64,000 nt of DNA from Flavobacteriales bacterium (GTDB taxonomy: Bacteria > Bacteroidota > Bacteroidia > Flavobacteriales_D > Cryomorphaceae), in assembly GCA_007125175.1 (NCBI GenBank), contig SLDS01000008.1, positions 2,156 through 66,155 of the forward strand, in the 5' to 3' direction. Position numbers and translations under genes: made by a program. Below, piece by piece: positions 1 through 64,000 of this stretch. The notes under the pieces were generated by a model, which ran no database searches, had not been told where the DNA came from, and saw only the letters and a program-made list of their open reading frames with translations. How positions within the stretch are numbered: the stretch's first letter is position 1; each line of letters starts with the position of its first letter.

Positions 1-322
1 GGCCCACGCTGACGCCACCACCTCGGTTGGCGCCCTTATTGCCCGCCTCCATGATGCCGGGTCCACCGCCGGTGATGACTCCATATCCGCTCTGACTGAG
101 CCTGAAGGCAATTTCTTCTGCCACGAGATATGAGGGGTCATCATCGCTGAACCGGGCCGATCCAAAGATGGACACGCAGGGCTTGATTCTCGACATTTTC
201 TCGAAGCCCTCCACAAATTCAGACATGATTTTGAAGATGGCCCAGCTGTCATTGGTTTTGGTTTCGTTCCAGTTTCTGGGTTTGAAGGCGCGCTTGATGC
301 GCTTGTCATCGTGATCGTTCAT
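1..322 (-). CDS. LOG-family protein (TIGR00730 type, 'lysine decarboxylase-like' nucleotide phosphoribohydrolase). Only the N-terminal ~107 aa are present; the C-terminus lies left of the window.
   Basis: Own minus-strand translation from the ATG at 322..320 gives MNDHDDKRIKRAFKPRNWNETKTNDSWAIFKIMSEFVEGFEKMSRIKPCVSIFGSARFSDDDPSYLVAEEIAFRLSQSGYGVITGGGPGIMEAGNKGANRGGG. The FGSAR and GGGPGIMEA motifs are typical of this family. It is absent from the ORF track because it runs off the edge. Its start overlaps the uvrA stop (ATGA). Confidence 0.8.
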   Translation of the reverse strand, partial: MNDHDDKRIKRAFKPRNWNETKTNDSWAIFKIMSEFVEGFEKMSRIKPCVSIFGSARFSDDDPSYLVAEEIAFRLSQSGYGVITGGGPGIMEAGNKGANRGGGVSVG

Positions 323-3162
323 GGCAGTTCCTTTTTGAGAAATTCGGCGGTATATCCTTGATTAAGTTTTACAATCTGTTCAGGTTTTCCTGAAGCGACC
401 AGACTACCTCCTCCTTCACCCCCTTCGGGCCCCAGGTCAATGATGTGATCTGCTACTTTGATCACATCCATATTGTGCTCGACTACCAGCACTGTATTGC
501 CATTGTCCACAAGCTTTTGCAGTACTTCCATGAGCATCCTCACATCCTCAAAGTGCAAGCCGGTAGTGGGCTCATCGAGAATGTAAAAGGTGCTACCCGT
601 GTCGCGCTTGGAGAGCTCTGAAGCAAGCTTGATGCGCTGGGCTTCTCCACCCGAAAGGGTTGTGGATTGCTGGCCGAGCGTGATATAGCCCAGGCCAACT
701 TCCTTCAGGGTTTCCAGCGTGCGCAATATTTTGTTTTGACCGTGAAAAAACTCCAGGGCTTCGTGGATGTTCATGTTCAGCACATCGCTGATCGATTTGC
801 CCTTGTAGCGCACCTCGAGGGTTTCGCGGTTGTAGCGCTTGCCTCCACAGGTTTCACAACGTACGTATACATCGGGCAAAAAGTTCATTTCGATGGTTTT
901 GAGCCCGGCACCTTTGCAGGTTTCGCAGCGTCCACCCGAGGTGTTGAAGCTGAATCGTCCAATCTTGTATCCTCTGATTTTTGCTTCGGGCAGCTCTGCG
1001 TAGAGCTTGCGGATTTCTCCAAATACTCCGGTGTAGGTGGCCGGATTGCTTCTCGGCGTGCGTCCGATGGGCGATTGGTCTATATCCACCACTTTGTCAA
1101 TCGCTTCCAGGCCCTTCACATCCTTGTAAGGCAAGGGCAGCATCACACCTCCCTTGAAGGCATGGTTGTTCAGGATGGGGTAGAGGGTGTGGTTGATAAG
1201 GCTGGACTTGCCGCTGCCTGAAACGCCGGTCACACAGATAAGCTTTCCGAGTGGAAAATCCACTGTGAGCTCTTTCAGGTTGTTGCCGCTCGCCTTTATC
1301 AGTCTTATTTTTTTACCATTGCCTTTGCGGCGTTTTTTTGGAATTGGGATGGCTTGACTGCCATTGAGGTAGGCGGCTGTGAGGGTTTCTGCTTTCTGCA
1401 AATCTTGCATATCGCCCTGACCTACCACACTTCCTCCCTGGGCGCCGGCTCTCGGCCCGATATCTACAATGTGGTCGGCAGCACAAATCATGTCTTTGTC
1501 GTGCTCCACCACAATCACAGAGTTGCCGAGGTCGCGCAAGGCCTTCAGAGAGTTAATCAGTTTGTGGTTGTCGCGCTGATGCAAGCCTATACTGGGCTCA
1601 TCGAGGATGTAGAGCACGCCTACCAGCTGGGAACCAATCTGGGTGGCGAGGCGAATGCGCTGGGCTTCACCGCCCGAGAGGGTCTTGGCGCTTCGATCCA
1701 AACTCAAGTAGTCGAGGCCCACATTTTTGAGAAATCTGCTCCGCCCCTTGATCTCTTTGAGTATTTCTTCGGCGATGCGCATCTTTCTCGGGCCCAGGCG
1801 ATCGGGAAGAGCGCACACCCAGTTGTCGAAGGCATTGATGCTCATGCGGCTCACATCGCTTATGGATTTGCCGTCGAGGCGAAAGTGCAGTGCTTCAATT
1901 CGCAAGCGCTCACCATTGCACTTGGGGCATTCCACCTGCTGCATGAAGCTCTTGGCCCAGCGCTCCAGGGGGCGGGACTTGCTATGCTTGGCCTGCCGGC
2001 TCACGAAATTGACGATGCCCTCATACTCCACGCTGTAAGAGCTCCCGTCGCGCATCCCATCCACCTTGAAAGCCTCATCGGTGCCGTAGAGTATTTTGTC
2101 GAGGAGCTCATCATCGATATCCTCAATTTTGGTGCTGAGCTTGAAGCCGTATTTTTTTAGGAGTGCTTCTACCTGGTTGAATATCCAGTTGTTCTTATAG
2201 CTTCCCAAAGGTTCAATTCCTCCGCTTCTGATGCTTTTGCTCGCATCGGGTATGATCTTTTCCCGGCTTACTTCGCTCACTTGCCCCAGGCCATTGCAGC
2301 GTTTGCATACGCCGTAAGGAGAGTTGAAAGAAAATAGATTGGGCTCCGGCTGCGGATAGGACATGCCCGTGCCGGGGCACATCAGGTCTTTGCTGAAGTG
2401 GCGCACCTTTCCGGACTCAGCATCGTGTACCATCATCGCGCCTTCGCCCATGGCAAGTGCGCTGGACACGCTGTTTTTGAGGCGCTGAGCCTGCTTATCA
2501 TCCACTGCCATCCTATCGACTACCACCTCAATGTCGTGAATGGCGTATCGATCGAGCTTCATGCCGCTTTCAATCTCACGGATTTCTCCGTCCACCCGCA
2601 CGCGCAGGTAGCCTTGCTTGGCTATTTGCGCAAAGAGCTCGCGGTAATGTCCTTTTCGGCCGCGCACTACGGGAGCCAGCAGGGAAATTTTGCAGCCTTT
2701 GTAGCTCTGCCCGATGAGCTCCACTATTTGCTCTTCGGTATAGCTCACCATGAGCTCACCCGTCTTGTAGCTGTAGGCATCGGCCACCCGCGCATAGAGC
2801 AGCCGCAGGAAGTCGTATATCTCTGTGATAGTGCCGACTGTCGATCTGGGGCTCTTGCTGATGGTTTTTTGCTCGATGCTGATTACCGGGCTCAAACCTG
2901 TGATTTGATCCACGTCGGGCCTCTCCATATTGCCCATGAATTGCCGGGCATAAGCGGAGAAGGTTTCGATATAGCGGCGCTGACCCTCAGCGTATATGGT
3001 GTCAAATGCCAGGGAGGACTTTCCGCTGCCGCTCAATCCTGTTATCACTACCAATTGGTTTCGCGGAATGCTCAGATCCACACTCTTGAGGTTGTGCACA
3101 CGGGCACCCAATACCTCGAGCCGATCTTGATCTACAGCCGCAATGGTAGCTTCTTCTTTCAA
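319..3162 (-). CDS. uvrA: Excinuclease ABC subunit A (UvrA)
   Basis: 947-aa ORF with two ABC modules: Walker A GLSGSGKSSLAFDT and GVSGSGKSSLI, and the LSGGEAQRI signature twice. Zn-finger cysteine pairs are present (CKRCNG, CPKCNG, CETCKG, CETCGG), along with the N-terminal LGARVHNLK motif. The only in-frame start is TTG at 3162, overlapping the upstream stop (TTGA). Confidence 0.97.
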   Translation of the reverse strand: MKEEATIAAVDQDRLEVLGARVHNLKSVDLSIPRNQLVVITGLSGSGKSSLAFDTIYAEGQRRYIETFSAYARQFMGNMERPDVDQITGLSPVISIEQKTISKSPRSTVGTITEIYDFLRLLYARVADAYSYKTGELMVSYTEEQIVELIGQSYKGCKISLLAPVVRGRKGHYRELFAQIAKQGYLRVRVDGEIREIESGMKLDRYAIHDIEVVVDRMAVDDKQAQRLKNSVSSALAMGEGAMMVHDAESGKVRHFSKDLMCPGTGMSYPQPEPNLFSFNSPYGVCKRCNGLGQVSEVSREKIIPDASKSIRSGGIEPLGSYKNNWIFNQVEALLKKYGFKLSTKIEDIDDELLDKILYGTDEAFKVDGMRDGSSYSVEYEGIVNFVSRQAKHSKSRPLERWAKSFMQQVECPKCNGERLRIEALHFRLDGKSISDVSRMSINAFDNWVCALPDRLGPRKMRIAEEILKEIKGRSRFLKNVGLDYLSLDRSAKTLSGGEAQRIRLATQIGSQLVGVLYILDEPSIGLHQRDNHKLINSLKALRDLGNSVIVVEHDKDMICAADHIVDIGPRAGAQGGSVVGQGDMQDLQKAETLTAAYLNGSQAIPIPKKRRKGNGKKIRLIKASGNNLKELTVDFPLGKLICVTGVSGSGKSSLINHTLYPILNNHAFKGGVMLPLPYKDVKGLEAIDKVVDIDQSPIGRTPRSNPATYTGVFGEIRKLYAELPEAKIRGYKIGRFSFNTSGGRCETCKGAGLKTIEMNFLPDVYVRCETCGGKRYNRETLEVRYKGKSISDVLNMNIHEALEFFHGQNKILRTLETLKEVGLGYITLGQQSTTLSGGEAQRIKLASELSKRDTGSTFYILDEPTTGLHFEDVRMLMEVLQKLVDNGNTVLVVEHNMDVIKVADHIIDLGPEGGEGGGSLVASGKPEQIVKLNQGYTAEFLKKELP

Positions 3163-4193
3163 TGAGCGATTACTTTTATGAGGCTGTCGCCACCAATATC
3201 ATCCGGTGACTTTTCCATCCATTCGGCATAGCTTTCGCCAAAAGCTGAATCGGCGGGTAGCAGGATTTGGTATTCCTTATGCTGTGGGTTGGTGAGATAA
3301 TTGTCGCGCAGCCACGGATTGAGTACCTTGAGAATCTTGTAGTTGATCCCTCTTTCTTGAGCAAAAAGGGCAAAATCTTTCACAGATCCATCTACAGTGA
3401 CTGTCTCGGTGTGGTAGGGGGCATAGAGGTCAGAAGGCCGGAGGTGGAAGCCGTACTTAGCGGGATTACTCAGAATTTCTTTGGCAGCCAAGATGCGAAA
3501 GAGGTAGCGCGAGGTTTCTTCTACCAGGAGCAGGTCGTAGTAATCATGGCATTTCTGCCGTTTCACTTGTTTCTCCAAGCCGTACATTCCCAGGTTGTAG
3601 GAGGCTGCTGCCATGGTCCATGATCCGAATCGCTCCTTGGCTTGTCGCAGGTACTTGCAGGCTGCCCGGGTTGATTTTTCCACGTGATAGCGCTCGTCCA
3701 CTTCATTGTTGATCTCCAAGCCCAGTTCCCTTCCGGTCTCTTTTCGGATTTGCCAATAGCCTGTGGCACCTGCCGGCGAAACCACATTGCTCAGTCCGCT
3801 TTCGATCAGGGCCAGGTACTTAAAGTCGTCGGGCACGCCTTCCTCGGCCAGGATTTCTTCGATAAGCGGAAACCAACGCGCCGATTTTTTCAGGAAGAGC
3901 AGGCCTTGTGATTGCCAGTAGGTATTGATGAGAAGCTCCCTGTCGAAACGTTCCCTCAGGTCTACCTTGTGCAATGGAACCGGCTCACCGCAGAATTCGG
4001 TATTTTCCGGAAGGGGAAGGGCGAAGATCTTGTAATGCTGATTGAAATAGCGCAAATAGCTTTCATCCACTGCCTGAGAGCTATCGTTTCTGTTGGAGGT
4101 TGCTGAGAACAGTGTCCACAGCCCTAGAAGGGAGAAACAGATGATGAGAGTAACAAAAAAAGTTAGTGGATCAAGAAGTCGCTTATAAGCCAT
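3159..4193 (-). CDS. Membrane-anchored lytic transglycosylase domain protein (SLT family, MltD-like)
   Basis: N-terminal TM helix (LTFFVTLIICFSLLGLWTLF). SLT catalytic region LALIESGLSNVVSPAGATGYWQI, with the catalytic Glu in the ES context and the AGAxGxxQ motif. Confidence 0.8.
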   Translation of the reverse strand: MAYKRLLDPLTFFVTLIICFSLLGLWTLFSATSNRNDSSQAVDESYLRYFNQHYKIFALPLPENTEFCGEPVPLHKVDLRERFDRELLINTYWQSQGLLFLKKSARWFPLIEEILAEEGVPDDFKYLALIESGLSNVVSPAGATGYWQIRKETGRELGLEINNEVDERYHVEKSTRAACKYLRQAKERFGSWTMAAASYNLGMYGLEKQVKRQKCHDYYDLLLVEETSRYLFRILAAKEILSNPAKYGFHLRPSDLYAPYHTETVTVDGSVKDFALFAQERGINYKILKVLNPWLRDNYLTNPQHKEYQILLPADSAFGESYAEWMEKSPDDIGGDSLIKVIAH

Positions 4194-4237
4194 GTAATAG
4201 CAGGGGTTGAGAAGTGTCGCACAAAGTTCGTAAAAGT

Positions 4238-5323
4238 CTAAACGTTGCGGCCGTCTTTTTGGTTCTTTTCAATCAAAAAGTAAAAGTACAGCAAGAGGGC
4301 GATAAAGCAGAGTACCATGATGCCGGCCAGAAGGTATTTTCCCGGAAGGGCGAAGGCGATAAGCAGCGTATAGGCCAATGCCCCAAGGAGGGATATGCCC
4401 ACGAAGATGCTTCCTACCTGTCGATCGGAATAGCCCAGATAAGACAAGTGATGGGTGGTGTGGTCTTTACCTCCCTTCATGGGCGATTGTCCACGTTTGA
4501 GTCGGTGCACGGTTACCACGGTGGTGTCGATGATGGGCATGATAAAAACAGTGACGAGAGCCGCAACTCCCGTCAAGAGACCATATGCACCCTCGATGCT
4601 TTGGGCGTTCCAGCAATACCGCACCCCCACATAGGCCAATATTACCCCAAGAAATTGACTGCCTGTATCGCCCATGAACATGCTGCTGGGATTCCAATTG
4701 AAAAACAGAAAGCCGAGCAGGGCCGCCAGCACTCCGATGAGCAATGTGAAATCAACGCTTTGATGCTTGCCAAACAAGAGGAGATTGATCAGGGCTGCGA
4801 GCACTACGATGGAAGCCACAGAGGCCGCAATGCCATCCATATTGTCGAGTAGATTGATGGCATTCATGATCCCTACCACCCATATCACCGTGAGGATTGC
4901 ATTGATTATGTACGAGTCAAAGAGCTCAATGGAAGAGCCGGTACCGGCGAGAATACATCCGCAGAGAATTTGGGCCAGCAGCTTGAGCACAGGCCTTGTA
5001 TTGTATGCATCATCGGTGAGACCCATGAGAAAACCGAGGGTGCCGGCAGCCATCAAGCCTACAATTCTCAAGTTTTCAAATACATCACGCGAGTCGAATG
5101 CAAGGCTGTAGATGCTAAAGCTGATGAAAAAAACGATGAAGAAGCTAAGCCCACCAATAGCGGGCTTGGTATGGGTGCTCCACCGCACGCTTGCTCCCGG
5201 CTGGTTTTTGGTTCCCAGCGTTTTCACAAATCTCAATAGGATGCTGTTGATGAGCAGAGCAAATGCCACCGTGGCAAAAAAGAAGAAAAGAAAGAAAAAA
5301 AGCTGTCCAAGTGTGGAGTCCAT
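4238..5323 (-). CDS. Polyprenyl-phosphate sugar-1-phosphate transferase, glycosyltransferase family 4 (MraY/WecA-like)
   Basis: Polytopic membrane protein of 361 aa. Carries MraY/WecA-family motifs NAINLLDNMDGIA and FMGDTGSQFLG. Lies in a polysaccharide-locus context. Confidence 0.85.
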   Translation of the reverse strand: MDSTLGQLFFFLFFFFATVAFALLINSILLRFVKTLGTKNQPGASVRWSTHTKPAIGGLSFFIVFFISFSIYSLAFDSRDVFENLRIVGLMAAGTLGFLMGLTDDAYNTRPVLKLLAQILCGCILAGTGSSIELFDSYIINAILTVIWVVGIMNAINLLDNMDGIAASVASIVVLAALINLLLFGKHQSVDFTLLIGVLAALLGFLFFNWNPSSMFMGDTGSQFLGVILAYVGVRYCWNAQSIEGAYGLLTGVAALVTVFIMPIIDTTVVTVHRLKRGQSPMKGGKDHTTHHLSYLGYSDRQVGSIFVGISLLGALAYTLLIAFALPGKYLLAGIMVLCFIALLLYFYFLIEKNQKDGRNV

Positions 5324-5326
5324 GGC

Positions 5327-5878
5327 TCAGGTAAATGGGCTTTCAAAAGAGTTAAAGGGACTAGCGTGCAGACGGTCCTTGTCCGAAATGAGGGGTGACT
5401 TTTCCGGCCACTGAATGCCGAGTTCAGGATCATCCCATTTTATGGCGCCTTCGCTTTCGCGATGGTAGAGATCGCTGCACTTGTATGAAAAGATGCTGCT
5501 GTCTTCCAATACCAAAAAGCCATGCGCAAAGCCTTCGGGAATGTACAGCTGCCGCTTGTTGTGGGCGCTGAGCTCTGCAGCGCACCACTTGCCGTATGTA
5601 GGCGAGCCGATGCGCAAATCTACCGCTACATCATACACGGCACCACGGATTACCCTCACGAGCTTGGCCTGCGCATGTGGGGGGGCTTGGAAGTGAAGCC
5701 CGCGCAACACGCCTTTATGCGACATGGATTCATTGTCTTGCACAAATTTGGGCACAAAGCCGCAATGCTCTTTCCATGAGGCCTCGTTAAAACTTTCGAA
5801 AAAGTAACCCCGACTGTCTTCAAAAACGCGTGGCTCAATGAGCAAGACATCCGGGATGTCCATCCTGCTTACTTTCAT
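5327..5878 (-). CDS. rfbC: dTDP-4-dehydrorhamnose 3,5-epimerase
   Basis: 183 aa. Cupin-type RmlC motifs: FEDSRGYFFESF, FVQDNESMSHKGVLRGLHFQ, KLVRVIRGAVYDVAVDLR and PEGFAHGF. Start overlaps the wzc stop (ATGA). Confidence 0.95.
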   Translation of the reverse strand: MKVSRMDIPDVLLIEPRVFEDSRGYFFESFNEASWKEHCGFVPKFVQDNESMSHKGVLRGLHFQAPPHAQAKLVRVIRGAVYDVAVDLRIGSPTYGKWCAAELSAHNKRQLYIPEGFAHGFLVLEDSSIFSYKCSDLYHRESEGAIKWDDPELGIQWPEKSPLISDKDRLHASPFNSFESPFT

Positions 5879-8325
5879 ATGCTTCCAAAGATGCGTTTGA
5901 GAATTCCCTTTCCCATGCCTCCATCTTCATCGTCGTAATAGCCATAGCCTTCGCCATAGGCGTGACCATAGCCATATCCAAAGCTGCCACCCTGCTTGCT
6001 GCGCTCGAGGTCTACTGCGTTGAGCACCACAGAGAGGTTCCGAAGGCCTTTTTCGTTGATCAGGCGATCGGCGGTATTGATGCACTGTTTGTTTGACATG
6101 TCGGCACGGAAAACGTAGATGGGGTAGTCGGCCTTTTGAATCACGGGTATGCCATCGGTAACCAAGCCCACAGGAGGGGTGTCGAGCACGATCACATCAT
6201 ACATCTCCTTGAGGCCTTTGAGCACTTCTGTCATCCTTCGGCTTATGACGAGCTCTGAGGGATTGGGAGGTACGGGGCCGGCCGTGATGAAGTCAAGGTT
6301 GGGAACTTTGCTGCGCAATATGCTCTCCTCCAGCTCGGACTGCCCGCTCAGCAGGGTGCTCATTCCCCTTTTGTTGTCGGTATCAAAACCGAGGTGTATG
6401 CGTGGCCTTCGCATATCGAGATCCAATACAATGACCCGCTGCCCCGAGTATGCAATGATTCCGGCCAGATTGATGGTGACAAAGGTTTTTCCTTCGCCTG
6501 AGAGGGTGGAGGTCACCGAAATGACCTTGGCCTCATTGAGTTCGCTACCGTCACTCAGGAATTTCAGGTTGCTGCGCAGGCCCCGGAAGGCTTCTGCGAT
6601 CATGGACTTGGGGTTCTTGTCGACGAGGAGTTGAGAGATGGGAATATCGCGTTTGTACTTCGGTATCATCCCGAGCACGGTGATGGATGCATTGCTCAGT
6701 TTCGTGATTTCCTTTACCGATGTTATCTTATCGTGCAGGAAGTACTTTGCGACCACGATGCCCAAGCCGATGAGCAGGGCGACGAGGAGTGCGCCTGCGG
6801 TGATCAAGCCTTTTTGGGGCGATATTGGGGCACTTGAGCTGATCAATCGCTCGAGGATGCGGTTTTCCGTTACGAAGCCGGCTTGAGAAATGCGGTATTG
6901 GGTTTTCTTCTCGAGAAGCATGGTATAGTACTTCTCATTGATGGTGAATATCCGCTTGAGCCGGGCAAACTCGAGCTCTTTGTCGGGAAGTGTGCTGAAT
7001 CCCGCCTCAATTTCGTCCATTTTGGAGCGCAGATTTTTCTGCTTGGATCGAATTTTTTCCCTTGCTGCGAGTACGCTTTCTACGATAAGCCGTTTTTGAA
7101 TGGCTATGCTATTGTCCATTTTCTGGATGCGGCGGCTGGAGTCTTTGATGTCAAATTGCACTTCCTCCCTGGCTGTAAGCAGGGCTCTCAGCGTCTGCAG
7201 CATTTCCGCAAGGGAATTCTGATACGAAGATCCACTGAGCAATGGAATGAGCTGGTATACATCCACTCCCTCACCTTCATTGTCAATGGTCATGAGGATT
7301 TGATCCAGGGTGCCCTCCTCTAATTCCAACCTCAGCAGCTCATCTTCGAATTCTCGGAAATACTCAAAGTAGGTATTGGATACATTGTCGAGGTTGGCGA
7401 TTTTATTTTCCTGCTTGTACTGATTGAGCTTGAGCTCAGAGTCGCGCAGATTCTGGTACACAGTGTCCAGTTGGCTGTCGATAAAGCGCAAGATGTTGGT
7501 GGCGCTTTGCTCGCGGTTTTCGAGGTCGTACTTGATGTATTCTTCAGCGTGATTGGTCACAAAATCCCGGGCTATGCCCGCATTGTTGTGGCGCATGCTG
7601 ATTTCGATGGTTTTGGCCGTGTTGTTGAGTATTTTAATGCTCATCTGACGGCTGAAGATATTGGCCAAACGGGAGGGGCTGTTGATGGTAAAGTAAAAAC
7701 TTACCTCGCCTTGCGCCACGCGGTTGAAGTGATTGGCATCCACTACGTGAAGTATATAGCTGAAGTATTCGTTTTCTGATACTTCACCGGGCCTTTCCGG
7801 CTTTCCGATCTTTTGCTCATTCAGCTCAAGCTGAAATTTTTTGCCATCGATGAAATGCACGAAGATCGGCTTGTCTCTCACCGTTGAGTCCTTGAGGCTC
7901 AATAATTCAATGGAAAAGGAAGATCTCGGATACTTCTGATCGGTGAGAAATTCTCCTTTCTCGAAATAGGCGATTTCGAGAGGAAGCCTTTGAACTACCC
8001 TCTCTATCAGGAGCTTCGACTTCATCAGCTCTATCTCCTTGAGCAGGCTATTGTCTTCGGCAAATTGGTTGACGTTCAATATCTGCTTTGCCTGGTCGCT
8101 GCTCCCCAGTTGGATAATTGTTTTGGCCTCATACACAGGCGACGTATAGCGCAGGTAGAGCGAGGAGGCAATGGTTGCCACCACCACGATGGAGATGATG
8201 AGTAGGATATTCTTTTTGAGGATCGAGAGGAAGAGCCCAATATCAAACTCATTGCTGAAGGTGGTTAGCCTTTGCTTATAGCTGTCCATTTCGCCGACAG
8301 GCTGTGTATCGTGTTCAGGCACCAT
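5875..8325 (-). CDS. Polysaccharide co-polymerase / BY-type tyrosine autokinase (Wzc/GumC-like)
   Basis: 816 aa. N-terminal Wzz-like region with TM helices and long coiled-coil segments. C-terminal P-loop kinase domain (SVTSTLSGEGKTFVTINLA, VLDTPP). Tyr-rich tail GYGYGHAYGEGYGYYDDED, typical of autophosphorylation clusters. Confidence 0.9.
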   Translation of the reverse strand: MVPEHDTQPVGEMDSYKQRLTTFSNEFDIGLFLSILKKNILLIISIVVVATIASSLYLRYTSPVYEAKTIIQLGSSDQAKQILNVNQFAEDNSLLKEIELMKSKLLIERVVQRLPLEIAYFEKGEFLTDQKYPRSSFSIELLSLKDSTVRDKPIFVHFIDGKKFQLELNEQKIGKPERPGEVSENEYFSYILHVVDANHFNRVAQGEVSFYFTINSPSRLANIFSRQMSIKILNNTAKTIEISMRHNNAGIARDFVTNHAEEYIKYDLENREQSATNILRFIDSQLDTVYQNLRDSELKLNQYKQENKIANLDNVSNTYFEYFREFEDELLRLELEEGTLDQILMTIDNEGEGVDVYQLIPLLSGSSYQNSLAEMLQTLRALLTAREEVQFDIKDSSRRIQKMDNSIAIQKRLIVESVLAAREKIRSKQKNLRSKMDEIEAGFSTLPDKELEFARLKRIFTINEKYYTMLLEKKTQYRISQAGFVTENRILERLISSSAPISPQKGLITAGALLVALLIGLGIVVAKYFLHDKITSVKEITKLSNASITVLGMIPKYKRDIPISQLLVDKNPKSMIAEAFRGLRSNLKFLSDGSELNEAKVISVTSTLSGEGKTFVTINLAGIIAYSGQRVIVLDLDMRRPRIHLGFDTDNKRGMSTLLSGQSELEESILRSKVPNLDFITAGPVPPNPSELVISRRMTEVLKGLKEMYDVIVLDTPPVGLVTDGIPVIQKADYPIYVFRADMSNKQCINTADRLINEKGLRNLSVVLNAVDLERSKQGGSFGYGYGHAYGEGYGYYDDEDGGMGKGILKRIFGSI

Positions 8326-8329
8326 TGGG

Positions 8330-9148
8330 CTAGTCGACGAGGTTAAGTATGGCCAGTAGCAGTATGGATGTGGATATCAATGTAATAACTGGGTTGATTT
8401 CCCTCACAATCTCCCTGGCTATGAGGGGTAGGGGCTCCACATAAATGATGTCATTGGGCTGAATAATGATATCGGCGCGGTGCATGCCTTCCACTTTGGA
8501 TAGATCCAGCTTGTATATCTCCCGCTCTTTGGTTTTTTCATTTTGCCGAATGAGCTTCACCTTGCTGGCATTGCCGCGTTCATCGATACCTCCCACCATG
8601 GCGAGGGCCTCCATCAGGGTGGTATTGTTGTTTTGCAAGGTGATCACCTGGGCCCTTCCGCCGGCTCCAGGCGATACGATAGCCCTGTTGTTTTGCACAT
8701 TGAGTATTACGTAAGGTTCGTTGTAATACTGGGTGTAGAGCTCTTCCACATAGCTTTCGGCTTCCCTAATGGTCATGCCCTCCAGCTTCACCCGGCCTAT
8801 TACAGGCAGCTTTACCGTACCATCCCGGTCGATGAGATACTGCATGCCTCCTCCACGCATCATCATCATTTGCTGCTGTCCGCCACCTTGCATCATCATG
8901 TTTTGCCCACCGAGCATGCCCCCGGCGATACCCATCTCTACGAGCATATAGCCGTTTCCGGTAAAGAAGTTCATGGTAATGAAGTTGTTGGCCGCGAGCT
9001 TGGCCGAGGGCCCAAGTGAATCGGGCTCTACAGCATACTCGAAATCCTTGGGGGTTTTGAATAGCAAGTCCTTGTTGATTGTACAGCTCCCAAGGAATAG
9101 AGCGGCCGCTACGCAGAGCAGAGTATACCTCATAAATGCAGGGTTCAT
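8330..9148 (-). CDS. Polysaccharide export outer-membrane lipoprotein (Wza-like, Poly_export + SLBB)
   Basis: Lipoprotein signal AALFLGSC. Export-domain motifs YLIDRDGTVKLPVIGRVKLEGMTIREAE and IQPNDIIYVEP. Position immediately upstream of wzc. The start could instead be the Met 5 codons downstream. Confidence 0.85.
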   Translation of the reverse strand: MNPAFMRYTLLCVAAALFLGSCTINKDLLFKTPKDFEYAVEPDSLGPSAKLAANNFITMNFFTGNGYMLVEMGIAGGMLGGQNMMMQGGGQQQMMMMRGGGMQYLIDRDGTVKLPVIGRVKLEGMTIREAESYVEELYTQYYNEPYVILNVQNNRAIVSPGAGGRAQVITLQNNNTTLMEALAMVGGIDERGNASKVKLIRQNEKTKEREIYKLDLSKVEGMHRADIIIQPNDIIYVEPLPLIAREIVREINPVITLISTSILLLAILNLVD

Positions 9149-9173
9149 CCAAACAGATTCGTTGCCGAAAGTA

Positions 9174-10358
9174 TTAAATTCTCATCAAAAGGCGGTCGTA
9201 CAAGCCTCTGATATCTTCCACCAGGCGTCTATAGTGGAATTTATCTTTCACGTGTAGCCAACCTTTTTCACCCATTTTTGCCCTGAGCTCATCGTCATCA
9301 ATGAGCTTCAGCAAATTGTGTCCAAAGGCTTCTACATCCCCCACCGGGCTCAGCAGGGCCGTTTCTCCCTTGATCACTACATCGCTGATGCCACCTACCT
9401 CTGTGCTCACGATGGGAAGGTTGGCTGCCTGGGCCTCGATCAGGCTTACAGGGGTGCCTTCATTGAGGGAGCTGAGCACCATGATGTCGCAGCCGGCGTT
9501 TACCTCATCCACCTCCTTGATCCATGAGGTGAAGTGAATATCGGCAGGGTCTTCTGTTCCACCGCTGTATATCAGGCCGAGGGACTTGCAATAGGCTTCC
9601 AATTCTGCGCGCAGCTCTCCATCTCCCACTACAAATACCTTGAATGCCTTCTTGCTCCGGGCTTTTGCCCACTTCACAGCTTCAAAGAAGAGCTTGTGGT
9701 TTTTTATCGGGACCAGCCTCCCGACAATGCAAATGGCTACGTCGCCCTCTTTCAAGCCATAGCGCTTCCTGAAGCGCGTCCTCTTTCCCGCGATATCAAG
9801 CTGAAATCTTTGCAGATCAAATCCCAATGGAATTACTTCAACCTTTTCGGCGGGGCATATGTGGTGTTGATATACGAGCTCTTCTTTCTGCTTGTCGCTA
9901 ATGGCTACAATGGCGGTACTGATACGGGCCAGGCTGCGCTCCAGCCTTTTGTAAAAGGCGGTAAGCGCGGGATTGAAGTAGGAGTGAAAGACGTGACCGT
10001 GAAAGGTGTGTACAATGACCGGAACTCCGAGCTTATGGGCTGCATAGCGACCGAGGGCACCTGGTTTTGAGGCATGTGTGTGTACCACATCGGGCTTGTA
10101 ATCGCCTATGAGCTCCTTGAGCTGCCGATAGGCTTCCAAATCCTTATGCGGACGTATGGGGCGTCGCATTTTGTCGATGATTCGGGCTTCCAGGCCCAGC
10201 TCCTCCACGATAAATTCCGAGCTGTCCTCACTCTCATCTTTCATCCCGCCTATCAAGAGGCTCTCATAGTCTCCATCCAAGTAGGCACTGAGATAGGCTG
10301 CATTGTAAGTGGGGCCTCCCAGATTGAATCGATTGATAATGCGCAATACCCTTGGCAT
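9174..10358 (-). CDS. Glycosyltransferase, GT-B fold, family 4
   Basis: N-terminal RIINRFNLGGP and C-terminal EGTPVSLIEAQAANLPIVSTEVGG, typical of GT4. The track start (10364) is GTG; an ATG two codons downstream (10358) is used here. Confidence 0.85.
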   Translation of the reverse strand: MPRVLRIINRFNLGGPTYNAAYLSAYLDGDYESLLIGGMKDESEDSSEFIVEELGLEARIIDKMRRPIRPHKDLEAYRQLKELIGDYKPDVVHTHASKPGALGRYAAHKLGVPVIVHTFHGHVFHSYFNPALTAFYKRLERSLARISTAIVAISDKQKEELVYQHHICPAEKVEVIPLGFDLQRFQLDIAGKRTRFRKRYGLKEGDVAICIVGRLVPIKNHKLFFEAVKWAKARSKKAFKVFVVGDGELRAELEAYCKSLGLIYSGGTEDPADIHFTSWIKEVDEVNAGCDIMVLSSLNEGTPVSLIEAQAANLPIVSTEVGGISDVVIKGETALLSPVGDVEAFGHNLLKLIDDDELRAKMGEKGWLHVKDKFHYRRLVEDIRGLYDRLLMRI

Positions 10359-10371
10359 GTTCACTTGCAGA

Positions 10372-12282
10372 TCAGAGCACGGGCGATGTGCTGTTCAACA
10401 ATCCTTCCTTCACCTGCTTTTCCCACCAATGCTGGAAGATGAAAATGGCCCAAAGGGTATGCGGAGCGTCACCGGGATTGGCCGTTTTCAGCTGCCGTTT
10501 GAGCCTGGCTACGGCCTTTTCGGCAAATATGCCTTGCTCGTGCAGCAAATCGGTGGCAGTGAGCCTTTCCAATTCACCGCTCAGCACACCCCTGAGCCAG
10601 TGTGCCAGTGGAGCCTCGAAACCTTTCTTGCCGCGCTCGAAAAATCCGGGAGGGAAATCTGCGCTAAAGGCTTCGCGCAGCAGCTTCTTGCCTGTGATGG
10701 TGTCCAGCTTTGCACTCGCGGGCAAGCCGGAGATGAATTCCACCAGACGGTGATCCAAAAATGGGGTGCGCACCTCCAAGGCGTGATGCATGCTCATGCT
10801 GTCCACCTTGTAGAGCATGTCATTGGGGAGCACAAGGGCTATATCTGTAAGCAGAACCGTATTGAAGTCTTCCGGATTGAGCCCCTCCAGTTTTTCGCGG
10901 ATGCTGGGTTGCAGGCTCAGGTTGGGATGGGCTTGTAGCAGGGCCCTTACCCGTGTATCGCGGGTGAATGATGCCCAAGCGAGGTAGCGTTCGCCAAATT
11001 CGAGGCGCAATCCGCGGCTGTATCGTTTCAGTTTGCGCATTCGGTTGAAGAATCCGTTGCTGCGAGAGCCGGGCAAAAATTCCAATGCCGGAGCTGTACT
11101 GCGGAGGGTTCGGTTGATGGGGTCGCGCCTCAGGGAGCGCAGCAGCGCCCGGTGCTTGTTGTAGCCGCCCAGCAGCTCGTCGGCACCATCGCCACTCAGG
11201 GCTACTTTCACCTCCTGCCGGGCATGCTTTGACAGCACGTTGACCAGTACGCTTGAGGAATCCGCAAAGGGCTCATCGATGGCTTCGAGTATGTGCTCGA
11301 GCTGCTCCTCCATATCGCGCGCCCTCACCTCGATCAAGTGATGCTTGAGCCCTAAGTGTCTGGCTGTTTCTCTCGCGGCTTTACTTTCGTCAAAAAATGA
11401 CTGCTCCGGAAAGCCGATCGAGAAGGCGGGAATATCCGGCTTACAGCGGGCTGCCAGAAGGCTTATCACCGATGAATCCAAGCCTCCGCTCAGAAAAGTT
11501 CCCACGGGCACATCGGCATATATGCGCTTGTGCACGGCATCCTGTAGTAAATCCCGAAACCTTTCAGCCACCGGAAGCTCTGATCGCAATTTGTCAGCAT
11601 TTGTCTCAAGGCGGTACCATCTTTTGCGTTCTATGCGCTCCCCTTTGCAGTGGATGAGCTCTCCGGGCGCGAGCTTGCTCGTGCCGGATATGATGCTCTC
11701 AGGTGCAGGGATATAGCTGAGCTGTAAATAACTGAACAAGCTCTTGCGGTCTATCTGGTTGTTTTGGCTGAAGGCCATGACACAGCCCAGCTTGCTGCCG
11801 AAGATCAGTTCTCCCTGCTCGCTCATGCGAAAATAGCAGGGCTTGATGCCGAAGCGATCGCGCGCAAGTATCAGTTCATGAGCCGCGGAATCGTAGAAGG
11901 CAAAGGCAAAAAAGCCATTGACCCTGTGCAGGAAATCGGCCCCTTCGTATATCAGACCATGGAGCAAAACTTCGGTATCGCTGCTGCTGCGCGGCTCGAA
12001 TCCATAGCGATCGCTCAGTTCTTTCGAGAGCTCGCGGTAATTGTACACTTCGCCATTGTAGGCGATGTGATAGCGACCGCCGGGATCGCTCATGGGCTGA
12101 TTGGCACGGGCATCGGTATCGATGATGGACAGCCTCCTGTGGCCGAGGGCGGCCTTATCCCAGCCCTCTATACCCGACGCATCGGGGCCTCGGTGAGCAA
12201 TGATCTCAACCGCTTTGCGCAGCGAGTCCATCTGGTTTGGCACCAGATTCGCTTTAGACCATATTCCCGCGATGCCACACAC
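10372..12282 (-). CDS. asnB: Asparagine synthase (glutamine-hydrolysing), AsnB family amidotransferase
   Basis: Ntn-amidotransferase N-terminus (M)CGIAGIW requires Cys at position 2. This fixes the start at GTG 12282..12280 rather than the track start 12324. PP-loop FLSGGLDSS is present. Confidence 0.9.
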   Translation of the reverse strand: MCGIAGIWSKANLVPNQMDSLRKAVEIIAHRGPDASGIEGWDKAALGHRRLSIIDTDARANQPMSDPGGRYHIAYNGEVYNYRELSKELSDRYGFEPRSSSDTEVLLHGLIYEGADFLHRVNGFFAFAFYDSAAHELILARDRFGIKPCYFRMSEQGELIFGSKLGCVMAFSQNNQIDRKSLFSYLQLSYIPAPESIISGTSKLAPGELIHCKGERIERKRWYRLETNADKLRSELPVAERFRDLLQDAVHKRIYADVPVGTFLSGGLDSSVISLLAARCKPDIPAFSIGFPEQSFFDESKAARETARHLGLKHHLIEVRARDMEEQLEHILEAIDEPFADSSSVLVNVLSKHARQEVKVALSGDGADELLGGYNKHRALLRSLRRDPINRTLRSTAPALEFLPGSRSNGFFNRMRKLKRYSRGLRLEFGERYLAWASFTRDTRVRALLQAHPNLSLQPSIREKLEGLNPEDFNTVLLTDIALVLPNDMLYKVDSMSMHHALEVRTPFLDHRLVEFISGLPASAKLDTITGKKLLREAFSADFPPGFFERGKKGFEAPLAHWLRGVLSGELERLTATDLLHEQGIFAEKAVARLKRQLKTANPGDAPHTLWAIFIFQHWWEKQVKEGLLNSTSPVL

Positions 12283-12347
12283 CTTTTGTACGGCTAAAGT
12301 ATACCAAAGCCGCCTTATTTGCATTAAGATTGTAGGGAATATCTCAA

Positions 12348-13805
12348 ATGAATAATATTCTATCCATACTCCGCCCGGCTTTGACTTGTATAGTCAGCTT
12401 TTTAGGGCTTTTTCAAGTCAGCGCCCAGGATCCTATCTCGGGCTCGCTTATTTCTGCTCCGGCTTTAAGAGGGGCCTTGGTATCGGCGGTGCTCATCGAC
12501 CTGGAGACCGGTGAGGAGCTCTCGAGCCACCGGCCTACAGATCGCCTATGCCCGGCCTCGGTGTGGAAATTGCTCACCTGCACAGCGGCTCTTGAGAGTC
12601 TCGGCCCCGATTTCAACTTTCGCACCCTTCTGGCCTATCGCGGCGATATTATCCAAGATACCCTCCATGGCGACCTCATTGTCCTCGGTGGTGGTGACCC
12701 CAGCCTGGCTTCGTCCTATTTTCAGCCGGATCTCGATCAACTGCTATCCTCCTGGGCCACTGCTATCAGGGCCAAAGGTATCGCGGTGGTGAGAGGTGAC
12801 ATTCGCGCATACACCGGCCACTTCGAGGGTGATGGCATTCCCGGTACACGGGTATGGGAGGATATGGCCAATTACTACGGAGCTGCTGTGTACGGCCTCA
12901 ATGTGTACGACAACAGCTATTCCATCCATTTTGACACAGGTACAGAGGCCGGAGTCCTCACCCGTATCACAGCCATTCGTCCGGAAGTACCTGAGCTCAG
13001 CTTGAGCAATGAAGTGCTCAGCGCGCGAGGGGGCGGAGATCAGGCCTATATTTTTGGTGCTCCGGGCACCACCCGCAGGAGTATACGCGGCACTCTGCCC
13101 ATGGGGCACAAGGATTTTGCCATCAGGGGTAGCTTGCCCGATCCACCTCAATTTCTCCTCCACCACTTGCATAGGCACATGGCCGCACAGGGAATCGCCA
13201 TTGATGGAAAGCCCATCATCGAAAGTAATGAAATACCGGAGCCTGCTACCCTCAGGCTCATTTTAGAGCATCGCTCCCCGCCGCTGAAGGATTTGGTGAG
13301 GCACACACTGGTGAAGAGCGACAACCTATTCGCTGAGACCCTGCTCAGGCAGCTGGGGCATCTGCAAGGCAGCAGCAGCCTCAACGGAGCCTTGGAAGCA
13401 CTGCGCAATCACTTTGCATGGATGGATGCTGAGGGTGGTCGGGCCTTTTTTGCTTACGATGGCAGTGGATTGTCGCGATTTACCAGTATCAGCGCGAGGT
13501 CGCTGGCTGCGCTAATGCATCGTGCCTACAGCGATGATGTACTGCGCCCATACATGCTCGAGGCATTGCCAAAGGCAGGGCAAGAGGGTACCATGAAATA
13601 CTTCGTAAGAGGTACTTCGCTGGAGGGACAAGCCAAGATCAAAAGCGGCTCTATGGATGGGGTGCGGGCCATAGCCGGGCACTTCGAGTCGGCTGGCGGC
13701 CGCCAATTGGCTTGTGTGCTTATGGTCAATGCTTATGAAGGCTCATCCACGGAGGTTCGCAAGGCCATGGAGGGCTACTTGCTCGAAGCCTACAGGCATT
13801 ACTGA
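12348..13805 (+). CDS. dacB: D-alanyl-D-alanine carboxypeptidase/endopeptidase (PBP4, peptidase S13)
   Basis: Signal peptide. Active-site triad motifs SVWK (SxxK), SDN (KSDNLFAE) and KSG (KIKSGSMDG). Length of 485 aa fits PBP4. Confidence 0.9.
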   Translation: MNNILSILRPALTCIVSFLGLFQVSAQDPISGSLISAPALRGALVSAVLIDLETGEELSSHRPTDRLCPASVWKLLTCTAALESLGPDFNFRTLLAYRGDIIQDTLHGDLIVLGGGDPSLASSYFQPDLDQLLSSWATAIRAKGIAVVRGDIRAYTGHFEGDGIPGTRVWEDMANYYGAAVYGLNVYDNSYSIHFDTGTEAGVLTRITAIRPEVPELSLSNEVLSARGGGDQAYIFGAPGTTRRSIRGTLPMGHKDFAIRGSLPDPPQFLLHHLHRHMAAQGIAIDGKPIIESNEIPEPATLRLILEHRSPPLKDLVRHTLVKSDNLFAETLLRQLGHLQGSSSLNGALEALRNHFAWMDAEGGRAFFAYDGSGLSRFTSISARSLAALMHRAYSDDVLRPYMLEALPKAGQEGTMKYFVRGTSLEGQAKIKSGSMDGVRAIAGHFESAGGRQLACVLMVNAYEGSSTEVRKAMEGYLLEAYRHY

Positions 13806-13821
13806 GGTCGCGGCATTGGCT

Positions 13822-14691
13822 TTAGAAGGCCATGCGTATGGTGCGTGTCTGCTCCTGAGCTTCGCGCTCCTCCTTATCGAGACAGTATCGTTTGTAGATT
13901 TCTCTTGACTCCTTGTCGCCCAGCTGCATGGCTTCCTGATAGGCTTCGCAAGAGGCTTCTGACTCGCCTACGTAGAATAAGGCTTCTCCCAGGCTGAAAT
14001 AGTAGTCTGCCGTGTTGGAAAGTGCATCTACATCAATTTTTTGCAATAGGGATACCGCTTTCCCATAATCTTTTTCACGCAGGTGAAGCACGGCGATATT
14101 GTACCTGGCTGTTTCCAGTTTTGGGTCCAGGTCGAGGGCGGCTTGATAGTCGCGCAATGCGAGATCGGGCCTGTCGAGCTCAGCATAGCTGGCCGCACGC
14201 ATGTAGAGGGCATCGCGGTAGGTGGGGCGCAGACGTATGGCTTCATCGTAGCACTGTATAGCGGCACGCACCCTAAAGTCGAAGTACTTCACATTTCCCA
14301 TGTAGTAGTGGGCTTCCGGAAGTTCATTGTCGGTCTTGAGGGCCTTCTTGAGTCTTTTCTCAGCCTCGCCATACTGCTCGAGATTGATGAATGCTGAGCC
14401 CCAATTTGCATAGAGCAAAGCATCGTCGGGCTTTTGCTTGGCCGCCTTTTCATAGGCTTGTATAGCGGCGACGTACTTTTCCTCTTTTTGATAACAATCT
14501 CCTTGAAGCCTCAGGGCATCAGTATTGTCAGATTCTCCTTCTATCAGGGTGTTGAGCACGCGGAGCGATTCGGCATAGCGCCCTTCCAAATAGAGGCTTT
14601 TGGCATAAGCCATGGGATCCATTTGGGCATTTGCCGCCAGGCTGAATGCCATCACAAAAAGGAAAGACGCAAGTCTCATAGCCCTTTTCAT
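13822..14691 (-). CDS. Secreted tetratricopeptide-repeat (TPR) protein
   Basis: Signal peptide (LASFLFVMAFSLAANAQ) followed by about seven 34-residue repeats with the A..Y..A/ALxxxP TPR pattern. Confidence 0.75.
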   Translation of the reverse strand: MKRAMRLASFLFVMAFSLAANAQMDPMAYAKSLYLEGRYAESLRVLNTLIEGESDNTDALRLQGDCYQKEEKYVAAIQAYEKAAKQKPDDALLYANWGSAFINLEQYGEAEKRLKKALKTDNELPEAHYYMGNVKYFDFRVRAAIQCYDEAIRLRPTYRDALYMRAASYAELDRPDLALRDYQAALDLDPKLETARYNIAVLHLREKDYGKAVSLLQKIDVDALSNTADYYFSLGEALFYVGESEASCEAYQEAMQLGDKESREIYKRYCLDKEEREAQEQTRTIRMAF

Positions 14692-14711
14692 ACGTATGAA
14701 TGCACCAAAAG

Positions 14712-15365
14712 TTAACCCAGGCCGCCGATGTGCTTTGCGTCAAGTTCTAGAAGCGAGTTGAGTTGGAGATGCGCTGCTGCAAATGGAGCCTTGTCCGCAT
14801 CCTCAGGTGCCGGGATGACTGCGCAATACATGCGCGCCGCCAAAGCTGCCACCATGCCGTGGATGGAGTCTTCGAGCACCAGGCAATCCCTGACTCCAAT
14901 ATCGAGACCGTGGGCCGCATTGAGAAAAATTTCCGGATGGGGCTTGCCATGGCTCAGGTGCTCAGCGGAGTAGATGCCATCAAATTCGGCCCTGAGCTGG
15001 AAGCGATCCACCATGGCATCGATGAGCCGCATGGGCGAAGAGGAGGCGATGGCTGTTTTCAGCCCCAGGCTTTTGCAGAGTTCGAGCGCCTCTGCTACGC
15101 CCGGCAATGGCTTGGCCTGATGCCGTATATACCGCTCCACGCGGTTCAGAATTTTGCCTTCCACGCTTTTGAGGTCGGGCTCCGACCAGGGCTGCCGGGA
15201 GTGCCAGAGTGCCACTACTTCTGCGAGTCGCCAGCCCATGGTTTCGCGGCAATCATTTTCCGTAAGGGACAAGCCCACCTCGGCAAAGACTTCTATTTCG
15301 GCTTTTCGCCAAAAGGGCTCCGTGTCGACGAGCAGGCCATCCATATCGAATATGACAGCCTTCAT
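14712..15365 (-). CDS. HAD-superfamily hydrolase (beta-phosphoglucomutase/sugar-phosphatase subfamily IA)
   Basis: Motif I directly after the chosen start (MKAVIFDMDGLLVDTE). Motifs IASSS and VLEDSIHG are also present. The track start 15455 would overlap trkH by 90 nt. The ATG at 15365 shares one base with the trkH stop (TGATG). Confidence 0.85.
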   Translation of the reverse strand: MKAVIFDMDGLLVDTEPFWRKAEIEVFAEVGLSLTENDCRETMGWRLAEVVALWHSRQPWSEPDLKSVEGKILNRVERYIRHQAKPLPGVAEALELCKSLGLKTAIASSSPMRLIDAMVDRFQLRAEFDGIYSAEHLSHGKPHPEIFLNAAHGLDIGVRDCLVLEDSIHGMVAALAARMYCAVIPAPEDADKAPFAAAHLQLNSLLELDAKHIGGLG

Positions 15366-16825
15366 CAGTTGCTGCGCCAGAAGTAGGGGCTGAAGATGAT
15401 CAACACGGTGAATATTTCGAGGCGGCCTACGACCATTAGGAAGCCCAGCATCCACTTGCCAAGGGTGGGTATTGCGGCATAGGTTTCAGAGGGGCCAGTG
15501 GCACCGAGTCCGGGGCCTACGTTGCCAATAGCTGAGGCCACTGAGCCCATGGCAGTATAGCCATCAGCACCCATGAATGTGAGCAGTACGGAGCATACCC
15601 CAAATATGGTGAGGTATATGATCACAAAGGCCAGGATGTTTCGGGTCACATCGTGGGGTACTGCTTTGCCATTCACCCTCACAGGTATAATGGCAGAGAG
15701 GTGGAGCTGCCTTCTGAATTCGAGCACGGAATTTTTGGCGATGATCAGGTGCCTCACCACTTTCACACTGCCGGTGGTACTGCCTGCGCAGCCACCTACA
15801 AACATGAGGGTGAAAAAGATAATAGATAAGGCCCCGCCCCAATGTGTGAAGTCGGCCGTGGCGTAGCCTGTGCCTGTGCATAAGGCTAACACTTGAAAGA
15901 GGGACTTTCTGAAGGCATTCTCAAGGCTGTAGTGGTTTTGGAAGATCAATGCCAGGCTTACTATAGCTGTGCAGGTCGCTATGATACCTGCATAAGCTCT
16001 GAATTCTTCGTTTTGGAAAAGCCTGTGGAACTTGCCTTTTGCCAAGAGGTAAAGGAGCACAAAGCTGGTGCCACCAATGAACATGAAAGTACTGATCACG
16101 TACTCCATGTAGTGGCTGTCAAAAGCTGCAATACTATCTTGTTTTGTGCTGAATCCTCCCGTACTCAGGGTGGTGAAACTGTGATTGACTGCATCAAACC
16201 ATCCCATGCCTCCTATCCTGAGCAGCACAGCTTCGGCTAGGGTGAGTGCTATGTATAGCAGCCACAGGCGCTTGGCAGTATCCTGTATGCGTGGCTTGAG
16301 CTTATCGGCTGTGATACCGGGTACCTCGGCCAGGAATAGCTGCATCCCCCCTATGCCCAAATAAGGCAGGATGCTGATCACAAGCACGATGAAACCGAGT
16401 CCTCCCACCCACTGTGTGAGGCTGCGCCAGAGCAGGATGCTGCGCGGCAGGCTTTCAATATCATCCAGTATGGTTGCCCCGGTGGTGGTAAAGCCCGAGA
16501 TACTTTCAAAAAAGGCATCGGTGTAATGCGGTATACTGCCGCTCAGCACATAAGGCAGGGTGCCTGAAAAGGCCATGACAAACCAGCTCATGGTCACGAT
16601 GATGTAGCCATCTCGCTTGCGCACGCTGCGGTGCTGCGGGTGCTTAAAGGTGCTGAAGTAGCAAAGTGCGCCAATGCCAATGCTCAAACCTACAGCGCTG
16701 AGCCATGCCTCCAGGGTGCTCTCACCATCGTACCAGGCCATGGGAAGACAACTCAGCATGAGTCCTGCATTGATAAAGAGCAGGATGCCGATGATGTTGA
16801 TGATGGCTAGGGGGTTGATCTTCAT
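15365..16825 (-). CDS. trkH: Trk-type potassium uptake membrane subunit
   Basis: 486-aa polytopic protein with repeated selectivity-filter-like TTGF/TGG motifs (SGFTTTGAT, LSTGGFS, CTGTGYA, CAGSTTGS). Adjacent to trkA. Confidence 0.9.
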   Translation of the reverse strand: MKINPLAIINIIGILLFINAGLMLSCLPMAWYDGESTLEAWLSAVGLSIGIGALCYFSTFKHPQHRSVRKRDGYIIVTMSWFVMAFSGTLPYVLSGSIPHYTDAFFESISGFTTTGATILDDIESLPRSILLWRSLTQWVGGLGFIVLVISILPYLGIGGMQLFLAEVPGITADKLKPRIQDTAKRLWLLYIALTLAEAVLLRIGGMGWFDAVNHSFTTLSTGGFSTKQDSIAAFDSHYMEYVISTFMFIGGTSFVLLYLLAKGKFHRLFQNEEFRAYAGIIATCTAIVSLALIFQNHYSLENAFRKSLFQVLALCTGTGYATADFTHWGGALSIIFFTLMFVGGCAGSTTGSVKVVRHLIIAKNSVLEFRRQLHLSAIIPVRVNGKAVPHDVTRNILAFVIIYLTIFGVCSVLLTFMGADGYTAMGSVASAIGNVGPGLGATGPSETYAAIPTLGKWMLGFLMVVGRLEIFTVLIIFSPYFWRSN

Positions 16826-16828
16826 GGC

Positions 16829-18169
16829 TTAGCGGAAGTAGCTTTCCACCTTATGGATGCATGACATTTTGGAGAGGATCACCACGTGATCTTTTTCTTC
16901 AAATACGAAATTGCCATCGGGTATTTGGCCTAAGCCGTGGCGTATGACACCTCCTACCACCGAGCTTTTGGGAAAGTCAAGTGATTTGAGTGCCTTGCTA
17001 TTGATCTTTGAGCTGCTTGTTACTTCAAATTCCAGCACCTCTACATCGGCTCCGTGCAGGCTGGTGAGCGAGAGCACTTCGCCCCTTCGTATGTAGCGGA
17101 ATATGAAGTTGGCAGCGATGAGCTTTTTATTGATTAGCGTATCCACACCTATGCTTTGGCTCAGGTGTATGTAGTCTATGTTTTCCACCAGGGCTATGGT
17201 TTTCTTCACGCCGTGGTTCTTGGCCACGAGGCTGGTGATGATGTTGGTTTCGCTATTGCTGGTCAGCGCTATGAAGGCATCCATTTCCGAAAGGTTTTCA
17301 TCTTCGAGGGCATCGAGGTTGCGGCCATCGGCGTTGATGATAAGGGTGTCTTGCAGTTTTTCGGCAAGCTCTATGCAGAGCTCCTTGTCGGGCTCGACCA
17401 GCTTCACGCGGTACTTCTTGCTCAATGCCTTGGCGGCGTGGTAGCCTACGGGCGTGCCACCTAGGATCATGAGGTTTTTGATTTCAATACGCTGCTTTTC
17501 AAAGGCTTGTAGTACCTGCTCCAGGCCTTCGTTATTGGCCACGAAGTAGGCGTGGTCATTGGCAAAGAAGCGGGTATCCTTGCGGGGAATGATGGTTTCA
17601 TTGTTGCGCAGTATGGCTACGGGTATGAAGTTGCCATCGGGGTTGAGATGGGCGCAGTCGGCGATGGTTTTTCCAGTTATACGGCTCTCATTTTCCACCT
17701 TGATGCCGATGAGGGAGAGCTTGCCCTTGTCGAAGTCAATGAAGTCGGTGAGGGCCGATTCCTTGCAGAGCCGTTTGATTTCGCGCGCGGCGAGCGAGGC
17801 AGGTGAGATGAGCTCATCAATGCCCACCTGAGCCAGGTCTAGCTGTTCGCGGTGTTGGAGAAATTCCATATTGTTGATGCGCGCCACCGTTTTCTTGGCG
17901 CCCAGGTGCTTGGCGATGATGCAGGTGGTAAGGTTTGCATCCTCGCTGTTGGTGACCCCTATTACGAGGTCGGCTTTTTGGACACTGGCCTGACCCAGCG
18001 AGCTGTAAGAGGTGCTGCTGCCGCTGATGGTTTGCACATCGAGGTGTTGAGCGATGTATTGAAGCTTGTCGGCATCGGTGTCGATCACTACGATCTCATG
18101 GCCTTCTACTGTGAGCAGTTTGGCGAGGTGAAATCCTACCTCACCAGCCCCTGCAATAATAATCCTCAT
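16829..18169 (-). CDS. trkA: Trk system NAD-binding peripheral subunit
   Basis: Two RCK/NAD-binding halves (MRIIIAGAGEVGFHLA and LMILGGTPVGYHAA). The family N-terminus begins at the Rossmann motif, so the start is placed at ATG 18169. The 68-codon upstream extension in the track is rejected. A TAnnTTTG box lies 27 nt upstream. Confidence 0.9.
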   Translation of the reverse strand: MRIIIAGAGEVGFHLAKLLTVEGHEIVVIDTDADKLQYIAQHLDVQTISGSSTSYSSLGQASVQKADLVIGVTNSEDANLTTCIIAKHLGAKKTVARINNMEFLQHREQLDLAQVGIDELISPASLAAREIKRLCKESALTDFIDFDKGKLSLIGIKVENESRITGKTIADCAHLNPDGNFIPVAILRNNETIIPRKDTRFFANDHAYFVANNEGLEQVLQAFEKQRIEIKNLMILGGTPVGYHAAKALSKKYRVKLVEPDKELCIELAEKLQDTLIINADGRNLDALEDENLSEMDAFIALTSNSETNIITSLVAKNHGVKKTIALVENIDYIHLSQSIGVDTLINKKLIAANFIFRYIRRGEVLSLTSLHGADVEVLEFEVTSSSKINSKALKSLDFPKSSVVGGVIRHGLGQIPDGNFVFEEKDHVVILSKMSCIHKVESYFR

Positions 18170-18196
18170 ATGGACGGACGATCTCCTGTTAGCATG

Positions 18197-18204
18197 CAAA
18201 TATA
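18197..18204 (-). promoter_or_regulatory. Candidate Bacteroidota sigma-A -7 box (TATATTTG) for trkA-trkH-HAD
   Basis: Exact TAnnTTTG on the minus strand, 27 nt upstream of the trkA ATG, in the divergent spacer. Confidence 0.45.
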
Positions 18205-18271
18205 TGCAGAAGCCTCGGGCTGTGCACGGCTTTTTGGGTAGACCTGTGCAATCACATTGTGCATCTGTATC

Positions 18272-18279
18272 TATCTTTG
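18272..18279 (+). promoter_or_regulatory. Candidate -7 box (TATCTTTG) for the AlkD-like gene
   Basis: Exact TAnnTTTG ending 5 nt before the ATG at 18285. This implies a very short or absent 5' leader. Confidence 0.4.
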
Positions 18280-18284
18280 AGCCC

Positions 18285-18959
18285 ATGACTGGCGATAAAG
18301 CAATTGACCACTGTACTGAACAGCTGCTGAAATCTTTGCGCAGCAAGGCCTCGGTGGAAAATGCTCCTGCCATGAAGGCCTATATGAAGCATCGCTTTGA
18401 TTTTCTCGGTGTACAGGCCGGGCCGAGGCGGCAGGTATTTCGGGCTTGGGCGCGCGAGGCCGATCAGTTTCCCGCAGCGCAACTCGCCTTGGCCTTATGG
18501 TCTTATCCCTTTCGGGAAATGCAGTATTGCGCCATCGACCTTCTGATTCACCGTGACAAAAAACCTGTAGCCCAGCGCATAGAGCTTTATGAGCATCTCA
18601 TTTGTACCCATTCATGGTGGGATTCTGTAGACCCGATCGCTTCCAAGCTTGTGGGGCGCTTTTTTATGCAGCGTCCTGAATTGCAGCAGCGATTTATCGA
18701 CAAATGCTTGAAAAGTGACAGCATTTGGCTACAGCGCACCTGCCTTATCTTTCAGCTTCATTACAAGGAGCACACCGATGTGAATGCCCTCGAGCGGTGC
18801 ATCAGCGCCCTCAGGCAATCGGATGAATTCTTCATACAAAAGGCCATCGGGTGGGCTTTGCGCAACTACGCACGACAAGACCCTCAATGGGTGTGCAATC
18901 TGGTCTCGAGGATGCCTTTGGCCCCGCTGAGCCGCCGCGAGGCATTGAAGCATTTGTGA
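18285..18959 (+). CDS. DNA alkylation repair protein (AlkD-like HEAT-repeat family)
   Basis: Family-typical N-terminal region (ENAPAMKAYMKHRFDFLGVQAGPRRQV) and a repeat-rich alpha-helical body of about 224 aa. Start moved to ATG 18285, because the track start 18204 lies in the promoter spacer. Confidence 0.75.
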   Translation: MTGDKAIDHCTEQLLKSLRSKASVENAPAMKAYMKHRFDFLGVQAGPRRQVFRAWAREADQFPAAQLALALWSYPFREMQYCAIDLLIHRDKKPVAQRIELYEHLICTHSWWDSVDPIASKLVGRFFMQRPELQQRFIDKCLKSDSIWLQRTCLIFQLHYKEHTDVNALERCISALRQSDEFFIQKAIGWALRNYARQDPQWVCNLVSRMPLAPLSRREALKHL

Positions 18960-18984
18960 GCTAGCATTCGCTGGAAAGCGGCAT

Positions 18985-19022
18985 GAAAAAACGAAGCACA
19001 CCTGTCGGCGCACTTCGTTTCG
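18985..19022 (-). terminator. Intrinsic terminator after the PDH E2 gene (may also serve the convergent AlkD-like gene)
   Basis: Minus-strand reading AAACGAAG-(16 nt)-CTTCGTTTTTT: a 6-8 bp stem followed by a T-run, located between convergent stops. Confidence 0.45.
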
Positions 19023-19055
19023 TGTTCATCTTGTAATTTGACGATTGCCTGCTGA

Positions 19056-20357
19056 TCAGGATGCAAGCATCAGGACGGGATTCTCCATGTACTGCTTGAA
19101 AGTTTGCAGGAATGCGGATCCCACAGCTCCATCTACCACGCGGTGGTCGCAAGAGAGGGTAACTTTCATGGTGTGGCCTATTACGATTTGTCCATTCTTC
19201 ACCACGGGTTTTTCCACGATGGTTCCCACGGCCATGATGCAGGCGTCGGGTGGATTGATGATGGCTGTAAACTCTTCTATGCCAAACATCCCAAGGTTGG
19301 AAATCGTGAAGGTATTGCCCTCCCAATCGCTGGGTTGTAGCTTCTTGCTCCTCGCTTTTTCGGCATAGCTCTTTACCTCTTCATTGATTTCAAGCATGGA
19401 TTTGGCATCGGCAAAGCGCACCACAGGTACCAATAGACCTTCGTCTACAGCCACTGCCACGCCTATGTGCACGTGGTCATTGTAACGTATTTTGTCGCCA
19501 TGCCAGGCGGAGTTTACCTTTGGATGCTTGCGCAGCGCGGCGGCTGCGGCCTTGATCACCATGTCATTAAAGCTAATTTTTGAAGGATCTAGCGCGGCAT
19601 TGATCGACTTGCGTTGCTTCATGGCGTGATCCATGTCGATCTCCATGGTGAGGTAGAAGTGGGGCGCTGTAAACTTGCTTTCGGCCAGCCTTTTGGCAAT
19701 GGTTTTGCGCATTTGTGATACCGACTCCTCGCTGTAGCTCTCTTCGCCAGCAGCTACCGACCTCGTGGCACCGCTCTGCTTGGATGGGGTGTAGTTCTCG
19801 ATATCCCGCATTATGATGCGTCCACCGTCGCCGGTTCCCTTCACGGTTTTGAGGTCTATGCCTTTGTCCTCTGCCATTTTGCGGGCCAGTGGCGAAGCTT
19901 TGAGTCGGCCGTCTGTGGATGTGCTCTCCTCTTTTGATTCGCGCTTTTCAGATCCTGAGTCAGCTTTTTTCTCCTTCTTATCTTCCTTCTGCTCAGCGGT
20001 CTTCTCCTTTTTCTTTTCGTCAGATTCGGATTTGTCCTCCTCCTTATCCTTGCTGTCCTGAGCCTCTGTTTTGGCTGCGCCGTTCTTGCCTTCTTTGAGC
20101 AATTCCTCTATGTCTTCCCCTTTTTCACCGAGTATGGCGAGGATGCTGTCTACAGGGGCAGAATCTCCTTTTTCCACACCGATGTGCAGGAGCACACCAT
20201 CCTGGAATGATTCAAATTCCATGGTGGCCTTGTCTGTTTCTATCTCAGCCAGCACTTCTCCGGCGCTCACTTCATCACCCACTTTCTTATGCCATTCAGC
20301 GACCACCCCTTCTTCCATGGTGTCGCTGAGTTTGGGCATTCTTACTATTTCAGCCAT
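19056..20357 (-). CDS. pdhC: Pyruvate dehydrogenase complex E2, dihydrolipoyllysine-residue acetyltransferase
   Basis: Single lipoyl domain (EIETDKATMEFE). Peripheral subunit-binding domain (ASPLARKMAEDKGIDL). Catalytic domain with DHRVVDG. Confidence 0.9.
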   Translation of the reverse strand: MAEIVRMPKLSDTMEEGVVAEWHKKVGDEVSAGEVLAEIETDKATMEFESFQDGVLLHIGVEKGDSAPVDSILAILGEKGEDIEELLKEGKNGAAKTEAQDSKDKEEDKSESDEKKKEKTAEQKEDKKEKKADSGSEKRESKEESTSTDGRLKASPLARKMAEDKGIDLKTVKGTGDGGRIIMRDIENYTPSKQSGATRSVAAGEESYSEESVSQMRKTIAKRLAESKFTAPHFYLTMEIDMDHAMKQRKSINAALDPSKISFNDMVIKAAAAALRKHPKVNSAWHGDKIRYNDHVHIGVAVAVDEGLLVPVVRFADAKSMLEINEEVKSYAEKARSKKLQPSDWEGNTFTISNLGMFGIEEFTAIINPPDACIMAVGTIVEKPVVKNGQIVIGHTMKVTLSCDHRVVDGAVGSAFLQTFKQYMENPVLMLAS

Positions 20358-20364
20358 ATTGCAA

Positions 20365-21402
20365 TCAGTGTTTTATGTAAGGATAATCAGACTGTAGGTA
20401 CACGTCCTCATAGAGTTCATGTGCTTCGGGATCCGGTGATTCTTCGGCAAATTTCACACATTCTTCTACCTGTGCTTTGATTTTCTTGTCCATCTCTTTG
20501 AAGTCATCTTCACTCATCCACTTCTTTTCTTCGATGGTTTTTCGGGTCACCTGAATGGGATCCTGCTGTTTGTATTCTTCAACTTCTTCTTTGGTGCGGT
20601 ACTTTTGCGGGTCGCTCATGGAGTGCCCTTTGTAGCGGTAGGTGCGCATTTCGAGCAGGAAGGGCCCCTCGCCACTGCGGGCATGGGCTGCCGCTTTTTC
20701 AAAGCCATCGTGCACATCCTCACAGTTCATCCCGTTTACTCCGAGCGCTGGCATATCGTAGCTTTCGCCTATTCGGCTCAGGTCGTGCACATTGCTGGTT
20801 CTTTTTACGGAAGTACCCATGGCGTAATTGTTGTTTTCAATAACGAACACTACCGGAAGCTTCCATACCATGGCCATGTTAAAGGTCTCATGGAGAGAGC
20901 CCTGACGCACGGCTCCATCACCCATGAAGCAATAGGTCACGTGTTTTTCATCTCTGTACTTGTCAGCAAAAGCGATGCCCGCGCCGAGCGGAATCTGTCC
21001 GCCTACAATGCCGTGACCGCCAAATAAATGTCGCTCTTTGTCAAACATGTGCATTGATCCTCCCTTGCCTTTTGAAGTGCCGGTGCGCTTGCCATAGAGT
21101 TCGGCCATCACATACTTGGGGTCGGTGCCTAAAGCAAGGGGATGGCAGTGGTCTCTGTAGGCGGTGATTACCCTGTCTTCCTTGTCCATGGCCGATACCA
21201 TACCCGCAAGTACGGCTTCCTGACCGATGTAGAGATGGCAGAATCCGCCAAATTTTTGTTGAATGTAAAGCTGCCCGCACTTTTCCTCAAAGCGGCGCAT
21301 CAAAAGCATGCTTTCATACCAATGCAAATACGTTTCCTTTGAGAACTTCTCCTTTTTCTTGGAAGAATTTGATTTTGTGCTCTTTGCTGTCTTTGTTGCC
21401 AT
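20365..21402 (-). CDS. pdhA: Pyruvate dehydrogenase E1 component, alpha subunit
   Basis: ThDP-binding motif (FMGDGAVRQG...VIENNNYAMGT) and the conserved YRYKGHSMSDP loop. Adjacent to E2. Confidence 0.9.
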   Translation of the reverse strand: MATKTAKSTKSNSSKKKEKFSKETYLHWYESMLLMRRFEEKCGQLYIQQKFGGFCHLYIGQEAVLAGMVSAMDKEDRVITAYRDHCHPLALGTDPKYVMAELYGKRTGTSKGKGGSMHMFDKERHLFGGHGIVGGQIPLGAGIAFADKYRDEKHVTYCFMGDGAVRQGSLHETFNMAMVWKLPVVFVIENNNYAMGTSVKRTSNVHDLSRIGESYDMPALGVNGMNCEDVHDGFEKAAAHARSGEGPFLLEMRTYRYKGHSMSDPQKYRTKEEVEEYKQQDPIQVTRKTIEEKKWMSEDDFKEMDKKIKAQVEECVKFAEESPDPEAHELYEDVYLQSDYPYIKH

Positions 21403-21423
21403 GTCACCAATCTAAATGAGCGA

Positions 21424-21431
21424 CAAATATA
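21424..21431 (-). promoter_or_regulatory. Candidate -7 box (TATATTTG) for pdhA-E2
   Basis: Exact TAnnTTTG on the minus strand, 22 nt upstream of the pdhA ATG. Confidence 0.45.
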
Positions 21432-21471
21432 CGGAGCATATGTTAATCGCACACTTAGTTTGGCAAAAGCC

Positions 21472-21984
21472 TCAGCGGCCTTTGATCAGGCTTTCGCTGT
21501 AGAAGACAAGCGGTAAAAGGCTCTCGGCATTTTCTATGATGTAGATTCGGCCTGCCGTGGCCCCTGTAAGGATGCGAATGGGGTGCTCGAGAAGTCTCTC
21601 GTATTCCATGATGACTTGCCGACAGGCTCCGCAGGGCGTCACATGGCCGCTGAGGGCATTGTTTTCGAGCTCCAGGTCTTTTCGGTGGCGCGCAGCAATG
21701 GCCAATGTGTGTATGGGCACTCCCGGATATTGTGATGCTGCCGCAAAGATGGCAACACGCTCGGCGCATAGTCCACTCGGATAGGCAATGTTTTCTTGAT
21801 TGCTTCCGCGAACGATTTCGCCATTTTCCAGGGCCACTGCCGCTCCCACGTTGAATTCGCTATAAGGAGCATAGGCAGTTTCAAGGGCCTTCACGGCTTC
21901 CTCAAAAAGCTGACGATCTGCATCCTCCAATTCATTGATGGAGTCGGCGATGAGGTAGTCGATTTCGATCCGCTCTTTTTTCAT
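21472..21984 (-). CDS. cdd: Cytidine deaminase
   Basis: Zinc-ligand motifs CAERVAIF and PCGACRQV. Start placed at ATG 21984 (MKKERIEIDY), which avoids overlap with ispF. Confidence 0.9.
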   Translation of the reverse strand: MKKERIEIDYLIADSINELEDADRQLFEEAVKALETAYAPYSEFNVGAAVALENGEIVRGSNQENIAYPSGLCAERVAIFAAASQYPGVPIHTLAIAARHRKDLELENNALSGHVTPCGACRQVIMEYERLLEHPIRILTGATAGRIYIIENAESLLPLVFYSESLIKGR

Positions 21985-22012
21985 GATCGCTGCAAAGTAC
22001 GCAATCTCGTGT

Positions 22013-22495
22013 TTATTTGCCGATAAGGCAGACACAGTAAGCGCTCACGCCTTCCTCACGGCCCACGAATCCCAGTTTTTCAGTGGTGGTTGCCTTAATG
22101 GATATGATCCCCTCGGGGCAGTCGAGCAATTCGGCGATGCAGCGCTTCATCGCCGGTATATTTGGCTTGAGCTTTGGCCTTTGCAGGCAAATGGTACTGT
22201 CCAGATTTACTAGGCTATATCCCTGTTCTTTGATGAGGGCATAGGTTTTTTTCAGGAGAATCTTGCTGTCGATGCCTTTGTAGGCTGCGTCGGTATCAGG
22301 GAAGTGTGTGCCGATATCGCCCAGATCAGCTGCGCCCAGCAAGGCATCGCAAATCACGTGGAGGAGCACATCGGCATCGGAGTGCCCATAGGCTCCGCTG
22401 TGGTGGTCGATCTGTATGCCACCCAGCATGAAGGGGTGGCCTTCCTTGAGTTGGTGCACATCATAGCCGAATCCCACGCGCATGGAAGGCTGCAT
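22013..22495 (-). CDS. ispF: 2-C-methyl-D-erythritol 2,4-cyclodiphosphate synthase
   Basis: Motifs RVGFGYDVHQL, GHSDADVLLHVICDALLGA and ATTTEKLGFVGR. The true start may be the Met 4 codons downstream (22483). Confidence 0.95.
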   Translation of the reverse strand: MQPSMRVGFGYDVHQLKEGHPFMLGGIQIDHHSGAYGHSDADVLLHVICDALLGAADLGDIGTHFPDTDAAYKGIDSKILLKKTYALIKEQGYSLVNLDSTICLQRPKLKPNIPAMKRCIAELLDCPEGIISIKATTTEKLGFVGREEGVSAYCVCLIGK

Positions 22496-22507
22496 AGGCT
22501 AAGGGGC

Positions 22508-23794
22508 TTAATTGCTATCGAGAATGGTTGGTCCTGGCTGACCCTGCTCGGCAAAGTTTATGCTGAGGGTGAAGCGCAGGGTGTTTGCCAGTGGATTTCG
22601 CTGCTCGGTCGGGATGAGGTAGGACATGTCAAGCCCAAAAATATTGTAGCGGAAGCCGAAACCGGCGGTGAAGAACTGCCTGTTGCCCTTGGTGGGATGC
22701 TCGTAGAAGTAGCCAAAACGCACAGCAAATTGCTTGGCGTACCAGTACTCCACTCCGAAGCTGTGGTTGATCTCCCTAAGCTCTTCCTGAAGTACGCTTC
22801 CGGGCTCGATCTCAAGCCGTCCATCAGCATTGATGATTGGATCTCCGTTTTCATCGCGCATCGGGCGGCCCGCAGCATCTGTGAAAGATCCAAAGAGACC
22901 GGCGGCTACACCCACATTGGGATCGCGGCCGGCGAGGATAATGTCACGACGGTTTTGATCGTAAATCGGGGGAGAGGGCACCAGAAGTTTGTTGGCGTCG
23001 TAGATGAAGGTAAAAGAGTTGTACCTGTCCAGGTGCAAGGTGAGTGCCAGACCTGTGCGCAGGTTCATCGGCAGGAAGTCCCGCTGGGCGGTATTGGTGT
23101 AAGAAACCTTGTTACCAATATTGGAGATGACCGCTCCAAAGGCAAAGTCGGCATCCATATCGCCGATGGTAACATCGTTATTGTGGTAAAAGGTAGAAAG
23201 ATCGACTGCAAAAGCATTGGCTGCCCTGGAGTCGGCACCGCTCACATTCACACCGCCAGTGAGGTTGGAGTTGATCCATCGTGCTGTGAGACCTCCCGAC
23301 CATCTAGAAGAAAGTTGGAGGGAATAGCTCACATCCACGGCAAACTCAGCCGGGCGGAATGGACGTATCACCTGCCCGGTTTCGTCGGTGAAAATAATGT
23401 CGCCCAGGGTAAAATATCTGAGAGACCCACCCACCGCAGAGGTTTTGTTGAGTTTCTTGTATCCCGTGAGGTAGGCGAGGTTCATATCGTCTACCAGCTG
23501 ACGCAACCAAGGGCTGTAAGAGAAGGCAAAGGCCATTTCTTCCTCGGCAAAAGCGAGCTTGGAGGCGTTCCAGTGCTGGGCATTGGCGTCTGGAGAGAGC
23601 GCCACCCCGGCATCACCCATCGCTCCTGAGCGGGAGTCGGGCCCAATCATCAAAAAGGGTACAGCTGTCGTGATGGCCCTCAATTGGTCACAGTCACCGC
23701 CCGCTACTGCATTGGCGCAGTCGATCTGATTTTGTGCTAAAAGCACCATGGGTACTGAGAGTACCAGGCACAAAAGCACGATCAAATTTTTCAT
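22508..23794 (-). CDS. porV: Type IX secretion system outer-membrane shuttle/channel protein PorV (LptO)
   Basis: Signal peptide. The N-terminal block VPFLMIGPDSRSGAMGDAGVALSPDANAQHWNASKLAF is characteristic of PorV. The remainder has a beta-barrel alternating pattern and ends in an aromatic-rich strand. Lies directly downstream of porU. Confidence 0.85.
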   Translation of the reverse strand: MKNLIVLLCLVLSVPMVLLAQNQIDCANAVAGGDCDQLRAITTAVPFLMIGPDSRSGAMGDAGVALSPDANAQHWNASKLAFAEEEMAFAFSYSPWLRQLVDDMNLAYLTGYKKLNKTSAVGGSLRYFTLGDIIFTDETGQVIRPFRPAEFAVDVSYSLQLSSRWSGGLTARWINSNLTGGVNVSGADSRAANAFAVDLSTFYHNNDVTIGDMDADFAFGAVISNIGNKVSYTNTAQRDFLPMNLRTGLALTLHLDRYNSFTFIYDANKLLVPSPPIYDQNRRDIILAGRDPNVGVAAGLFGSFTDAAGRPMRDENGDPIINADGRLEIEPGSVLQEELREINHSFGVEYWYAKQFAVRFGYFYEHPTKGNRQFFTAGFGFRYNIFGLDMSYLIPTEQRNPLANTLRFTLSINFAEQGQPGPTILDSN

Positions 23795-23815
23795 TCTCTA
23801 TCGATTAAGGGATTG

Positions 23816-23823
23816 CAAATATA
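23816..23823 (-). promoter_or_regulatory. Candidate -7 box (TATATTTG) internal to the porU-porV pair
   Basis: Exact TAnnTTTG on the minus strand, 22 nt upstream of the porV ATG, in the 50-nt porU-porV spacer. Confidence 0.4.
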
Positions 23824-23844
23824 CACTTTATTTCGGGCCTAAGC

Positions 23845-26800
23845 TCAATTCAAAATTACGAGTTTTTCGTACTCTTCTACTTGATCTCCAGCAGGGTTGC
23901 GTACGGAAACCTTGTAAACATACACTCCTGTAGCAAGCCGGTCTCCAAAATCGTCCCGGCCATCCCAAGGGATAGGTTCATTACGAAAGCCATCTGTATT
24001 GGATACAGTCACGATGCTTTTTACCAATTTCCCGCTCACGGTGAAGATCTGAATCATCACATTGAGAAAGGCACAACTCTGATTGTGCTCGAAGTAAAAC
24101 TCTGTACGCGTGGTGAAAGGGTTTGGGTAGTTGAGCACCCTTTCGATCGCAAATTCTTCACTATCGGCGACGATAAATGCTGTTTTGGCCTCACTGGAGC
24201 GGTTGTGGACATTCCACACTTTCAGGCTGAGTTCGTGTTCACCCCTTTCAATTTCATCGAAGGGATACACGATGCGTCCACTCCGAAAAGTATTCAGGTC
24301 GGATTCGTAAAAATCATTGAGGATAAAAGTTTTGTTGGGGTCATTGTCCAGCACCGCAGTAATGTCGTGTCCTACACCTGTACCTACGGTGTTGATTCCA
24401 CTTTTGTCAAAAACGCGGGATATCAGGGTAGGGGTACTGTTGGTAAAGCCGCCAAAAACAAAGTTTTCGTCATTGAGAAAGAGCTCAATATCAGGTCCGG
24501 TACCATCATCCACTGCACTGGTATCGCGGTCACCGATTAGCAGGTCATTTTGGAAGCCCCTACCGTCTTCAGTTTCGCTGAAAGCGTATAGACTGATGCG
24601 GGCCGTGCTGTCCACAGAAAAGGATATGTCCTTGGGAATCACAAAATCGAAGGTGAAGCGGCCATTGATGACTTCGGCATTGCCCCGGTGTACTACATCT
24701 TCTTGCTGGCGGAATTCAAATGGATTGCCTCCATCATTGGCCAGGGTTACCACGTCTTTTTCGCGATCGAAGACTGTGGCATTGAGCAGGCCCTGAAAAT
24801 CGCCGAGCAAGTTGCCAGCGGCATTGGTCACCTCGCCGCTTACCCTCACCACTGCCAGTGCCTTGAGGGTGTCAACCTCATTGCCGAGGGTGTCGGTAAT
24901 GGCGGTGATATTCACGCGCTGACGAGGGATCGCCATGGGCAGTGCCGGATCGCCTATAAGGGAGAAGTTCCGGTGATTGGCAGAGGTGGCCGATAGGCTG
25001 GCATTTTTGGTATCCCTGCTCACATCGCCCAGCCGGGTCACAATTTCATTTTCAGGCCTTAGGAAGAGGGCGTCGTAAAAATTCTCGTTCAGGGCAAAAT
25101 TGGGGGCGGAGTAAACCAATCTCGTAGTGGTGAGCAGGGCAATACCTCCTCCATTGCCGTTGAGGAGTACGTATTCACCGGCCGATGTGCGCAGGGGGTC
25201 ATCAAATCGGGTAAATTCGCAGGTGGCCGTCATGAAGATGGGTAGGGCGTATTGATTGTCCCAGGCGAGTATGGTGGGCACATCGAGGATGCGCTCCTGG
25301 GCCCAGCCCACCACTCCTCCGTGACCGATGTAGTTGATGATGAAGCATCCATTGCGCACCCTGCGGTCGATGATGCGGTTCACATCGGGATATCGCGAGC
25401 CGCCGGGAGTGGCTATTTGCTGAAAAGCGTCTATAAAAATGCGCTCGAGGTTGAAGTCTTGCGTGTAACTATTGATTTGCGATGCAATGGTGTTGGAATT
25501 TCGCATGTGCGAGTTGCCATCCTCATCATCAGCTACCAATGATATGATATTGCGCCAGGGGCCGAAGCCTCCGCCCTGATCATCGCATATGCTGCAGCTT
25601 TGGCCTATGTTTCCTTCCACCTCCACATAGCGCCTTATCTTATTGACCACCGAGGTGGCCTCCTGAAGGCTCTTGACCGTGAGCCTCCCTATGCCAATAT
25701 CCATTACGTCGAGCTGGCTCTCGCCTTCATTATCACCCAAGAAGCCAAAGTAGTCATCACTTACATATGAGTTTACCGGGCTCAAAGAGTTGAGTGATTG
25801 GTAGGTTGGCACCAAATTGGTGTTGCCCGGGGTGGTGTTCCTATTGTCGAAAGAGCCATCACCAAAGAGCAATAAATAGCGCGGCATGGCTGCCTCATTG
25901 CCGCCTGCGCGATCGTATAGCATTTTCATCAGCCACTTGATGGCGGTAATATCGCGCATTCCCGACGAGAATTCATTGTATACCGCTTGCAGTCCCACCA
26001 CTTCCACCCTTAAGGGATCTGCTTCGTAATTGCGGTGAATATTGGCCAGATCTTCGGCCCTTGAAGCCAGCTGCGAGGGGCTCACGATGATCATGTCAAT
26101 CGGCTCCTCGGTGCCGAGGGCGTGGAGGTTTTGATTGCTCACACTTCCGTGAAAAACGGGGGTGAAAAATTGATTGCCTGTAAAAGCTATGAACTCCCGC
26201 AAGCCCTCGGTGGCCAAAGTAAAATGTGCCAAAGCGCCCTCGCGATTCAGGCTCACCCGCCTGGCCTGTGTAGGATCACTCACTTCCCATATCTCCTGCA
26301 CAGAGGCGGCATTGTCGAGTTCGAAGCGCGACACCCTGCCGGGTCCAATGGAGCGGCTGTCGCGAAAGTGCATTTGATTGCCCGACATGCGCATCAGGCG
26401 GCGGGTATTCACACTTATCCAGTCCAGCCATCCCGAGGCAGAGGGAGAGCCATTTTTATCGTATTGAATATTGATGTTGAGCGGCGGGGCATTGCCAATG
26501 GGAGCCTCTCCCGGAGATTCGCTTCCGAGGGTCACTTCCAGGCTGCGAATGTTCGCAAAGTTAGAAGCCACACCTGTGCCAACGTTGGGGATAGTTACCG
26601 CCGTACTTTGACCATTTACAGAGAGTGTGAATACAGCACCGCTTCCACTGGCCGTGCGCCTGGATACCACCCTGCATCTCACATTCGTTTCCGCATTTGA
26701 GAGGCGGTTGGGAAAATTGAATTGTGAGCCGCTGAAATTGTAAGTTGTTTGCACATCAAACTTTTCTCCAAACCATTGCCTTCCGCTCTTCAGCAAGTTT

Positions 26801-27756
26801 TCTCGGTCTACTTCATGAAAGGTATAGTCGTCAAAGGCCTCAACCAGATAATTGGAGCCGGCACTGCTTCCCTGCAAATTGCTCACCCGCGCAGGGGGTA
26901 GGCCCGTATTGATACCTATAAAGTAATAGGAGGTGTCGCTGTAATCGTGCTTATTGTGCTCGAAGCGCCCATTGCTCTCATCGTAGGCCCAGGTATGCGG
27001 GCCTTTGGCATAAAAGAGTATGAAATCGCCCTCATCAAAGGAAGCATCCTGCTCCCCATTGATAAAGATATTGTTTATCAGCAAATCATCAGGGCGCTCA
27101 ATAAAATTGAAAAACGGCAATTGACCGTAGCCATTGCCAAAGATGTTGATCTCTTGAGGGTTTAGATTGCTCACATTGATACCCATGCTCTGCAATAAGC
27201 TGCGATCTATTCGGTGAATGCCATCCTGCGTAACACCTATTTTATACCACTCACCATTGCTGAGCACGCTCTCACTGGCAAAGGAGCTTTTTGCGGCACC
27301 CGCTACCGCACGTTCAGTACGTATCACGATTCTTGCTTTATGCACGGCTTCGTAGCCCCTTCCACTCTCGATGATTGGGAAGTAGTGCACCAGAAGCACC
27401 GTCTTGCCGCGATCTTCCCCCTCCGCCCACTGGAAACTTTGTGCCGGCAGGCTGTCCAGATTTTGGATATACTGCCTGCCCTCCCGGCTCAGCGCGACGC
27501 TCTCATCGACAATAAGCTCAGCACTTCGAATCCGTTTGGCTTTTCCCACTTCGAATTTTCCAATGAACTGTGGTGCAAATTTGTACCCGAATTCGTGAAC
27601 GGCACCCTGGAAAGTGGGTATTTGAAGGGCTTCTTCCTCGTATTGGTAGCTCATAGCAGTGTCGCTCCACTGAAGTAGGATTTCAATCTCCAACTCCTCT
27701 TGGGCAAATAGCATGCTTGCTGAAAAAGAGATAAATAGGGCGATAAAACGCTTCAT
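23845..27756 (-). CDS. porU: Type IX secretion system sortase/C-terminal signal peptidase PorU (peptidase C25 family)
   Basis: About 1300 aa. Gingipain-like catalytic region YLLLFGDGSFDNRN, IINYIGHGG (His) and PIFMTATCEF (Cys). Own CTD-like C-terminus (YPNPFTTRTEFYF...GVYVYKVSV...KLVILN). Start moved to ATG 27756 (MKRFIALFISFSASMLFAQ signal peptide). Confidence 0.85.
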   Translation of the reverse strand: MKRFIALFISFSASMLFAQEELEIEILLQWSDTAMSYQYEEEALQIPTFQGAVHEFGYKFAPQFIGKFEVGKAKRIRSAELIVDESVALSREGRQYIQNLDSLPAQSFQWAEGEDRGKTVLLVHYFPIIESGRGYEAVHKARIVIRTERAVAGAAKSSFASESVLSNGEWYKIGVTQDGIHRIDRSLLQSMGINVSNLNPQEINIFGNGYGQLPFFNFIERPDDLLINNIFINGEQDASFDEGDFILFYAKGPHTWAYDESNGRFEHNKHDYSDTSYYFIGINTGLPPARVSNLQGSSAGSNYLVEAFDDYTFHEVDRENLLKSGRQWFGEKFDVQTTYNFSGSQFNFPNRLSNAETNVRCRVVSRRTASGSGAVFTLSVNGQSTAVTIPNVGTGVASNFANIRSLEVTLGSESPGEAPIGNAPPLNINIQYDKNGSPSASGWLDWISVNTRRLMRMSGNQMHFRDSRSIGPGRVSRFELDNAASVQEIWEVSDPTQARRVSLNREGALAHFTLATEGLREFIAFTGNQFFTPVFHGSVSNQNLHALGTEEPIDMIIVSPSQLASRAEDLANIHRNYEADPLRVEVVGLQAVYNEFSSGMRDITAIKWLMKMLYDRAGGNEAAMPRYLLLFGDGSFDNRNTTPGNTNLVPTYQSLNSLSPVNSYVSDDYFGFLGDNEGESQLDVMDIGIGRLTVKSLQEATSVVNKIRRYVEVEGNIGQSCSICDDQGGGFGPWRNIISLVADDEDGNSHMRNSNTIASQINSYTQDFNLERIFIDAFQQIATPGGSRYPDVNRIIDRRVRNGCFIINYIGHGGVVGWAQERILDVPTILAWDNQYALPIFMTATCEFTRFDDPLRTSAGEYVLLNGNGGGIALLTTTRLVYSAPNFALNENFYDALFLRPENEIVTRLGDVSRDTKNASLSATSANHRNFSLIGDPALPMAIPRQRVNITAITDTLGNEVDTLKALAVVRVSGEVTNAAGNLLGDFQGLLNATVFDREKDVVTLANDGGNPFEFRQQEDVVHRGNAEVINGRFTFDFVIPKDISFSVDSTARISLYAFSETEDGRGFQNDLLIGDRDTSAVDDGTGPDIELFLNDENFVFGGFTNSTPTLISRVFDKSGINTVGTGVGHDITAVLDNDPNKTFILNDFYESDLNTFRSGRIVYPFDEIERGEHELSLKVWNVHNRSSEAKTAFIVADSEEFAIERVLNYPNPFTTRTEFYFEHNQSCAFLNVMIQIFTVSGKLVKSIVTVSNTDGFRNEPIPWDGRDDFGDRLATGVYVYKVSVRNPAGDQVEEYEKLVILN

Positions 27757-27972
27757 CAAGGGCCTTCCTGAAAGTCCAAACAATCCAATTCCGTACGGTT
27801 TATTTATCAGAAAACGAGGCTCCCAATCAAATAAAGCTGTACTTTTAACCGTAAACATTGGCTAAACGACCACGCGAATTTAATATTGTGCCCAAAATTT
27901 AAGCGAAGAACCTTGTTTAAAAAAATTCGTATCATTGGGGTTTTAAAAAAAACAGCTTTTACCCCGGCGTAT

Positions 27973-28950
27973 ATGTTGAAGAAGCCTTACCGATTGGCGG
28001 CAGTCCTGTGCATGTTCTGCTTTTCTTTACTCATTGAAAGTGCTCAGGCTCAGGATCCTATCTTCAGTCAGTTCTATGCCAATCCCCTCTACCTTAACCC
28101 GGCTTTGGCAGGAACACAGAAGTGCCCCCGAGTGCACCTTAATTACCGAAATCAGTGGCCGGCCCTCGCCGGAAACTTCGTGACCACCAGTGCCTCCTAC
28201 GATCAATACGTGGAGGCGGTGAATGGCGGTTTGGGCTTTTATGTGCTCAATGACAATGCCGGTCGTGGACTTCTAAATTCATTCAGCGTGAATGCTATCT
28301 ACTCTTATCAGCTTACGCTGAGTGATAATGTGTCGATGGTAGCCGGTTTTCAAGCGAGTTATTTTCAGCGCTCCCTGGATTGGAGCCGCTTGAGCTTCGG
28401 TGATCAGATCGATCCCCGAAGAGGATTCATCTACACCAGCCAGGAGAGCCAAAGAGGAGGTTCAGTCGATAATGTAGACTTCTCAACCGGTGCCATGATC
28501 TTCAGTGAGAACTTTTATGGAGGCTTTGCCGTACACCACCTGTTTGAACCCAACGAATCACTCATTGTGGACGAAGCACCATTGGAAAGAAAGTATACGG
28601 TACACGCCGGAGCCAACATCCCCATCAATAAAGATGTGAGGGGAGAAACGGATGCATCCATTTCGCCCAATGTGTTGTACCAAAGGCATTTTGACTTTGA
28701 GCAGGTCAATGTCGGTCTCTACGCTCAAAAGGGCCCGCTTATATTAGGTACATGGTACCGCTTTGGTGACTCCTTCATTATCCTGCTTGGGGTAGATACA
28801 GAGAGATTCAAAGTGGGCTATAGCTATGACTTGACCACGAGCCAGTTGACTACACAGACAGCCGGCTCGCATGAAATATCTTTTGCCATGAATTTCAACT
28901 GTAAACCCACAAAGAAGAAATTCAGAGCAATAAACTGCCCTGCCTTTTAG
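27973..28950 (+). CDS. PorP/SprF-family type IX secretion system membrane protein
   Basis: Signal peptide, then the family signature DPIFSQFYANPLYLNPALAG. Beta-barrel-like body of about 325 aa. Start at ATG 27973 (MLKKPYRLAAVLC), not the track start. Confidence 0.8.
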   Translation: MLKKPYRLAAVLCMFCFSLLIESAQAQDPIFSQFYANPLYLNPALAGTQKCPRVHLNYRNQWPALAGNFVTTSASYDQYVEAVNGGLGFYVLNDNAGRGLLNSFSVNAIYSYQLTLSDNVSMVAGFQASYFQRSLDWSRLSFGDQIDPRRGFIYTSQESQRGGSVDNVDFSTGAMIFSENFYGGFAVHHLFEPNESLIVDEAPLERKYTVHAGANIPINKDVRGETDASISPNVLYQRHFDFEQVNVGLYAQKGPLILGTWYRFGDSFIILLGVDTERFKVGYSYDLTTSQLTTQTAGSHEISFAMNFNCKPTKKKFRAINCPAF

Positions 28951-28986
28951 TTATTCGGAAACCCTGCATCGAAAAAAGGAAACCCA

Positions 28987-30723
28987 ATGAATCAAATAGC
29001 ATCATTCAAGGCAAGTGCTTTTTTGCTGGTAACAGCCATGATTGCACTCAGCTCATGCCGCTTTGAAACGTCCAATTCCACCGGTTGGAATTACAATGAC
29101 GCGCGAAATGGCGGCTTCGAGAAAATACCTTATTATGAGCAAGAGACCGGACCCGGGCTCGTGCTTATCGAAGGAGGTACCTTTACCATGGGAGCCACCG
29201 AGGAGATGGTCATGGAAGAGTGGAACAACATCCCGCGAAGGGTGACTGTATCTTCATTCTACATGGACGAGACTGAGGTGAGCAATATTTACTGGTTGGA
29301 ATACCTCTACTGGCTCAAGCGTGTATACGGGGAAGACTATCCCGAAATATACCGCAAGGCACTTCCCGATACGCTCGTATGGCGTTCAAAATTGGCTTAC
29401 AATGAGCCCTATGTAGAGTACTACCTGCGCCACCCGGCATATAGTGATTATCCCGTTGTGGGAGTAAATTGGCTCCAAGCCAATGACTTCTGTGCTTGGC
29501 GTTCAGACAGGGTGAATGAGGCCATTCTGATTCGAGAAGGTCTGTTTGAGCACTTTCCCCAGCAGTACAATGAAGATCACTTCAGCACCGATGCCTATTT
29601 GGCCGGTCAATACGAGAGCGGAAAAAGAGTAGACGGTCTGCCGGATCTCGATCCCGATAAGGAATTCCGCAATGTGCGCATGGAGGATGGTATGCTCCTG
29701 CCGCGCTACCGCCTCCCAACCGAAGCTGAATGGGAATTTGCTGCTTATGGCCTGGTGGGAAATACTTTTCAAGAACTTGTAACGCAAAGACGGGTTTATC
29801 CATGGAATGGACATTTCGTGCGCGATGGTGATAACAACAGCCGCTACTACGGAGAGTTCGTCGCCAACTTCGTGCGCGGACGCGGTGACTACATGGGTGT
29901 GGCCGGAAGCCTCAATGACAATGCCGATGTAACAGCGCCAGTATTTGCCTACCAACCCAATGACTATGGCCTCTACAATATGGCCGGAAATGTGAGCGAG
30001 TGGGTGATGGACGTATATCGTCCATTGAGCCTTGAGGATGTTGATGAGTTCCGCCCTTTCCGCGGGAATGTCTTCAAAACCAAAGTGCTCGACAGTCAAG
30101 GTAACATCGATGAGAAACTCAATATTGTTACTTACGATATCGAAGGATTGTTGGACTACCTCAGGGACTTCAATAAAATCACTGAAAACAAGCTCAATGC
30201 AGAGGAAACCCAGCTGCTGGAGGCAATGATCGGATTTGCCGAGCAGGCTGACGAACGTTACAATGATGGTAAAGCCGATGAGGCTTATACCTTGGTACGT
30301 GATGGCCTGCAGCAAATCCGAAGCAGTAACCTCCGCATAGCTCCTAAACTCCTCGCCGGCCTTGGCAATTTTGTGGAAGACACCCCCGGTGGACTCCGCA
30401 TGCGCAAGGTGCGCCCCGAAGAGAACATTGACCGCGACAATTACCGCATCGCCGACAATATCAATTACCGCGATGGTGATGACCTCTCCAGCATCAATTA
30501 TCTGAGCCCTGGCGACAATGAGAACTCCATGTACGATTACGGAAGCAGTACCCTCATCAGCAACCGCTCCAGGGTATACAAAGGCGCTTCATGGAGAGAC
30601 CGCGCTTACTACCTGAGCCCGGGTACCCGCCGCTTTATGGATGAGCGCAAGGCCACCGCAACGATCGGCTTTCGCTGTGCCATGGACCGCGTTGGAAGCC
30701 CTGTGGGTCTCAATCAGCGATAA
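28987..30723 (+). CDS. gldJ: Gliding motility / T9SS lipoprotein GldJ (formylglycine-generating-enzyme-like fold)
   Basis: Lipoprotein signal (LVTAMIALSSC). SUMF1/FGE-type motifs GGTFTMG, VGVNWLQANDFCAW, YGLYNMAGNVSEWV and RVYKGASW. About 578 aa. Lies next to porU/porV and upstream of murF, as in Flavobacterium. Confidence 0.85.
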   Translation: MNQIASFKASAFLLVTAMIALSSCRFETSNSTGWNYNDARNGGFEKIPYYEQETGPGLVLIEGGTFTMGATEEMVMEEWNNIPRRVTVSSFYMDETEVSNIYWLEYLYWLKRVYGEDYPEIYRKALPDTLVWRSKLAYNEPYVEYYLRHPAYSDYPVVGVNWLQANDFCAWRSDRVNEAILIREGLFEHFPQQYNEDHFSTDAYLAGQYESGKRVDGLPDLDPDKEFRNVRMEDGMLLPRYRLPTEAEWEFAAYGLVGNTFQELVTQRRVYPWNGHFVRDGDNNSRYYGEFVANFVRGRGDYMGVAGSLNDNADVTAPVFAYQPNDYGLYNMAGNVSEWVMDVYRPLSLEDVDEFRPFRGNVFKTKVLDSQGNIDEKLNIVTYDIEGLLDYLRDFNKITENKLNAEETQLLEAMIGFAEQADERYNDGKADEAYTLVRDGLQQIRSSNLRIAPKLLAGLGNFVEDTPGGLRMRKVRPEENIDRDNYRIADNINYRDGDDLSSINYLSPGDNENSMYDYGSSTLISNRSRVYKGASWRDRAYYLSPGTRRFMDERKATATIGFRCAMDRVGSPVGLNQR

Positions 30724-30741
30724 AATCTTTTTTTAGCTCAG

Positions 30742-30768
30742 AAAGCCCGGCCTTTGTGCCGGGTTTTT
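30742..30768 (+). terminator. Intrinsic terminator after gldJ
   Basis: CCCGGC-CTTTGT-GCCGGG hairpin (6 GC-rich bp, extendable by A-T pairs) followed by TTTTT. Confidence 0.7.
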
Positions 30769-30779
30769 AATTTTACCCC

Positions 30780-32072
30780 ATGGACATAGCCTCACTGTAC
30801 CAGGTGTACACGACATGTAGCAGTGTGAGTACCGATACGCGACAAGATCCCTCCGGTAGCCTCTTCTTTTGCCTCAAAGGACCCAATTTTGATGCGAATA
30901 CTTTTGCCCTTAAGGCACTGGAAATGGGGGCTACACATGTCGTTGCCGACGATCCGCAGCTCGTCGGCCTCGATGGAATCACTGTGGTGGATGACAGCCT
31001 GACTTGCCTGCAGGACTTGGCCCGCCACCACCGCCGCCAACTAAGCTGCCCGCTCATAGGCCTCACGGGTAGCAATGGCAAGACCACCCACAAGGAATTG
31101 ATTGCCGCCGTATTGTCGCAGCGCTACAGAACATTTTACACCAAAGGCAATCTCAATAACCACATCGGGGTGCCACTGAGCCTCCTGGCCATACCGCTCG
31201 ATGCCGAAATGGCTGTGATCGAGATGGGGGCCAATCATCAGGGCGAAATACGCGATCTGAGCGCCATCTGTGAGCCCGATGTAGGCTTGATCACCAATAT
31301 TGGCAAGGCACACCTCGAGGGCTTTGGTGGACTGGAAGGAGTGCGCAAGGGCAAAGGTGAGCTTTTTGATTTTTTGCGGAAGCGGGATAAACACCTCGTA
31401 TTCCTCAATGGAGATGATGAGCAGCTCTGCGATATGGCGAGAGGAATGAGCGCCGTGCTTTATGGAACACAGCCGGGCTTCTACATCACGGGGATGATTT
31501 CGAAATCACCAGAAGATGGCCTGGCGGTGACCTACAGGCAAGGCGATTTCATAAGCCCCCTCATCCAAACCCAACTCATCGGTGATTATAACCTCTACAA
31601 TGTACTGGCTGCCGTGTGTATTGGTCGTTATTACGATGTGCCTCATGAGGATATCCGCAGTGGCCTGCAAAATTATCGACCTAGCCTCAACCGCTCGCAA
31701 CTGCACAAAAGCGATCGCAATACCCTCATACTCGATGCATACAATGCCAATCCCAGCAGCATGCAGCTCGCGATAGAAGATTTCGCGAAAGCCGAAGCGA
31801 GCAATAAGCTTCTCATATTGGGAGAAATGCTGGAGTTGGGTACAGAGAGCAAGGAGGAGCATCGAAAAGTGGTGGAGCTCATTCTCGATAAGGGATTACA
31901 GGCTTTGCTCGTGGGTGAGGCCTTTGAAGTGCTCTCGCCATTGCCATTTCCGTGCTTCAGCGACTCAGAAGCCCTGAAGGAATACCTGGAAAAGGAGCCT
32001 GTGGAAGGTGCCACCATCCTGCTCAAAGGCAGCCGGCGCGTAGCCCTCGAAAAGGTCGTTCCCGTTTTGTGA
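30780..32072 (+). CDS. murF: UDP-N-acetylmuramoyl-tripeptide--D-alanyl-D-alanine ligase
   Basis: Mur ligase P-loop GLTGSNGKTTHKE. Central and C-terminal Mur ligase domains (DAYNANPSSM). 430 aa. Confidence 0.92.
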   Translation: MDIASLYQVYTTCSSVSTDTRQDPSGSLFFCLKGPNFDANTFALKALEMGATHVVADDPQLVGLDGITVVDDSLTCLQDLARHHRRQLSCPLIGLTGSNGKTTHKELIAAVLSQRYRTFYTKGNLNNHIGVPLSLLAIPLDAEMAVIEMGANHQGEIRDLSAICEPDVGLITNIGKAHLEGFGGLEGVRKGKGELFDFLRKRDKHLVFLNGDDEQLCDMARGMSAVLYGTQPGFYITGMISKSPEDGLAVTYRQGDFISPLIQTQLIGDYNLYNVLAAVCIGRYYDVPHEDIRSGLQNYRPSLNRSQLHKSDRNTLILDAYNANPSSMQLAIEDFAKAEASNKLLILGEMLELGTESKEEHRKVVELILDKGLQALLVGEAFEVLSPLPFPCFSDSEALKEYLEKEPVEGATILLKGSRRVALEKVVPVL

Positions 32073-32122
32073 GATATCTTTCTGAGTCTCGTAGATACCG
32101 CTCAGCCCTTTGCAGCCACAAC

Positions 32123-33265
32123 TCAGTCTTTAAGCAGCTCCCGGCTGATTACGATTTTTTGTACCTCGCTGGTACCTTCGTATATCTGGGTGATTTTGGC
32201 ATCGCGCATCAAACGCTCTACGTGGTACTCCTTTACATAGCCGTAGCCGCCATGCACCTGCACGGCCTCTACTGTTACATCCATGGCTACCTTGCTGGCA
32301 TAGAGCTTGGCCATGGAGGAGGCGTAGTCGTAATTTTCTCCGCGGTCTTTCAGTTGGGCTGCCTTTAAGCAGAGCAGGCGGGCGGCTTCGATTTGGGTGG
32401 CCATATCGGCGAGCTTGAAGGATATGGCCTGGTGCTGGTGAATGGGCTTGCCAAAAGCTTTGCGCTCCTTGCTGTAGGCCAGGGCGAGCTCATATGCTCC
32501 GCTGGCGATTCCAAGTGCCTGGGCGGCAATTCCAATGCGCCCGCCACTCAAGGTTTTCATTGCAAATTTGAAGCCGAATCCATCCGGCCCCAAGCGGTTG
32601 GCCTTCGGTACCTTCACGTCTTGAAACATGAGGGTATGTGTATCGCTTCCGCGAATGCCCAATTTGTCTTCCTTGGCGCCGACAATAAAGCCCTCCATGC
32701 CGCGCTCCACGATCAGGCAGTTGATTCCTTTGTGTCCGGCTTCGGCATCGGTTTGAGCCATGACCAAATAGGTGGAAGCGCTGCCGCCATTTGTAATCCA
32801 ATTTTTCGTGCCATTGAGCAGGTAGTGATCGCCCATATCGATGGCTGAAGTGCGTTGCGATGTGGCATCAGAGCCCGCTTCGGGTTCGCTCAGGCAAAAG
32901 GCACCGATCTTTTTGCCCGAAGCCAGCGGCTTCAGGTAGGTATTCTTTTGCACCTCGGTGCCATAGGCCTCAAGGCCCCAGCATACGAGACTATTGTTTA
33001 CCGACATGCATACAGAGGTGCTCGCATCGATCTTGCTAATCTCCTCCATAGCCAGTACATAGGAAACGGTGTCCATGCCCGAACCTCCATATTCCGGGTC
33101 AACCATCATTCCCATGAAGCCGAGTTCGCCGAGTTGCTCCACTTCCTCTTTTGGAAAACGCTGGTGCGTATCCCTCTCGATAACACCGGACTTGAGCACA
33201 TTATGGGCAAAATCTCTGGCCGCATCCCTCACCGCCTTCTGCTCCTCTGTAAGTTCAAAATTCAT
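32123..33265 (-). CDS. Acyl-CoA dehydrogenase (short-chain/butyryl-CoA dehydrogenase-like)
   Basis: 380 aa. ACAD motifs GAFCLSEPEAGSD, GRIGIAAQALG and a C-terminal QIYEGTSEVQ. Confidence 0.9.
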   Translation of the reverse strand: MNFELTEEQKAVRDAARDFAHNVLKSGVIERDTHQRFPKEEVEQLGELGFMGMMVDPEYGGSGMDTVSYVLAMEEISKIDASTSVCMSVNNSLVCWGLEAYGTEVQKNTYLKPLASGKKIGAFCLSEPEAGSDATSQRTSAIDMGDHYLLNGTKNWITNGGSASTYLVMAQTDAEAGHKGINCLIVERGMEGFIVGAKEDKLGIRGSDTHTLMFQDVKVPKANRLGPDGFGFKFAMKTLSGGRIGIAAQALGIASGAYELALAYSKERKAFGKPIHQHQAISFKLADMATQIEAARLLCLKAAQLKDRGENYDYASSMAKLYASKVAMDVTVEAVQVHGGYGYVKEYHVERLMRDAKITQIYEGTSEVQKIVISRELLKD

Positions 33266-33291
33266 TCGTGTGGTTTTAATTTTCAGGTGCG

Positions 33292-33299
33292 CAAATTTA
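33292..33299 (-). promoter_or_regulatory. Candidate -7 box (TAAATTTG) for the acyl-CoA dehydrogenase gene
   Basis: Exact TAnnTTTG on the minus strand, 27 nt upstream of the ATG at 33265. Confidence 0.45.
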
Positions 33300-33321
33300 G
33301 TTATTCCTTTGTGATTAGCTC

Positions 33322-34416
33322 ATGGCAAAGGACAAGGCGCAAGGCGCAGCTGAATTTGAATGCGGTATCGGCATCATGTCGGGTACGAGCTGCGATGGAT
33401 TGGACCTGGCCCTCTGTCGATTTCCGGGAGGGACGGGTACTGCCTATGAGCTGCTCCTGTTTCGAAGCAAGCCCTTTCCGGAAAATCTCCGGCAGCGACT
33501 CCTTGCAGCTGTGGATTGCACAGCCATGGGCCTGGCCGAGCTTGAGCGCGACTTTACGGACTACAGCATCGCTGAGGTGAACTCATTTTTAGCGGAAGCG
33601 AAAGCACAAGGGCACAAGGCACAGTACATCTCCAATCACGGGCACACCGTTTTTCACCGCGTGGAAGCCTCCATCACCAGGCAGATGCTGGATGGTGGCC
33701 GCATGTCGGTAATGTGTGGTCTTCCTGTGGTCTGCGATTTTCGCAGGCAGGATATTGCCCTCGGCGGTCAGGGAGCCCCTTTGGTGCCGATGGGGGATGT
33801 GCATCTCTTTTCGGAATATGGAGCCTGCATCAATTTGGGCGGCTTTGCCAATGTGAGCTTCCCCAAGAGCACGCCCCTGCTGGCTTATGATATCTGCCCG
33901 GCCAACCTTGTGCTCGACCATGTGGCTGCGGGCCTTGGCCATGCCTTCGATCCCGATGGAAGCCTCGCCCGGAGCGGTCGGCTTCTGGAGGAGCTTCTCG
34001 ATGCACTCAATGCCTTGCCCTACTACCGCCTCCCGGCCCCCAAATCTCTCGGCCGCGAGTGGCTCAGTGAATTTCTGATGCCCTTGTTGGAGGGCGGTGG
34101 CGCTGTAGCTCAGGATGTATTGCACACATTGGTGGAGCACATCGCACAGCAGGTGAGCGCAGCATTAAAGCAAGAGACTTATCAGGGTCGTGTGCTCATC
34201 ACGGGAGGGGGCGCGCGCAATGGCTATCTCATGGAGCGGATAGCGGCACATTGCCAAAGCGCCATTCACGTGCCCGAGGGCCCACTCTGTGAGGCCAAGG
34301 AGGCGCTGATTTTTGCCCTTCTCGGCAAATGGCGTCTGGAAGGCCGTCCAAATGTGAGCGCAGAGGTTACAGGTGCTCAGCGCTTTCAATGTGCTGGAGC
34401 TGTGTATTTGCCTTGA
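33322..34416 (+). CDS. anmK: Anhydro-N-acetylmuramic acid kinase
   Basis: N-terminal IGIMSGTSCDGLDLAL, matching the AnmK GxMSGTSxDG motif. ASKHA-fold C-terminal part (ITGGGARNGYL). Confidence 0.9.
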   Translation: MAKDKAQGAAEFECGIGIMSGTSCDGLDLALCRFPGGTGTAYELLLFRSKPFPENLRQRLLAAVDCTAMGLAELERDFTDYSIAEVNSFLAEAKAQGHKAQYISNHGHTVFHRVEASITRQMLDGGRMSVMCGLPVVCDFRRQDIALGGQGAPLVPMGDVHLFSEYGACINLGGFANVSFPKSTPLLAYDICPANLVLDHVAAGLGHAFDPDGSLARSGRLLEELLDALNALPYYRLPAPKSLGREWLSEFLMPLLEGGGAVAQDVLHTLVEHIAQQVSAALKQETYQGRVLITGGGARNGYLMERIAAHCQSAIHVPEGPLCEAKEALIFALLGKWRLEGRPNVSAEVTGAQRFQCAGAVYLP

Positions 34417-34484
34417 GCATATATCCCTTGGCTGTTAAAAAAGTCTATTCCCATCCTTTTCTGGTTTCCGGCATTGAACTTTTC

Positions 34485-34492
34485 TATCTTTG
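34485..34492 (+). promoter_or_regulatory. Candidate -7 box (TATCTTTG) for the amino-acid dehydrogenase/nhaD pair
   Basis: Exact TAnnTTTG 21 nt upstream of the ATG at 34513. It lies inside the track's longer ORF, which argues for the 34513 start. Confidence 0.45.
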
Positions 34493-34512
34493 CGCGCAAA
34501 AGCAAGGGCCTT

Positions 34513-35739
34513 ATGAGAGCATTGCTCCGCACATTCGAAGAAAAAAAACCTGAAATTGTATTTGAGTGGAATGATTCGGAGACCGAGGCAGAAGGATGGG
34601 TGGTGATCAATTCTCTCAGAGGTGGGGCTGCAGGCGGGGGAACCCGTATGCGAAAAGGCCTGGATAGAAATGAAGTGGAATCGCTTGCCAAAACCATGGA
34701 GGTGAAGTTTACCGTATCAGGCCCACCCATAGGCGGAGCCAAAAGCGGAATCAACTTCGACCCTCAGGATCCGCGCAAGCGAGGCGTGCTGGAGCGCTGG
34801 TACAAGGCGGTGACACCCTTGCTCAAAACTTATTACGGTACCGGCGGCGATATGAATGTGGATGAAATTCATGAAGTAATCCCCATCACCGAGCAGTACG
34901 GCCTTTGGCACCCACAGGAAGGGGTTGTCAACGGACACTTCCAGCCGCGCGACAATGAAAAGATTCAGCAAATCGGCCAATTGCGCTTTGGGGTGTCGAA
35001 GTACATCGAGGATCCGAGCTTTTCGCCCGAGCCAAGTAGAAAATATGTGATTGCCGATATGATCACCGGCTACGGTGTGGCCATGAGTATCCTGCACTAT
35101 TACGCCCAGCGGGGTATAGATCCTGCGGGCAAGCGGGCCATCGTACAGGGCTGGGGCAATGTGGGCTCAGCCGCTGCATACTACCTTGCCGAAGCCGGCC
35201 TTGTGGTAGTGGGTATCATCGATAGGGCCGGAGGGCTCATCCGCAAGGAGGGCTACAGCTTTGAAGAAGTCAGGGAGCTCTTTTTGCAAAAGCAGGGCAA
35301 CAAGCTGCATGCAGATGATATGCTGAGCTTCGAAGAGGTAAACCAGCGCATCTGGCAGCTCGAGGCTGAGGTGTTTTTGCCCTGTGCTGCATCCCGCCTC
35401 GTAGAGCGCGGACAAATCGACATGCTGATCAATGGCGGCCTGGAGGTGGTAAGTTGCGGCGCCAACGTTCCCTTTGCCGATTCTGAGATATTTTTTGGGC
35501 CTACCATGGCTTATGTGGATGAACGCGTAGCAGTGATCCCCGACTTTATAGCCAATTGCGGTATGGCGCGCGTTTTTGCCTACTGCATGGAAAAGGGCGT
35601 GGAGCTCAGTGACCAAGCCATCTTTGCCGATACTTCTACCGTGATAGAAGAGGCACTTATCGATGTTTTTCGAAAAAATGGGAGTGGAGTGAATATGGCC
35701 TCGACGGCTTTTGAAATAGCGCTCTCCCAATTGGTCTGA
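34513..35739 (+). CDS. Glu/Leu/Phe/Val-family amino-acid dehydrogenase (substrate not assignable)
   Basis: Catalytic-Lys region GPPIGGAKSGINFDP and Rossmann motif VQGWGNVGSAAAYYL. Start chosen at 34513; the alternative is 34474. Confidence 0.8.
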   Translation: MRALLRTFEEKKPEIVFEWNDSETEAEGWVVINSLRGGAAGGGTRMRKGLDRNEVESLAKTMEVKFTVSGPPIGGAKSGINFDPQDPRKRGVLERWYKAVTPLLKTYYGTGGDMNVDEIHEVIPITEQYGLWHPQEGVVNGHFQPRDNEKIQQIGQLRFGVSKYIEDPSFSPEPSRKYVIADMITGYGVAMSILHYYAQRGIDPAGKRAIVQGWGNVGSAAAYYLAEAGLVVVGIIDRAGGLIRKEGYSFEEVRELFLQKQGNKLHADDMLSFEEVNQRIWQLEAEVFLPCAASRLVERGQIDMLINGGLEVVSCGANVPFADSEIFFGPTMAYVDERVAVIPDFIANCGMARVFAYCMEKGVELSDQAIFADTSTVIEEALIDVFRKNGSGVNMASTAFEIALSQLV

Positions 35740-35743
35740 CTGG

Positions 35744-37105
35744 ATGGAGATAGCTATAATCACGGTTTTTGTTTTGGGCTACCTGGCCATCGCCCTGGAG
35801 CATCCGCTTCGTGTGGATAAGGCCGCGAGTGCCCTGCTGCTCGGCACCATCTGCTGGGCCATCTTCGTGCTGGGAGTCAGTGATGTCCCTCAGAACTTGA
35901 TGGAATATTTCCAGGGCTTTGTCAAAGACAATGAGATACTGCAAGAGCATGAATTACTGCCTACCTTCCTGGAAAGTAGGCTCTTGTATCATTTGAGTGA
36001 GATAGCGAGTATCCTCTTCTTCCTACTGGGAGCGATGACCATCGTAGAGACAGTGGATGCCCATGAGGGCTTCAGGCTTATCACCGATCGCATCAAAACC
36101 GATAATAAGGTGAAGCTCATCTGGATACTCAGTACGCTCACTTTCTTTTTCAGCGCGATACTGGACAATCTCACAGCCACCATCGTGATGATATCCTTGC
36201 TGCGAAAGCTGATCCGCGACAGGCCTACGAGGTGGTTTTTTGTGGGCTTCCTGGTCATTGCTGCAAATGCGGGTGGCGCATGGTCGCCTATTGGAGACGT
36301 TACCACCACCATGCTCTGGATCAAGAAGCAGCTGCCCGATACCATACAGATCATCACCCACCTCTTCATACCAAGCACTGCGGCTGTGATACTGCCGCTG
36401 TTGGTGCTCACCCTCACCATGCGCGGCAAGATATACCGCCCTCGTGTAGTTCCTGAGCAGGACGAGGAGATGAAGATCAGCGACCGGGAGCGCAAGATCG
36501 TTTTCACGGTGGGTGTACTTGGATTGATTTTCGTGCCTGTATTCAAGACCGTGACGCATCTGCCACCTTTCATGGGCATGATGCTCAGCTTGGGTGTGAT
36601 GTGGGCTGTTACTGAAGTGATGCACCGCAACCGCAGCTACAATGCCCGCAAGCGGCTGGCAGTGATAGGAGTGCTCAAGAAGATCGATTCGGCTTCGGTG
36701 CTCTTCTTCCTCGGCATACTGCTTGGGGTGGCCGCACTGCAGGAGGTGGGCACCTTGGGCAAGTTGGCCTCCAATCTCGACGAGAGCATCGGAGACATTT
36801 ACATCATCAACCTCTCAATAGGTTTGCTCTCGGCACTGGTAGACAATGTGCCTCTTGTGGCTGCGGCCCAGGGTATGTACCCCATCGAGACGAGTGGGGT
36901 ATTTGCAGCCAATGGCACCTTCTGGCTCTTTCTGGCCTATTGTGCAGGTACCGGAGGCAGTGCCCTTATCATCGGTTCGGCAGCCGGAGTGGCTGCGATG
37001 GGTATCGAGCGCATCGATTTCATCTGGTACATGAAGCACCTCTCCTGGCTGGCATTGCTGGGCTACGTGGCCGGTGCAGTGGTATTCATACTGCAAGGTT
37101 CATAA
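35744..37105 (+). CDS. nhaD: NhaD/ArsB-superfamily ion transporter, probable Na+/H+ antiporter NhaD
   Basis: 453 aa with about 11-12 predicted TM helices. Internal duplication with ILDNLTATIVM and LVDNVPLVAAA motifs, typical of this permease superfamily. Substrate call rests on family resemblance only. Confidence 0.65.
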   Translation: MEIAIITVFVLGYLAIALEHPLRVDKAASALLLGTICWAIFVLGVSDVPQNLMEYFQGFVKDNEILQEHELLPTFLESRLLYHLSEIASILFFLLGAMTIVETVDAHEGFRLITDRIKTDNKVKLIWILSTLTFFFSAILDNLTATIVMISLLRKLIRDRPTRWFFVGFLVIAANAGGAWSPIGDVTTTMLWIKKQLPDTIQIITHLFIPSTAAVILPLLVLTLTMRGKIYRPRVVPEQDEEMKISDRERKIVFTVGVLGLIFVPVFKTVTHLPPFMGMMLSLGVMWAVTEVMHRNRSYNARKRLAVIGVLKKIDSASVLFFLGILLGVAALQEVGTLGKLASNLDESIGDIYIINLSIGLLSALVDNVPLVAAAQGMYPIETSGVFAANGTFWLFLAYCAGTGGSALIIGSAAGVAAMGIERIDFIWYMKHLSWLALLGYVAGAVVFILQGS

Positions 37106-37157
37106 TTTCTAGCCGCTTCGCGCGTTTCTTTCACGTTCATACCTTATCCTTGTCTGC

Positions 37158-37862
37158 ATGAATACACTACCCATCTTGCAAATTAGCACTGCTGCTCAAG
37201 ACACCCTGGCCGGGGCTACAGAAGCCATCACCGAAGAGACCATCTCCGTATGGGATCTCATAGCAGGTGGAGGTTGGTATATCATGGTTCCTCTGGCCAT
37301 ATTATCCGTTCTCGCAATCTACATATTTGCCGAAAGGTGGATGGCCATCAACAAAGCCTCCAAACAAGATAAAGACTTTATGAACCGCATAAAGGACTAT
37401 GTAAGCGAGGGAAAGCTCGATGCGGCCCGCAGTCTTTGCCTTTCGGAAAATACGCCCATCGCGCGCATGATCGACAAGGGGGTCGCACGCATCGGGAAGC
37501 CCATGGACGATGTGAGTGCCTCGATAGAAAATGTGGGTAAACTGGAAATATACAAGCTTGAAAAAGGCCTGCCTGTGCTGGCCACAGTGGCCGGAGCTGC
37601 GCCGATGATAGGATTCTTGGGAACGGTGATCGGTATGATTGTCACCTTTCACGCCATGAAGATTTCGGGCAGCGGTGTGGAAATCGAGAATCTCAGCGGC
37701 GGTATCATGCAGGCGATGGTTACCACAGTGGCCGGATTGATCATCGGTATTGTGGCCTACATCTGCTACAATACCCTTGTGGTGAAGGTGGATAAAGTGG
37801 TACACGGAATGGAGCGTCAATCCATTGAATTCATCGACCTGCTCGAGCAACCCGGAAAATAA
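37158..37862 (+). CDS. exbB: MotA/TolQ/ExbB proton-channel family protein
   Basis: Three TM helices. Conserved C-terminal block APMIGFLGTVIGMI...GGIMQAMVTTVAGL. Followed by exbD and tonB. Confidence 0.9.
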   Translation: MNTLPILQISTAAQDTLAGATEAITEETISVWDLIAGGGWYIMVPLAILSVLAIYIFAERWMAINKASKQDKDFMNRIKDYVSEGKLDAARSLCLSENTPIARMIDKGVARIGKPMDDVSASIENVGKLEIYKLEKGLPVLATVAGAAPMIGFLGTVIGMIVTFHAMKISGSGVEIENLSGGIMQAMVTTVAGLIIGIVAYICYNTLVVKVDKVVHGMERQSIEFIDLLEQPGK

Positions 37863-37868
37863 GCTCCC

Positions 37869-38261
37869 ATGAACCTGAGATCACGCAATAAGGTAAATGC
37901 CAGCTTCAGCATGTCGTCCATGACGGATTTGGTATTTCTCTTGCTCATATTTTTCATCATCCTCTCCACCCTCGTGACGCCCTACTCACTGCCCGTTGAC
38001 CTGCCGGTAAGCAAAAACAGGGCCGACAGCAAGCAAAATGTAGCCTTGCGCATCGATGCCGACCTCAACTATTCGGTAAACAATGCGATCGTGAATCCCC
38101 TCGATTTGGAGACCGAACTGGCATCAAAATTGCAAAGTGCGGACAGGCCCAGCATCATCATGCACGTAGACCAGCGCGTACCAACGGGCGAAACGGTAAA
38201 GGTGCTCGACATGGCCAAGCGCAATGAATGGCGAATCGTATTGGCCACCAAACCCAAGTAA
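37869..38261 (+). CDS. exbD: Biopolymer transport protein ExbD/TolR
   Basis: 130 aa. N-terminal MTDLVFLLLIFFII TM helix and a periplasmic ExbD domain. Confidence 0.9.
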   Translation: MNLRSRNKVNASFSMSSMTDLVFLLLIFFIILSTLVTPYSLPVDLPVSKNRADSKQNVALRIDADLNYSVNNAIVNPLDLETELASKLQSADRPSIIMHVDQRVPTGETVKVLDMAKRNEWRIVLATKPK

Positions 38262-38264
38262 GCA

Positions 38265-39092
38265 GTGAGTAGCGAAGAGAAAAAGCGCAAGAGAAAGGCA
38301 TTGATCTATTCGATTGTTTTTCACCTATTGATCACGGTGCTCTTCCTCTTTTTTGGCCTCAAGCAGCCCGTACCCCTGCCGGAGTCTCAGGGCGCTTCGA
38401 TCGAGTTTGGATGGGACAGTCAGGGCTCTGTGGCCGACTTGCAGCAGCCGGTAAGCCCTCCGCGCCCTCAGAACACCCCTACAGAGCCGCCCCCACCCGT
38501 GGAGGAGGTGAAGGAAGAAGTGGCCACCCAAGATGAAGGCGAGATCGCTGTGCCACCCGAGGAGAAGGAGAAGCCGAAACCCAAACCCGACCCCAAACCC
38601 AAACCCGATCCCAAGCCAAAGCCCGATCCCAAGCCCAAGCCCGATCCAGAACCCGAGGTGAAGGAGGAAAAGCCCGAGCTGAGCGATGAACTGCGGCAGG
38701 CCATGGAAGCTTTTGGAAAACCCGGCTCGGGAAATCAAGGAGAAACGGGAGATCCCGGCACGCAGGGCAGCCAGCAAGGCAGTAGCAGCGGTCAGGGAGC
38801 CCTCGGCTCCGGCAGCGGAAGTTGGCAGCTCGATGGCCGCAGTATGATGCCCGGCTATGGCACCAAAATACGCGATACCCGCGAGGAGGGTATCGTGGTG
38901 CTCAATATCACCGTAGACCGCAATGGCAGGGTGACCAGTGCCCGGCCCAGCCTGGCCGAGTCCACCACCACATCCAACTATCTGATCAACCTCGCCACCA
39001 ATGACGTGATCAATAACTTTCGTTTCAATGCCGATCCCAATGCCTCCTTCGAACAGCGGGGTAAGGTGAAGTATGTATTTCGATTGGAATGA
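38265..39092 (+). CDS. tonB: TonB-family energy transducer
   Basis: GTG start. N-terminal TM anchor (LIYSIVFHLLITVLFLFFG), a Pro/Lys/Glu/Asp-rich spacer with (PKPKPD)n, and a C-terminal TonB_C-like domain (GIVVLNITVDRNGRV). Confidence 0.85.
   Translation: MSSEEKKRKRKALIYSIVFHLLITVLFLFFGLKQPVPLPESQGASIEFGWDSQGSVADLQQPVSPPRPQNTPTEPPPPVEEVKEEVATQDEGEIAVPPEEKEKPKPKPDPKPKPDPKPKPDPKPKPDPEPEVKEEKPELSDELRQAMEAFGKPGSGNQGETGDPGTQGSQQGSSSGQGALGSGSGSWQLDGRSMMPGYGTKIRDTREEGIVVLNITVDRNGRVTSARPSLAESTTTSNYLINLATNDVINNFRFNADPNASFEQRGKVKYVFRLE
38571..38657 (+). repeat. In-frame tandem 18-bp repeat (about 4 copies) encoding (PKPKPD)n in the TonB spacer
   Basis: aagccgaaacccaaacccgac / cccaaacccaaacccgat / cccaagccaaagcccgat / cccaagcccaagcccgat, then ccagaacccgag. 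Read directly from the sequence, in frame with the CDS. Confidence 0.9.
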
Positions 39093-40306
39093 AAACCTAT
39101 TCCGAGGCGCTATCCTATCTCTTCAGCCGCCTGCCCATGTTTCAGCGTATTGGTGCTGCCGCTTACAAAAATGACCTCTCAAAGACCATCGAGCTATGCA
39201 GGCGGCTTGGCAATCCGGAAAATACTTTCAAATCCATACATGTCGCCGGTACCAATGGCAAGGGTTCGGTAGCCTCCGCTTTGGCTTCCATTTTTGCGGA
39301 AGCGGGATACAAAACAGGGCTATTTACCTCGCCACATCTCAAGGATTTTCGCGAACGCATACGCATCAATGGTGCAATGATTGCCGAGGAAGAAGTCCTG
39401 AAATTCCTGAACAAGAACCCCAATTTGATCGAAGAGTTGTCTCCGTCCTTTTTTGAGCTCACTTGTGCGATGGCATTCCAACACTTTTCTCAAAATGAGG
39501 TGGATATCGCCGTACTGGAGACGGGTATGGGCGGGCGTCTCGATTCCACCAATGTGGTGATACCGGAGCTGTCGATCATTACTTCCGTGGCCATGGATCA
39601 CGAAGCTTTTTTGGGCGACAGCCTCGGCAAAATAGCCCTTGAGAAGGGCGGCATCATCAAAAAAGGGGTGCCTGTGGTGGTATCGGAAAACGAGGAGATC
39701 GTGGTGAAAGTACTGCAATCGATCGCCGTGGAGCGCCATAGCCCCTTCTACGCACTTAGCCCGGATGAAGCGGACTTGGCAAGCGACTTGAGTGGCGCTT
39801 ATCAGGCTGAAAATATGCGAAGCGTGCTCAAGGCTGTGCAGGTGCTGCGCGGCCTGGGCTGGGAGCTTCCGCAAAAGGCGGTGGAAGTTGGAGCCTTAAA
39901 GATCTCCGTAAATACCGGATTGCGCGGACGCTGGGAGAAGATACATGAGCAGCCATTGGGATTGGTAGACGTAGGGCACAATGTGGAAGGCGTGATGGAA
40001 GTGGTCAAAATGCTGAGCAGACTGGACTACCGCGAGCTGCACATGGTATGGGGCATGGTGGCCGATAAGGATGCCCGGGCCATACTGGGCTTGCTGCCCA
40101 AAGCGGCCAAATATTACTGGTGCAGGCCGGATGTGCCCCGGGGCAAGGATGCGGCATCACTCGCGGCGGAGGCGGATGCGCAGGGCTTGCAGGGTGAGGT
40201 GTACCCCAGTGTACAAACCGCCTGGAAAGCGGCTATGCAGCAGGCCGATGCTGCGGATGTGGTATTCGGTGGAGGCAGTGTCTTTGTCGTAGCCGAGCTG
40301 ATATGA
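39089..40306 (+). CDS. folC: Bifunctional folylpolyglutamate synthase / dihydrofolate synthase
   Basis: Mur-ligase-type P-loop HVAGTNGKGS and the FolC N-terminal motif YSEALSYLF. ATGA overlap with the tonB stop. Confidence 0.9.
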   Translation: MKTYSEALSYLFSRLPMFQRIGAAAYKNDLSKTIELCRRLGNPENTFKSIHVAGTNGKGSVASALASIFAEAGYKTGLFTSPHLKDFRERIRINGAMIAEEEVLKFLNKNPNLIEELSPSFFELTCAMAFQHFSQNEVDIAVLETGMGGRLDSTNVVIPELSIITSVAMDHEAFLGDSLGKIALEKGGIIKKGVPVVVSENEEIVVKVLQSIAVERHSPFYALSPDEADLASDLSGAYQAENMRSVLKAVQVLRGLGWELPQKAVEVGALKISVNTGLRGRWEKIHEQPLGLVDVGHNVEGVMEVVKMLSRLDYRELHMVWGMVADKDARAILGLLPKAAKYYWCRPDVPRGKDAASLAAEADAQGLQGEVYPSVQTAWKAAMQQADAADVVFGGGSVFVVAELI

Positions 40307-40407
40307 GTATGCAAAAAAATCCATTCAGCGCATTTCAGGGCTGTGACAGGCCTCTTCGGCTCCCTGCTGATAAGCCGCTACATGCATTGAGCCGACTTGA
40401 CGGAAGC

Positions 40408-41403
40408 TCAAAGACGTACGAACTTCTCGGATAAGCTCTGATCGTTTACCATGACTTGGGCCACATAAATTCCCGGTGGCAAGCTGCGGATGTCTAGGCT
40501 GCCCGATGAAGGTATCGTTTCGCTCAAGACCAAGCGACCGCTCATATCGTATATGGACAGGAAGACGGGGGAAGTCGCATGGCTTGGAAGCTCAATGAAA
40601 ATCCGATCGCTGCTCGGATTGGGATAAATATGCAGTGCCGATGGCTCTTCGGTTACTTCCGAAGACAGGCTGATGTCACACTCCATAAGATCAATGCTGA
40701 CGTTCTCATCGTGGTAGGCGTAGAGCATGCCGCCCTGCACAGAGTGCGAAACACCCCCGATGCAATCCTGAAGCGTTTCACCCTCAGAATCTCCCCACAC
40801 CGACAAGTGCTCTTCATAAATGTAAGGGAAGAGGTTTTTGACCCCTATACCTTCGATGAAGGTGTATTCACCCATACTTGTACCTTCAAAGTACGGATCC
40901 TGATCCTTGAAGCGCACCTCGCGGTATGTGGTGCCGTTGTAATCCGTCTCCGACACAGCCTCGACAGTGAGTTGCATTTGATCGGTACAGGCAAAACTTT
41001 GCCATTCGTCGGCTAGTGAGCGGAATGCTATGATTGATTCATCGATATCTATGCCCATGACCATGAAGATATAATCTTGTTCATTGGCGTATCTGTATAT
41101 GGTATCTCCCGATTGACGGAAATATGTTCGCATATTCTCTTCGGGCACCCACCACGAAGATCCATCGGGAGCAAGGGCTTCATCATTCACTTCAGTAAGT
41201 CGGATCATTGCATAGGTCTTGCCGTCGAGCAGTGTGTCGGCGGTATATTCAAAGGTTTGGCTTTGAGTCCAATGAGCGCCGGGATGATTGCTGTATAGGC
41301 AGTATTTCCATGTGGCTCCAGCGCGGGGCCATGTGTCATTTTCTTGTGCAAGGAGCGGGATGCTCAATGTAAAAAGGGCAATAAGGGCAGCGGATTTTTT
41401 CAT
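40408..41403 (-). CDS. Secreted protein of unknown function with a T9SS C-terminal sorting domain
   Basis: Signal peptide (ALIALFTLSIPLLAQ). C-terminal about 80 aa matches the Por_Secre_tail pattern (LHIYPNPSSDRIFIEL...IYDMSGRLV...LPPGIYVAQV...KFVRL). Confidence 0.75.
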   Translation of the reverse strand: MKKSAALIALFTLSIPLLAQENDTWPRAGATWKYCLYSNHPGAHWTQSQTFEYTADTLLDGKTYAMIRLTEVNDEALAPDGSSWWVPEENMRTYFRQSGDTIYRYANEQDYIFMVMGIDIDESIIAFRSLADEWQSFACTDQMQLTVEAVSETDYNGTTYREVRFKDQDPYFEGTSMGEYTFIEGIGVKNLFPYIYEEHLSVWGDSEGETLQDCIGGVSHSVQGGMLYAYHDENVSIDLMECDISLSSEVTEEPSALHIYPNPSSDRIFIELPSHATSPVFLSIYDMSGRLVLSETIPSSGSLDIRSLPPGIYVAQVMVNDQSLSEKFVRL

Positions 41404-41431
41404 GGTTTTGGACGGATTTGATTATGCCTTG

Positions 41432-42949
41432 CTACTGCAAAACGATTTTAGAAGTAAAAATATGCTGTGGAGTGTGCACCTTGACAAGGTATATTCCCGA
41501 TGGAATGTGACTCACATTCAGCGACCGGACTGCTTGCTGAAGAGCCCTATCCATCACAAGGCGGCCTGAGGCATCTTGCAATGTGATGCGCGTAACATTT
41601 TCAAGGCCTTCGGGCAACTCGATGCGAAAGTGGTTACGCGCCGGGTTGGGGTACACTTTCAGGGCGCCACGGCCCTCCCTGTCATCCGTTCCTACAAAGC
41701 CCGCAGGCTGCAACCGCACCAAGCAGCTGTAAGGCTCCCCGCCGAAGGAGGAAAACTGACCGCCGACGAGGAGTTTGCCGTCGGGGAGTTTTTCGATCGA
41801 CACAATCTTGGCACTCATCACAGAACCAAAAGGCCCCGTCCAATTTCCCCAAACAGATGAATCCGGGCCCAATGATTCGAAAGCCCCTTCGATGACTTCT
41901 CCCGAATCGTTGATTTTCGCCAAACGGCGGTGGTGATTGCCGTTGATTTCCGTAAATTGACCGTAAAGAATGAAGGTATCGTCCGCATCCTCAACCACTC
42001 CAATTGCTGTAGTCTCGTTGGGAACAGTAGGGTTTTCATAAGTGCCGTTGAGATATCCGGAAAATACAGGGGCATCGAACTCTTCATCCAATGTACCATC
42101 GGGCTTCACGCGCACGAGTCTGGAGGGGTAATCGGGTTGATTGAGAATAGTCATATTCTGTGCAAATTTGACCCATATTCTATCCTGACTATCCACAAAA
42201 GCAGTTGATACAAGCACGCCGCTTGTGCCGAAGACATGCCCAAATTCTGTATTAACCGAAAAGTCCGGATTAAGCTTCGCCAGTTTGGCGTAAGCGTGGC
42301 CATCTACTTCACTGAAGCTGCCGGCTATGATGTACTCCCCGGTACTTAGTTGATGGATGGTCTTGATCTCAGCACTCACCGGCTCGGCGCATCGGATCAT
42401 GGGAAACTCCGCCACCGGCGCCCCGGTGCAGTCGATCATGCAGAGCTGCCGTAGGCCCAAGTGGCTCTCGGCGGTGCCCATCAGGGTGGAGTCGGTGAAG
42501 AAACGGCCGGCCACGAGGATGTGGTCGTCTTCCATGATCAGGGCGTTGTAAGCCACATTGGACAAGGGGCCGGAGTAGGCCTGTTTTTGGAATTCGAAGC
42601 GGAAAACCTGATTTGTTCCTCCGGGAATATTAAACCTTCTGATGCCTTGTCCAAATTGCAGATACTCATTTTTATATGCAATTACTTTTAACCCGCCAAT
42701 GCTCAGAGAATTATATAGACTCCCGGCATTTGAAATCATAGCCCCTGCCGTCAATGGTGATGCCGTATTTGGGAAAAACATTCCCATGATCATATATGTA
42801 TCAATTTGCGTACTTAAAACATCAGAAACCGCGCCCCTGTTAAACAGCAAGCCGCTGTTAAAAGACTCATCTATTTCGTAATTAATCACCTGCGCACTCC
42901 CCGGGAGTGCGCAGGTGATGATTAGAATTATAAGACTGAGCCCTTTCAT
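41432..42949 (-). CDS. Secreted delta-60-repeat (beta-propeller-like) protein with a T9SS C-terminal sorting domain
   Basis: Signal peptide. Recurrent roughly 50-60-aa repeats ending in (L/I)A(K/R)(L/I)N.DG..D..F-type strings (AKLAKLNPDFSVNTEFG, LVRVKPDGTLDEEFD, LAKINDSGEVIEGAF, LVRLQPAG). CTD: LKVYPNPARNHFRIEL...GIYLVKV...KIVLQ. The ATG at 42949 is used because the track start is the preceding TTG. Confidence 0.75.
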   Translation of the reverse strand: MKGLSLIILIITCALPGSAQVINYEIDESFNSGLLFNRGAVSDVLSTQIDTYMIMGMFFPNTASPLTAGAMISNAGSLYNSLSIGGLKVIAYKNEYLQFGQGIRRFNIPGGTNQVFRFEFQKQAYSGPLSNVAYNALIMEDDHILVAGRFFTDSTLMGTAESHLGLRQLCMIDCTGAPVAEFPMIRCAEPVSAEIKTIHQLSTGEYIIAGSFSEVDGHAYAKLAKLNPDFSVNTEFGHVFGTSGVLVSTAFVDSQDRIWVKFAQNMTILNQPDYPSRLVRVKPDGTLDEEFDAPVFSGYLNGTYENPTVPNETTAIGVVEDADDTFILYGQFTEINGNHHRRLAKINDSGEVIEGAFESLGPDSSVWGNWTGPFGSVMSAKIVSIEKLPDGKLLVGGQFSSFGGEPYSCLVRLQPAGFVGTDDREGRGALKVYPNPARNHFRIELPEGLENVTRITLQDASGRLVMDRALQQAVRSLNVSHIPSGIYLVKVHTPQHIFTSKIVLQ

Positions 42950-42952
42950 CAA

Positions 42953-43190
42953 TTAATGCGCTATCACAAACTTCCCCTCGCTTACCTTCTTCCCTTCTTG
43001 TACAATTTGGTAGAGATATACCCCCTTGAAATACCGGAATGGAGCTGTCAAAGAAGGCTTGATCTTCAATTACTTCGCCAAGTTAGGTATTTATGTTCAA
43101 ATTCCTTCCTTGTCGAGCCGCCTTGCTTTAAAAATTCCCCGTCTTCACCCGATTAGATGGGCTTTGGGAAAATGAGGTGGTAGAAAGCTG
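42953..43190 (-). pseudogene. Decayed remnant of a T9SS C-terminal sorting domain (orphan CTD, no N-terminal cargo part)
   Basis: Own minus-strand translation gives three pieces in different frames. Piece 1: YHLIFPKPI*SGEDGEFLKQGGSTRKEFEHKYL. Piece 2, after a frameshift: LGEVIEDQAFFDSSIP. Piece 3, after a second frameshift: FRYFKGVYLYQIVQEGKKVSEGKFVIAH*. Together they follow the CTD pattern (xYPNPxx...lG.vv...GvYlyqi...KfvI). There is one in-frame stop and at least two frameshifts. Confidence 0.5.
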
Positions 43191-43342
43191 AATTGGAATA
43201 TTCCGAAACGGTGCTATGCTCGGGGAACAAGAAATCGCAGCTGGGTTTTGACTTATTCGGAGTAGTCTGCTCTTCGGGCGGGCTGGCTTTTTTTTGCCCA
43301 TCCAAAAAAGCTCAAGCTGGTGCTTGGCCTTTTTGTCCGGGC

Positions 43343-43370
43343 AAAAAAAAACGCCTCCTGATGGAGGCGG
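43343..43370 (-). terminator. Intrinsic terminator after tRNA-Val
   Basis: Minus-strand CCGCCTCC-ATCA-GGAGGCG hairpin (7 bp) followed by T9, about 10 nt downstream of the tRNA 3' end. Confidence 0.75.
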
Positions 43371-43380
43371 ATTTTCTTTG

Positions 43381-43455
43381 TGGGCGATGTAGGATTCGAA
43401 CCTACGACCCCCTGCTTGTAAGGCAGGTGCTCTAAACCAGCTGAGCTAATCGCCC
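43381..43455 (-). tRNA. tRNA-Val (anticodon TAC)
   Basis: Hand-folded cloverleaf. Acceptor GGGCGAT/ATCGCCC, D-stem GCTC/GAGC, anticodon stem CCTGC/GCAGG with loop CTTACAA, variable loop GGGTC, T-arm GTAGG-TTCGAAT-CCTAC, discriminator A. CCA is not encoded. Confidence 0.93.
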
Positions 43456-43474
43456 TTTTTGCTAAAAGCGGGTG

Positions 43475-43482
43475 CAAATATA
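43475..43482 (-). promoter_or_regulatory. Candidate -7 box (TATATTTG) for tRNA-Val
   Basis: Exact TAnnTTTG on the minus strand, 19 nt upstream of the mature tRNA 5' end. Confidence 0.45.
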
Positions 43483-43680
43483 GACTAAAATTGAAACATG
43501 CGATAAGATTCGCAATATTTTTTGTCGGTGGACTGAGAGGGGCCTTTTGCAGCAGCAAATGCCGGCCAAATGGCCTTGCTCCGGCCGCTCTCTGCGGGCA
43601 GATTGAAGCGGACTGCACCGCAGAAATCCACAAATTGTGCAGACCTGCACAAGGGCTACTGCATATCCCGGAAACATCAT

Positions 43681-43688
43681 TATCTTTG
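43681..43688 (+). promoter_or_regulatory. Candidate -7 box (TATCTTTG) for tRNA-Leu
   Basis: Exact TAnnTTTG ending 7 nt upstream of the mature tRNA 5' end. Confidence 0.5.
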
Positions 43689-43695
43689 CAGGCCC

Positions 43696-43781
43696 GCCGA
43701 AGTGGTGAAATTGGTAGACACGCATGTTTCAGGGACATGTGCCCATCGGGCGTGGGGGTTCGAGTCCCTTCTTCGGCACCA
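43696..43781 (+). tRNA. tRNA-Leu (anticodon CAG), class II with long variable arm, CCA encoded
   Basis: Acceptor GCCGAAG/CTTCGGC, D-region GTGAAATTGGTAGACAC, anticodon stem CATGT/ACATG with loop TTCAGGG, variable arm GCCCATCGGGCGT, T-arm GGGGG-TTCGAGT-CCCTT, discriminator A followed by CCA. Confidence 0.93.
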
Positions 43782-43787
43782 TTCCAG

Positions 43788-43825
43788 ATCAGAGAGCCCT
43801 CGCTTGGTGCTCTCTGATTTTTTTT
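43788..43825 (+). terminator. Intrinsic terminator after tRNA-Leu
   Basis: ATCAGAGAGC-(11 nt)-GCTCTCTGAT, a perfect 10-bp stem running into T8. Confidence 0.8.
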
Positions 43826-43917
43826 GTTCGCTCATTGTCCACTCAGCGCACTTGGCTTCCACTCGTACCCGCCATTTGCCGAAAGGCCTATAATGCTCAG
43901 CAAAACCTCTCCTCTTG

Positions 43918-44709
43918 ATGTATCTTAGGGCCGTGACAGGAATGATAGGATCCTACCTGAGCTATAGACTCCGCGCCGGAAACAGGCATGGCCTGCATTC
44001 CCCATTTGTGTACGGCCTTATGGATAAGGTGATTGGCTCAAGTGGGGCGAGGGCTGAAGAGCCCATAGAGGCACTGAGAACCACGCTCTTGAAGAGCACA
44101 AAGCGGCTTCAGATTGACGATTACGGTGCGGGAAGCCGCGTATCTAAGTCGGCGGAGCGCACAGTGGGGGAGATTGCCCGCTCGAGTGCCAGTAGGCCGG
44201 CTGATGCCGCCATGCTGCAACGCTTGGTAGACCATCTCGGTTTGCGCAAGCTTATCGAGTTGGGCAGCAATTTGGGGCTTACCACAGCCTACCTCGCTGC
44301 GGCAGCCTGCCGTCCGGAGCTGCACAGCATTGAGGGTGATGCTTCACTGGCAGCCATGGCGCGTGAGCACCTCCGCGCCCTCGGGCTCGATGCTACTGTG
44401 CATCAGGGTGCCTTCAAGCACATACTGCCGGAGGTACTTGAGCGTTGTGGACAAGTGGATTTGGTATACTTGGACGGTCACCATACACGCGAGGCCACCC
44501 TCGGATACTACGCGCAAGTGCTGCCTTATTGCCACGACGATACGGTGCTGGCGGTGGGCGATATACACTGGAGTAAGGATATGGAAATGGCCTGGCAGGA
44601 ATTGCGTCAAGATGCGCAGGTAAGTTTGAGTATCGATCTCTTTTACATGGGCTTGCTCTTTTTTCGCAAAGGGGTGCCCAAGCAACATTTTATCTTGAAA
44701 CACCCATGA
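43918..44709 (+). CDS. Class I SAM-dependent methyltransferase (O-methyltransferase family 3-like)
   Basis: SAM-binding motif [17 protein letters not shown] and post-I/II motifs ([10 protein letters not shown]). The ATG at 43918 is used because the track start is the preceding TTG. Confidence 0.7.
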
Positions 44710-45419
44710 AAGAAAATGCCCTGATACAGGTGAGGGGGGTAGCCAAAATCTACCAAGTTGGCAATCAGGAAGTGCAAGCACTGCGCCACATCGACCTCGA
44801 CATCCACAAAAATGAATTTGTAGCACTTATGGGCCCCTCAGGCAGCGGTAAGAGTACCCTGATGAATGTCTTGGGCTGCCTGGATACACCGACCAAGGGC
44901 AGCTATACCCTCAATGGGCAAGATGTAGGGAGCATGCCCGACGATGACCTGGCAGAAGTGAGAAACCGCGAGATAGGTTTTATCTTCCAGACCTTCAATT
45001 TGCTGCCCCGCTATTCGGCCCTGGAGAATGTCGCCCTTCCGCAAATCTATCAGGGTATAGGCCGCGCCGAGCGCAATGCCCGCGCCACCGAGGTGCTCAC
45101 TCAGGTAGGCCTCTCCGACCGAATGAGCCACAAGCCCAATGAGCTTTCCGGTGGGCAGAGACAGCGTGTCGCTGTGGCCAGGGCTTTGGTAAACAAGCCT
45201 TCCATCATCCTGGCCGATGAGCCTACAGGAAACCTCGATACCAAAACCTCCTATGAAATCATGGCCCTGCTCGATCACATCCATCAGAGCGGCAATACCA
45301 TCATACTCGTGACCCACGAGGAAGACATTGCCCAGCACGCCCATAGGGTGATTCGCCTCAGAGATGGACTCGTAGAAAGCGACGAGATGAGCAAGCGCGG
45401 CCTGGAAAATCCGGTTTGA
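44706..45419 (+). CDS. ABC transporter ATP-binding protein (MacB/LolD-type, COG1136-like)
   Basis: Walker [11 protein letters not shown]-loop, signature [15 protein letters not shown], Walker [13 protein letters not shown]-loop VTHE. ATGA overlap with the methyltransferase stop. No permease gene is adjacent. Confidence 0.9.
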
Positions 45420-45489
45420 CCCCAAGCAATTTTGCTGCGGCTAAACAAGTGGAGAAAATCTTCGTTAAGCACACAAATGCCAGCCACCC

Positions 45490-46044
45490 ATGAAAATCTA
45501 CACCAAAACCGGTGATGCCGGAAAAACCTCCTTGCTGGGAGGCAGCCGCGTCGCCAAGTACCACCTGCGCATCGAAGCCTACGGCACCGTCGATGAGCTC
45601 AATGCACACATCGGACTGCTGCGTTCCTACAAGGAGTGCCAAGTGCATGAAGAAATCCTGCTGCAGGTGCAGGACAGGCTCTTTACCATTGGCTCAGAGC
45701 TCGCTTCGGAGCCTGGAGATCGCAAGTTCAAGATTCCTCAAATTCAGCAGGATGATATCGAAGTGCTCGAGAAGCAAATCGATCAAATGGACGCAGACCT
45801 GCCCCCAATGCGCAACTTTGTATTGCCGGGAGGAAGCCTGGCTGTATCGCAAGCCCATGTGGCGCGGTGCGTATGCCGGAGGGCTGAGCGCATCGTCTTG
45901 CACCTCAAAGATGAGAGCGATGTGAAAGAGCCCATACCCATTTATTTGAACCGATTGTCAGATTTTTTATTTATACTGAGTAGGAAACTTGCTCATACTA
46001 CCGGCGTAGTAGAGAGTCCATGGAAGCCAAAAATAGATGAATGA
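45490..46044 (+). CDS. ATP:cob(I)alamin adenosyltransferase, PduO type
   Basis: N-terminal signature MKIYTKTGDAGKTSLLGG and a helical-bundle body (FVLPGGS...AHVARCVCRRAER). Confidence 0.9.
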   Translation: MKIYTKTGDAGKTSLLGGSRVAKYHLRIEAYGTVDELNAHIGLLRSYKECQVHEEILLQVQDRLFTIGSELASEPGDRKFKIPQIQQDDIEVLEKQIDQMDADLPPMRNFVLPGGSLAVSQAHVARCVCRRAERIVLHLKDESDVKEPIPIYLNRLSDFLFILSRKLAHTTGVVESPWKPKIDE

Positions 46045-46102
46045 TTTGATATTGAATGTATTGCAAATCATAGATTTGACTTGCATGGGAAAACAAAAAA
46101 AC

Positions 46103-46110
46103 TACTTTTG
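46103..46110 (+). promoter_or_regulatory. Candidate -7 box (TACTTTTG) for the DUF2795 gene
   Basis: Exact TAnnTTTG 35 nt upstream of the ATG at 46145. A second exact box (TAGATTTG) lies at 46071..46078, with TTTG 22 nt upstream of it. Confidence 0.4.
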
Positions 46111-46144
46111 CGTAAATTTTTAAGAACCGACCAAAAGAACAATT

Positions 46145-46366
46145 ATGTATTGGACCCTAGAACTCGCATCATATCTGGAAGACGCGCCCTGGCCGGCTAC
46201 CAAAGATGAGTTGATCGATTTCGCTATTCGCACAGGAGCTCCCCTGGAGGTGGTGGAAAACCTACAGGAAATCGAAGAAGTCGGTGAAGTCTATGAAACG
46301 ATCGAAGATATTTGGCCCGATTATCCCACCAAAGAAGATTTCTTTTTCAACGAAGACGAATACTGA
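46145..46366 (+). CDS. DUF2795-family small protein
   Basis: 73 aa. The pattern YLEDAPWPATKDELIDFAIRTGAPLEVVENLQEI matches the DUF2795 pattern as I remember it. Bounded by a promoter-like box and a strong terminator. Confidence 0.65.
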   Translation: MYWTLELASYLEDAPWPATKDELIDFAIRTGAPLEVVENLQEIEEVGEVYETIEDIWPDYPTKEDFFFNEDEY

Positions 46367-46443
46367 CATTCACCCCACAATTTCCGAAGGATTGAGATGC
46401 TCCCTGCCAATGCTGCCCTGGCGCTGAATCCACTGAAAAACAT

Positions 46444-46469
46444 AAAGAGCCCGCGCGGCTCTTTTTTTT
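46444..46469 (+). terminator. Intrinsic terminator after the DUF2795 gene
   Basis: AGAGCC-CGCGC-GGCTCT hairpin followed by T8. Confidence 0.75.
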
Positions 46470-46570
46470 GTGGAAACTGACAGAATGGCGGCTTTACGGC
46501 TTGGCATCACTTATGTTCATGATATGCCCTTTGATTTAGGGCAGGTCTCCACTTTTCAAAGCGAAATCGA

Positions 46571-46578
46571 TACCTTTG
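46571..46578 (+). promoter_or_regulatory. Candidate -7 box (TACCTTTG) for secA
   Basis: Exact TAnnTTTG 39 nt upstream of the ATG at 46617. It lies inside the track's over-extended secA ORF. Confidence 0.45.
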
Positions 46579-46616
46579 CCCTCCGCTTTCCCTTTGGGAA
46601 AAACTTGATTCACGAC

Positions 46617-49600
46617 ATGCTAGGATCCATTACCAAGACGCTCAAAAAACTTTTCGGAGATAAATCGGAGCGCGATATAAAAGTCATACAACCCCTCGTG
46701 GAGCAGGTGCTCGTGGAGTACGAGTCTCTCAAAAGCCTGAGCCACGAAGAGCTGAGAGCCAAAACGACCCAGCTCAAGGCGCAAATAGCCGAGGCCACCA
46801 AGGAAAATGAAGAGCGCATGAATGAGCTCAAAGCCGAGGTGGAGGCCAAGCCCGATATGCCGCTGGCCGAGAAAGAAGCCATCTTCGATCAGGTAGACGC
46901 CATCGCGGAGGATACCAATAAGGTCATCGAGAAAGTGCTTCTCGATATTTTGCCCCAGGCCTTTGCCATCGTGCGCGAGACGGCCAGGCGCTTCAAGGAA
47001 AACGAACGTATCGAGGTGCAGGCCACCGATTTTGATCGCGAGATTGCGGCCCGCAGGTCGGGTGTGGAAATCGAAGGAGACAAAGCCATTTGGTATCAAT
47101 CGTGGCTTGCCGCGGGCAGCGAAATCACCTGGCAGATGCTGCATTACGAAGTACAGCTTATCGGTGGTATAGCCCTCCATCAGGGCAAGGTAGCCGAAAT
47201 GCAAACGGGAGAGGGTAAAACCCTTGTGGCCACGCTACCGGTATACCTCAATGCCCTTGCGGGAAAAGGGGTGCACGTGGTTACCGTCAACGATTACCTC
47301 GCCCGCCGGGATGCTGAATGGATGGGCCCCATCTACGAATTTCACGGGCTTTCTGTGGATTGCATCGACAAGCATCAACCCAATAGCGATGAGCGGCGCA
47401 AGGCCTATCTCGCCGATATCACTTTCGGTACCAATAATGAATTCGGCTTCGATTACCTGCGCGACAACATGTCCACCACGCCCGAGCGGCTCGTGCAGCG
47501 CAAGCATCACTACGCCATTGTCGATGAGGTCGATTCTGTATTGATCGACGATGCGCGAACACCCCTCATCATATCAGGGCCCACTCCCAAGGGCGATCAG
47601 CAGCTCTTTGACGAGATGAAGCCCAGGGTAGAAAAACTCTACCAAGCCCAGCGCAGCCTCGTGCTTCAGCTCATCGCCGAGGCCAAGAAAAAGCTCGATG
47701 GACTGGAAGAGGGTAAGCCCTCCAAGCAGGATACCACCGAGGGAGGTCTTGCGCTCTTTCGCGCTTACCGCGGTCTCCCCAAGCTCAAGCCGCTTATCAA
47801 ATTCATGAGTGAGCCCGGCGTAAAGCAGCAATTGCTCAAGACCGAGGCCTACTACCTCCAGGATCAGGAGAAGGAGATGCACAAAGCCGATGAGGTACTC
47901 TTCTTCACCATCGAGGAGAAAAACAATGCCGTGGAGCTCACCGAGAAGGGTATTGAGCTGCTTTCGCAAAATGTGGAAGACAATGACTTCTTCATCCTTC
48001 CCGATATGGGAACTTCCATAGCCGAGATCGAGAAGAGTGGCAAGGAGCCCGAAGAAATTGTGAAAGAGAAGGATGAGCTGCTGCGAAATTATGGTGTAAA
48101 GGCCGAGCGCATACATACCATCAACCAACTGCTCAAGGCCTACGCCCTCTTTGAGAAAGATGTGGACTATGTGGTTATGGACAATAAAGTGAAAATTGTC
48201 GATGAGCAGACGGGTCGTATCATGGAGGGCCGACGCTACAGCGATGGGCTGCATCAGGCCATTGAGTCCAAGGAAAAGGTCAAGGTAGAAGCGGCCACAC
48301 AAACCTATGCCACCATCACCCTGCAGAATTATTTCCGCATGTACCACAAGCTTGCGGGGATGACAGGTACAGCCGAAACCGAAGCAGGAGAGCTTTGGGA
48401 CATCTACAAGCTGGATGTGATGTTGATTCCCACCAACAAACCTGTGATTCGCGATGACCGCGAGGATAAGGTGTACAAAACCAAACGCGAAAAATTCAAT
48501 GCGGCCATCGAAGAGATCACAGAGCTCAGCCAACAAGGCCGACCTGTGCTCGTGGGGACCACTTCTGTAGAAGTTTCTGAATTGCTGAGCCGCATGCTCA
48601 AGCTGAAAAATATCAAGCACAATGTGCTGAACGCCAAATTGCACGCGAGGGAGGCCGAAGTAGTGGCCGAAGCCGGTCGTCCCGGGGCCGTCACCATTGC
48701 TACCAATATGGCCGGTCGTGGTACCGACATCAAGCTCGGTGAGGGTGTGAAAGAAGCCGGTGGTCTCGCCATCGTCGGTACCGAGAAGCACGACTCCCGA
48801 CGGGTGGATAGGCAGTTGCGCGGTAGGGCAGGTCGACAAGGAGATCCGGGCTCCTCACAGTTTTATATCTCGCTCGAGGACAACTTGATGAGGCTTTTTG
48901 GCTCAGACCGCATTGCCAAAATGATGGACCGAATGGGCCTCCAGGAAGGTGAAGTGATTCAGCACAGCATGATCACCAAATCCATCGAGAGGGCTCAGCG
49001 CAAGGTGGAAGAAAACAATTTCGGCATACGGAAGCGACTCCTGGAGTACGATGATGTGATGAACTCTCAGCGAGAGGTGATTTACAAGAGGCGGCGCCAC
49101 GCTTTGCATGGAGACAGATTGGAGCTCGATATAGAAAATATGTTTCAGGATGTAGTCGAGGCCATCGTTGGCAATCATCACGAAGCCAAGGACTACGAGG
49201 GCTTTTCCCTCGATCTCATCCAGTTCATGGGTATTGAGCCCCCCTTCACCGCCGATGAATTTGCATCGGGGCGCGCAACCGAAATCAAGCAGGGAGTCTT
49301 CAAAGCTGCCCGGGATCACTACCGCCGCCGCATGGAGGACACAGCCAAGACGGCATTGCCCATCATTCGCAATGTACACGAAAACCAATCCCAGTTTCAG
49401 AACATCGCTGTGCCATTTACCGATGGCAAGCGCGCACTGCAAGTGGTTGTCAATATCGAGGAAACCCTCGAAAGCGAAGGCCGCAAGCTGATGAGCGGCA
49501 TAGAGAAGTCTGTGACCCTCGCCATCATCGACAATCAGTGGAAAGACCATCTCAGGGAAATGGACGATCTGCGCCAGTCCGTGCAGAATGCCCGCTTCGA

Positions 49601-49973
49601 GCAGAAGGATCCCTTGCTCATTTACAAGTTCGAATCATTCGAGCTCTTCAAGAAAATGATCGAGAAGGTGAGCTTTGAGGTGGTATCCTTCCTGAGCAAG
49701 GCCTTTTTGCCAGGAAGGGAAGCAGAGCTGCGCACCACCAATGCCACCACCGCAGGTGCTGACGATAGCAGCAAGCTCAAGGCCAGCCGACCCGGTGCCG
49801 AAACTTCCGCTCCCCAGCAATTGGGTCGTGGAGGTGGAGCTCCACCCATGCCGAGGCCTAAGCCTCAGCCGGTGCGCACCGAGAAGAAGATAGGTCGCAA
49901 TGAGCCATGCCCCTGTGGCAGCGGTAAGAAGTACAAAAACTGTCATGGCAAGGCGGTGAGTCAGAGCGTTTGA
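46617..49973 (+). CDS. secA: Preprotein translocase ATPase SecA
   Basis: Canonical N-terminus [22 protein letters not shown]. Motor motifs [33 protein letters not shown] and [11 protein letters not shown]-terminal zinc motif [14 protein letters not shown]. The upstream 49 codons in the track overlap a terminator and promoter, so they are rejected. Confidence 0.97.
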
Positions 49974-50115
49974 TCAGGATTGCTCGGATAGCAGCCTGCT
50001 TGAGCACCACAATTTTGGAATCTCTCTACCGGGCACGGTGCCGAGGCATAGTGGATCATGCGAAGATGTTCTCTTTGGGAGAAGTCTTTGCAGGGGGATA
50101 AGAGGGCTTAAAAGC

Positions 50116-50934
50116 TTATCCGCTTTTTCTCACCATCTCCATCAGTTCCTCGCTCACGCCGGTAAAGCTGTAGCCACCATCGTGAAAAAGATTTTGCATG
50201 GTGACCATGCGGGTATAGTCGCTGAACATCATGACGATATACTCTGCGCAAGCTTCGGCACTGGCATTGCCCAGGGGCGACATCAGGTCGGCGATGTCAA
50301 AGAATTCATTGAAGCCATCAATTCCTGAACCGGCCGTGGTGCGGGTCGGCGATTGAGAAATGGTATTGACCCTCACTTTTTTCAGCTTTCCGAAGCGGTA
50401 GCCATAGCCCCGGGCTATATTTTCCAGCAGGGCCTTGGCCTCGGCCATATCGGTGTAAAAAGGGAATACCCGTTGCGCTGCTATGTAGCTCAAAGCAAGT
50501 ATGCTGCCCCATTCGTTCATCACGTCCATCTTTTCGGCCACCTGCATCATTTTGTGAAAGCTGAGCCCGGATACATCATAGCTCTTCAGCGCCCATTCGT
50601 GGTTGAGGTCGCCGTAGCTCTTCCCCTTGCGAATGTTGGTGCTCATGCCTATGCTGTGCAGGATAAAGTCAAAATTGCCTCCCAGATGCTCCTTGGCTTC
50701 TGTGTACAGCTTTTCGATGTCCTCAAGCGAGGTGGCATCAGCAGGGATGACGATGCTATTGGTTTGCTCGGCGAGCTCCTTGATGGCTCCCATGCGCATG
50801 GCGAGCGGTGCATTGGTGAGCACAAAGCGTGCGCCCTGTTCATGGGCCTTAAGCGCCGTTTTCCAGGCAATTGAGTTTTCATCAAGGGCACCGGTGATGA
50901 TGCCTACCTTTCCTTTGAGCAAGTCATTAGCCAT
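50116..50934 (-). CDS. fabI: Enoyl-[acyl-carrier-protein] reductase (NADH), FabI
   Basis: SDR fold. N-terminal GKVGIITGALDENSIAW and FabI-type Y-x6-K (YTDMAEAKA). 272 aa. Confidence 0.9.
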   Translation of the reverse strand: MANDLLKGKVGIITGALDENSIAWKTALKAHEQGARFVLTNAPLAMRMGAIKELAEQTNSIVIPADATSLEDIEKLYTEAKEHLGGNFDFILHSIGMSTNIRKGKSYGDLNHEWALKSYDVSGLSFHKMMQVAEKMDVMNEWGSILALSYIAAQRVFPFYTDMAEAKALLENIARGYGYRFGKLKKVRVNTISQSPTRTTAGSGIDGFNEFFDIADLMSPLGNASAEACAEYIVMMFSDYTRMVTMQNLFHDGGYSFTGVSEELMEMVRKSG

Positions 50935-51118
50935 ATTCAGAATTTTTCAGGTTTCGGGTTTACAGCCTTTCGGCAAAAATTGTTGAGGCGAATATAGCAA
51001 GGATTTTGTGCCTGAGGATGCTTCCGCAAAGCCTCTTCACTTGGCGCCCTTATCGCATAATTGGCAAAGATCCGAATCCACCCGTCCATGGACAGAGTAT
51101 TGTACCTTAGCGGCTGTG

Positions 51119-53548
51119 ATGGCCATTGCCCCTGCGAATGTGAGAATTCTTTGCGCACTTTTCATTTTTCAATTGCTTGGAATCGCGGCCGAGGCGCAGA
51201 GGGTTCAGCTTATCGACGCTCTGAGTGGCAAAGCGGTAGAGGGGGTTTACATTTGCAATGCCGAGGGTTCTGCTGCAGTGGTAAGCGATGCCAAGGGGCA
51301 ATTCGACACGGGCGTTTTTGCGGAAAGCGATACCCTTCAGTTTACCCATGTCAATTACAGCCCCAAGGTCTTGTCTTACGCAGATATTCTCTCTCGGACC
51401 AAACCACTGAGGGTAAATATGCTGCCCGCTCAGCAGTCCCTGGAAGCTGTCACCGTTAGCGCCCTGCGCAATCCTGTGCAAAGCAGGGCCAAAGCCATGC
51501 GAATCGCCGCCATCAGTCCTGAACTCATCCAAAGAAATGCTCCGTCCACCAGTGCTGATGTCTTGGCGGAGAGTGGTGAGGTTCAGGTGCAAAAAAGCCA
51601 GCAAGGGGGTGGCAGTCCCATGATCAGGGGCTTTGCTGCCAACAGGCTCCTCATCGCTGTTGACGGCGTACGGATGAATAATGCCATTTTCAGGGCAGGA
51701 AACCTGCAGAATGTCATTAGCATAGATCCTCTGTCTATCCAAAGTGCACAAGTGATATTTGGTCCCGGCAGCGTGGTCTACGGCAGCGATGCCCTAGGCG
51801 GTGTAATGGCATTCGAAACCCTCAAGCCGATCTTTTCGGCCGGAGACAGCGTGCACACAGAGGCCATGCTCATGGGCAGGTACAGCACGGCCAATACGGG
51901 GCTTATGGGCCATGTACAAGCCAAGGTGGGCACGCAACGTTGGGCTTCTGTGAGCAGTGTGAGCTACAATGATTTTGGTGATCTGCGCATGGGGCGGCAT
52001 GGGCCTTCTGACTGGCAACGCGGCTTCTATGCAGACCGACGGGATGGCGAGGACATCATCCTGCCCAATGAGAATCCAAACTTGCAGGTGGGTAGCGCAT
52101 ACAGTCAGCTCAACCTGATGCAGAAAGTGGCCTTCAGACCCAATTCGTTTTTGGACTTGCAATACGCTTTTCACTTGAGTACGACCAGCGATATACCGCG
52201 CTATGACAGGCTTATCGAGGCGGTAGAGGGGCAGCCCCGCCATGCGGAGTGGGCCTACGGACCACAGGAGTGGATGCTCAATCACTTTACCCTGCATCAG
52301 CGCAAGGCGAGCGCCCTCTACGATGAGTTCCAGTTGAGCCTGGCGCATCAGCGTTTTGGCGAAAGCCGCATCAACAGACGCTTTGGGGATGATCTGCGCC
52401 GCGAACGCTCAGAACTTGTCAATGCCTACTCGGCCAATCTGGATTTCGTGCGGCAGCTCGGTGCGGGACGCTACCTCGATTATGGCATTGAGGCCGTGTA
52501 CAATACTGTTGCCACCGATGGCTTTGTAGAGCATATTGATAGCGGAGTGCGGGGGCCTGAATTGCCGCGATTGCCCGAGTCTACATGGGGTTCATACGCC
52601 GGGTTTTTAGCCTTTCGGCAAATGTGGAGTGGCGGCCATCAGCTTCAAGCAGGTATCAGGTATAACCTATTTGCCATGCAGAGTAGCTTTGATACCAGCC
52701 TCATAGACTTGCCATTTGAGAAGGCGCGCCTCCTGAATGCAGCTCCCGCAGCCAGCCTCGGATACACCTTGAGCAGGGGCAAATGGCGCTATGAAGTGCT
52801 CGGCAGTACTGGCTTTCGCGCACCCAATGTGGATGATGTGGGCAAGGTCTTCGATTCCGAGCCGGGAAGGGTGACGGTGCCCAATGCCGACTTGCTTCCT
52901 GAGCAAGCATGGAATGCCGAGATAGGTCTGGCCTACCGGCATCCCAATGGCTTTAGCGCACATTTCAGCGCCTACTACACTTACCTTGATGGCGCTATGG
53001 TGCGCCGAAACAGCAGCTTGAATGGTCTCGACAGCATTGTGTATGAAGGGGAACGATCTCAAGTCCAGCAATTGCAAAATGCTGCCTACGCTGAAATTTT
53101 TGGTGTACAAGCGAGGATGGAATGGGTGCTGCCGGGTGGCTGGCACTTACAGAGCAGCTTCAATTGGCAAGAGGGCAGCGAACTGGACGCTGCCGGGGTG
53201 CTCAGTGCAGCGCGGCATGCGGCACCATGGTTTGGTCTGAGCCGCCTGGGCTATACTTTCAGGGGCCTCTATCTTGAGCTCAATGCATTTTACAGCGGCG
53301 GCTTTCGCTTCGATCAATTGGCCATCGAGGAGCGCGGCAAAGCGTTCCTCTATGCCCGCGATGCCGAGGGGAGGCCCTTTTCACCGGCCTGGTACACCAT
53401 CAACTTTCGCAGTACGTATCATCTGGGGCCGCGCTGGCGACTGGACTTTGGCCTGGAAAATATCACCGATCAGCGCTACCGCACCTATTCCTCCGGTATT
53501 GCCGGAGCAGGGCGCAACTTTGTACTTGGTTTCTCATGGGCTTTGTAA
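51119..53548 (+). CDS. TonB-dependent outer-membrane receptor with N-terminal carboxypeptidase-regulatory-like domain
   Basis: Signal peptide (ILCALFIFQLLGIAAEAQ). CarbopepD_reg-like segment. Plug motifs (GGGSPMIRGFAANRLLIAVDGVRMNN, GSDALGGVMAFET). Long beta-barrel. Start at ATG 51119 is chosen over the track start 51008. Substrate unknown. Confidence 0.85.
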   Translation: MAIAPANVRILCALFIFQLLGIAAEAQRVQLIDALSGKAVEGVYICNAEGSAAVVSDAKGQFDTGVFAESDTLQFTHVNYSPKVLSYADILSRTKPLRVNMLPAQQSLEAVTVSALRNPVQSRAKAMRIAAISPELIQRNAPSTSADVLAESGEVQVQKSQQGGGSPMIRGFAANRLLIAVDGVRMNNAIFRAGNLQNVISIDPLSIQSAQVIFGPGSVVYGSDALGGVMAFETLKPIFSAGDSVHTEAMLMGRYSTANTGLMGHVQAKVGTQRWASVSSVSYNDFGDLRMGRHGPSDWQRGFYADRRDGEDIILPNENPNLQVGSAYSQLNLMQKVAFRPNSFLDLQYAFHLSTTSDIPRYDRLIEAVEGQPRHAEWAYGPQEWMLNHFTLHQRKASALYDEFQLSLAHQRFGESRINRRFGDDLRRERSELVNAYSANLDFVRQLGAGRYLDYGIEAVYNTVATDGFVEHIDSGVRGPELPRLPESTWGSYAGFLAFRQMWSGGHQLQAGIRYNLFAMQSSFDTSLIDLPFEKARLLNAAPAASLGYTLSRGKWRYEVLGSTGFRAPNVDDVGKVFDSEPGRVTVPNADLLPEQAWNAEIGLAYRHPNGFSAHFSAYYTYLDGAMVRRNSSLNGLDSIVYEGERSQVQQLQNAAYAEIFGVQARMEWVLPGGWHLQSSFNWQEGSELDAAGVLSAARHAAPWFGLSRLGYTFRGLYLELNAFYSGGFRFDQLAIEERGKAFLYARDAEGRPFSPAWYTINFRSTYHLGPRWRLDFGLENITDQRYRTYSSGIAGAGRNFVLGFSWAL

Positions 53549-53620
53549 TGGAGCCCCGGTGACCTATCTGGCAGGCTCTTTCATTTTGTTAAGAGCCATA
53601 CTTGTCCTTGTCCGGCTTCT

Positions 53621-53628
53621 TATCTTTG
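53621..53628 (+). promoter_or_regulatory. Candidate -7 box (TATCTTTG) for the aldehyde dehydrogenase gene
   Basis: Exact TAnnTTTG 17 nt upstream of the ATG at 53646. A TTG lies about 16 nt upstream of the box. Confidence 0.45.
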
Positions 53629-53645
53629 GCTGAAAAGACCTCAAC

Positions 53646-54998
53646 ATGTTTGACTCCATCAATCCCTACAATTTGCAAGTCATCAAGCGACGCAGCCATT
53701 GGCAAGCTCCCCAACTCGGGAGGGCGGTGATGCTTAGCAGCGAGCGCTTTTTGCATTGGCGGCGCTTGGAGCTCTCGGAACGAATCGGGCCCTTGAAGCA
53801 ATTGAGCAAGCTCTTGCTCGAAAAGAAGGAGGGCTTGGCCCGAATGGCGAGCCTGGAGATGGGTAAGCCCCTCGTGCAGTCCGAAGGGGAGATTGAGAAA
53901 TGCGCTTGGCTCTGCGATCACTATGCAGAGCATGCGGAAGCCTATCTGGCCAATGAGCCTGTAGAGATCGATGCTGCAAAGGCTTGGGTGGCCTACGAGC
54001 CCATGGGGGTGATACTGGGCATCATGCCCTGGAACTTTCCCTACTGGCAGGCACTGCGGTTTGCGCTTCCCACCATACTCGCCGGCAATGTGGTTCTGCT
54101 CAAGCATGCCCCCAATGTTCAGGGCTGTGCCGAAGCTTTGGAAGCGCTTATGCTGGAGGCGGGCTTTCCGGAATCGACTTTTACCAACATACCCATCCCT
54201 GTGCAGTACGTGAGCGGACTCATCGAGCATCCCGACGTGATGGGGGTGAGCCTCACCGGAAGTGAGCGCGCAGGTAAGGCTGTGGGCCGAGCCGCAGGCG
54301 AGGCCCTCAAGCCCTCGCTGCTCGAGCTGGGAGGTAGCAATGCCTTTATCGTGCTGGCCGATGCCGATATCGAGAAAAGTGTAGATCTGGGTATGTCTGC
54401 CCGACTGCAGAACAATGGACAGAGCTGCATTGCCGCCAAGCGCTTCATCCTTGAGGCTTCCATAGCCGACGATTTTGTCGATTGCCTTCTGGAGAAGCTC
54501 GATGGGATATCCATCGGTGATCCCCTGGATCGCATAACGCAGCTGGGGCCCCTCGCCCGGGTAGACCTTGCGGAAAATCTGCAAAAACAAGTCCTTGCCA
54601 GCATCCGCAAAGGGGCTTCCAAGCTCCACGGTGCTGAGGTGGAAGGAGCAATGTATCCAGCTACGGTGCTCGATAAACTGGCTCCGGGCATGCCTGCATT
54701 CGATGAAGAAACCTTCGGCCCTGTATTTGGCATCAGCCGCGTATCGGGGGCAGAAGAAGCGGCTTACCTCGCCAATTCCACCCGCTACGGCCTTGGTGTG
54801 AGCATTTGCACTGCCGATGTGGAGCGGGCGCTGGGCTTGGGCAAAAAGCTCAAGGATGGCGCACTGTTCATCAATGAGATGGTCAAGAGCCATCCCGCGC
54901 TGCCCTTCGGTGGTTCAGGCATTAGTGGCTATGGGCGAGAGTTGGGCTCACAGGGCATACGGGCATTTTGCAATGTGAAAACCTATTATCAGGCCTGA
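53646..54998 (+). CDS. NAD(P)-dependent aldehyde dehydrogenase (succinate-semialdehyde dehydrogenase-like)
   Basis: ALDH motifs PWNFPYWQ, catalytic Glu in LELGGSNAF, catalytic Cys in NGQSCIAAKRF, and EETFGPV. The 434-aa ORF on the opposite strand has no recognisable motifs. Confidence 0.9.
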   Translation: MFDSINPYNLQVIKRRSHWQAPQLGRAVMLSSERFLHWRRLELSERIGPLKQLSKLLLEKKEGLARMASLEMGKPLVQSEGEIEKCAWLCDHYAEHAEAYLANEPVEIDAAKAWVAYEPMGVILGIMPWNFPYWQALRFALPTILAGNVVLLKHAPNVQGCAEALEALMLEAGFPESTFTNIPIPVQYVSGLIEHPDVMGVSLTGSERAGKAVGRAAGEALKPSLLELGGSNAFIVLADADIEKSVDLGMSARLQNNGQSCIAAKRFILEASIADDFVDCLLEKLDGISIGDPLDRITQLGPLARVDLAENLQKQVLASIRKGASKLHGAEVEGAMYPATVLDKLAPGMPAFDEETFGPVFGISRVSGAEEAAYLANSTRYGLGVSICTADVERALGLGKKLKDGALFINEMVKSHPALPFGGSGISGYGRELGSQGIRAFCNVKTYYQA

Positions 54999-55080
54999 TT
55001 TTTTGGGCTTTTAAGGCCGGGCCTCATTTGCAAAACTCCCTGGAGCTGCCGTTCTTTGGAAATCCAAACATTTTCCGCTG

Positions 55081-56745
55081 ATGAGATTCTTACAAGCCGG
55101 CTCAGTGCTCCTGGCAGCTCTGTGCATTTTCTTTTCCAATCCCTTACATGCCCAGGAATCCCTGCGCTGTGCCACCGTCGAAGCCCATGAGATGCTCAGA
55201 GAGCGCCATCCGGAGATAGGCAGCGATGAAGAATTCGAAGAATGGCTACAAAAGTCCATAGAGGCTTTTCAGCAAAAAAGTGGCGATACAGAAGTGGTGA
55301 GCCTTCCCGTGGTTTTTCACGTGATCCACACCAACGAAGCGGTGGGCGGCAATGACAACCTCAGCCCGGCCCTCATAAACGCCCAACTCGAGCAGATTAA
55401 CAATGACTTTCGCCGCATACAAGGGAGCAGTGGCTTCAATACAAACCCCGTGGGAGCCGATACGCGCATCGAGTTTTGCATGGCCATAGTCGACCCGAAT
55501 GGAGAGCCCATGGCGGAGCCGGGAGTCAACCGGGTCAATACGCAGTCTCTGGGGTTCAACACCCAGCCTTACAGCATTCAATACATGGACAATACCGTGA
55601 AGCCAATCACCCAGTGGGATCCCGCTCAGTACATCAATATCTGGGTGGCAAGGATCAATTTCTTCTTTTTCCTGCCCATTGAAGGCTATGCGCAGTTTCC
55701 CAGCCAAAGCGGCCTGCCCGGACTCAATCCGGACGAAGGCCCGGCCAATTCCGATGGGGTGGTGGTAAGGCACCGCACGGTGGGCTCCACAGACCTGCCC
55801 AATCCTCAGGGGGGCAATTTCGGGCAGGGACGCACCCTCACCCATGAGTTGGGCCACTTCTTCGGGCTGCGCCACATTTGGGGCGATGGCAACTGCAGTG
55901 CAGATGACTTTTGCGATGATACTCCTAACAGTAGTGGTTCCACCTCCGGCTGTCCTTCCAATAAGGTGACCTGCGATACTCCCGACATGATCGAAAACTA
56001 CATGGACTACACCGATGATGCCTGCATGAACATTTTCACCATGTGTCAAAAAACACGCATGCAGGCAGTGATGGCCAATAGCCCACGTCGTGGCAGTCTG
56101 ATCAATAGCACGGCTTGCGGCATCGAGCCTGAAGTGCCTCCCTGCGAAAATCCCTACCCACAAGTGGAAAACCTACAGGCCACCGTTGCTGCGGATGGTT
56201 CAGTAGAGCTGAGCTGGACACCCATCCCCGGCTCGCTTGGATGCCAGGTGCAAGGAGGGCTCGCCAGCGGCAATGGCCCGGTTCAAAACAATGAAATCCT
56301 CGGTGATGCTCCATCTTCCTTTGTGGTTTCGGCCGGGCTTCTCAATCCCAATACGGAATACCGCTGGAGGGTGCGCTGCGGCTGCTCGCGCAATCCTTTG
56401 GTGGCTGGCCCGTGGACACCATACAACTTCTTCACCTACAGCATTCCATCGGGCGCAGCTACTGAGCTCTTGGCGATGCGCAAGGCTTCTTCGGATTTTG
56501 GGGCCCACATCTATCCCAATCCATCCAAGGGGCTTTTTCAAATGGAAGTGACCGCCGAGGAGGGAGTCTACCAAGTGTCTGTCTACAATGCGCTGGGGCT
56601 GCGTCTCAAAGCCGATCGATTGCAGCTGCCATCCGGCACTTCCACCCACGAACTCGACCTGCATGGCTACGCTGCCGGCATCTACTTTGTGAAAATCGAA
56701 TCGCCGACAGTTTCCGAGACGGTACGCATCGCTGTACAGCAATAA
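55081..56745 (+). CDS. Secreted zinc metalloprotease, peptidase M43 (pappalysin/cytophagalysin-like), with FN3-like domain and T9SS C-terminal sorting domain
   Basis: Signal peptide. Extended zinc motif HELGHFFGLRHIWGD. Internal domain with SWTPIPG...YRWRVRCGC. CTD: HIYPNPSKGLFQMEV...GIYFVKIES...RIAVQQ. Confidence 0.85.
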   Translation: MRFLQAGSVLLAALCIFFSNPLHAQESLRCATVEAHEMLRERHPEIGSDEEFEEWLQKSIEAFQQKSGDTEVVSLPVVFHVIHTNEAVGGNDNLSPALINAQLEQINNDFRRIQGSSGFNTNPVGADTRIEFCMAIVDPNGEPMAEPGVNRVNTQSLGFNTQPYSIQYMDNTVKPITQWDPAQYINIWVARINFFFFLPIEGYAQFPSQSGLPGLNPDEGPANSDGVVVRHRTVGSTDLPNPQGGNFGQGRTLTHELGHFFGLRHIWGDGNCSADDFCDDTPNSSGSTSGCPSNKVTCDTPDMIENYMDYTDDACMNIFTMCQKTRMQAVMANSPRRGSLINSTACGIEPEVPPCENPYPQVENLQATVAADGSVELSWTPIPGSLGCQVQGGLASGNGPVQNNEILGDAPSSFVVSAGLLNPNTEYRWRVRCGCSRNPLVAGPWTPYNFFTYSIPSGAATELLAMRKASSDFGAHIYPNPSKGLFQMEVTAEEGVYQVSVYNALGLRLKADRLQLPSGTSTHELDLHGYAAGIYFVKIESPTVSETVRIAVQQ

Positions 56746-56774
56746 GGGCCTTCGGATTAGGATTGTTCTACAAA

Positions 56775-56861
56775 ATGGTTTACTTTCGAATTTCAATTGA
56801 TCCAATGAACTGCTGGACGCCCTTCTTCCACACTTTTTACTTTAGCTTCTCATCGGAGTAG
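56775..56861 (+). CDS. Candidate leader peptide (28 aa: MVYFRISIDPMNCWTPFFHTFYFSFSSE) of the aromatic amino-acid operon
   Basis: Own translation; too short for the ORF track. 6 Phe, 2 Tyr and 1 Trp, with 7 aromatic residues in the last 15 codons. It lies between a near-consensus -7 box (TAGGATTG, 56758..56765) and a terminator in front of pheA. An alternative start is the ATG at 56805. Confidence 0.5.
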   Translation: MVYFRISIDPMNCWTPFFHTFYFSFSSE

Positions 56862-56925
56862 GGCCGGGCGTTTTTTTGATCATGCAAATTCAAAAATATC
56901 AGAGGCCCTCAGGGGCCTTTTTTTT
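56819..56925 (+). promoter_or_regulatory. Candidate transcription attenuator (segments 1-4 with mutually exclusive pairings)
   Basis: Traced by hand. Segment 1 (56819-28, GCCCTTCTTC) pairs with segment 2 (56855-64, GGAGTAGGGC) in 9 pairs, including 1 G.U, with 1 mismatch. Segment 2' (56860-65, AGGGCC) pairs with segment 3 (56904-09, GGCCCT) in 6 bp. Segment 3 (56901-08) pairs with segment 4 (56913-20) to form the terminator. Segment 1 consists of the Pro-Phe-Phe codons of the leader ORF. Confidence 0.45.
56901..56925 (+). terminator. Intrinsic terminator immediately upstream of the pheA ATG (attenuator 3:4 hairpin)
   Basis: AGAGGCCC-TCAG-GGGCCTTT: 5 G-C pairs plus A-T, G.U and A-T. The tetraloop is followed by a T8 run (56918-56925). 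The pheA ATG starts at 56926. Confidence 0.65.
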
Positions 56926-57777
56926 ATGCAGACAGCGCATGCACATTCCGGTAGATGGGCCATTCAGGGTGGGAGGGGCTCCTTCCATCATTTGGCTGCC
57001 ATGCAGCTTGGTCTGAGAGGTGAGGAAGACCTTATACCTTGCAGCGATTTTTACAGCCTGGCCCATTTGGTCGGTACAGAGGATGAGGTGCAAGGGGTGA
57101 TGGCCATTGAAAATTCAGTAGCGGGAAGCCTGCTGCGCAATTACGAACTTTTGCGCACCTTTCCACTGCGGATCGCTGCAGAAATCTACCTCCGCATTGA
57201 GCAGCATTTATTGGTAAACCCCGGAAGCAGCCTGGAGGCGCTGCGAGAGGTGCACTCCCATCCCATGGCCCTGGCGCAGTGTGGTATTTTTTTGCGTAAG
57301 CATAAACACATCAAGCTTGTGGAAACAGAGGATACGGCAATGAGCGCCGAAGCACTGGCCGCCAATCCCAAGCCCGAGCGCGCTGTGATAGCGAGTAAAT
57401 TGGCTGCGTCGCTCTTTGGTCTCGAGACATGCCGCAGCCATATCGAGGATCATCGCCAAAACTATACGCGATTTTTGCTGCTGCAAAAAGGTGAGATGCA
57501 CGGTCATGCTGCGAAAGCCTCACTGGCACTGCTCCTTCCCCACCAACCGGGAGCCCTGCAGAGGGTGCTTGAGGCTGCTGCCACAGTCTCCCTCAACCTC
57601 ACCAAAATTCAGAGTGTGCCACTTGTCGGAAATCCTTGGCATTACCGCTTTTATATCGATGTGGAGCGGGTCGATGGACTGGATGAGCAATGGCTGTTGG
57701 CATTGTTTCACGCGCATTGCGAAGAAATTGAAGTGCTCGGGATATACGCTCCCGGCGAAATTTTTGAAGAGAACTGA
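56926..57777 (+). CDS. pheA: Prephenate dehydratase
   Basis: N-terminal WAIQGGRGSFHHLAA, the TRF motif (NYTRFLLL) and a C-terminal ACT domain. 283 aa. Confidence 0.9.
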   Translation: MQTAHAHSGRWAIQGGRGSFHHLAAMQLGLRGEEDLIPCSDFYSLAHLVGTEDEVQGVMAIENSVAGSLLRNYELLRTFPLRIAAEIYLRIEQHLLVNPGSSLEALREVHSHPMALAQCGIFLRKHKHIKLVETEDTAMSAEALAANPKPERAVIASKLAASLFGLETCRSHIEDHRQNYTRFLLLQKGEMHGHAAKASLALLLPHQPGALQRVLEAAATVSLNLTKIQSVPLVGNPWHYRFYIDVERVDGLDEQWLLALFHAHCEEIEVLGIYAPGEIFEEN

Positions 57778-57780
57778 GCT

Positions 57781-58953
57781 ATGGGGATTAAGCCTTCAAA
57801 TAGACTTGCTGGCGTCGGCACCTATTATTTTGCTGAAAAGCTGAGGCAAATCGATCGCATGCGGCGGGCTGGTCGCCATATCATCAATCTCGGCATTGGC
57901 AGCCCCGATTTGCCTCCCCACCCCGATGTGATTCGCGTATTGAGCGAGGCTGCATCGCGACCCATGAATCACGGTTATCAGAGCTACCGGGGCATCCCGG
58001 AGCTCAGGGAGGCCTTTGCCGAATGGTATGCGCGTGAGTACGCTTTTCGCCCTGATCCGGAGAGAGAGCTGCTCCCTCTCATGGGCAGCAAGGAGGGCAT
58101 CATGCACCTCAGCATGGCCCTCTTGGATCCCGGTGATGTGGTGCTGGTACCCAATCCCGGCTATCCGGGCTATGCGGCTGCCGCCAAATTGGCCGGTGCC
58201 GAGGTGCGCCACTATGAACTCTCAGCCGAGCGGGGCTGGCAGCCCGATATTGCTGCAATCGAAGCTCAGGATTTGAGCGGTGTCAAGATGTTGTGGCTCA
58301 ATTATCCACATATGCCCACCGGTACGCCGGGAAATCCTGATACTTTTGCCGAGCTCATCGCATTTGCCAGAAGGCGCAACATATTGCTTTGTCACGACAA
58401 TCCCTACAATGGTCTGCTCAACCCGCGTGCGATCAGCCTTATCGCCCAGCCGGGTGCAATGGATGTGGCGGTGGAGCTCAACTCCCTGAGCAAAACATAC
58501 AATATGGCGGGCTGGAGGCTGGGAGTGATGCTCGGTAATGAGGAGATGGTCAATACGGTACTTCGCTTCAAGAGCAATATGGACAGTGGAATGTTCAAGC
58601 CGGTGCAGCTCGCCGGTGCACGCGCCCTCGGCTTGGATGCGGGCTGGATGGAGGAGCTTAACAAGACCTATACAATGCGACAAAAGCTGGCCCTCCAAGT
58701 GCTTGAGGCTTTGGATTGCCGGGTCGATGGAGCTCAGGTAGGCCTCTTCCTCTGGGCCGAAGTAGCTCCTGAATGGCCCAATGCAGAAAGTCTTAGCGAG
58801 GAGCTGCTCATGCAAGCAGGGCTTTTCATCACCCCGGGCTTTATTTTTGGTTCGGCTGGCGATCGCTACCTGCGCATCTCACTTTGCAGCCCGACGGAAG
58901 ACCTCGAGCAAGCCCTCGAGCAGTGCAAATCATTCAAACATTTGGGTTCATGA
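57781..58953 (+). CDS. Pyridoxal-phosphate-dependent aminotransferase, class I (probable aromatic/prephenate aminotransferase by context)
   Basis: PLP-lysine motif NSLSKTYNMAGWRLG. Also GSPDLPP and NPGYPGY motifs. Lies between pheA and tyrA. Confidence 0.85.
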   Translation: MGIKPSNRLAGVGTYYFAEKLRQIDRMRRAGRHIINLGIGSPDLPPHPDVIRVLSEAASRPMNHGYQSYRGIPELREAFAEWYAREYAFRPDPERELLPLMGSKEGIMHLSMALLDPGDVVLVPNPGYPGYAAAAKLAGAEVRHYELSAERGWQPDIAAIEAQDLSGVKMLWLNYPHMPTGTPGNPDTFAELIAFARRRNILLCHDNPYNGLLNPRAISLIAQPGAMDVAVELNSLSKTYNMAGWRLGVMLGNEEMVNTVLRFKSNMDSGMFKPVQLAGARALGLDAGWMEELNKTYTMRQKLALQVLEALDCRVDGAQVGLFLWAEVAPEWPNAESLSEELLMQAGLFITPGFIFGSAGDRYLRISLCSPTEDLEQALEQCKSFKHLGS

Positions 58954-59795
58954 AGGCCACAGTAATCGGTTTGGGATTGATCGGAGGATCTATTGCCTTA
59001 GAGCTTAAGGTTCTGGGCTACACGGTGTGTGGCGTGGATGCAAAGGATGCCCATGCCCATATGGCCCTGGATCGCGGTCTCGTCCACAAGCTGGCATCCC
59101 TGGAGGCCTCCCTGCAAGATGCCGAGCTTATCGTGCTGGCTACGCCTGTGGATGCCTCGCTAAAACTCTTGCCGCAGCTCTTGGATATGCTCAGTGAAAA
59201 TCAGGTGCTCATCGATCTATGCTCCACCAAAGGCAGCCTTTGTAGCGCAGTGGAGCGGCATGCGCGAAGGCCTCAGTATGTGGCTTGTCACCCGATGGCG
59301 GGTACGGAGCATTCGGGCCCTGCAGCCGCTGTTCAGGGGCTTTTTCGCGATCGCTTCATGGTGATTTGCGAGCGTGAGCGAAGCAGTGGCTTTGCCGTGG
59401 CTTATGTGGAGGCGCTTTTCGCAAAAATGGAGATGCGCACCGTGTACTATGAGGCCGATGAGCACGACATGCACGCGGCTTTCGTATCACACATATCACA
59501 CGTGAGCTCATTCGCATTGGCGCTCACTGTGCTCGACAAGGAGGAGAGTGACAAAGCCATATTTCAGCTTGCAGCGGGTGGCTTCACCTCCACAGTGCGA
59601 CTCGCCAAAAGCGCTCCGCATACATGGGTACCCATTTTCCGGCAGAACCGGAATCACCTTCTTGAGGTCATGGATGCCCACATGCAAAAGCTCGTGCAAT
59701 TTCGCGATGCCCTCGAACGCGATGATGCAGAGAGGCTGGAATCGCTGATGCAGAGGGCCAATGAGATCAAACGAATTATTGATGTAGCACTTTAA
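58950..59795 (+). CDS. tyrA: Prephenate dehydrogenase
   Basis: Rossmann N-terminus MKATVIGLGLIGGSIAL and the HPMAG catalytic motif. The ATG at 58950 overlaps the upstream stop (ATGA). The track's 22-codon extension is rejected. Confidence 0.9.
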   Translation: MKATVIGLGLIGGSIALELKVLGYTVCGVDAKDAHAHMALDRGLVHKLASLEASLQDAELIVLATPVDASLKLLPQLLDMLSENQVLIDLCSTKGSLCSAVERHARRPQYVACHPMAGTEHSGPAAAVQGLFRDRFMVICERERSSGFAVAYVEALFAKMEMRTVYYEADEHDMHAAFVSHISHVSSFALALTVLDKEESDKAIFQLAAGGFTSTVRLAKSAPHTWVPIFRQNRNHLLEVMDAHMQKLVQFRDALERDDAERLESLMQRANEIKRIIDVAL

Positions 59796-59800
59796 AGCAA

Positions 59801-60883
59801 ATGGAGATGAATACGAATCGAAGTCCTTTTTTCAAAGGGCAGGGCAGCCGACCCTATTGGATAGCCGGCCCCTGCAGTGCAGAGACAGAGCAGCAAGTGC
59901 TCGAAACGGCCCATGGCCTGAAGGATGCGGGGATCGACCTCTTCAGAGCGGGGATATGGAAGCCCAGGACCCGGCCGGGAGATTTCGAAGGCAATGGAAG
60001 TCCGGCACTCCCTTGGCTGCAAAGGGTAAAAGAAGAGACGGGCCTCTCCGTGTGTACCGAAGTCGCCAATGCCCAGCACGCCGAGGAGGCGCTCCGTTGC
60101 GGGGTGGATGTGCTGTGGATCGGCGCTCGAAGCACCACCAATCCCTTTTCGGTGCAGGAGATCGCGGATGCCCTGCAGGGTGTCGATATTCCTGTAATGG
60201 TCAAAAACCCCATCAATCCTGATATCAAGCTTTGGATGGGCGCACTGGAGCGCATCGAGCGCGCTGGAATCAAGAAAGTAGCCGTCATTCACAGGGGTTT
60301 CAGTACTTTCGGAAAAGACAAGTACCGTAATCAGCCCAGGTGGCAACTCGCCATAGAGCTCAAGCGTCAATTTCCCGATCTGGCCTTCATTTGCGATAGC
60401 AGCCATATTTGCGGAAGCAGGGAGTGGCTATACGATGTATCTCAAAAGGCTCTGGACCTCAACTACGACGGCATCATGCTCGAGGTGCATCCCAGACCCC
60501 ATGAAGCCTGGAGCGACGCACTGCAGCAGATTACTCCCGATCAGTACAAGGAGGTGAAGTCCAAGCTGAACTTTCGCTACAGCAGCACCGATGATGTTGA
60601 CTTTCTCGACTCTCTCGAAGCACTTCGCGGGCAAATTGACGAAATAGACGATGAGATACTCGCCCTTCTCGAGGCGAGGATGAAACTGTGCGATGGGATA
60701 GGCCGCTTCAAGAAGCGCAACAATATCGCCATACTTCAGACCTCTCGCTGGAGCGAAATACTCGAGAAAAGCATAGCAAAAGGCCAACGCAAAGGATTGA
60801 GCAGTGAACTGATAAGCGGAGTGATGAAGGCAGTGCACCAGGAGAGTATCAACCGCCAGCACAAGGTGATGCGGGATGCCTGA
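59801..60883 (+). CDS. Bifunctional 3-deoxy-7-phosphoheptulonate (DAHP) synthase / chorismate mutase (AroA Ibeta-type with C-terminal AroQ domain)
   Basis: KDO8PS-like DAHPS motifs (WIAGPCSAE, KPRTRPGDFEG, ICDSSHI). C-terminal about 90 aa has the AroQ helix pattern (LRGQIDEIDDEILALLEARMKL...RWSEILE). Confidence 0.85.
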   Translation: MEMNTNRSPFFKGQGSRPYWIAGPCSAETEQQVLETAHGLKDAGIDLFRAGIWKPRTRPGDFEGNGSPALPWLQRVKEETGLSVCTEVANAQHAEEALRCGVDVLWIGARSTTNPFSVQEIADALQGVDIPVMVKNPINPDIKLWMGALERIERAGIKKVAVIHRGFSTFGKDKYRNQPRWQLAIELKRQFPDLAFICDSSHICGSREWLYDVSQKALDLNYDGIMLEVHPRPHEAWSDALQQITPDQYKEVKSKLNFRYSSTDDVDFLDSLEALRGQIDEIDDEILALLEARMKLCDGIGRFKKRNNIAILQTSRWSEILEKSIAKGQRKGLSSELISGVMKAVHQESINRQHKVMRDA

Positions 60884-60975
60884 TGGGTGGCTGAGAAAGT
60901 GAGGCCTCACTACATCATTGCTTCATCATTGCCCCAAGTGCTGTTCATCAGGCTGGGCTGTATGCCTGCTTGGGC

Positions 60976-60983
60976 TATATTTG
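60976..60983 (+). promoter_or_regulatory. Candidate -7 box (TATATTTG) for the PfkB kinase-galM pair
   Basis: Exact TAnnTTTG 40 nt upstream of the ATG at 61023. It lies inside the track's longer ORF (60918), supporting the shorter start. Confidence 0.45.
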
Positions 60984-61022
60984 TGCAGATCTGCCTTATA
61001 CATCCTATTTCGAAAACAAGCG

Positions 61023-62006
61023 ATGCCGCATCATCACATAGCCGTCCTGGGCCCCATTCCACGCGATCACATTACGACCCATAGAGGTGAAGTCATTGAA
61101 AAGTATGGCTGCGCCATGCACACCGCAATCGGGCTCTCGAAGCTATTGCAGGGCAAGGGAGCGGTACACCTCGTATCGCATGTGCGCAAGCGCGATGAAG
61201 GCGCCATCCGGGAGATAGTATCCGCCTATCCCAATATTGACAGCAGCCACTTGAGCGCCGATGCCGATCAGGGCGATGTGATCCGGCTGCGCTTCCTGGA
61301 TCAAAACAAGCGTGTAGAGAAGCAAACTGGCTTTATGAATCCCATCACACCCGAAGATGTGGAGGAATTGCAGCATTGCGAAGCATTCGTCTGTGTGCCC
61401 ATCAGCGACTATGAGGTGCCCCTCGAAACCTTGCAATACATACGCAGGCACAGCGATGCCCAAATCATCTTCGACGCCCATGGCCCCACTTGCGGGGTTT
61501 CGGTGAGTGGAGATCGCTACCTGCAATACTGGATCGATCGGGATCGGTGGCTGCCCTACATCGACGTGCTCAAGATGAATCTGGAAGAATCCAATTGCTC
61601 CTGGTTTGACAAGGAGCTCAATCCCGATGAGATGCGCGATTTTGACCAAAAAGACATCAGCCACCTGCCGGCCTTTGCAGCCCATGCGCTCGGCAAAGGT
61701 GTGAAGGCCCTCATCGTGACCCTCGATGCGCACGGAAGTGCCGTGTTTTTCAAGCGGGAGGGAAAGATACATCAGGAAATTGTCAAGGCCATTTGGGTGG
61801 AGAATGTGGTAGATACCACCGGCTGTGGCGACAGCTTTGCAGGAGGCCTGGGTTATGGGGTGCTCGCGCACCCGGGAGAGATAGTCAAAGCAGTGCATTA
61901 CGCCAATGCACTTGGTGCGCAACGCACACAGGGCCGCACATTTGAGGTGTTCAAGAGCCTTGCGGAAACCGATGCCATGATCGCAGCCAATTATTCAGAG
62001 CCTTGA
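61023..62006 (+). CDS. PfkB-family carbohydrate kinase (substrate unknown)
   Basis: C-terminal PfkB signature DTTGCGDSFAGG and a ribokinase-like fold pattern. Start at ATG 61023 (MPHHHIAVLGP). Confidence 0.8.
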   Translation: MPHHHIAVLGPIPRDHITTHRGEVIEKYGCAMHTAIGLSKLLQGKGAVHLVSHVRKRDEGAIREIVSAYPNIDSSHLSADADQGDVIRLRFLDQNKRVEKQTGFMNPITPEDVEELQHCEAFVCVPISDYEVPLETLQYIRRHSDAQIIFDAHGPTCGVSVSGDRYLQYWIDRDRWLPYIDVLKMNLEESNCSWFDKELNPDEMRDFDQKDISHLPAFAAHALGKGVKALIVTLDAHGSAVFFKREGKIHQEIVKAIWVENVVDTTGCGDSFAGGLGYGVLAHPGEIVKAVHYANALGAQRTQGRTFEVFKSLAETDAMIAANYSEP

Positions 62007-63028
62007 AAGCCGATACTGCAAGCCGAACTTTTCTGCTCGAAATGCCTGGACGCCTGCGCTGCGTCATCAGCAACTACGGTGCCCGCATACTGGAGCTTCA
62101 CCTTCCCGACCGAGATGGCAATTTGGCCGATATCGTATTGGGATTCGATCGCTTAGAGGATTACTTGCTGGATAGCAAGAGCTTCTTTGGAGCTTGTGTA
62201 GGCCGTGTGGCCAACCGCATATCTCATGCGGCATTTCACATCAATGGCGAGCGCTATGACTTACCGGCCAATGAAGGGCCCCACCATTTGCACGGAGGGC
62301 CCGGCGGCTTTCATCAAGCCTTGTGGCAATGCGCAGGCCACAGCCCCCGACAGCTGTCCCTGCGCATGGTATCGCCCGATGGCGATCAGGGATATCCCGG
62401 GCGCATGGAGGTGCAGGTGGACTATTCCCTCACGGAAGAGGGCGATTTGCGCATGGACTACGAGGCAAGCTCCGATCGTCCTTGCCCTGTCAATCTCACC
62501 AATCACAGCTATTTCAATCTAGATGGGCAAGGCGCTGCTTGCATAGCCGATCATGTACTCGAGATGCAGGCCAGCCACTACTGTCCCATTCAGGCCGACT
62601 TTATACCTACCGGCGAGGTGCTCCCCGTGGATGGTGGGCCTTTCGATTTTCGTCTTCCTGCAGTGCTGAAATCGCGGTTGTCGCTCGAGCACCCCCAGCT
62701 GGCCCTGGCAAGGGGCTTTGACCACCACTGCATCGTGGCAGGGGAGGGCATGAGGGCTTTCGCCAAAATGTACTCACCACATTCGGGACGCAGTCTCGAA
62801 GTATGGAGCGATGCGCACGGCATGCAGTTTTATTCGGGCAATTTTTTGGATGGGACTATCAAGGGCAAAGGAGAAAGCTATTACGGATTTCGTTCGGCTT
62901 TTTGTTTTGAAACCCAAGGCTACCCCAACGCGGTGAATACGCCTTCCTTTCCTATGCAGATTGCGGGGCCCGGGCAGCCCTACCGCAGTAGCACAGTATT
63001 CAAATTTGCCCATGAGCCCGCCTCCTGA
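62003..63028 (+). CDS. galM: Aldose 1-epimerase (galactose mutarotase)
   Basis: Motifs NYGARILEL, NRISHAAF..NGERYDL, HLHGGPGGFH, TNHSYFNL and CFETQGYPNA. TTG start overlaps the kinase stop (TTGA). An alternative ATG lies at 62042. Confidence 0.88.
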   Translation: MKADTASRTFLLEMPGRLRCVISNYGARILELHLPDRDGNLADIVLGFDRLEDYLLDSKSFFGACVGRVANRISHAAFHINGERYDLPANEGPHHLHGGPGGFHQALWQCAGHSPRQLSLRMVSPDGDQGYPGRMEVQVDYSLTEEGDLRMDYEASSDRPCPVNLTNHSYFNLDGQGAACIADHVLEMQASHYCPIQADFIPTGEVLPVDGGPFDFRLPAVLKSRLSLEHPQLALARGFDHHCIVAGEGMRAFAKMYSPHSGRSLEVWSDAHGMQFYSGNFLDGTIKGKGESYYGFRSAFCFETQGYPNAVNTPSFPMQIAGPGQPYRSSTVFKFAHEPAS

Positions 63029-63093
63029 ACTGTGCGATAAGTACGCCGCATTTGCGCATCAAAGCATGGCACATTTTTAGCTTCTTTGCAGGC

Positions 63094-63609
63094 ATGAGCA
63101 TTACTTCTTTCCTCTCAGTCCTCTTTTCTTCCGCGCTTGCCTCGGTACTTTTTATAAGCCCTTCGCTTGCCCAAGAACGCTTTGCAGTCAAAGATGCCGA
63201 CCTTGTCTTTTCCTACATTTTGCCGGAAGGCTGGGTACAACAGGACGACGATTACTACCACTACATACTCAGTCCCGACAGAAAGGCGCAGATCAGTCTG
63301 ACCTACTTCGATGGCATGTGTGAGCACCTTGATGAATGCTACATCGGAGAGGTGGAGGGCAGACTGCAATCGGAATATAGCGGCTTTGAGCTGCTCCGCG
63401 AAGATAGTCTGAACATCGGTGGTTCCGAAGCACGGCAGGCGGTGATAAGTGGCAGTCGTGATGGCTCCAAATACTTGATTTACGCCTACTTTTTCATTTG
63501 GGAAGATCAGTTTTTTAAGATCATAGCCTACCTGCCCCATCAGGCTACTGGGCGCATGCAAACGACTGTTGATGAAACAGTAAAATCTCTTCGATTGCGG
63601 CTTCCCTAA
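63094..63609 (+). CDS. Hypothetical secreted protein
   Basis: Signal peptide (MSITSFLSVLFSSALASVLFISPSLAQ). No motif I recognise. The track start 63052 is TTG, so the ATG at 63094 is preferred. Confidence 0.55.
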   Translation: MSITSFLSVLFSSALASVLFISPSLAQERFAVKDADLVFSYILPEGWVQQDDDYYHYILSPDRKAQISLTYFDGMCEHLDECYIGEVEGRLQSEYSGFELLREDSLNIGGSEARQAVISGSRDGSKYLIYAYFFIWEDQFFKIIAYLPHQATGRMQTTVDETVKSLRLRLP

Positions 63610-64000
63610 GTGCAAGCATCCCGCTTTCTGTCCATTTTGCGCCCTTTAGAACTGCAATTATTGCCAAAATCTTGATTTTGGTAATCCCCATCTTTTTGTA
63701 CATTGCGAAGTGCTGATTATCAGGCTAACCAGATTGCCATTCTAAACCTGTTTCTCGAGACAAAGCTGCCGGAGGAATGGGTGCCTTCGTGAACTGTTGG
63801 TCAGAGAAGATATCATGAATCATCATTGGAGATTTTTGATCCATTCAGGTTTGCATTTTCCACCGCCCGGATTTTGTCTTGGTATCAGATTCTCCTTAAT
63901 TGAGCCTGCTTCGGGGCTTTCGCCCAGGGCAAACGCATTTAACTTTTTCAACAAGAAAAATTTAATAACTATATGATATTAAGGTTATTAATCCTTGTGA

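Follow-up and report, generated by a model that had tools for sequence, protein, structure and literature searches.

A putative leader-peptide attenuator sensing phenylalanine and tyrosine upstream of the pheA operon in a Flavobacteriales bacterium

The 180-nt spacer that separates the stop codon of an M43/Por_Secre_tail protease gene (55081-56745) from the ATG of pheA probably, at a rough estimate of 85%, acts as a leader-peptide transcription attenuator through which the charging of tRNA-Phe and tRNA-Tyr controls the genes pheA-aminotransferase-tyrA-aroG/chorismate mutase. It occupies positions 56746-56925 of the window, i.e., the whole 64-kb stretch of DNA that was analysed, and contains a mini-ORF rich in aromatic codons, a GC-rich hairpin whose T8 run extends up to the pheA ATG, and the mutually exclusive pairings 1:2, 2:3 and 3:4. 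An initial annotation had described these features (the spacer length, the ORF, the pairings, the hairpin and the T8 run), all of which held on recheck, and had read them as a ribosome-sensed Phe/Tyr leader in which the three pairings control a terminator before pheA, a reading that is now supported by folding and, strongly, by comparison. The close comparison was made in a clade of 13 sequences, the window and 12 relatives, with PheA proteins that are 47-66% identical.

The genes that would be controlled lie downstream on the + strand, and Pfam matches agree with the functions first assigned to them. The first gene after the attenuator is pheA, encoding prephenate dehydratase (56926..57777; PDT, E=1.4e-49), followed by a class I/II aminotransferase (57781..58953; Aminotran_1_2, E=4e-62), a prephenate dehydrogenase of the tyrA type (58950..59795; PDH_N and PDH_C) and a DAHP synthase fused to chorismate mutase (59801..60883; DAHP_synth_1 and CM_2). 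The ATG of the tyrA-type gene overlaps the aminotransferase stop codon (ATGA, 58950-53), and the 4-nt overlap is also present in one of the relatives, L081.

The leader is most likely an ORF of 18 codons plus TAG, MNCWTPFFHTFYFSFSSE, at 56805..56861 on the + strand, with 7 aromatics among its 18 residues; the candidate regulatory codons within it, on the same strand, are F7-F8 (56823-28), F11-Y12-F13 (56835-43) and F15 (56847-49). This assignment follows from the relatives, where an ATG at the equivalent position opens leaders of 18-21 codons (mostly 18) that carry F-Y-F at the aligned position. A longer, 28-codon ORF, MVYFRISIDPMNCWTPFFHTFYFSFSSE (56775-56861), had originally been proposed as the leader, and its composition was confirmed (6 F, 2 Y and 1 W, with 7 aromatics in the final 15 codons), but its start was not borne out, the conserved frame beginning at the second ATG, at 56805. 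The longer ORF was set aside on three counts: the equivalent ATG in L081 is in another frame (MHYFRFTN*), an in-frame upstream start is absent in L082, L088 and L089, and the ATG at 56775 lies upstream of the conserved -7-like box.

This box, TACTTTCG (56781..56788, + strand), resembles the Bacteroidota -7 element TAnnTTTG, reading TTCG where the latter has TTTG, and would place the start of transcription at about 56793-56795, with a predicted 5′ UTR of about 10 nt for the leader. In 12 clade sequences, which have differing upstream genes, the pattern T-A-(C)-n-T-T-C-(G) varies little or not at all, and the distance from the box to the Tyr codon of F-Y-F is fixed at 49 nt in both the window and L151; a clear -33 element was not found upstream of the box. 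Among the Bacteroidota pheA loci discussed below, an exact TAnnTTTG occurs at most 70 nt 5′ of the leader ATG in 54 of 82, versus 2 of 82 on the reverse strand. Less likely than TACTTTCG as the -7 box is a second conserved motif, (A/T)TTG at 56796-99, which lies 5 nt 5′ of the leader ATG and would imply a leaderless mRNA; it comes without the TA, and L151 has only TAACTTCG, at the same 49-nt spacing from F-Y-F.

The RNA segments, all on the + strand, were delimited by folding and conservation. Segment 1, GCCCUUCUUCC (56819..56829), spans the codons P6-F7-F8 and has segment 2 as its partner in MFE structures, and segment 2, GGAGUAGGGCC (56855..56865), which is defined by conservation and by folds of the nascent RNA, holds the leader stop (56859-61) and AGGGCC. 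The pairing of the two, GCCCTTCTTC (56819-28) with GGAGTAGGGC (56855-64), comprises 9 pairs, including one G-U, and 1 mismatch, and is found in the MFE structure. An alternative register of segment 1 pairs ACGCCC (56816-21) with GGGCGU (56866-71), and the register in the window differs from that in the relatives, where codons 10-15 make up segment 1. In the 2:3 pairing, AGGGCC (56860-65) is exactly complementary to GGCCCT (56904-09); the core helix is only 6-7 bp, and nested in the antiterminator is a small hairpin revealed by folding (56873..56896; UUUUUGA 56873-79 with UCAAAAA 56890-96), whose equivalent in the relatives (TTGTA..TACAA) has 93% of its cells paired. A T7 run at 56871-77 had been considered as a conserved first terminator and was dismissed, being missing in all relatives; in the window it is a strand of the nested hairpin. 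The intrinsic terminator itself (56901..56925) begins 39 nt past the leader stop and consists of segment 3, AGAGGCCC (56901-08), the loop UCAG, segment 4, GGGCCUUU (56913-20), and a U8 tract (56918-25), and the corresponding DNA hairpin, AGAGGCCC-TCAG-GGGCCTTT (56901-20) with its T8 (56918-25), was recovered by a terminator scan. In silico, the three exclusive pairings of the spacer, 1:2, 2:3 and 3:4, come together with a 3:4 terminator and with regulatory codons that lie within segment 1 or beside it.

Constrained folding, which the initial annotation had proposed as a check, showed 2:3 and 3:4 to be mutually exclusive and competitive, at -16.3 kcal/mol for 2:3 with its nested hairpin and -13.7 kcal/mol for 3:4. 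When a ribosome footprint was masked on the F/Y codons, the nascent RNA of the window and of six relatives (L081, L082, L083, L085, L087 and L089) formed 2:3, and when it was masked on the stop codon the 2:3 antiterminator did not form in any of these seven. Under equilibrium folding the fold containing the terminator is favoured whatever the state, with a penalty of 7.5 kcal/mol for imposing 2:3; the attenuator would therefore have to work by kinetic trapping during transcription, as classical attenuators do.

The proposed sequence of events would start with transcription from a few bases 3′ of the box TACTTTCG and translation of the 18-codon leader MNCWTPFFHTFYFSFSSE by a ribosome. With Phe and Tyr plentiful, the ribosome would reach the UAG at 56859-61 and its footprint would hide UAGGGCC, the 5′ strand of the antiterminator, so that GGCCC (56904-08) would pair with GGGCC (56913-17), and the hairpin with its U8 would terminate transcription at the edge of the pheA AUG. 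If Phe-tRNA or Tyr-tRNA became scarce, the ribosome would stall at F7-F8 or F11-Y12-F13 and cover segment 1, leaving AGGGCC free to capture GGCCCU as soon as it is made, aided by the nested hairpin; the terminator would then not form and the polymerase would enter pheA. If the leader were not translated at all, segments 1 and 2 would pair and the terminator would form.

The position of the terminator raises the question of what it acts on. The 3:4 hairpin, which ends 5 nt 5′ of the AUG, probably also hinders initiation of pheA translation on read-through RNA, which would reinforce the switch. The hypothesis that the switch is mainly translational takes this further: the hairpin at 56901-20 would block pheA initiation, for which ribosomes of Bacteroidota require a start region that is A/U-rich and free of structure, leader stalling would open it via 2:3, and the U tract would be mainly a spacer or translation enhancer. 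It draws on the fact that the hairpin and U tract adjoin the AUG in every clade member, ending 4-9 nt from it, and that a switch between the same pairings would expose or hide the pheA start region. Nevertheless it is unlikely, since GC-rich stems with 7-8 U after them are what canonical intrinsic terminators look like, and in the wider family the terminator lies from 4 to >200 nt from the pheA ATG, so that closeness to the AUG is not a conserved feature. It is also opposed by the F. psychrophilum case (see below), where expression levels change with conditions separately for the 5′ region and for the coding genes, which the authors read as read-through control (PMC9723704). Transcriptional and translational effects may coexist.

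The conservation of the attenuator within the clade is independent of what stands upstream. All 12 relatives retain the promoter-like box, a leader with F-Y-F and the terminator, despite upstream genes that differ: an aldehyde dehydrogenase/M43 protease, an opposite-strand Mo-oxidoreductase and a short-chain dehydrogenase. TAGGGC is found in 12 of the 13 sequences, the exception being L151 with TAG-AAAGGGC, and GGCCC-N4-5-GGGCC-T7 stands immediately 5′ of the ATG in most relatives, whatever the upstream gene; the terminator arm is GGGTC in L149, L089 and L151, and the ATG is set back by a few bases in L089 and L151. The 1:2 hairpin contains 7 pairs with compensatory changes, with 88.7% of its cells pairing compared to 32-58% with slid partners, and its covariation score, paired fraction and count of both-side changes were reached by 0 of 500 shuffles. 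Within the clade, covariation of 2:3 and 3:4 was uninformative, both helices being nearly invariant. Leader residues outside the F/Y codons and the pairing segments vary freely. The suggested comparison of pheA orthologues bore out the conserved aromatic leader and stems, but the nearest named relatives by PheA turned out to be Chitinophagales and Saprospiraceae rather than Flavobacteriia. A separate metagenome scan with the pattern TACTTTN{12,18}TAGGGCN{40,62}TTTTTTTATG returned 56 matches, none with a leader or with a PheA homologue after it, and all were discarded as chance.

Taken alone, the window indicates only moderate rarity for the feature. The best 8-residue stretch of its ORF contains 5 aromatics, which places it in the top 2 loci among 1314 ATG mini-ORFs in the 64 kb, and about 4% of shuffled 400-nt upstream regions equal this score; the folding energy of the whole spacer was not significantly unusual (z=-0.7 and -0.55). 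These two results, together with the terminator scan, which found no other terminator 3′ of the protease gene, are what one would cite for a simpler explanation, namely that the hairpin and T tract belong to the M43 protease gene as its terminator, the aromatic mini-ORF having arisen by chance in a T-rich spacer. This is extremely unlikely given that the leader, TAGGGC and the terminator accompany pheA where the upstream gene differs or is on the opposite strand, that the same arrangement occurs at 73 of 82 pheA loci of the phylum, and that stems 1:2 and 2:3 covary; nor are the relatives assembly duplicates of a single locus, since their PheA proteins are 47-66% identical. The feature is clearly non-random because it is conserved in relatives, and its terminator may also stop transcripts of the protease gene.

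The wider comparison extended the attenuator to the phylum, again in line with what the check proposed for orthologues had looked for: aromatic mini-ORFs are near-universal at pheA loci, the 1:2 compensatory changes are joined by phylum-wide covariation of the antiterminator, and the F/Y leader and terminator precede pheA in Chitinophagales, Saprospiraceae, Bacteroidales, Flavobacteriales, Sphingobacteriales and Marinilabiliales. At the 73 loci, out of 82 from Bacteroidota, an F/Y-rich ATG mini-ORF is followed by an intrinsic terminator, which lies 15-53 nt past the leader stop in all but one locus (107 nt). At least 6 aromatics in 8 residues were found in 77 of 82 forward regions, 1 of 82 reverse regions and 3 of 410 shuffled ones. 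The leader of the window, with 5 in 8, is at the weak end of this family, for which 7-8 is typical. Family leaders are 22% F and 15% Y, which matches an operon that makes both amino acids. The 3′ segment of a leader pairs with its own terminator 5′ arm at a mean of -9.3 kcal/mol versus -7.0 kcal/mol for mismatched combinations (0 of 2000 permutations), and non-standard terminator arms have matched partners (e.g., CCCACCTC/GAGGTGGG, GGAGCTCC/GGAGCT.., GTCCTGC/GCAGGAT). When 65 leaders outside the clade were combined into a family profile, its best match in the 64-kb window fell at 56835-56925, although it is a weak one (E=0.0055, 12.3 bits); the profile also matches the pheA leader described for F. 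psychrophilum (E=5e-9).

The same data bear on the question of whether translation is the signal. The attenuator could instead be controlled by an RNA-binding protein, a small-molecule riboswitch or a tRNA, or the mini-ORF could encode a functional small hydrophobic peptide, and it is true that the leader peptide is hydrophobic and that its translation is a matter of inference. Both versions are very unlikely, because conservation is limited to the Phe/Tyr codons and to the segments that pair in the RNA, no Rfam riboswitch, T-box or protein-binding leader matched even at E<=10, and the stop codon is conserved inside the antiterminator strand, which is sensible only if a ribosome reads to the stop. 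The Rfam search that had been recommended at the outset yielded no Rfam 15 family for the spacer, either with the window at the gathering threshold or with 56650-57000 at E<=10, Phe_leader and Bacteroid-trp included.

A device of the same type is already annotated in Flavobacterium psychrophilum, contrary to the initial guess that Phe/Tyr leaders of this operon type were undescribed in the phylum. Guerin et al. 2021 (ISME Commun 1:33, PMC9723704, SI D9, Table S7) listed a 27-aa F/Y leader attenuator 5′ of pheA-aspC3, for which the TSS was mapped; the 5′ region is 170 nt long, read-through depends on the conditions, and expression is highest in minimal medium. This element, THC0290_N_0195, which is without an Rfam accession, is taken as the type example of the Bacteroidota pheA Phe/Tyr attenuator. 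The two share the phylum, pheA as the first gene, the order pheA to aminotransferase, a short ORF with tandem F/Y codons (MNTNNTFYSNNSFYFYWNIGRDCYMVI) and then an intrinsic terminator, as well as an upstream segment complementary to the terminator 5′ arm, and both match the same family profile. They differ in leader length (18 codons in the window, 27 in F. psychrophilum), in the antiterminator strand, which overlaps the stop codon in the window and lies inside the ORF in F. psychrophilum, and in the 5′ UTR (about 10 nt predicted versus 20 nt). Of the two, only the window has a U tract that touches the pheA AUG, and its terminator stem, GGCCC/GGGCC, departs from the family-typical TCCCG/CGGGA type. 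TSS and expression data belong to the F. psychrophilum element, the one in the window being predicted from sequence. The window adds a member with a compact, clade-specific layout. In this layout the leader stop is built into the antiterminator strand (UAG-GGC) and the U tract of the terminator is fused to the pheA AUG.

Outside the phylum, E. coli pheL-pheA (RF01859) has the same four-segment logic, a Phe-codon sensor, a terminator before pheA and, as is well established, a leader of 15-18 codons. Its leader contains Phe codons but no Tyr codons as the sensor (7 Phe), and tyrA has a regulation of its own, whereas in the window F and Y codons alternate and the operon has both pheA and tyrA; the start and promoter signals of the window are of the Bacteroidota type, without a Shine-Dalgarno sequence, and the Phe_leader model gave no match in the window at the gathering threshold or in 56650-57000 at E<=10. 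With the textbook case of E. coli trpL the spacer shares the exclusive 1:2, 2:3 and 3:4 pairings, the default termination expected without translation, and a trpL-like spacing of about 76-100 nt between regulatory codons and terminator end, and it differs in the amino acids sensed, in having the stop codon inside segment 2 and in a shorter 2:3 helix with a nested hairpin. Bacteroid-trp (RF01692; Weinberg et al. 2010, PMC2864571) is likewise a candidate Bacteroidota leader-peptide attenuator before an aromatic amino-acid operon. It precedes trpE and carries Trp codons, whereas the window leader has a single Trp and precedes pheA, and its covariance model matched neither the window nor, at E<=10, 56650-57000. 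Leader-like sORFs in long 5′ UTRs were reported in B. thetaiotaomicron by Ryan et al. 2020, pheA not being among them. The literature that was found records a Bacteroidota pheA F/Y leader only in a supplementary table and for one species, F. psychrophilum. A comparative study of attenuators by Lopatovskaya, Seliverstov and Lyubetsky (2010, Mol Biol 44:128) may already list Bacteroidetes phe attenuators.

The finding changes no established concept. It is possible, though doubtful, that the window and its 12 relatives form a distinct compact variant, with dual control of termination and initiation, within an uncatalogued family of attenuators that sense both Phe and Tyr throughout the phylum; in many wider-family members, a spacing of only 5-9 nt between the -7 box and the leader ATG would then make the leader mRNA leaderless or nearly so. 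If this were true, one RNA switch would set both transcription termination and translation initiation. The spacer deserves annotation as an 18-codon leader and attenuator rather than as empty sequence, and for a lineage of Bacteroidota that is poorly sampled it offers a regulatory signal of aromatic amino-acid biosynthesis that can be put to the test. A curated family model, of which Rfam 15 has none, would improve the annotation of this operon in thousands of genomes, and such a family would provide a natural system for the study of ribosome-coupled attenuation in a phylum in which initiation is not led by Shine-Dalgarno sequences.

The spacer 5′ of pheA spans 180 nt (56746–56925) between two genes on the + strand, one for a secreted M43 metalloprotease with a type IX secretion tail (55081–56745) and pheA itself, encoding prephenate dehydratase (56926–57777). 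Downstream follow a class I/II aminotransferase (57781–58953), a prephenate dehydrogenase and a DAHP synthase–chorismate mutase fusion (59801–60883). For the prephenate dehydrogenase, the likeliest start is the ATG (58950) within the ATGA that this gene shares with the aminotransferase stop (58950–58953), in preference to the TTG at 58884 of a mechanical ORF list, which is too early; the same 4-nt overlap is found in L081, the pheA locus of a relative, and suggests translational coupling of the two genes. The initial annotation had read the spacer as a 28-codon leader ORF (56775–56861) with a four-segment attenuator (1:2 leader hairpin, 2:3 antiterminator, 3:4 terminator). As a sequence observation this is confirmed: the ORF and its aromatic counts are correct, GCCCTTCTTC pairs with GGAGTAGGGC and does so in the minimum-free-energy fold, AGGGCC (56860–65) is exactly complementary to GGCCCT (56904–09), and the hairpin AGAGGCCC-TCAG-GGGCCTTT is followed by T8 up to the pheA ATG.

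Judged from the window alone, the element is only moderately non-random. With five aromatics in its best 8-residue stretch, the ORF is among the top two loci when the 1314 mini-ORFs that begin with ATG in the 64 kb are ranked, but when 400-nt upstream regions were dinucleotide-shuffled, about 4% of them scored at least as high; the spacer folds with an unremarkable energy (z = −0.7). When the window was searched with Rfam 15, the spacer had no match at gathering thresholds and no leader family at E ≤ 10; by covariance-model score it falls outside Phe_leader and Bacteroid-trp. The sole gathering-level matches in the window are two divergent tRNA genes, 43381–43455 (−) and 43696–43778 (+). The window has just one other mini-ORF with five aromatics in eight residues, MQVKSMICNTFNIKSFIYFWLPWTLYYAGSMSKFPTQYK, at 45967–46086 (−).

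It is the comparison with relatives that settles the question of chance versus real element. The window PheA has few close relatives (the best 66% identical, the next at most 57%), and the contigs of 12 of them, with PheA identities of 47–66%, were sampled as the clade. The 5′ genes vary (aldehyde dehydrogenase and M43 protease, an opposite-strand molybdenum oxidoreductase, or a short-chain dehydrogenase), and all 12 relatives carry a common set of elements 5′ of pheA, whatever the upstream gene: a box TA(C)nTTC(G), invariant at five positions; a leader ATG 14–17 nt 3′ of it (only 4 nt in L151, 283–297); a leader ORF of 18–21 codons with F-Y-F at an aligned position; a TAG stop with GGC at once behind it (TAGGGC in 12 of 13 sequences); a small hairpin between leader stop and terminator; and a terminator GGCCC-N4–5-GGGCC plus T7 (GGGTC in three members), which in most members abuts the pheA ATG. 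The leader peptides are MNCWTPFFHTFYFSFSSE in the window, MNNNTWFYFSFYFTRLAE in L081, MTLSTFNYFSFYFTHRVQ in L082, MTPSTFKYFSFYFTILVP in L147, MTLSTRAYFGFYFTPWVG in L148, MTLSNTAYFWFYFTHRVQ in L149, MTLSTRVYFGFYFTSKVK in L083/L084, MTLSIRVYFGFYFTSKVK in L085, MTLSNFAYFGFYFPVRER in L087/L088, MTLSANTFFYSWYFFHKKK in L089 and MFQTTNSTNNTYFAFYFQVQT in L151, with only the aromatic core conserved at the peptide level.

The conserved reading frame starts at the second ATG, 56805, and comprises 18 codons. The 56775 ATG was rejected as leader start, being out of frame in L081 and having no in-frame counterpart in L082, L088 and L089; it falls in a conserved nucleotide stretch, AAAATG..TACTTTCG, whose box TACTTTCG (56781–88) resembles the Bacteroidota −7 promoter element TAnnTTTG. 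An exact TAnnTTTG is present within 70 nt 5′ of the leader ATG in 54 of 82 loci versus 2 of 82 on the reverse strand, and the distance from the box to the Tyr codon of F-Y-F is exactly 49 nt in both the window and L151, though the ATG positions differ. In Flavobacterium psychrophilum, the mapped transcription start lies 6 nt 3′ of such a box (PMC9723704). The enrichment, the invariant clade box, this spacing and the constant 49 nt together suggest a transcription start near 56793–56795. With that start, the leader transcript would not include the 56775 ATG, which any transcript reading through from the protease gene would still contain. Of 12 aligned clade sequences, 11 also have (A/T)TTG at 5 nt 5′ of the leader ATG (window 56792–56799, TTCAATTG); this second motif may serve as an alternative −7 element or as context for the start of translation. 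In many Bacteroidota pheA leaders (24 of the 57 boxes counted, e.g., L006, L012, L018 and L080), an exact TAnnTTTG ends 5–9 nt before the leader ATG, and L151 has 4 nt between box and ATG; if transcription starts 5–6 nt after the box, these ORFs would have leaderless or almost leaderless mRNAs.

In the window, the 3:4 hairpin has a folding energy of −13.7 kcal/mol, 2:3 with its nested hairpin (56873–79/56890–96) −16.3 kcal/mol and the 1:2 region −16.5 kcal/mol; 2:3 and 3:4 are mutually exclusive because both use 56904–09. Nascent RNA of the window and six relatives, without the terminator 3′ arm, was folded with a 28-nt ribosome footprint masked. Placing the footprint over the F/Y codons gave the 2:3 helix in 7/7 sequences, and placing it over the stop codon in 0/7; with no ribosome four of the seven folded 1:2, leaving segment 3 free for the terminator. 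The 2:3 core is just 6–7 bp. The equilibrium fold is 1:2 plus 3:4 in every state, and imposing 2:3 costs 7.5 kcal/mol, so that the switch must be kinetic, as classical attenuators are.

Pairing 1:2 takes the form of a local hairpin in the relatives, in which F-Y-F and the next two codons pair with the last codons and UAGGGCxx. Seven of its pairs have compensatory changes (e.g., at the apex ACCC/GGGT, ACCA/TGGT, ACCT/AGGT and TCCC/GGGA), 88.7% of cells pair versus 32–58% with slid partners, and the covariation score was equalled by 0/500 shuffles. The window departs from this register, its segment 1 being GCCCUUCUUCC (codons P6-F7-F8) or ACGCCC (56816–21). Clade members hardly vary in 2:3 and 3:4, and neither helix shows covariation there. 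Across the phylum, the leader 3′ segment pairs with its own terminator 5′ arm at a mean of −9.3 kcal/mol versus −7.0 with the arms of other loci (0/2000 permutations), and unusual 5′ arms have partner strands matched accordingly. The attenuator interpretation is supported in silico by conservation in clade and phylum, masked folding and covariation, with the leader start corrected from 56775 to 56805. Directly 3′ of the leader stop, the window also has GGGCGT plus T7 (56866–56877), absent from 12/12 relatives; GGGCGT duplicates the GGGC antiterminator strand (AGGGCCGGGCG), and the region of the T run is also one strand of the nested hairpin. GGGCGT and ACGCCC (56816–21) might form a long-loop hairpin with a U tract, a possible extra pause or termination site. 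As 5 nt separate the terminator hairpin from the pheA AUG, it may in addition hinder the start of pheA translation on RNA that is read through; in the wider family this distance ranges from 4 to >200 nt.

A scan of GTDB species genomes gave 80 pheA loci from Chitinophagales, Saprospiraceae, Bacteroidales, Flavobacteriales, Sphingobacteriales and Marinilabiliales. With window and clade included, an F/Y-rich mini-ORF that begins with ATG, and after it an intrinsic terminator, are present in 73 of 82 loci; the terminator comes 15–53 nt 3′ of the leader stop in all but one. A density of at least six aromatics in eight residues was reached by 77 of the 82 regions on the forward strand, 1/82 on the reverse strand and 3/410 after shuffling; the leaders average 24 codons, with 22% Phe, 15% Tyr and 1% Trp. 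A profile HMM of 65 leaders, from which the window's clade was excluded, has its best match in the whole window at 56835–56925 (E = 0.0055), and matches the element published for F. psychrophilum at E = 5e-9. Its weak second match (E = 0.28) in the window is a hairpin at 30740–30771 (−), AAAAACCCGGCAC-AAA-GGCCGGGCTTTCT, that resembles a terminator and whose CCCGGC/GCCGGG type is the usual one for terminators in the family. Many Chitinophagales leaders (among L001–L080) end in ...(R/K/S)PG(M/L)LLL... or ...SPGSFC...; these residues translate the antiterminator strand CCGGGAU(G)CUU, so their apparent conservation reflects RNA pairing, not peptide function. Rfam 15 families had no match in the 20 family loci scanned.

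The window element has its regulatory logic in common with the textbook attenuators pheL and trpL of Escherichia coli. A Phe/Tyr leader for such an operon, of which the initial annotation was unaware in this phylum, has been published: Guerin et al. (2021) mapped a 170-nt 5′ region 5′ of pheA-aspC3 in F. psychrophilum and annotated it as an attenuator with a 27-aa F/Y leader, with read-through in specific conditions and expression highest in minimal medium; they also noted that it is conserved in other Flavobacteriaceae genera and has no Rfam match (PMC9723704). The layout of the window element differs from that one in a shorter leader, a stop codon embedded in the antiterminator strand, a GGCCC/GGGCC stem and a U tract that runs right up to the AUG. 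The kind of element is already described in the phylum and would hardly surprise specialists. The family is phylum-wide, yet uncatalogued; the window element belongs to it as a new member in a clade-specific compact form, and merits annotation and an Rfam family.
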